Shown: piece after piece, positions 1 through 64,000 of the stretch
How positions within the stretch are numbered: the stretch's first letter is position 1
Layout: each line of letters begins with the position of its first letter
DNA from: Eledone cirrhosa
Taxonomy: Eukaryota
Assembly: GCA_964016885.1 (NCBI GenBank)
Contig: OZ024743.1
Coordinates: 186,186,001-186,250,000, forward strand
Reading direction: 5' to 3'
DNA length: 64,000 nt
Position numbers and translations under genes: made by a program
The notes under the pieces: generated by a model
What the model was told of the DNA's origin: nothing
The model's database searches: none
The model's input: only the letters and a program-made list of their open reading frames with translations

Positions 1-110
1 GGTGCATGGCTTAGTGGAGAGAGAATTTGATTCACAATCACGAGGTTGTGAGTTTGATTCCCTGATCAAGTGATGTGTTGTGTCCTTAAGCAAGACACTT
101 TATTTTGCAT
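1..110 (+). mobile_element. 5' part of a second tRNA-derived SINE family
   Basis: tggcttagtgg A box, gagtttgattc B box, gtgtccttaagcaagacactt core; other copies 38125-38385, 40360-40640, 54615-54920 (-). Confidence 0.7.
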
Positions 111-1749
111 TGCTCTTTCTGCCAGGAATTGCAACCAGTAGATAGTATCAGCAATTGAAAGACGAATGGAAACATTGTTTCCTTGGTCTGATTTGATGAT
201 CTCCACTCTACTCAGTAAGTGTGCGAGGTCTGGGATCTTGTCAATCAATTCCTTTCTTTTTGATCTGTTTTTATTGTTTATATATTTCCTTTTTTAACCT
301 CTGTTATTTATCAATGTTTATCAGGGATTGGCTGGTTGGTCTACATAAGACCAGGTTGCTGTGACCATAATCATTTGTAAAATCTCCCAGGGAAAATGAA
401 CAAGCATCAAGTCACATGTTACTTGGGTCATAAATATGATTATGCAATCCTGCAATACAATTATGCAACATGTTGAGTCAAATGACAGAAACATGTAAGG
501 GAGTAATACATCTATTGTTTTTCTATCATTGTTATATGCACACACAATGATGTTTGTTTTTCTTGAGAAAATTATAACTATGTGTAAAAAATAATGCTTA
601 CTCACAATCATATATACACAAACAAATATATATATATATATATATAGTATGTGTGTATATCAATGTTGTGTGTTTAAATGTATTCATGCACATACACATA
701 TTAGAGATACAAGATGTATCTCCGAAAGTTTTAATGGTTTAAATAATAATAGTAGTTGTAATTATTATTATTAATATTTATTATTATTATTTTCATCTAT
801 TTGTATATCAGAATTGAGAACTACAAGAAAAAAAAAAAAAAAATTAGATTTCTCTTTATGAGATCTAAAGAAATTGCCAGAAAGTATTTTCTCTGGGATA
901 GTAGCACTTCCAAGCAAGCATTTCTGATTTCTAAATTGTATTGATACTTGGTTTCATTTTTAGTCACCTAATGCTCAAATTACTACTGGTATCACATTTG
1001 TTGTGCTTTTTGACATTACTGAACACTCTAATATAAGTATTGGATGTTAGTTTTCAGCTATTCTTAATGAAACATATTGTGAAACCCAGTCACAGTATAA
1101 GTTCTTAGCAGCTCTATCATTTTTAAAAAAAAATACAATAGCATTTATGCTTGTCAGTTTTCCTTAAATGTTTTCAACTAAAGGATCAGTTAAAATTGAT
1201 ATTTGCCAATTGAGTAATCCTGACAAATATTGACTTTATAGGGAGACTGAGGTACACTCAATCAATGGCCATAAAAAATGCTAGCCCAGAAGAATTATAA
1301 ATACTACCATAGTAAAGTATGCTCAAATCTCCATTGGAATTCAGGCTAAAAGTAAACATTTCAAGATTGAAATAGTTATAGTATTTAGTTTTGCCCCTTT
1401 ATAGTATGAGTTCAAATTTTGTTGAGGTTGACTTTGTCTTTTGTAATATTTCTCTAGTATAAAAATACCCTAGTTACATATTGAAGATCAATTCAATTGA
1501 CTATACCTTTCTCCTAGAAATTTGTGATCCTATGTCAATATAAGGAATTATTTATGTTGATAGTTATGACAAACAGTAACAGTAGTTATAAAAATGGGCA
1601 CTATAGTAATAAAATATACAAATGGAGAGAAATAAAAGAAATGGGAGATGCACTGATAGGTAAAGAGGATTGGAAACATCCTAGAGTGGAAAGAAACCAA
1701 AAATGTTTGGATTAAACCCTTCCAAATATGTTATAAATATTTGCTAGTA

Positions 1750-2120
1750 GAGTTCAACAAATTTATCATTGAAAGCCCTACATCAGTTCCAAAGTTGATT
1801 ACCATTCCTAAATTCCAGATCTGAAGACACCTCCAGCCTAAAGAATTACACATTTGTTTTATGCCTGGTAATTACATTGAAAATGTATTATCAAAGAAGA
1901 TATATATATTCATTATTGGTTAAGCAATGACCTACAATTAGTATCACTGAAAGGCTGCAGAAAGGGATTCTGCATCTGTAAGGACCAACTGATGACCAAT
2001 AAATAACTTTGAAAGTTGACAGTGTGGAAGGATTGCAAATTGTGGAAGGATTACACTGACATCATGGAAGGATTATAGAAAGCTTTTTGACAGTGTCTTT
2101 ATGACTTGATCATTAAAGAT
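1750..2120 (+). mobile_element. Decayed R4/Dong-like RT fragment
   Basis: KGCRKG..CKDQL and DYRKAFDSV-like remnants with frameshifts. Confidence 0.6.
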
Positions 2121-2379
2121 TTGAAACCTCTGTATAAGCCCATGTATATGTCTATGAATTTTTATGTAAGTATATGTATTTATCTGTATGTTGCCGTTTG
2201 TATATAAGTATGAATGTATGCATGTGTGTGTGTGTTTACACAAGTAATATAACCATACTTAACAAACCTTCAATAAGGTCAGTTTTCTGGACCGCTCAAT
2301 AATACTGGTAAAAGACATGTAATATACATTATTAATTAATTAATAAGTGATAGAATTAATAATAATGGCTTCAAATTTA

Positions 2380-3595
2380 AACACAGTACCAGAATGACTG
2401 GTAGTTTATTCTATTAGCTTTGGAAGGGTGAAAGACAAAGTTGACCCCGGCACTATTTGAAATTAAAGGGGTGAGCACAGTTGGTTAAATTAATCCCAGT
2501 ATTTACTTTATCAAACCCGAAATGGAAAGTCAAACTTGACAGTAATTGAACTCAGAATGTAAAGGAACACAAAAAAATACTACAGCACATTTTTACCTAG
2601 CTCTCTAGTGATTCTGCCATCTACCAATCTAATAATTTTACTAATAATTTCTAATATAAGAACATTTGGGGGAGAGAGTATAGTTTATTATATCAAACCT
2701 CAGTCCTTAACTAATACTTTATTTCATAGCCCCTGCAAAGGTGAAACACAAATCTGACTCCAGCAGGATTTGAATTCAGAATACAAGGTATTTTTTTCAA
2801 TATTCTACTGAGTTAGCCATCAACTGCTCGAATAATGATAATTGTTTCTACTTTTGGCACAAGGCCAGCAATTACCCAGTGCATTGATGGTACTTTATTT
2901 TATTGACCCTGTAAGAATATAATAATAATAATGGTTTCTTATATAAGCACAAGGCCAGCAATTTTTTGGGAGGAGAAAGTTGATTAAATTGATCCCAGTT
3001 GTTTCTACTTTAGGCACAAGGCCAGCAATCTTTTTAGGGGAAGGGGAAAGTCGATTAAATCAACCCCAGTGCATGACTGGTACTTTATTTTATCGACCCC
3101 GTAAGGATGAAAGGCAAAGTCAACCTCGGCGGGATTTGAACTCAGACCGTAAAGGGCGTAACTCTATGATGCAAAGCATGGCGTCCGACCCTCCACTAGT
3201 ACTGCCAATCCACCACCATTAATAAAATAATAATAATAATAATATGAATAATGATAATAATAATTGTTTCTGGCACAAGGCCAGCTATTACCCCAGTGTA
3301 TTACTGGTACTTTATTTTATCGACCCCGTAAGGATGAAAGGCAAAGTTAACTTTGGCGGGATTTGAACTCAGAATGTCAAGGGCCATAACTCTATGCGTC
3401 CAAGCATCGCATCCGAGACCTCTACCGATACTGCCAATCCACCACCCTTAATAATGATAATAATAATAAATTCTAACACATGCAGAATGCCACAAATTTG
3501 GTGGAAGGGATCAGTTAGTTAAATTGACTGGTACTTTATTTTATTGATTCTGGAAGGCTGAAAAGCAAAGTTAACCTCTGTGGGATTTGACATTA
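2380..3595 (-). mobile_element. Cluster of about 6 head-to-tail copies of the same SINE family, of different ages
   Basis: Repeated ggtactttattttatcgaccccgtaaggatgaaaggcaaagt cores; full copies at 2998-3218 and 3262-3448. Confidence 0.85.
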
Positions 3596-4016
3596 GACAG
3601 CATCAATATATTTTTTATCATTTAATAAATATACTATATATATATTATAAATTGTGAGATTCAAAACCAAAGATATATAGCGTAAGATCATCATCATTGT
3701 ACAATATTTCCTGTACATGTCATATTCATAATTTCACATCAGTATTTATTTATTTATCAGAATAAAATCATCCACCATATCATTTATATATAAGATTATA
3801 TTTGTCATTTTCAAACAGATATTTAATGGTATATTAGGATGTGAAGTTTTTTAAATCCTAGCTTTATTGTTATTGTTAGTGCTTAAAGGTACATATAAGT
3901 ACATCATCTGAATAATGGACATAAATTTTCCATGTTTCTGTTCATTTATTTTTTCTTAAATTCAACGTTTCATCTTTTTTCTTATTATTATCTATCAAAG
4001 CAGGGAAATGAATAAT

Positions 4017-4199
4017 TGTTTCTACTATTGGCACAAGGCCAGAAATTACCCAGTACATTACTGGTACTTTATTTTATCGACCCCGTAAGGATGAAAGGCA
4101 AAGTTAACCTCGGCGGGATTTGAACTCAGAATGGCAAGGGCCGTAACTCTATGCGTCAAAGCATGGCGTCCGACCCTCTACCGATACTGCCAATCCACC
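4017..4199 (-). mobile_element. Young tRNA-derived SINE with 17-bp target-site duplication
   Basis: A box TGGCAGTATCGG, B box GAGTTCAAATC, core GCCTTTCATCCTTACGGGGTCGATAAAAT; TSD gcagggaaatgaataat at 4000-4016 / 4200-4216. Confidence 0.9.
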
Positions 4200-4439
4200 G
4201 CAGGGAAATGAATAATGAGAAATGAAACTCCAGTTCAAAGTAAATTAGAAATACCTTAGAATGATCCACATAGATACAGAATTCTCTCTTTTATATTTTG
4301 TACATTCATTCTTTTAAATTCATACATACTTATGTATCACACACACACATCTATAGCTATCTATTTATTTATCTATCTACACACACATATATATATATAC
4401 ATTTCTTTTCTTTCTCCTGTTCTTTCTTACACATACACG

Positions 4440-4472
<33 letters not shown>

Positions 4473-5839
4473 ATCTCTCTCTTTCTCTTTCATGTACACT
4501 AACATCCAAAACTTGTTAATTTATTTAGTTAAGTTAAGTGTTTGTCGCATGGCAACATTGGCTAGAAGTTCCACAAAAAGACCAAGATGGAAAGCATCAC
4601 AGTCAGATCACATAGCTTTAAAAAAAAAAATTTTAATTAAGATTTTCAAAATATGATCATATTGAAATATTAAACCACCCCCACAAAACAAAGTTAAGTA
4701 AAATGAAATAATCCCTCCCCATACAACAAATAGAATACAACTAACAGTGGATCACCAAGAACAACACACACAAACATGCACTCATCCACTGAGATATGTT
4801 TATAAACCCCATAATAAAATAAGAAATATAAGTATTATATAAATTTATTATTTTTCTATATGTCAAAGACTAAACCAATGTGAAGCAATGTTGTTTTCAT
4901 CTTAGATGGGAAAAACAATGACTAGAAAATCTTTTGTAGCAGTTGGACACAGAAAGCAGAATCATAAACAGCCAACATAGAGGTCTGGAGAAAGATTAAT
5001 ACCAGCAAAAGAAAAGTGATAAAAGCAAAAGAACAAGGGGTATATGTGGGATAAAAAGACTCTTTTTCATTAAAGGGAGTATATGAGTTTTCTGTTTTTA
5101 ATCATTTATTTTAATTAAGAATAAATGCTGAATGCAATTCGTTAAAAAAAAAACAGAAGGAAAGACATTTTCCACGTATTTCCCCCCTTAACTTGAATAT
5201 AATGCTTGCTCATGCTAGAACAGAATCACTGTTGTAAAGCAATAGAGTTAGAAATTGAAGAATATGAACCATAAGAACATGGACAAGATTAAAAACTGTT
5301 AATGGACTTTACTCTGAAATTAGATTCTTTCAACTATATGTTATTCAATGCATCTCTTATTTTGAAATGTTTTTTTTTTTAGATTTTCACAATTTTAGTG
5401 GGGTCTGTGGTTGTTTGAATATGAATAAAAGTACTCTTCTGTAATCAAAGAATAAACACTCATTGAACTCTCTTTAGGCCTTCCTTCAACTGAAATATAA
5501 TAGGTCTTTTAGAGAGTAAATTCATATTTTTTCTGCCCAAAATATATAAAAAGAACATATTGAATAAGAGGTGCCAGCTGACTCAACCAATTGTCTTACA
5601 CAAAATGTGAAAAAGGAATTATATTCTATTCTTTCTCCAATGTATTGCTTTACTTTTCCTGTTTTCCAAGAGGCAACTCCATCAGGATTAATGGCAATCA
5701 ATGAGTTTAATGATTTTTTTAATTTTTAGAATAAAAAGATTTTTTTCTTCCCTGTGATAAAAATATTTAATACGCCAGAAGAAGAAATATTTAGTTTAAA
5801 ACTGTTGAATGCTTAAACCTTTTAGGTTGAATAAACTTA

Positions 5840-5887
<48 letters not shown>

Positions 5888-6028
5888 GTATATATATATA
5901 AGTGTATATATATATATATATATAAGTGTATGTATATATATATATATATATATATGTGTATATATATATATATATATATGTGTATATATATATATATGTA
6001 TATATATTTATGTTTATATATATGTGTA

Positions 6029-6152
<124 letters not shown>

Positions 6153-8719
6153 AAGAGAGATTTTAAATATTTTTTATCTAAACATATATGAAAAATCAAT
6201 ATTACATGTTAGACAATATAAACTTTTATTCATCATTTACATAAGGTAAAATCTATATTGAGTCTGATTCAATTTGAATGTTAGACTATGATTTCATTTT
6301 ATGTTACTTATATTTTCTGCTTATTATTTGTGTTGGTAAAACCTGAAATCCTTGGAGTAGCACAAATATAAGAAGGAAAGTGAAAAAAAAAGGATAGATT
6401 TATAACAGCAGAAAGAATTTTGGCTTATTAAATTGTTGATTATAGCAGATTAAAGTAATAAATATTTGAAACCAAGCATATGAACTGCAAGAGAGAATGT
6501 TAGGTATTTTTTTGTATTTCTTCCTAGAGAGAAAAATAATGAGAAAAACAATTCACTCAGAATTATTTGTAATTCCACTCTATCAATAAACTGCCTCACA
6601 CAGATATATATTGAGTTCCTTGAAAACACATACAAACATAGACACCCCCTCACAGACATAGAAAACATGCTGAGGAAAAGTATAAAATCTTTAAGTTTTA
6701 AAAATCAATATTGTTGACTGCAATCAGAAATAGATGCAAATCATTATCATCATCACTGCCATCATCATCATTCTCATCCTCATCATCTTCATTGTCAAAA
6801 ACGCTACCATAATCCCTACCCTAACACCCAATTCTCCAACCAAATCTCCACTGTAATGCACAAATCTCAACTAAACAACTCCATCAATTGCACAACTATT
6901 TTATTTTTGTTCCTTCCCAATAGATGTGTTGAAATATGGTGTTCCTTTTACATGCTTGCCAATTACCTCTATTTTGTTGTCAAGGAAACATTTTACCTTT
7001 AAAACTCAAGGTTGCTCTTCTATAGATAAATAGACAGAGGTGGTATGAAGTCTGAGGTCCTGATCAAGATTAAGAAATATATTAATTTAGGTAGTTTACT
7101 TGCAAAACTAATTCAGAGAAAGTAATAAAGAAATCGAATATGATTCACCAAACACAAATTTTCAATGCTTGGAAGAGACTGTAATCATGTAATATCCTAT
7201 TTGCATTACTGCAGCCCTCTGAAAAAAAAAACACCCTACTACATTCTATACTTTCCACAATGATTCAAGCAAACTACAACATCTTCATATATTTATATAT
7301 ATATATATGCATATGTTTTAGTATTAGACACTGTACTAGTTGGCTGTATAGATTATTGCTTGGTACATTGTCTTTGTATTAAATGTTAAATGAACAAGAA
7401 TTACCAACAACAGAAGGAATGCCAATTAATCACACAAACTTGACATTTCTGGTTTCCACGTATACAGTCATCATCATCATAATGTCATCTTTACTTGTCA
7501 CAAACACTGGACGTTTTGTTAGCCTCTTGCAAAGCATCTCTCTAGAGTGTTCATTCCAGGGATAGGTTTTGATCCATGTTCCAGGATTTCAGATCATCCC
7601 TGATTAACTCTTCCCAGGTTTTACATGGGCGCCCCCTTTCCCATCTACCAGGGACCACATAATTAACCACATAATTCTATATCATACTATCACAATTATT
7701 TCCTATTTAAAAAATATTTTCTTTTTTTTTTATAATCCACAATTGTTTTAGCATTTGTAATAAAATGGCTGGAAACAGATACTGAAACAAAGGTACAGAA
7801 TAGGAATATATACTGAGATGTTACAGTAAGTCTATTAACAATATTTATGATGTTATTCTTCACATGAAACTCTAACTATGTTTTACAGAACCTTAAACTT
7901 TACATTGATCAAACCATATTCTTCAGTTCTATTTTCATTCTGAGAATATCTGTTGATTACCATTTGATGAAAGTTCACCAAATTTCACTGAAAAGTATTT
8001 CCAATCATTACAATTATGAGTAAATTGTAATACATCATAATTCAGGATTTTCCAGAGAATATATATATTTTGATCATGGATATGATGAAGAAGGAAGATA
8101 GAGGCTATCTTTTGTTGTGAAAACCAAACCAAACAAACAAATCTGATCTGATAACTAAGAGTAATAATGTATATTTTGGCAATAGCTGCTAATTTAACCA
8201 GATGTTAGCAGATTCCTGGATAACTTGAAAGTAGATGAGGGTTAAGTTAATTCTATTATTCTGGGGTTCAACACATTGGAAATCTTAGTTAAGAAATAAA
8301 TAAATTATTTATGAAAAATGTATTTACAAATTTCCAGTAACAAGATACCATATTTCCCGAGAGATCAAGTGAAGCTAGTGATGAAAGTTTCATAGAAGAT
8401 GTTCCTACCTTGAAAGACAATATTTGACCTGCCAAGTGATTATAATGTTTCAGGAAAGAATCGCTGGACAGACTTTATGGGCCAAATTAACCAGCAGGGG
8501 ACCCAGGGGTAGATCCCGAACATGGCTGGTCATGCTTTGGGATCCAGCTGGATCAGTTGCAAATGGTTGCTTTTGACAGGACCTGCTGGAGGGAGTGTTT
8601 GAGGACTCTTCCCCCATGACCCTCTCAGGAATAATAATAATAACAATAACAAGAAGAAGAATAACAAGAAGAAGAAAGAAAGAAGATGATGAAAGAAGAA
8701 AGAAGAATATCAACAACAG

Positions 8720-11250
8720 GACATTATATTAGACTACCAAACTGATGTGGTTATCAAAATAAAGAATTGCCTCCTGAAAATATTGGGTTTCACTGGATTC
8801 AGTCAAGCAGAATACAATACATTTTGGTGGAATGCATTGAAGGAAGGATAACAATATTGGTTTGGAAGGAGTAGCTATAATTCTGACCATAAAGATATAT
8901 AAGGAGATGTTGATTGGACGCCAGTGAGTGAATAGTTGATTACAGCAAGAATAGTATTCCTTTAAACAAAAGAACCATTTGACTCAATACTATGTCATTA
9001 TAGGGAAATATTTTCATAAAAACAAATATGCTTTCTGTCATAAGGTTCAGAACTTAGTAAAAGGAGAAAAATCTAGTTATCATAAAGTATTTTAATGCAC
9101 ACATTAGTAATGACAACACATTTAAGATATTTTGTTAGCATTATATACTTGAAGAGTATAGCCTATAAACTGAAATTGGTACAGCATATTTTGTTGATTT
9201 TTTTTTCTTTGCATTGAGCACTGAATTATGTGTCAGTTGTATGTTTTATATAAATTATAGAGGCTAATTGATTCATAATCTCAAGGCAACAAACATTGTT
9301 GTTTCACTTCAGGTCAGCCCTGATCAAATAAAGATGATCAAAGATCCAACAACTGTGATCATCTTATCTTTTCTGCAGACAATAAATTTAAAATTACAAT
9401 ATTCAACATGTCTTTCATTAATTAAGACAGCATGGTGAGATTTAAGAGGAATCTGGTTGCTATTTTCAGCAGATCAAGCAGCCATATAATGAGTCCTTCA
9501 TTGAAAAGCTGTTTGATTAAAGACAGCTTCTTGAGTAACATAGAAATTTATGTAAAGGTTGGTTTAACAATCTTCCAGAACATCAAAGGTATCTATCTAT
9601 AAGAACACTTAAAATATAACTATTACACTAAAATGCCATACTAGTCCATCATATTTGTTTAGTAAATTGAGGAACTGTCTTGATGGAAAAGTGCAAGTAA
9701 AAAAAAATGTTAGTTGGAATGAAATCAATATGTGATGTCACAGAGATATTAACTGAAGATAAAAAAAAGACATTAACCTTTGAAAGCATGCAAGTTCATT
9801 AGACAATAAGTTTCAATATGTATATAAAGAAAGTCAGTGGAAAACAAGACAAGAGAAGAAAAGTTGTAAGTTCTTTCTCTAACCAACTGTGTACCAAACA
9901 GAAAGATATCAGAATTACATTTAACATTGTATAGAAAATGACAAGTGAAGTAATTATGAGCAAAGACTCCCAGGAATGGTGAAAACCTTTCAAGAGAAGG
10001 ATACAAGCTAAAAGGATAGGCAGAACTCCTGCATGAGGCTTTAAATAGATGAAGGCCATCAGTTAAGGTCAATATTAAAATGATGAGGATCTTGATATAT
10101 CTACTGAGATTATCACAGTATCAGAAGTAACAGAAGCAATAACAAGGATGATAAAAATCACAAAGTTCCTTGACTCAATGGAATAAAGGTTGAAATGTTA
10201 AAATGACAGAAAGCATTGTAATATGGCATGATCATAAAGGAAAACCCCTAATATGGGAAATTATTTGTATAATATATATACAAATAAAGAAAATATCTTC
10301 AATATTTAATAATGATTTTTAATTTAAGCACAAGGCCAACAATTTTGTAGAGAGGGGAAAGTCGATTACATCGATCCCAGTACATGACTGGTACTTTATT
10401 TTATCAGCCTCAGAAGGATGAAAAGCAAAGTTGACCTTGGCGAGATTTAAATTCAGAATTTGAAGGGCAATAACTAAATGCCACAAGATATTTTGTCCTG
10501 CATGTTAACAATTCTGCCATTCCACCACCTCTTCAATGTTTAATAATGGAAAGAAATACCACTTCTATAATTTCCTAGAAAAGTGTTCAGTTGAATAATC
10601 AAAGTTTTTGAGAGAGGATTAGATGGTGAACAAACTGGTTTCTGTTCACATGTTGTCTAAACTGAGGAAATTATCACACAGAATATACAAGGAAGTTGGG
10701 CAAACTGTTTTGATAAATTTCATAAACATTTTATCTAAGGTATTTAACAGTCTTCACAGACCATTATTATTTTGACACACTATGGTACACCATATTTACT
10801 GACAATGAAATTATAAAAAGATCATTTATATTTTAATTTGGTTACATTGGTATGAGAAAGCTGAATGTATTTCATCCAAAGTGGCTCAGAAAAATTATGA
10901 AGCTCTCCTGGGGAGATTGGATTATAATTGAAGATTTCCTGAGGAGAGCAAAACATGACTGCGTCGTGAGATAATTTATGGAATGATAGCTCCATCTAGC
11001 TGGCCACATTCTCCATCTACCTGATCACTGGCACCCGAAAACAGTGATGACTTGGAATCCTCCAGGATGCAAATGGAAAAGGAGCAGACTGAAGATCATC
11101 TGACAGCAGGCATTTTAAGATGATTTGAAGGCCATTAACACCACTTGGAACAGATATTAAAGAACAGCAGTGGATCAAATGTATTGGAGGAAGCTTGTTG
11201 CCCAAAGTGCTACCCAGTGCAGGAGGGCCTAAGTCTAAATAAGTAAGTCT
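8720..11250 (+). mobile_element. Highly decayed RTE LINE (APE to 3' tail), interrupted by other repeats
   Basis: GVAIIL..W.PVSE, EQTGF, WNPPG..KR remnants; taagtctaaataagtaagt tail. Confidence 0.55.
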
Positions 11251-11902
11251 GCTTTGTTATGGAAAAACAGTTGAAACTCTTTTGCCATACAACTGAGTTG
11301 CTAACAAAACTTACATTAGCTGACATTCTGTCATTTGTTGACTTCTATAGCCATATCTAAAACTGCAATGTGATCAGCAAAGTTAGTTGTATTTATTAAT
11401 CTATTATAATTTTTCAAACCATTTATGGTTATTTGTCACGATCTTAATAAGAACTAAAACTACCAGTGATTGCAGCAAAACACTTCAATTTTTCTGTAGA
11501 GCTAATAACAAAATCTTTTCAGAAGCTGAATGGTCACAACATTCTTCAGATATATTTTCTGTCGAGTTTCTTAATTTTCTTAATAATTTATTAACAATTA
11601 TATATATTTTGGAAGCATACATTTGAAAACTGACTCTAAATTGGGCGAAATTATACATTGCATACACATGAATGCACATACACACACATGCATGTACTTA
11701 TATTTTTGCTGTTTTCAGTTTTGAGAATGTGGTCATGCTCAGACACCACCTTCAAGCATTTTAGTACATTTTTTCAGCCCCAATTGTACTTTTTCTATTG
11801 GCTTATTTATTGAATGACTAAGTTCACCATGTAATTTGACAAACAAAATATCACAAGGTATTTTTGTTCAACACACCAATATATTAATACACACACACAC
11901 AC

Positions 11903-11936
<34 letters not shown>

Positions 11937-12552
11937 TATCACCACTGTGTGACATCTATTTTCCATGCTTGAATGGATTAGATAGGCAGTCACATTCTGC
12001 GGCTAGACCAATCAGGTGATCATGTCTAGATCATACCTCCCATTTTGGGTTAGTTTTCTATGGATGGATATCTTTCCTAAAACCAACCACTTTACTGTGT
12101 ACAGTGGGAGCATTTTATCATGGCATCAGCACTACCACACTACAGTGTGTGCTGGCAGCAATTTATTGTGGTGTTAACACTACCATCTTATATATATAAT
12201 ATAATATATATATATGGGACACACAGCCATGACTCAATTTCCTATCTCTCTATGCAAGCTAGCTTTGTGGAATGGATTATACAGCTATAATGAAGGAGAT
12301 CTTTACTGTCTGTATGTTATATACAAAGGGTATAAATGTTTCCCAAAACACTCATACATTGTTGTACATTTACATTCACATATAAATATATACATACAGA
12401 GAATAAACACTTTCTTGAGTTTTCTCTGTATTTAAAAATGGCCTAGACATATAAAATGTGCGTAAATATTTCCAGTTTTATTACACAGAAGAGACAGAAA
12501 ACTGAATGTAGACTGTAACATATAATATATATAAAAAACATGTGTGCATGTG

Positions 12553-12618
<66 letters not shown>

Positions 12619-12989
12619 AATATATACATAAATTAAAAAGTTATTTGTCTCTAATACTTAGACATCTCAATGAAAGGATAAAATATACAGATAAATTATC
12701 TAACTCAGAGAAGTAAGTAAACATATTAAACTGAAGTCAAATCTCAATTTGGGGGGATATAAGCCAGATTGACTAAAATATATATGGCTTATACCTCCAC
12801 CAAATTGAGATTTAGCTTAAGTTTAATAATAATAATTGTTTCTACTTTTGGCACAAGGCCAGCAATTATCCCAGTGCATTACTGGTGCTTTATTTTATCG
12901 ACCCCGTAGGCAGGATTTGAACTCAGACCATAAAGGACCATAACTCTTTGCTGCAAAGCATGGCATCAGACCCTCTACCGATACTGCAT

Positions 12990-13048
<59 letters not shown>

Positions 13049-13062
13049 CTAAATATATATAT

Positions 13063-13402
13063 TCTTTTACTGGTTTTAGTGGGGCATAACCTTTTAAAAG
13101 GATTTAGTTGATTATATTGACCTCAGTACTTAATTTTTTTTAGGTCTGGTACTTTATATTACTGGCTTCTTTTTGACAACCTGATAAGTTATGAGACAGA
13201 AACATAGTTATAGGCAGATTCACACACATGTATGTATGATAGCCTTCCACACAGCTTCAATCTACTAAGTTATTTTAAGAAGGCATTGGTTAGGTTAACC
13301 TAAGGCTATCATAGAAAACACTTGCTGAAAGTGCCACACAGTAGAAGTGAACCCAAAACAATGTGGTTTCAAAGTGAACTCCTGAACTACACAGCCATGC
13401 CT
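13063..13402 (-). mobile_element. Older tRNA/CORE-like SINE
   Basis: tRNA-like head (ggcatggctgtgtag...ggttcacttc) and cttgc..aagtgccacacag core. Confidence 0.55.
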
Positions 13403-13459
13403 ACAACTTTTAGACATGTCTCTTGTAATAAGTGGATACCCCAGGGCATGTTCTAGGAT

Positions 13460-14148
13460 CACCGTAATTTATCATCAACCTTATCGTGTAGAAGCTGATA
13501 GGTACTCTCAGCCAACCTAATGAGTTACACCGCTAACACAAAATATGATGACTATTTAAACTAGAGAAAATGCCATTTCACTCCAGAATGAGCTAAACCT
13601 CATTTATCAATGGGCAGATGAAAATAATATGAAATTCAATGCATCAAAATTTCAGATTCTTCATTACAGAGAGGAAACACACAATACAAATTATTTGAAA
13701 CCAGATAACACAACAATTCAGTGTTAATTTCACACAGGATGTAGGAATAATCACGTGAAATGATATATATTTCCATGAAACACCTCACCAAACTGACCTC
13801 TAAATGCAGACATCTCACTGGATGGATCCCAAGAACATTCATAACAAGAGAACAAGTAGTTATGCTGACTATATGGAAAACCTTAGTGTCGAGTATTACT
13901 GTTCACAGATTTGGTCTCATAGAAGAAACTGAAGGAGAACATTAAGTAGTAAAATAACTTTGGTCAAAGGTCTTAATTACTGGAAATGTCTGAAAAATTT
14001 GTGTCTCTACTCCCTAGAATGACAAAGATACACACACATACACACATATGTGTGTATATGTATATATATATATATATGTATGTATATGTATATATATATA
14101 TATATATAAATGTATGTATATATATGTATATATATATATATATATATG

Positions 14149-14203
<55 letters not shown>

Positions 14204-14212
14204 GTATGTATG

Positions 14213-14263
<51 letters not shown>

Positions 14264-14278
14264 GTATTGTTCACTTTC

Positions 14279-14317
<39 letters not shown>

Positions 14318-14790
14318 TAACCATTATCGAGGACAATCTTTTCACATTGCGGATAATCAACTTGACTCTGCAAGGTGAAACAATTGTCCTCAATAATGGT
14401 TAATTAATAGTTGTGGAACTAACTTCTACCAAACTCATCCCATGGACTGAGTGCTCTACTACTACGGATATAACCTCCCAGTGTTCTACCGCTATATATA
14501 TATATTTATATATATATATATATTGTTATTTAGGTATAGAAGATGCTGGAAGAGCATGTTCCAAACTGTGGCATGAAAGAAACTGTTAATGTATGAACTA
14601 GTAGGTAACTGCCACCTTCCAAATATACCAGCTTCAAAAACACTCTATTATACCAGCCTGATATTTAGAGGTCTTCAAGTGTTCAACTACCCACCTAAAG
14701 AAATCAGAAATATAAAAGGCACCTCTATTGAAACATTAGAAATAAACAAACATTCTATGAACTTCTATCTAGGATAACAGACCAAGGATA
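13460..14790 (+). mobile_element. Decayed CR1/Jockey-like LINE split by a TA tract and hairpin insert
   Basis: GWIPRTFITRE..MLTIWKTLV, YCSQIWS, FRG.QVFN..PKEIRN. Confidence 0.6.
14315..14493. mobile_element. Fold-back insert in (TA)n: hairpin 14315-14405 plus tail
   Basis: aattaaccattatcgaggacaat ... attgtcctcaataatggttaatt; GAAACAATTGTC hammerhead 3' half; TA tracts on both sides. Confidence 0.7.
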
Positions 14791-14829
14791 TATATATATA
14801 TATATATATATAGATATATATATAGATGA

Positions 14830-14878
14830 GATTCTACAGGACTAGAACTGTTTCATTCTTTAGAAATCATCAGGAATC
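14830..14878 (-). ncRNA. Type I hammerhead ribozyme, left arm of hairpin insert
   Basis: GAUUC-CUGAUGA-UUUCUAAAGAAU-GAAACAG-uucuaguc-CUGUA^GAAUC; stems I and III pair fully, GUA triplet. Confidence 0.75.
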
Positions 14879-14883
14879 CCTGA

Positions 14884-14931
14884 GATTCCTGATGATTTCT
14901 AAAGAATGAAACAGTTCTAGTTCTGTAGAAT
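14884..14931 (+). ncRNA. Type I hammerhead ribozyme, right arm of hairpin insert
   Basis: GAUUC-CUGAUGA...GAAACAG-uucuaguu-CUGUA^GAAU. Confidence 0.7.
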
Positions 14932-15247
14932 AACACTTCAGGGAGACCTGCAAAGAAAGTCAGTTGATTCAAACTCAATTATGCACCTAATTCCAGCAAT
15001 AAAACTTCAAATCTGAAAAAGAAAGGCAGTGCTCCAGCAAGGCCACAGCCCAACGATCGCAGGACCGCACAATTATATAGATATGTATTTATATATATAT
15101 ATGTAAAATACATACATATATACATATATATGTATATATATATATAAATAAATACATATATACACACGCATATGTATATACATACACATATATATACACA
15201 CACATATACATATATATACATATATATATATTCACAGATACACACAC

Positions 15248-15278
<31 letters not shown>

Positions 15279-16079
15279 GTATACACATAACATCATCATC
15301 AATCAAATAATTTTTCATGGGTATACATAAACACACATGCATACATGTACACACACACATATATATATATATATATCAGAATCTTTTATATTCATGCGAT
15401 AATAGGAAGTTCTTTATTGGAAAGAATCTGGGTTGGATTATGATGTAGTTTTTTTAAAATTTTTCTGAAGAAGTTATGGACCTAGTTTAAATAGATATTT
15501 GAGGTAAAATATCCTGCTATATAGAAACAATTGATTTTAGAATAATTATGAATAATCATTATCTATTTCATATATGTTTATATGGATATTTATAATTCTG
15601 GAACCACTGTGGAGCAACATGGTAATAATATTCCATGTAACAAGTAAAAAAACAAAAAAACAAGAAAAAAAACATCAACTCTAAATTTTCTTCATTTGTA
15701 AATTAAACAATCTAATTATTTTTTTTTAAATCAATGGTTTTTCTCTACTTAATTCCTTTTTGTTTTTGCTGATTGTCATATTTCATCTCACCAATTTCTG
15801 TGATTATATTCCGTTATGTTATATATCCATTATTTTTCTCTTTCCTATTTGTTATTTTGTCAAAGAAATATCTTTTCGTTTTGTATTTTTTGTTGTTGTT
15901 TTATTTGTTTTTGTTTATAATTCATTTTTTCTCTCCAGAAACTAAATGATTAAATAAAATTTTTAAGGACTGTTTCACGGAAAGTTTTCGAGTGTGAAAA
16001 GAGCAAAGAAGGTTATGGTGAGCATGATATGAAAGATCACATTTTTGAATTATTTTAGGCAGGAAAGAAATATAATGTA

Positions 16080-16217
<138 letters not shown>

Positions 16218-16256
16218 TGTATATATATATGTATAAATATGTACATATATATATAT

Positions 16257-16672
16257 GTATAAACGTTTGTATTTGTAAAGCCAAAACAATGCAGGTATGG
16301 ACATAGAATAAAAATACAAATGCAAAAGATATTGTTGACAACTAGTCTTTTACCTTAAATTTATTTAAATGTCCTTAATTTTCGAGATAATATCTCTTCT
16401 TCGGAGGTAAGTAAAGCTGTTAAACCAGTGTTCTAAATACCTTGGCAAGTTATTTAGAACACTGGTTTAACAGCTTTACTTCCCTCCAAAGAAGAGATAT
16501 TATCTCGAAAATTAAGGACATTTAAATAAATTTAAGGTAAAAGACTAGTTGTCAACAATATCTTTTGCATTTGTATTTTTATTCTATGTCCATACCTGCA
16601 TTGTTTTGGCTTTACAAATACAAACGTTTATACCTCATTACACAATGCTTCAAGTGAACTATAACTTCCTCC
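16257..16672. mobile_element. Fold-back insert in (TA)n: 377-bp near-perfect palindrome 16257-16633 plus ~40-nt tail
   Basis: Arms read as reverse complements, centre cttg-g-caag at ~16445. Confidence 0.9.
16373..16407 (-). ncRNA. Variant minimal hammerhead (CCGAAGA core)
   Basis: CCU-CCGAAGA-A-GAGAU.AUU.AUCUC-GAAAAUUA^AGG; the + strand mirror has CCAAAGA. Confidence 0.45.
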
Positions 16673-17625
<953 letters not shown>

Positions 17626-17824
17626 GCATATATACACACTCCTGAGCCTGCGGTCTTTATTGTCACCAGATGTCTTGCCTCGGCTTATGTCTGGCTCATG
17701 TCATTAGAGCGGAGAGTGTCTATGAGGTGTTGTGCAAGCCTTATTGAATTTTAAAGTTCTGTACAGGCATTGCTGACTTAATAATTCAGCAGTGGTCTTC
17801 CTCTGACACAAGTGGAAAATGATC

Positions 17825-17911
<87 letters not shown>

Positions 17912-17976
17912 CATACATATATACATATAATGTTATATATTTGTTTGTATATATGATTCTATATTTATCTATATGT

Positions 17977-18021
<45 letters not shown>

Positions 18022-18079
18022 CACATGCAGACACACACAAATTTATATATATATATATACACATACACACACATATATA

Positions 18080-18140
<61 letters not shown>

Positions 18141-18748
18141 TAAATAAAGAAATAATATATTAGATAAAGCTAAACCTCCTTGAGCAGAAGATGTTGGGTG
18201 GCATGATTTTATATGGAGCAGGACAATAGTATTCAGCACACTGACCACACAGTAATGTGTAGATCACCTTATCAGCACTAGTCATTGATGTGAAGCAGAA
18301 AAATAGAAAAATATTGGTTGATATCCAAGTTTTGGTTTACATTTTGTTCCTTTTATGTTTAATCAGAAACATTTATTGAGGGGTTTAAAGGCGTTTCCAT
18401 CACCTGCAGGCCTTGGAAATTTACCACCCTAGAATGCTGCTGTATATTTTTATACATACATTGTTGTTTGAATGTATATATGTATACATTTATGTCTGTA
18501 TCCATGTAGGTATATATATATGTATACATGTATTTATGTATATATATGTATGCATGTATGTATATATCTGTATGTATACAGGATAGATATTTCCTTTATG
18601 CATATATACACATACACACATGTACATATGTACATTTGACATACATGCATACATAAAGATACATGTATACTAAATACTTAATATATGTTAGGGTGTAGGC
18701 ATGTATAAATGTCGTCTGCATGTATCAATTAATGCATGTAATCCTCTG

Positions 18749-48984
<30,236 letters not shown>

Positions 48985-49859
48985 CTGAAAAAAAAAAAAA
49001 AATGGCTATTAATTTCATTCATTCATAAAAAAGACAGCTTGAATAAGTTACTTATTTTTGATTTAAAGACAATTTGAATGTGATATATAAAAGTTTATAA
49101 ATAGCTTCAAATTCTGAAGTTCTAAAATTTACATAGATGGTGGGAAGTCTAAAATATATTTCTCAAAAAGTTTTCCATGTCTTCGTCTCCAACCATAAGA
49201 TTTACAAAAACATCCAATTCAAGAATAAAAAAAAAAAAAAAATTTGCATTGACATGTTGGTTAACTTACACAAGACAAAATACAAATTACAAAATGTGTT
49301 ACACTCTGATATCAATCTTTATAACATTTTCATATTTTAGAAAATCTTACATCTCTAATGTATCCCATCATTATAAAAACACAAAAAGAAGAGAAAGGCA
49401 AGGGCTCTAGGCCCACAGAATAATGGGAGAGTGAAGGGGGATGGTGATGGGCTTAGGGTGCAGTGGTGTTGGGGCTGCACCCCTCGGACAAGACCACAAA
49501 AGCATTTCCATGGACAATGACCAGTGACACCCACTGCAACAGCCACCCCAACTCACAGGGCTCCTTCCTCAGACCGGCTGCTGATGTTCTGATCTTGAAG
49601 AGGAACTCGGTAGTATGGAGTCTGAGTACACCTGAGGTCTCAATGGTAAGCATTTTTTTCTTTTTTTTTTAGAAAAGATTCTTCATTCTTTAGAATAGTA
49701 GAAGAGGATTAACAAATATTAGAAAGAATTAGAATGCACTATATTGTCAAATAAATATATCTTTATTATTGAAGTCCTTCTTTAAAGTATTTATTTTAAT
49801 TTTTAATTATGCAAAAATAAAAGATAAAATCCACAATTTACATAAATCAGAACAACAAA

Positions 49860-50480
49860 AGATATAATCACTACACACATCACACTCTCTTTGTACATGA
49901 ACAGCACATAACTCAGACTTTTAAAATCATTACAAATGCTATATCTCACAATATCTGATGATTTCTCATGAGGATTTTACACATAAAACAATGTTAAACC
50001 TAACCAAAAAGTACACTTTTTCAAAGCTCAAGTAAGACCTACATTATAGTAATGCTGACATATCTGGGATATTGCTGCTACTATACATACAGACATTTTA
50101 GATGGCATTCAAAAAAGGGTTGTTCAACTGACTGCCAATGTCTCACTCAATAACAAAGTATAACTATGAGCTCACAAACAAGCTGCTTGTACTCTCTGTC
50201 TTTACTACCATTACTACAACAGGCCTCTGCTCATCTGAAATAGCAAGCTGCATACTACCTGCAACAAAATGCATCAAATTATTTTCAACACTACAGTATA
50301 TCAATCCCAGATCCTGCATTAAACACTTTGAACAAACTTCTTTCCCCAGAATTGCACCTTACTGAAATTTCTTCCTCTTATATTTTTTTCCCCTTCAGAT
50401 GTTGATTTGAAGCTGTTCAATGTTTGACTCATTAATTGAATTCTTTGAGTAGGTAGCCAAATTCGTCACTTGTCTAGGGG
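49860..50480 (+). mobile_element. Decayed Jockey/CR1-like LINE 3' end
   Basis: TLFKAQVRPTL..C.HIWD, ILDGIQKR, CSSEIA, FPR remnants. Confidence 0.6.
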
Positions 50481-50766
50481 GGAGTGGAATAATGTATAAA
50501 ACTCAAACTTAGCAATTTGTAGCAACACAATTACAGTGCCATACCTAAAGTAATGATTTAACTCTTTCATTGCCATATTTCTAATAACATACACTGTATT
50601 TTGATTAATTAACAAAGAATTTGGAGGGATTTAGTAAAACTATTTATTATGCCATTATTAAGAAGATTTTATTGGAAGATTTTAATTTAAATAGGAACCC
50701 TTTAAAATGGGTGGTTTTGTTTTATAGAACCAGAGGTAGTTTTTGGGCAGGTTGATATCAAAATAG

Positions 50767-50814
<48 letters not shown>

Positions 50815-53800
50815 GGTCATTAATGTTTAGGGTGAAAATTGCAGTACATTCCTTTGTCAATTCATTCAGTTTATATGTTATAAATAGTGGACAGTGTTTG
50901 TTTTTTGGCATTTGATTTTCGGAATTTTATATATTAACCCTTATAAAATGATGGGACTATCATATTTTGGGCTAGAAAGAAGAAAGTGCCAATCTCTTCA
51001 TGAACATATGTATTTTTCTTTGTCTATTGCAATTCAGATATATTAAATAATTGTTTCTACTTTTGGCACTAGGCCAGCAATAATCCCAGTGAATTACTGG
51101 TACTTTATTTTATCAACCCCCATAAGGATGAAAGGCAAAGTTAATCTTGACGGGATTTGAACTCAGACCGTACAGGGCCGTAACTCTATGTTGTAAAGCA
51201 TGGCATCTGGCCCTTTACTGATACTGCCAAGCCACTGCCATTTATTAATATATATTAAATAATAACGCCTATATGTTTTTGTGTCTCATAAAAAAAGCAG
51301 TAGTTCTTATTCCCAATAACTTAAAAAAATCTGGTTGTTATTATCTTATGTTAAGTAACCTACACCCACAAAGGTATTCACTCATAATAATAAATGTAAG
51401 AAAATTGACCCAGAAAAATGGCACCACACAAATTTCAAAACAGATAGAGGTTGGATCCAACAGCCTGAACATTTTGCATGATAACTCCATGAGGTGACTT
51501 GCACCTAAGGTTCTGCACACCAGAAATAATTCTTCTACATTGTTTAGGCATATATTACTGGTGTAGTGATGACATATATATAGATAAATGTATATCATTT
51601 ATGTATGTGTAGTTGTTTGAATAGACAGAAAATGTTGGATTATTTTGGCAGAGTACACAAAGGGTTAAGTTAAGAGAATATCAGGTTCACTAAGTATTCA
51701 GTTGTTCAATAAACTAAACTTCTGACTTTATGTAATGTTTAAAGAACAGATAAAAAACAAAACAAACCAAAACAAACATATGTAGTTGTTACACTCAGAT
51801 ACTCTCAATATCATATGATGACTGTATTCTAATTATATTTCAGTGTTCAATCCAGTTTATTCAGAGCTTTTTATATTGATGTTGTATCTATCTTGCTTAA
51901 ATACTACTCTAATATATATTAGTTTTATTTATTATCTCATACTGCAATAACATACTGCATTGCAGGTTTACAGTTTTGTAGTTATATTGACCAAACTTTG
52001 TCTTAGTATTGTATTATAGTTGAGAGATATTTATCTAAATGCTTCAGTAATTCTAGCAAGGACTTGCAATAGCTCAATAGATCAAGTGTTAAATTCTCAC
52101 TAGAAAAGTTGTAAGTTCATATGCTGCCATGGCATTATAAAGCATTCAAATCTGAATGCCTCTGTTAAATTAAAGCAAGAAAAATAGTGACATGATCAAT
52201 TGATGGTAGAACACTGAATTAATAAGCTATTGATCAATCAAAGGAGTTTGGAATATAATTGAGACTCTACCTCTTTTCTCTTAGCAGGGATTATGGCTAA
52301 AGCAAAGACTTGTGAATGTTATTTTATTGAAATAAATGCAATTATGTTTATTTGTTCAAGAAATCTATCTTTCTGTAATACAAGCAAAGGAAAATAATTT
52401 CCAAATGCTGAATTCTTATTTTCTAGTTAGGGTAACATAAGAAACAATAAAGCTGCACCTCTTTGGAATTCCCATAAACCCTTTAATTTTGAGAAGTTTA
52501 ATGTCCAGCACGCATTCATTTATTAATTCAATAGTGATTCAAAATTAAATTTCTTTGAATTCCTGTCAAATTAACATAAACCTTTGTGCAGGTAGCCAAA
52601 CTCCTCTCTAGTCTAGAGAGGTTTGTAACTATGTTCAAAACTCAAACTTCAATATCATGTTCATGAACCAAAGTTGAAGGGACTATAAGTCTTTTAAGTG
52701 CTAAAACAGCACATCTCTAGATTCACATTACTTGATACATTTCCCTCATTCCCTCATATGATATAAATATAATAAATACTATATAGAAAAAAGCAAAATA
52801 AATAAACAAACACACAAAAAGTACAGAGTTAAAATGGATGTTGAAAACTGATTTCTTTGTCATTGGTAAGATTTTTGTATTCATATCCTTAACATTCTTC
52901 TCAACATGCAAGAAACACAAGTGAAATATGAAGAATAGGCAACAAACATTTGAAAGGAACTGAAGCAGGATTGAAGTGGGAGTAGGTAATATTTTGAAGA
53001 TTTTAGTTAAATGTTTTGCAATATTTATGACTACAGAAAGCAGTTGAACGAATGAATTATTTCAAAAACCAAAGTATTCAATGATAAATTATATGGCTTC
53101 ATGTAAATAGTTGTTCAATTCATAAAACATTTTATTGTGGCATGTATTCAGTAACTTGTTGAAAAGTATTTCTTTTAGTTGAAATAACATTACTTTTTCA
53201 TATTTTTTTTCAGTGTATATATTGCGTTTGTGTGCCACTGTACATGGTTTTCTGTAATAAATGTATAGCCTTATCAAAGCTAAGCACCAGTCTTATGAAC
53301 GGTTGTGTTTTTATGAAAGGATTACTTTCAATTTTTCTTTTTTTTCTTTTTATCATATCAGTTCTGTGTATGATACTTCCTTTTAACAAAATCATTGCAG
53401 CCATCATTAATTCTTTTCCTTCATTGATTGAAATGAGACAAAATGGTGCGCAATTCAAATGAAAAAAGAAACTAAAAAAGAAGACAAAAAACCCAAACAA
53501 CAACAAAAAACACTTCTGTTGCTACCACCCTCAGTACCACCGCAACCACAACAGCAGCAGCAGCAACAATAAAAGCATCAAGTATTGAAAATAAAAGTGA
53601 AAAATGAAATTTTCTCTGTACTGGTGCCACATATTCTTTAGAAGATTGCTGCATTGTATGATATTTATATTATTCAGGCTTATCATTAGATTTGCTCTTG
53701 TTTTCTACCATAAAATACACAAGTACAAGTGTTTATTCATTAGCAATTTAACTCTACACATTATTTCAAATTCTTTTTGTTTTATAAACACACACACACA

Positions 53801-54200
53801 GTCGCTCATAAACACACACACAAACATCTCACGACCATTGCCAACAACAATAACACGCACACATGCACTCACACAAAACACACATGCACACATACTCTTG
53901 CACACCCACCCACCTGCTCAATGAAGCCTAGTCCTATACCTCAAGCATGAAATTATGAACGACAATGTCTGTTTAAACAAACAGGAAATCTTAGAATTCT
54001 ACAAAGAGATCAATGAGACGTCATTTACATAAGTTATTTATGAAATGAACAGCAAACTTAGAAGCCAGCAAGCCGACAACCCAGAATGCAAAGAATACAT
54101 TCTGAGTGGAATGAGTTAACAAGTGGGGTTGTTAAGTCAAGAATCGATCATCAAATGCAAAATTAGGCCAACTCTGCTTTGTATATATATATATATATAT

Positions 54201-54590
54201 ATATCAATGATATTAATAAATGGAAACTATATTTATAAAACCATATTTATTTTATTATATATATTTCAAGGGTGCCAAAATTTTGGTACGCTCTCATCAG
54301 ATAAAATACAAAATTTGTTTTATAAATGTTGACATACCTAAGAAACCAGACCTTATCGGTTCAGGTTCAGTTTGGATAGTTTATAAAACAAATTTTGTAT
54401 TTTATCTGATGAGACCATACCAACATTTTGGTACCCTTGCAATATATATAATAAAATAAATATCGTTTTATAAATAGAGTTTCTATTTATTAATATCATT
54501 GATATTATACTCCAGAAAATCTATAGAGTACTTCGAATCTTTTATGAATAAATTTGTTGAACAACCAACAAATTAAATATCTCTTTGCTT
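54201..54590. mobile_element. Fold-back insert in (TA)n: arms 54201-54324 / 54379-54505 plus tail
   Basis: Diverged inverted arms with CTGATGA cores, ~55-nt spacer. Confidence 0.8.
54248..54308 (-). ncRNA. Type I hammerhead ribozyme (AUA triplet); + strand mirror at 54398-54458 has GAAA->GCAA
   Basis: UAUUUUAU-CUGAUGA-GAGCGUACCA..UGGCACCCUU-GAAAU-AUAU-AUA^AUAAAAUA; 8-bp stem I. Confidence 0.65.
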
Positions 54591-55287
54591 ATATATATAT
54601 GAATATATATATAAGACTCCCATCAGTCACAAATGACCAGGGTTTTGTACCTAGAAAGTTTCCCTCCGAGGCACAAGCCTGGGCAAAGTTGTTTGTGGAA
54701 GATCAACAGTCACCCACCATGCATACCAGTCTCCCCCCTCCACACCACTTATGTTGTCCAAGGTAAAGGCAATGGCCGATACAGCTTGGCACGAGTGACG
54801 TCACAATTCATTTCTACAGCTGAGTAAGCTGGGGCAATGTGAAATAAAGTGTCTTGCTTAAAGACACAACATATCACCTAATCCAAGAATCGAACTCACA
54901 ACCTCTCAATTACAAGCCCTCAGTAGAGGGTTGCACACCATGCTTTGCAGCACAGTTACGTCCCTTTACGGACTGAGTTCAAATCCCGTTGAGGTTAACT
55001 TTGCCTTTCATCCTTACGGGGTTGATAAAATAAAGTACCAGTAATGCACTGGGTAATTGCTGGCCTTGTGCCAAAAGTAGAAACAATTATTATTATTAGG
55101 GTGGTGATTTGGCAGTATCGGTAGAGAGTCAGACACTATGCTTTGTAGCATAGAGTTATGTCCGTTTATGTTTTGAGTTCGAATACCACAAGGTTAACTT
55201 TGCCTTTCATCCTTTCATCAATCTAACCGACTTTCCCCTCCCCTCCAAATTACTGGCCTTGAGCCTATACTAGAAATAATTATTATT

Positions 55288-55605
55288 GGGCCTACTCTGA
55301 CCATGCGCCTATAGGCTAGCTAACTTGAGGAGAGGGGTGCTCTCCCTGGGTGCCCTAGAAGCGCAGGGTGGTTCAGGATTGGTGGGGTACCTGAAGCACC
55401 CCAGGGTCGTACACCCCCTATCGGGGAATTTATTTTGTTATGCATAGTTTATTTTATATTTTTATATTTTCATTGTTAAATTAGTCTTGCCATTGTGCAC
55501 TTTTACTCCACCTTATTGTAAACCCCACTGTCCCTGTCTCTGTATTGTCCCCTACATGTCGGCCCTGGTAGCTAATAAATGAAATCATTATTATTATTAT
55601 TATTA
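55288..55605 (+). mobile_element. Tx1/L1 3' end fragment
   Basis: gggcctact..., similar organisation to 61540-61830, AATAAA plus (ATT)n tail. Confidence 0.6.
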
Positions 55606-55995
55606 TAGTTGCATTTATCTTGCTTTATGTTCATACAAGTTATCACCAAGTCACAACCAGTGACCAAGAGACAACAAGGTCCGCCATGTTCAAGAAAGAA
55701 CATACATACACATACATGCATCTTTAGGTGTTTAGACTTGTGATGTACTTATATTGACAGAATCTTCTTTAGTATATGGGCAGTTCCCATTAGTACTATC
55801 TTTTGTATTTCTCCTATACGCGGGTTTCCTGGGATTTGCGATAAGTAATCATTAGACCCCTTGCGATAAGTAATCATTAGCCCCTACAACCACTGGTATT
55901 GTTTTAGTTCTCAATTTCCACATTTTTCCAATTTCTATCTCCAGGTCCTTATACTTGCTCAATTTTTCAAATGTTTTTATAGATACATTCTTGTC

Positions 55996-55997
<2 letters not shown>
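55606..55997 (-). mobile_element. 5'-truncated copy of the 62388-64000 R4/Dong element
   Basis: Nearly the same sequence as 62400-62790; internal ~24-bp duplication; bounded by (ATT)n. Confidence 0.85.
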
Positions 55998-56044
<47 letters not shown>

Positions 56045-56495
56045 GGCGACCTACGTAGGAAATCGTATTATCGTGAGCTCCACAAATGTTTGTTGTTTTC
56101 AGTTGTTTAAAATTGCCATTTATGGAAAAGTTTTATTGTTAACTGTATATAAGTGCACATACATTGTTTTCTGAAAAGAAAACTAAAAAAGATTGGGGCC
56201 TTGAGCCAAAAATTTAAACTTTTATAATTATCAAACAAAAATTTCTTTGAAAAAATCATGGACGACTCACAGTCACACCTTCCTCACAAACTAACACCTC
56301 ACACCGACACCACCATTGTAAATATTACTACGTTTGCCAACACTAAAAATATAAGCAGTAGCAGTAATTTAAATTTGTATCATGCAGACATTAATTTTCC
56401 GCCATTACCAATGACTGCAGGTGTTGAAGCCGCCACCCCACCACCACAGCGACAACAGAAACAAAAGAAAAAAAAAATTATCTCGTGACATCGAA

Positions 56496-58151
56496 ATGGA
56501 TTCACTCAGAATGGACTCTTCCACACCGAACACCACTGACGCCACCACCACCACAACTGAAACTAAAAATAACAATAACAAAAATAACGATAACAACAAC
56601 AGCAACAACAACAATGAGAATAAGAAAACCACTCTGTCTTTTGCCAGAGTAGCAAAAAAGTGCGAAGCAATCCAGGTAACTCAGGAGGAATTAGATGAAG
56701 CAAAGAGAATGGTAAAGAAAGATGGGTACAGGATAAGCCCCCCCCCCCCACCTAATAAAATGGAGCATCGGCGCCTATGCACCGTGTCTTATCGGACAAT
56801 TAACATAAAATCGCGCCGAGTGGAACGAGCATCCGAGTCCCAAATCCTAAAAGCTTTGGGACATGTGTGGAAAAAAAAAACCCACATCAGACGTGGGCAG
56901 AAATATGGAACCGTGGACGTGTTCTTTGGAACACCACAGGAGGCCAGAAAACACTCCATGACCCCATTAAGAAGTGACGACTTCACACTTGTCCCAAGCT
57001 ATTGTGGCCAGAGACTCGTGAAGATCAGGGTGACCCACGTTCCACCGGCCATCGAAATTCCCTGGCTAATGGCTGCGGTCCTCGCCGGCATCGAGGCCAA
57101 CACCAAGATAATCGAAATAGCGAAAGAAAAGCAGGAGAACTGGTCCGGATCTGGGATAGAGCTCCTGATCCAAGCGGACCAAAAAAGCATTGAGGAGATC
57201 CCAGAGGTAATAGACCTCACTGACGGCAGCCACCTCACCGTAATCGGCGAGGGCAGAAGGCCTAGGTGTGTCGTTTGTGGTGAAGGAACCCACCTAAGGG
57301 CTTTCTGCCCTCAGGCTAAAAGGTTGAGGCCACCTCTCTTACCAACCCAAGTGAGTCAACCATCAACACCACCAGCAGCAGAAATGGCAGCAACAACAGA
57401 AGCAACTGTAACAGCAGCAACCCCAGCAACAGTAGCAAAACCAACACCACCACCACCCAACGCGCCAGAACTAGCACCAGCGCCTACACCATCCACCACG
57501 CCCCAACCAAAACCAACTCCTGTGGAGGATTTTCCACTCCCCGACCTATCGCAACTGGAGGCAGATTGTGACGACGAGGAGTGGGAAACGGTATCAAGAA
57601 AAAAAGAAAAAGAAGCCAAAAAAGAAAAAAATCCTCTTCCTTCCCCCTCCAAAAACAAAATACAGAAGGAAACAAATAAACTATCAAACAAAAAAGTTAG
57701 GACAGCTATGGCACCATCCACACCAGCATCACAAACCTCATCACCACAAACACCAACACCATCACCATCATTAACCCCAACACCACAAAAGTCACCAAAA
57801 AGCGAAACAGAAGCAAATCCACAACAAACGCAAACAAAACAAAACAACAAAAACGATACACACTACACAGCATTAAATTTGAACAACCAATTATTACACT
57901 ACATCCAACACAACACCAGCATCACAGAAAAAGACTACACAACAATCCCAAAGTTCAAACCACCTCCACACATACAAATCACTCGCATCACACAGAAAAC
58001 GTACACGACACTAAAACAAAAATTCCCCAAAGACATCGGAGACTTCCGACAAGCACTCTCCAGGAGGATTTATAAGGACATCCTTCCGGAGGAGGCCACA
58101 AGCAGTGAAAAGGATGGAGAAACCATCCTTCCTCTACGTGAAGTAAGGTAA
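56496..58151 (+). CDS. Tx1/L1 ORF1 (gag-like, zinc knuckle, Pro/Thr-rich)
   Basis: CVVCGEGTHLRAFC CCHC knuckle; SFARVA motif; first in-frame ATG at 56496. Confidence 0.8.
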   Translation: MDSLRMDSSTPNTTDATTTTTETKNNNNKNNDNNNSNNNNENKKTTLSFARVAKKCEAIQVTQEELDEAKRMVKKDGYRISPPPPPNKMEHRRLCTVSYRTINIKSRRVERASESQILKALGHVWKKKTHIRRGQKYGTVDVFFGTPQEARKHSMTPLRSDDFTLVPSYCGQRLVKIRVTHVPPAIEIPWLMAAVLAGIEANTKIIEIAKEKQENWSGSGIELLIQADQKSIEEIPEVIDLTDGSHLTVIGEGRRPRCVVCGEGTHLRAFCPQAKRLRPPLLPTQVSQPSTPPAAEMAATTEATVTAATPATVAKPTPPPPNAPELAPAPTPSTTPQPKPTPVEDFPLPDLSQLEADCDDEEWETVSRKKEKEAKKEKNPLPSPSKNKIQKETNKLSNKKVRTAMAPSTPASQTSSPQTPTPSPSLTPTPQKSPKSETEANPQQTQTKQNNKNDTHYTALNLNNQLLHYIQHNTSITEKDYTTIPKFKPPPHIQITRITQKTYTTLKQKFPKDIGDFRQALSRRIYKDILPEEATSSEKDGETILPLREVR

Positions 58152-58185
58152 GTGGTCTTTCCCATCTTTTCCACTCCATTTCAAC

Positions 58186-61100
58186 ATGACCTCACTCAGA
58201 ATAGGCAGCATAAATGCGCGTGGCTTGGCGTCGTCATGGAAGCAGGGCCACCTGCTCAACAACCTCAGGTCACTAAACATAGATGTAGTGGCCATCAGCG
58301 AGACCAGAATCTCCGAAGCACGGCCCTTCGCACTGATCTTCGGCAGCTACGATGTGTACGCATCTCCCAGCCGTCCTGGATCGGGGGGAGGAGTTGCTGT
58401 GCTTTTTCAGAGAGGTTTGGATCTCGCCATACGGGCCATCTTCCTGGACCCAGAAAGTAAGTTGGTGGTGCTAGACGTGACCAACGGAGACGGGCAAGCT
58501 TTCAGGCTAGTGGCCGTCTATGCTCCGACAGGAGCAGGGCGGCCTGATTTCTTCCGGCGTCTGGAGACCTTTCTTGGAACGTCCCGCTCTTTAGTGTTAG
58601 TGGGCGACTGGAACGGGATCTTAGATGCACGCTGGGACTGTGTGGGATTAGCAGATAGGGGAGGAGGGTGCAAGAGCCTCACCAACCTGCTCAGGCGTTT
58701 TGAATTGTCTGACAGGTACCGATTGGATTTCCCGAATGTGCCAATGTGGACTTGGACAAACCGCATAGGGTCATCCAGATCATATCTAGATAGAGTATTT
58801 TGTAGGGAAATAGAGAGGTCTAGCATAGGCTGTCCACAATTCAAGATAGTCAGCTACACGGACCACAAATTTGTGATCTGTGTGCTTGACTTAGATAGGC
58901 TTCATAGACGAGGACCCGGCTACTGGAAGTTAAACGCGTCCTTACCAGCGCGCAAGGCCTACAGAGACCGGATTAGCGAACTAGTTAAGCGGGCGTTGAC
59001 GGGGGCCATCGTCAACAACAAGTGGTGGCTTGCTCTGAAAAGACCGATTAGAATAGAGTCCATTAGGTTCAGTAAGGCTTTAGCAATAGAGAAAAATAGA
59101 GCAGAGGGAGAACTAGTTAGAAAATTAGACGAGGCGCTTAGCAAAGGCATCGCGACCGACGTACTTGCAGCAAAATTGGCCATTGGCCAATTCTTCAATG
59201 CAAAGCACGAAGGCTGCGTTGTCAGAGCTAGGGTGCGTGCTCTGACACGAGGGGACAAAAACCGTTCAATGGGCCCGAGTGGCGGAGGTGCGTTGTGGCA
59301 ACAAAGCCACGATCCGGTCTTTGGTGGACCACGACGGGCGCATGCTACTCGATCCCGGGCTGTTCGGGGCAGCGGCGGGCCGGATCGAGGGATGGACTTT
59401 AGTGTCTACCTCGACGGACAGCCGCGGCTCTCGGCCACTGAGGCGGAGTGTTGCGAAAAGCCGATAACAGCCGCTGAAGTATGGGAGGCAATGACTGGCT
59501 ACACAAGGGGTAAATCGCCTGGTTTGGATGGTCTGCCCTATGAACTTTACGTACAGATGCCAGACTTGTTCGGAGGCCTCTTGGCGGACGTCTACTGCAA
59601 CTGGCAACAGAACGGGAGAATTCCCAGTTCTGTGAGCCGAGGAGCGGTGGCGCTGCTGAGAAAGGATCCGAAGAAGGGGGATAACATAGATAATTTCAGG
59701 CCCATAACTCTGCTAAACACAGAGTTCAAGATTTTGGCCAAGCTGCGAGCAAAGAGGTTGGCGCTTGTCGTTGGTGGTCTGGTGGGAGAGGCGCAGACAT
59801 GCGCCATTCCCGACAGATCCATCCATGACAACCTCCACCTCATGCGAAACATCGTAGAGAGGGTAGCTAGGGAACCTGGCACGGGTGGGTCCTTGATCAA
59901 TTTAGATCAGTTGAAAGCTTTCGATAGGGTCGACCATCATTATCTGGCGGCAGTCCTGAGGGCGGCTGGCTTTGGGCCCGTCTTCAGAGGCTAGATCGCT
60001 GCCATGCACAGTGACATCTGCTCTGTGGTGAGAGTGAACGGTCATCTTTCGGAACCGTTCAACATCATGCGCTTGGTTCGCCAAGAATGTCCTCTCTCGC
60101 CCCTCTTGTACGTATTGACTCTCAAGCCATTACTGCACAAACTGGAGACGTTGAGGGGGGTCCCGCGCGAACTAGGATGTGGAAGATCCGTGTCAGCATA
60201 TGCGGACAATGTGACCGTAGTGGTGTCGAACGCCAAACACATCGAGGCGATCGGCACTACACTAAGAGAATACGAAGTGGTGACAAGAGCAATGATCAAC
60301 CAGGAAAAGTCAGTGGGCCTGCAGCTCGGCACCTGGAGAGGCAGTTCCATGCCATCCAACAGCGTCGTCGGGCGCTGGATGGACGGACCGGTTAAATTGC
60401 TAGGGGCCTGGTTTGGTCCGGACCTCCAGACGGACAAAAACTGGGACGAGGTGACGAGCAGGGTGGCTTCTCTCACCCAGAAATGGGCCGAGAGGAAGCT
60501 ATCCCTGAAAGGTCGAGCGGAGGTGGCTAACGCGTACATCGCGTCCGTCATCTACTACCGCCTGACCGTCGTACCTTGTCCTAAGCCCCGCCTGACTGCG
60601 CTGGAGCGTTTGCTCTTTCGCTTTTTGTGGAAGGGACGCGCTCCGATGGTCAGGCAGTCCATCTGCTGTCAACACCCGCTACGTGGAGGGCTGGGCATGC
60701 CGTGGCTGATGATGCGCAGACACGCGCTCAGGCTACGACATCTCCACCTCTTCCTCGACGGTGGTCAGGTGTGGTCGCCGTTTGCTAGATGCGTCTTTCC
60801 CCAGCTCGTCTCTTTGACAAAGCTGCAGTCCTGGGTCAAGCGAAGACCGAGAGGGAGCGCTTGGAGACTGGAATGTCTTCAGGCGCTCACAGCCCTCGAC
60901 CAATCGGGCAATGTGATCGGTAGAAACTCCACCTTGGCGTTCTATAGAAGATTAGTGGAGGGGAGGAGCGACGATGTACTTGGAGAAACTCTAGCCGTCG
61001 ACGAAAATCAACTAGCCAATCTCTTCGGAAGAACTTTCGGACCTGGGCCTATGGACAACTTCCAGAAATCCCTGGCCTGGCAGTGCTACCAAGGAGCTTT

Positions 61101-61569
61101 GCCAGTTCGGGATAAACTCTACAGGCATGGAGGTGCCGTCAGCCGGGCATGTCCGAGATGCGCGCAGGGCGACGAAACCGTCCTGCACGCACTTGTCCAG
61201 TGTCCGAGCATTGCTGACTTGTGGGTTTATGTCGAACACCTGCTGTCGCGTGTAGGACGGATCCAGCTATCAGCTGAGTCCATCGTGAGGATTGCCCCGC
61301 CCTCTTCCTTTAGCCGGGAAGGGCAGGCAGTTTTTATCTGTCTGGTGGCCATGGCGAAAGAGATAGTATGGTGGACACGTTTAAAAGGGCTGAAGATGAG
61401 CACTTACCTCTTCGGTGATGCCCTGATTAACCTTTTCAAATTTCATTTGAAAAGGAAAATCAGGGTAGAGAGAGAAGTGCTCTCTTCCCAGCATTTTGTT
61501 GAAAGATGGGTGAGAGAGGTAAGAATGGCCCGAGTGAATGGGCCTACTGAGTATGTGTCTGTAAATTAA
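58186..61569 (+). pseudogene. Tx1/L1 ORF2 (AP endonuclease + reverse transcriptase), disrupted
   Basis: SINARGL, SET, GDWN, YLDR, TDH (APE); KSPGLDG, FRPITLLN, KAFDRV, PLSPLL, YADN (RT); in-frame TAG at 59992-59994 at a normally Trp position; apparent compensating frameshifts ~59250-59370. Confidence 0.9.
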
Positions 61570-61802
61570 AGGTGGAAAACTGGGAGAGGGCACTTGCCCT
61601 GGTGGTCAGGGTCACTGTGGCTTTTTAATGGGCTTTCTCCACGAATGTCCCTTGGAAGTTTCCCCCGTATTGGGGAATTTTTCATTGCTATTTTCTTGTT
61701 ACATCCTCTGTTTTTGTTTTTTACACGCAGAAATGCCCATTTGTACCGTCCTGTATTGTCCTGTACTGTCTACTTTATGTAAACCCTTGTGGTTAATAAA
61801 GA

Positions 61803-61833
<31 letters not shown>

Positions 61834-62370
61834 GTTCTTTGAGTCTCAGTCATTGATGTTAGTTAACTGGAAAGTTTGTTGAAATGAATATAAGCCACTA
61901 CCTGCAGCCTCAGATATTCAGGACGTATTGGAGGGTTCTTGCTGTTCCCAGCAAGCATGCCTTTTGAAGCATTCCAAAAAGCGTGGCGGGGCCAATTTTC
62001 TTTAACCATCCCTGGAAACTTTTTGAGACAGTACCTAGTGCGCCTATGACAATCGGGACCACTTTGACTTCATGGCAGTTCCAAATCCTTTTTACCTCCC
62101 ACTTTAAGTCCTGGTATCGGTTAATTTTCTCCCTCTCCTTCTCTTGCACCCTCGTGTCGAATGGGCAGGCCACATCCACAATCAGGCACGATCTTTTTTC
62201 CTTGTCCAAAACCACCAGGTCAGGTCTATTGTGTTCCAGTTTCTTGTCCGTCTGTATCCTAAAATCTCACAGGACCTTCACCTGATCGTTTTCTATCACC
62301 GACTCTGGCTTATGCTCATACCACTTCTCAGAATGTGGTAAATTGTTTACTTTGCATAGGTGCCAGTGGA
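61834..62370 (-). mobile_element. Second R4/Dong-like 3' fragment (different family)
   Basis: RPDLVVLDK..IVDVACP..EKINRYQDL..VPIVIGALG..QKACLLGTA. Confidence 0.85.
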
Positions 62371-62387
62371 TCACCCTGCCCATCACT

Positions 62388-64000
62388 ATTATTATTATTA
62401 TTTGCATTTATCTTGCTTTATGTTTATACGAGTTATCACCAAGTCACAACCAGTGACCTCAAGAGACAACAAGGTCCGCCATGTTCAAGAAAGAACATAC
62501 ATATTCACACATGCATCCTTAGTGTTTAGACTTGTGATGTACTTATATTGACAGGATCTTCCTTAGTATATGGGCAGTTCCCATTAGTACTATCTTTTGT
62601 ATTTCTCCTATACGCGGGTTTCCTGGGATTTGCGATAAGTAGTCGTTAGACCCCTTAGGTATCATTCCCAGAGCGCCTACAACCACTGGTATTGTTTTAG
62701 TTCTCAATTTCCACATTTTTCCAATTTCTATCTCCAGGTCCTTATACTTGCTCAATTTTTCAAATGTTTTTATAGATACATTCTTGTCTATTGGAACAGA
62801 CATATCAATTAGCAGGCATACCCTCCTTTGAAAGTCCTTCAATATTATATCAGGTCTATTTGCATCTATTTTTCGGTCTGTTTGGATGCTAAAGTTCCAC
62901 AAGATTGAGATGTGATCTTTTTCAAGTATGGGAGGTGGTTGATGCTCCCACCAATTCTTTTGATGGGGCAGGTCAAAATGCTTACACATTATCCAATGTA
63001 TGTATTGTGCAGCTCTGTCATGCCTGTTTAGGTATTCGGTTGGAGCTATAGGACTGCACATTGAAATTATATGGTCAATGGTCTCTGGTTGTTTTTTGCA
63101 TACACGGCATAATGGGCTGCACCCATTTTTTATTATGTTGGCTTGGTAATTTTTTGTTAGCAGACACTGATCTTGTGCGGATATAATCAGTCCTTCAGTC
63201 TCCGATTTCAGTCCAGAGGATGCCAACCACTGATGGGTTAAAGTTTTGTCAACATCAGGATTGTTAGCTCGCTCTGGGTATTTTCCATACAGAGGCTTTT
63301 CTTGCCATTTCTTAGCCAGTTTCTGTAGCAGTTCTTTCTTTGCAGTTACTTTTACCTGCTTTGCTTTTTCTGTGTTTTCCATTTCAGCAGTAAATGGGAC
63401 TTCTGAAATTTGTAGTCCATTACTGTATCTTTGTGCATCTTTTGTAATGGAATATGATCTTTTGGTGCTTTCGTGTTTCAAAACGAGTTTGATCATCCAA
63501 TCATGTGATTCCCTTAGATATGTGGATAATCCAATTGTTGCAGTTTTCAACGCAATGTCTAACTGGATTAACCCACGTCCTCCTTCTTTCCTAGGGAGAT
63601 ATATTCTATCTATGTCTGCCTTAGGGTGATGCATTCTGTGCATGGTTAAGAATTTTCGGATTTTTGTATCGAGCCTACGGATCTCTGTGCTTGACCAGTT
63701 GATGACATTGTAACTGTAGGTTACTACTGGTATGGCAAGCGTGTTTATGGCATCGATCCTATTCCTTGCATTCAATTCCGTTCTTAAGATTGCTCTGACT
63801 CTGCGGTAACATTCCTTCCTTATCCTTTCCCTCATTGTCGAGTGCTTGATTCCGTCTCCTTCACAAACACCTAGATATTTGTAAGTTTGTTCTTGATCAA
63901 TCTCTCTTATCACGTTCCCCCGATCAAGATTAATGTCTGAACTCTTCAGCAGCTTTCCTCTGGTGAACGTTGCTTTGGTGCATTTATCCAGTCCAAACTC
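62388..64000 (-). mobile_element. R4/Dong-clade non-LTR retrotransposon, 3' part (RT end + restriction-like endonuclease), ORF 62543..>63913
   Basis: YKYLG, CRVC-x7-H-x4-C, RHD, RPDI, K..KY motifs; 3' UTR ends in (AAT)n; runs off the window. Confidence 0.9.

What the first reader, a model, noticed from the sequence alone, without database searches (positions are those of the whole stretch)
14830..14931. 101-bp palindrome that is almost nothing but two divergent hammerhead ribozymes
Each arm is one complete type I hammerhead with a 4-5 bp stem I, a 4-bp stem III closed by an 8-nt loop and a GUA triplet. The arms are separated by only 5 nt. Unlike typical minimal PLE hammerheads it has a stable stem III, so it could cleave as a monomer. 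Stem II closes with an atypical U.U. In RNA the long hairpin would compete with the ribozyme fold, making a possible kinetic switch (inference).
Basis: partly seen in the sequence, partly recalled or inferred. Interest (0 to 1): 0.75.

Follow-up and report, generated by a model that had tools for sequence, protein, structure and literature searches.

The report
Penelope run-off palindrome with two hammerheads
This mirror-image stretch is one of more than a thousand short leftovers of a Penelope-type jumping gene rather than a stand-alone RNA switch; it likely forms when both cut DNA strands copy the very start of the gene's RNA, where a predicted self-cutting hammerhead sits, and the two copies are joined back to back.

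Summary
The palindrome (14831-14931; 48-bp arms, 47 paired) and both type I hammerhead motifs are real. It is not a stand-alone switch. It is a short head-to-head insertion of a Hydra-clade Penelope-like element (PLE). I found the full-length parent (pLTR-hammerhead-tail-RT/GIY-YIG ORF-pLTR) in the same genome, with 8,084 exact core copies and 1,107 loci whose hammerheads meet head to head within 0-12 nt. The U.U and the ACAG/CUGU stem III are normal for published Hydra-clade hammerheads; only the 8-nt loop 3 is unusual, and it keeps a dimer-forming palindrome. Spacers vary from locus to locus, so the palindromes are likely rebuilt at each insertion. Arms start sharply at a TATA/Inr-predicted transcription start at the hammerhead's first base, often with an extra G, and almost always one arm has the ~70-nt tail and the other does not. 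Best model (inferred): both target strands prime reverse transcription at two internal sites, run off the capped RNA end and are joined. Junctions show no pile-up at the cleavage site. The architecture is published, and this scan found the same pattern on other genomes. The window copy is a damaged member.

The parts
14788..14823 (.). (TA)n tract, the preferred target of the family
   Evidence: sequence; the other copies examined mostly end in (TA)n
14822..14878 (-). Left arm: tail-less copy of the PLE RNA start, positions +2 to about +60, ending at the short 3' end class
14828..14880 (-). Type I hammerhead, minus strand; stem I 7 bp; predicted cut between 14835 and 14834
14879..14883 (.). Inversion junction CCTGA, fitting the family formula N-C-W-G-N (an extra G before each arm plus one central A/T)
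   Evidence: 43 of 50 listed 5-nt spacers fit, hand count
14883..14931 (+). Right arm: copy of the PLE RNA start from the predicted +1 A (14883) to +49; tail and (TA)n missing, likely lost by a later deletion
14885..14931 (+). Type I hammerhead, plus strand; stem I cut back to 4 bp; predicted cut between 14927 and 14928
14518..14721 (+). Old LINE-like remnant, left of the insertion (host sequence)
   Evidence: 74% identity to L074
14936..15057 (+). Continuation of the same remnant right of the insertion, collinear with the left part in L074

Best explanation
The palindrome is a short head-to-head insertion left by a Hydra-clade Penelope-like retrotransposon, likely built anew at each site when both nicked target strands prime reverse transcription on the start of the element's uncleaved RNA and the two copies are joined where they run off its predicted capped 5' end. 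Shown: the parent element and its clade motifs, the copy numbers, the varied spacers, the sharp start of arms at the hammerhead's first base, two classes of 3' end, and one tailed plus one tail-less arm per insertion. Inferred: transcription starts at the A of CC-A-GATT, 30-33 nt after a TATA box, so the hammerhead is the first 45 nt of the RNA; the two 3' end classes are two internal RT start sites; the extra G is the copied cap; the join is made by end-joining with short templated additions. The hammerheads are passengers, and in any transcript across the palindrome the hairpin would mask them.
For: Parent: UTR-HHR-tail-ORF in 4 of 8 fetched stretches (L129, L130, L133, L134; L127, L131, L132 hold HHR-tail-ORF with less UTR; L128 tail-ORF), and the UTR-HHR recurs after the ORF in L128, L129 and L134. 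The ORF has RWR, DKT, YRDD, CxCX5C and CxxC/CxH; GIY-YIG scores E=8e-4. 8,084 exact 29-mers; 1,107 loci at gap 0-12; 207 at gap 5. The 50 listed spacers have 10 different lengths, with 1, 3 and 5 nt most common (31 of 50, hand count). 23 of 68 arms start within 0-2 nt upstream of GATTCC against 6 of 68 in the next 55 nt. TATA sits at -30 in 56, -32 in 18 and -33 in 27 of 103 arms; YCAGATT Inr in 98 of 104. 3' ends fall at 26-43 (40 of 68) or 101-115 (28 of 68), none between. One tailed arm in 43 of 43 parsed palindromes (42 distinct loci), 7 of 7 longer divergent pairs and 34 of 35 in the position-ordered set. Either arm may reach further 5' (10 vs 5). A loop-2 variant is on both arms in 8 of 8 loci that carry it. 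In vitro, an anole PLE nicks and extends both strands, uses two internal start sites that define the tail, and uses unprocessed RNA (PMC11167929).
Against: No RNA data place the start site or show a cap. The GA before GATTC also matches the 3' strand of stem I, so fold-back copying could supply it in many arms (not in the GG, GT or GC variants). Shared variants on both arms are also what fold-back predicts. The tail-less arm reaches further 5' more often than the tailed arm (41 vs 18 over all sets, overlapping loci), which two independent cDNAs do not explain by themselves. Only 5 of 9 solo copies that start at the site have a G there. The window copy itself breaks the one-tail rule. The in vitro data come from another clade (Poseidon).
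Confidence: 0.66

Rival explanations
1. Same element, different route: one cDNA (or an antisense template) folds back and primes itself, and the endonuclease trims one arm at an AT-rich site, giving the tail-less arm.
For: Proposed in print for head-to-head PLE palindromes (PMC3846280) and for the tail (PMC8557442). Both arms share source variants (8 of 8). Spacers such as TCA, TCATC and AGG can be read as copies of nearby element sequence. Five of 30 cleavage-site loci join exactly through the stem I complement.
Against: The base next to each arm varies independently in N-C-W-G-N spacers. Either arm can be the longer one. The commonest short end (19 of 40) lies at AAAACT followed by TTT in the element, not at a TA step. 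Solo copies use the same two 3' ends.
Confidence: 0.24
2. The palindrome is itself the mobile unit: a MITE- or retrozyme-like mini-element amplified from one or a few master palindromes.
For: All 40 scored hits to the window query were 95-100% identical palindromes with the same 5-nt gap; TCAGA/TCTGA and TCAGG/CCTGA recur many times; the same hammerhead also forms a 78-bp tandem array (L032).
Against: One search is selected by the query. Unselected spacers have 10 lengths and many sequences, only 207 of 1,107 have gap 5, gaps run continuously from 1 nt to 7 kb (one search list), and the same spacer occurs in both orientations relative to the tail.
Confidence: 0.07
3. A selected RNA device: a kinetic switch in which the hairpin gates monomeric hammerhead cleavage.
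For: Both cores are intact in the window, and the 8-nt loop 3 permits a monomer stem III.
Against: It is one damaged copy among >1,100, inside an old repeat; the + arm has lost part of stem I; on each strand the antisense arm is made first, so the hairpin can form as the ribozyme emerges (inference); genomic copies carry substitutions at the cleavage triplet (12 of 30 and 15 of 30 inspected loci).
Confidence: 0.02

Closest known systems
Hydra-clade EN+ Penelope-like elements (Craig et al. 2021, PMC8557442; section 11, passages, Files S1-S2 read)
   Same: RT plus C-terminal GIY-YIG, DKT, CxCX5C linker, CxxC and CxH, (TA)n target, canonical hammerhead with U.U under stem II and ACAG/CUGU-A stem III, inverted 5'-truncated copy (noted there for Penelope-13_HM)
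   Different: RWR instead of RWK; loop 3 is 8 nt here against 1-3 nt in the 25 tabulated families; tail about 70 nt against 30-40; longer 3' UTR with (TA)/(TG) repeats
Head-to-head inverted pLTR insertions of Adineta vaga Penelope elements (PMC3846280; passages read)
   Same: [quoted passage not shown]
   Different: Explained there by self-priming on an antisense template; here the junction piles up at the predicted start site with an extra G on each arm
Poseidon element of the green anole in vitro (Frangieh et al. 2024, PMC11167929; main text read)
   Same: Two internal RT start sites define the tail; both strands nicked and extended; uncleaved RNA is the template
   Different: Other clade; hammerhead overlaps the start codon; the text read gives no account of the inverted copy or of 5' run-off
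Animal non-LTR retrozymes (bioRxiv 10.64898/2026.07.22.740005; first fifth and passages read)
   Same: Non-coding pLTR-derived repeats with a type I hammerhead; the 78-bp array L032 resembles them
   Different: Retrozymes are direct tandem repeats; this is an inverted pair on opposite strands
LINE-1 twin priming and retroviral strong-stop DNA (recalled; the look-up of the twin-priming paper failed)
   Same: Two primed cDNAs joined into an inversion; short cDNA ending at the RNA 5' end
   Different: L1 primes at the poly(A) tail plus an internal site and gives variable junctions; here both starts are internal and fixed

Membership tests
Hydra-clade PLE (parent element) | Single ORF, RT then C-terminal GIY-YIG endonuclease | tested here: met
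   L128, L132, L133; Pfam GIY-YIG E=8e-4, 20.1 bits, below the 22.6 cut-off; RVT_1 not detected in the 3 pieces scanned, YRDD read by eye. All copies seen carry stops or frameshifts.
Hydra-clade PLE (parent element) | DKT motif and N-terminal RWK motif | tested here: met
   SSDKTKN and IRWRAF (RWR, conservative change)
Hydra-clade PLE (parent element) | CxCX5C linker; CxxC and CxH around the conserved E and N; no CCHH | tested here: met
   CNCLNKEAC, CDLC, CMH in L128 and L133, read by eye
Hydra-clade PLE (parent element) | Insertion into (TA)n; pLTRs with hammerhead; optional tail; inverted 5'-truncated copy | tested here: met
Hydra-clade PLE (parent element) | Phylogenetic placement with published Hydra RTs | not tested
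   no tree built
Type I hammerhead ribozyme | Core CUGANGA, GAAA, NUH; stems II and III closed, stem I open | tested here: met
   stem II is 3 bp plus U.U, no G10.1-C11.1
Type I hammerhead ribozyme | Match to an Rfam hammerhead model | tested here: not met
   0 hits at gathering score; no hammerhead family among 25 hits at E<=10
Type I hammerhead ribozyme | Stem covariation | tested here: inconclusive
   Copies are too alike; within 68 palindromes the only recurrent two-arm variant is in loop 2. Across families, File S2 shows different stems around the same core.
Type I hammerhead ribozyme | Self-cleavage after GUA | not testable with these tools
   Genomic proxy negative: junctions at the cut site (about 84) are no clear peak against neighbours (about 68 and 35)
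Non-LTR retrozyme | At least two direct tandem units, each with a hammerhead | tested here: not met
   The window copy is an inverted pair; only L032 is tandem (15 intact cores in 3 kb)
MITE (DNA transposon derivative) | Fixed terminal inverted repeats and a fixed internal sequence | tested here: not met
   Outer ends are unequal and the centre varies

The most novel reading that the evidence does not exclude
Penelope-like elements make a strong-stop-like product: both target strands prime at two fixed internal sites, and both reverse transcriptases copy through an uncut hammerhead to the cap. The >1,100 palindromes then map the element's transcription start to the base, record cap copying on both arms, and explain the inverted copy and the one-sided tail in one step. 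The hammerhead, as the first 45 nt of the mRNA, would be a self-decapping device that is held off during insertion.
Probability: 0.4. Interest if true: 0.6.

Novelty: new member of a known kind. Interest (0 to 1): 0.32.

Why it matters
As a single locus it is ordinary: a dead repeat. As a family it bears on an open question, how PLEs make their inverted copies and one-sided tails, which both PMC8557442 and PMC11167929 call unresolved. A thousand independent junctions give exact predictions (start site, cap G, two priming sites, uncut template) that an existing in vitro system can test. It also warns that palindromic double hammerheads in animal genomes are usually insertion scars rather than switches.

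Tried and rejected
Rfam found no hammerhead; the mir-3199 hit (63 bits, cut-off 100) only reflects the hairpin. A single master palindrome looked likely after and was rejected as query bias. The Neptune-like ORF next to L070 was followed as a possible parent; its 3' end lacks this hammerhead, so it was dropped. A 3' splice site at CAG/ATTCC (as in D. virilis Penelope, PMC4209133) was considered: arms keep the G and usually the A upstream, and no common exon sequence precedes them, so it was set aside but not excluded. A pile-up of junctions at the cleavage site was sought and not found (30 loci inspected of 167, 113 and 208 matches). RNA: no RNA holder listed; nothing was laid from the two guessed-RNA contig sets, 2 of the 4 listed; this says nothing about expression. 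In the same call a run of unknown kind shows loose ends at the hammerhead start (119 and 252 contigs), but it may be the assembly's own material and at 80% likeness may include other families, so it is not counted. Literature searches for PLE twin priming, start-site run-off, cap G or palindromic non-autonomous hammerhead elements listed no paper that describes them, judged from listings; subscription journals, Repbase and bioRxiv supplements were not visible. No tree, structure prediction or protein-database search was run.

Full report
Observation. The arms are 14831-14878 and 14884-14931, 47 of 48 bases complementary, around CCTGA. Each strand carries a complete type I hammerhead motif: CUGAUGA, U[UUC-UAAA-GAA]U, GAAA, ACAG/CUGU with an 8-nt loop, and GUA. 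The 23-mer core occurs twice in the window and no shuffle of 100 reached two. Stem I is 4 bp on the + arm and 7 bp on the - arm. Rfam reports no hammerhead.

It is a repeat. The window lies in a 3.0-Gb, microsatellite-rich animal genome. A search with 14826-15075 gave 1,422 candidates; all 40 scored were 95-100% identical over the palindrome only. In the 29 other loci fetched, one arm ends in a (TA)n or similar microsatellite within about 25 nt of the cut site, and the other runs on through a tail of about 70 nt before (TA)n. The hammerhead also occurs in solo copies preceded by a long UTR and in a 78-bp tandem array. Exact counts: 8,084 copies of a 29-mer (5,249 forward, 2,835 reverse; the excess is probably arrays, inference), 1,107 loci with two hammerhead starts head to head at 0-12 nt, 207 of them at 5 nt.

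The parent. Of 210 tail copies not followed by A, 30 were read, and several run into an ORF. Eight 7-kb stretches were fetched. Four hold UTR-hammerhead-tail-ORF, and three show the UTR and hammerhead again after the ORF. The protein has IRWRAF, DKT, YRDD, CNCLNKEAC, VY...YIG, CDLC and CMH, which match the Hydra-clade diagnosis in PMC8557442 section 11. Pfam gives only a weak GIY-YIG hit, and no tree was built. Every copy seen is broken by stops or frameshifts.

The hammerhead is normal for its clade. In File S2 of PMC8557442, 14 of 25 Hydra families have U.U under stem II and 4 have ACAG/CUGU (hand counts). Their loop 3 is 1-3 nt; here it is 8 nt. That allows a monomer stem III, but only at -1.4 to -2.0 kcal/mol, while the CUAG in the loop gives a dimer at -12.8 to -14.2. 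PMC4209133 reports that metazoan PLE hammerheads are dimer-type and weak in vitro, and already notes pairs on opposite strands 100-700 bp apart. In the whole palindrome the hairpin (-77 to -79 kcal/mol) leaves the hammerhead pairs at probability 0.00.

The palindromes are rebuilt each time. Among the first 50 loci the gaps are 1 (10), 2 (3), 3 (13), 4 (1), 5 (8), 6 (5), 7 (5), 8 (3), 11 (1) and 12 (1), by hand count. All 1-nt gaps are A/T, all 3-nt gaps read NC-W or W-GN, and 43 of the 50 listed 5-nt gaps read N-C-W-G-N. Longer spacers copy nearby element sequence. The same spacer occurs in both orientations relative to the tail. Divergent pairs among the first 100 core hits have gaps from 1 nt to 7 kb.

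Where arms start. I took 68 of the first 83 rows, skipping 15 already held (10 of them arms of short-gap palindromes, so the peak is understated). 23 of 68 start within 0-2 nt upstream of GATTCC, 6 within the next 55 nt, 27 further out to 391 nt, and 12 reach about 400 nt, the limit examined. This position has a TATA box at -30 to -33 (101 of 103 arms) and YCAGATT, an Inr-type sequence by the recalled consensus YYANWYY, in 98 of 104. The native base before the +1 A is C; at junctions it is often G, including 5 of 9 solo copies. An added G at full-length 5' ends is attributed to cap copying for LINE-1 (PMC4038843, passages). A caveat is that GA also complements the 3' strand of stem I.

Where arms end. 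3' ends fall in two classes with nothing between (40 and 28 of 68). One arm is tailed and the other not in 43 of 43 parsed palindromes (42 distinct loci; L149 not parsed), 7 of 7 longer pairs, and 34 of 35, 12 of 15 and 52 of 56 pairs in three partly overlapping sets. Either arm can reach further 5', though the tail-less arm does so more often (41 vs 18). A loop-2 variant is on both arms in 8 of 8 carriers among 68 palindromes, so both arms come from one source.

Cleaved RNA leaves no clear mark. Estimated junction starts are about 84 at the cut site, 68 one base before and 35 one base after (15, 18 and 5 of 30 inspected, scaled to 167, 113 and 208 matches), against roughly 1,900 over the three start-site positions (34% of about 5,700 dispersed cores; rough, since the patterns differ). 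This agrees with PMC11167929, where unprocessed RNA is the main template.

Mechanism. Shown in vitro for another clade: both strands are nicked and extended, and two internal start sites define the tail. Inferred here: one target strand primes at the short site and the other at the tail site; when this happens in the upstream pLTR, both cDNAs reach the RNA start after 60-140 nt, copy the cap, and are joined with a few added bases. The result is two hammerheads back to back and little else. The published alternative is self-priming (PMC3846280); it stays open at about one in four. Twin priming in LINE-1 is recalled, not read (one search failed).

The window copy. Its left arm is a normal short arm ending in (TA)n. 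The right arm stops at +49 and abuts an old LINE-like remnant that is collinear on both sides with L074. The tail and the second (TA)n were probably deleted later (inference); 1 of 304 other arms ends the same way.

Earlier scan notes. I wrote the twin-priming and run-off idea down, before one search returned eight notes from other genomes with much the same reading. They are AI notes, not independent evidence. One of them reports copies stopping at the cut site, which I did not find here. They led me to PMC3846280.

Verdict. The feature is real, the family is a new member of the Hydra clade, and the architecture is known. What this locus adds is a sharp start-site signal and a spacer grammar that make an open mechanism testable. 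Interest 0.32.

Noticed in passing
window about 27240-28645: A second, unrelated PLE insertion with the same design: divergent minimal hammerheads (27506 on -, 28438 on +), a GIY-YIG-like remnant in the middle, and a tail of about 60 nt on the left arm only.
   Followed up: partly
window about 14314-14410: A short inverted-repeat insertion beside (TA)n, overlapping a repeat (14372-14523) found in several other loci; it may belong to the rearranged-hammerhead families that other notes on this genome describe.
   Followed up: no
L032 (G000:C28:30848789-30851840): A 78-bp tandem array of the same hammerhead over the whole 3 kb, 15 units with an intact core; retrozyme-like, and suited to dimer cleavage through loop 3.
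   Followed up: partly
L081:1400-1800: A short degenerate tandem of hammerhead, tail and ORF start, about 220 nt per unit.
   Followed up: no
L076 (minus strand, from L070): A near-complete Neptune-like PLE ORF (RT, CxxxxCxxC linker, GIY-YIG) abutting a copy of this family head to head.
   Followed up: partly
300 sequences scanned, 887 kb: At least ten other type I hammerhead families turned up in the flanks, several with 3-4 bp stem III.
   Followed up: no
window 56415-61569 and 30104-31594: A near-intact LINE (ORF1, then endonuclease and RT in two pieces) and an RT fragment of another LINE, read by eye.
   Followed up: no
window 47366 (+) and 54303 (-): Two further hammerhead-like motifs of other repeat families.
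   Followed up: no
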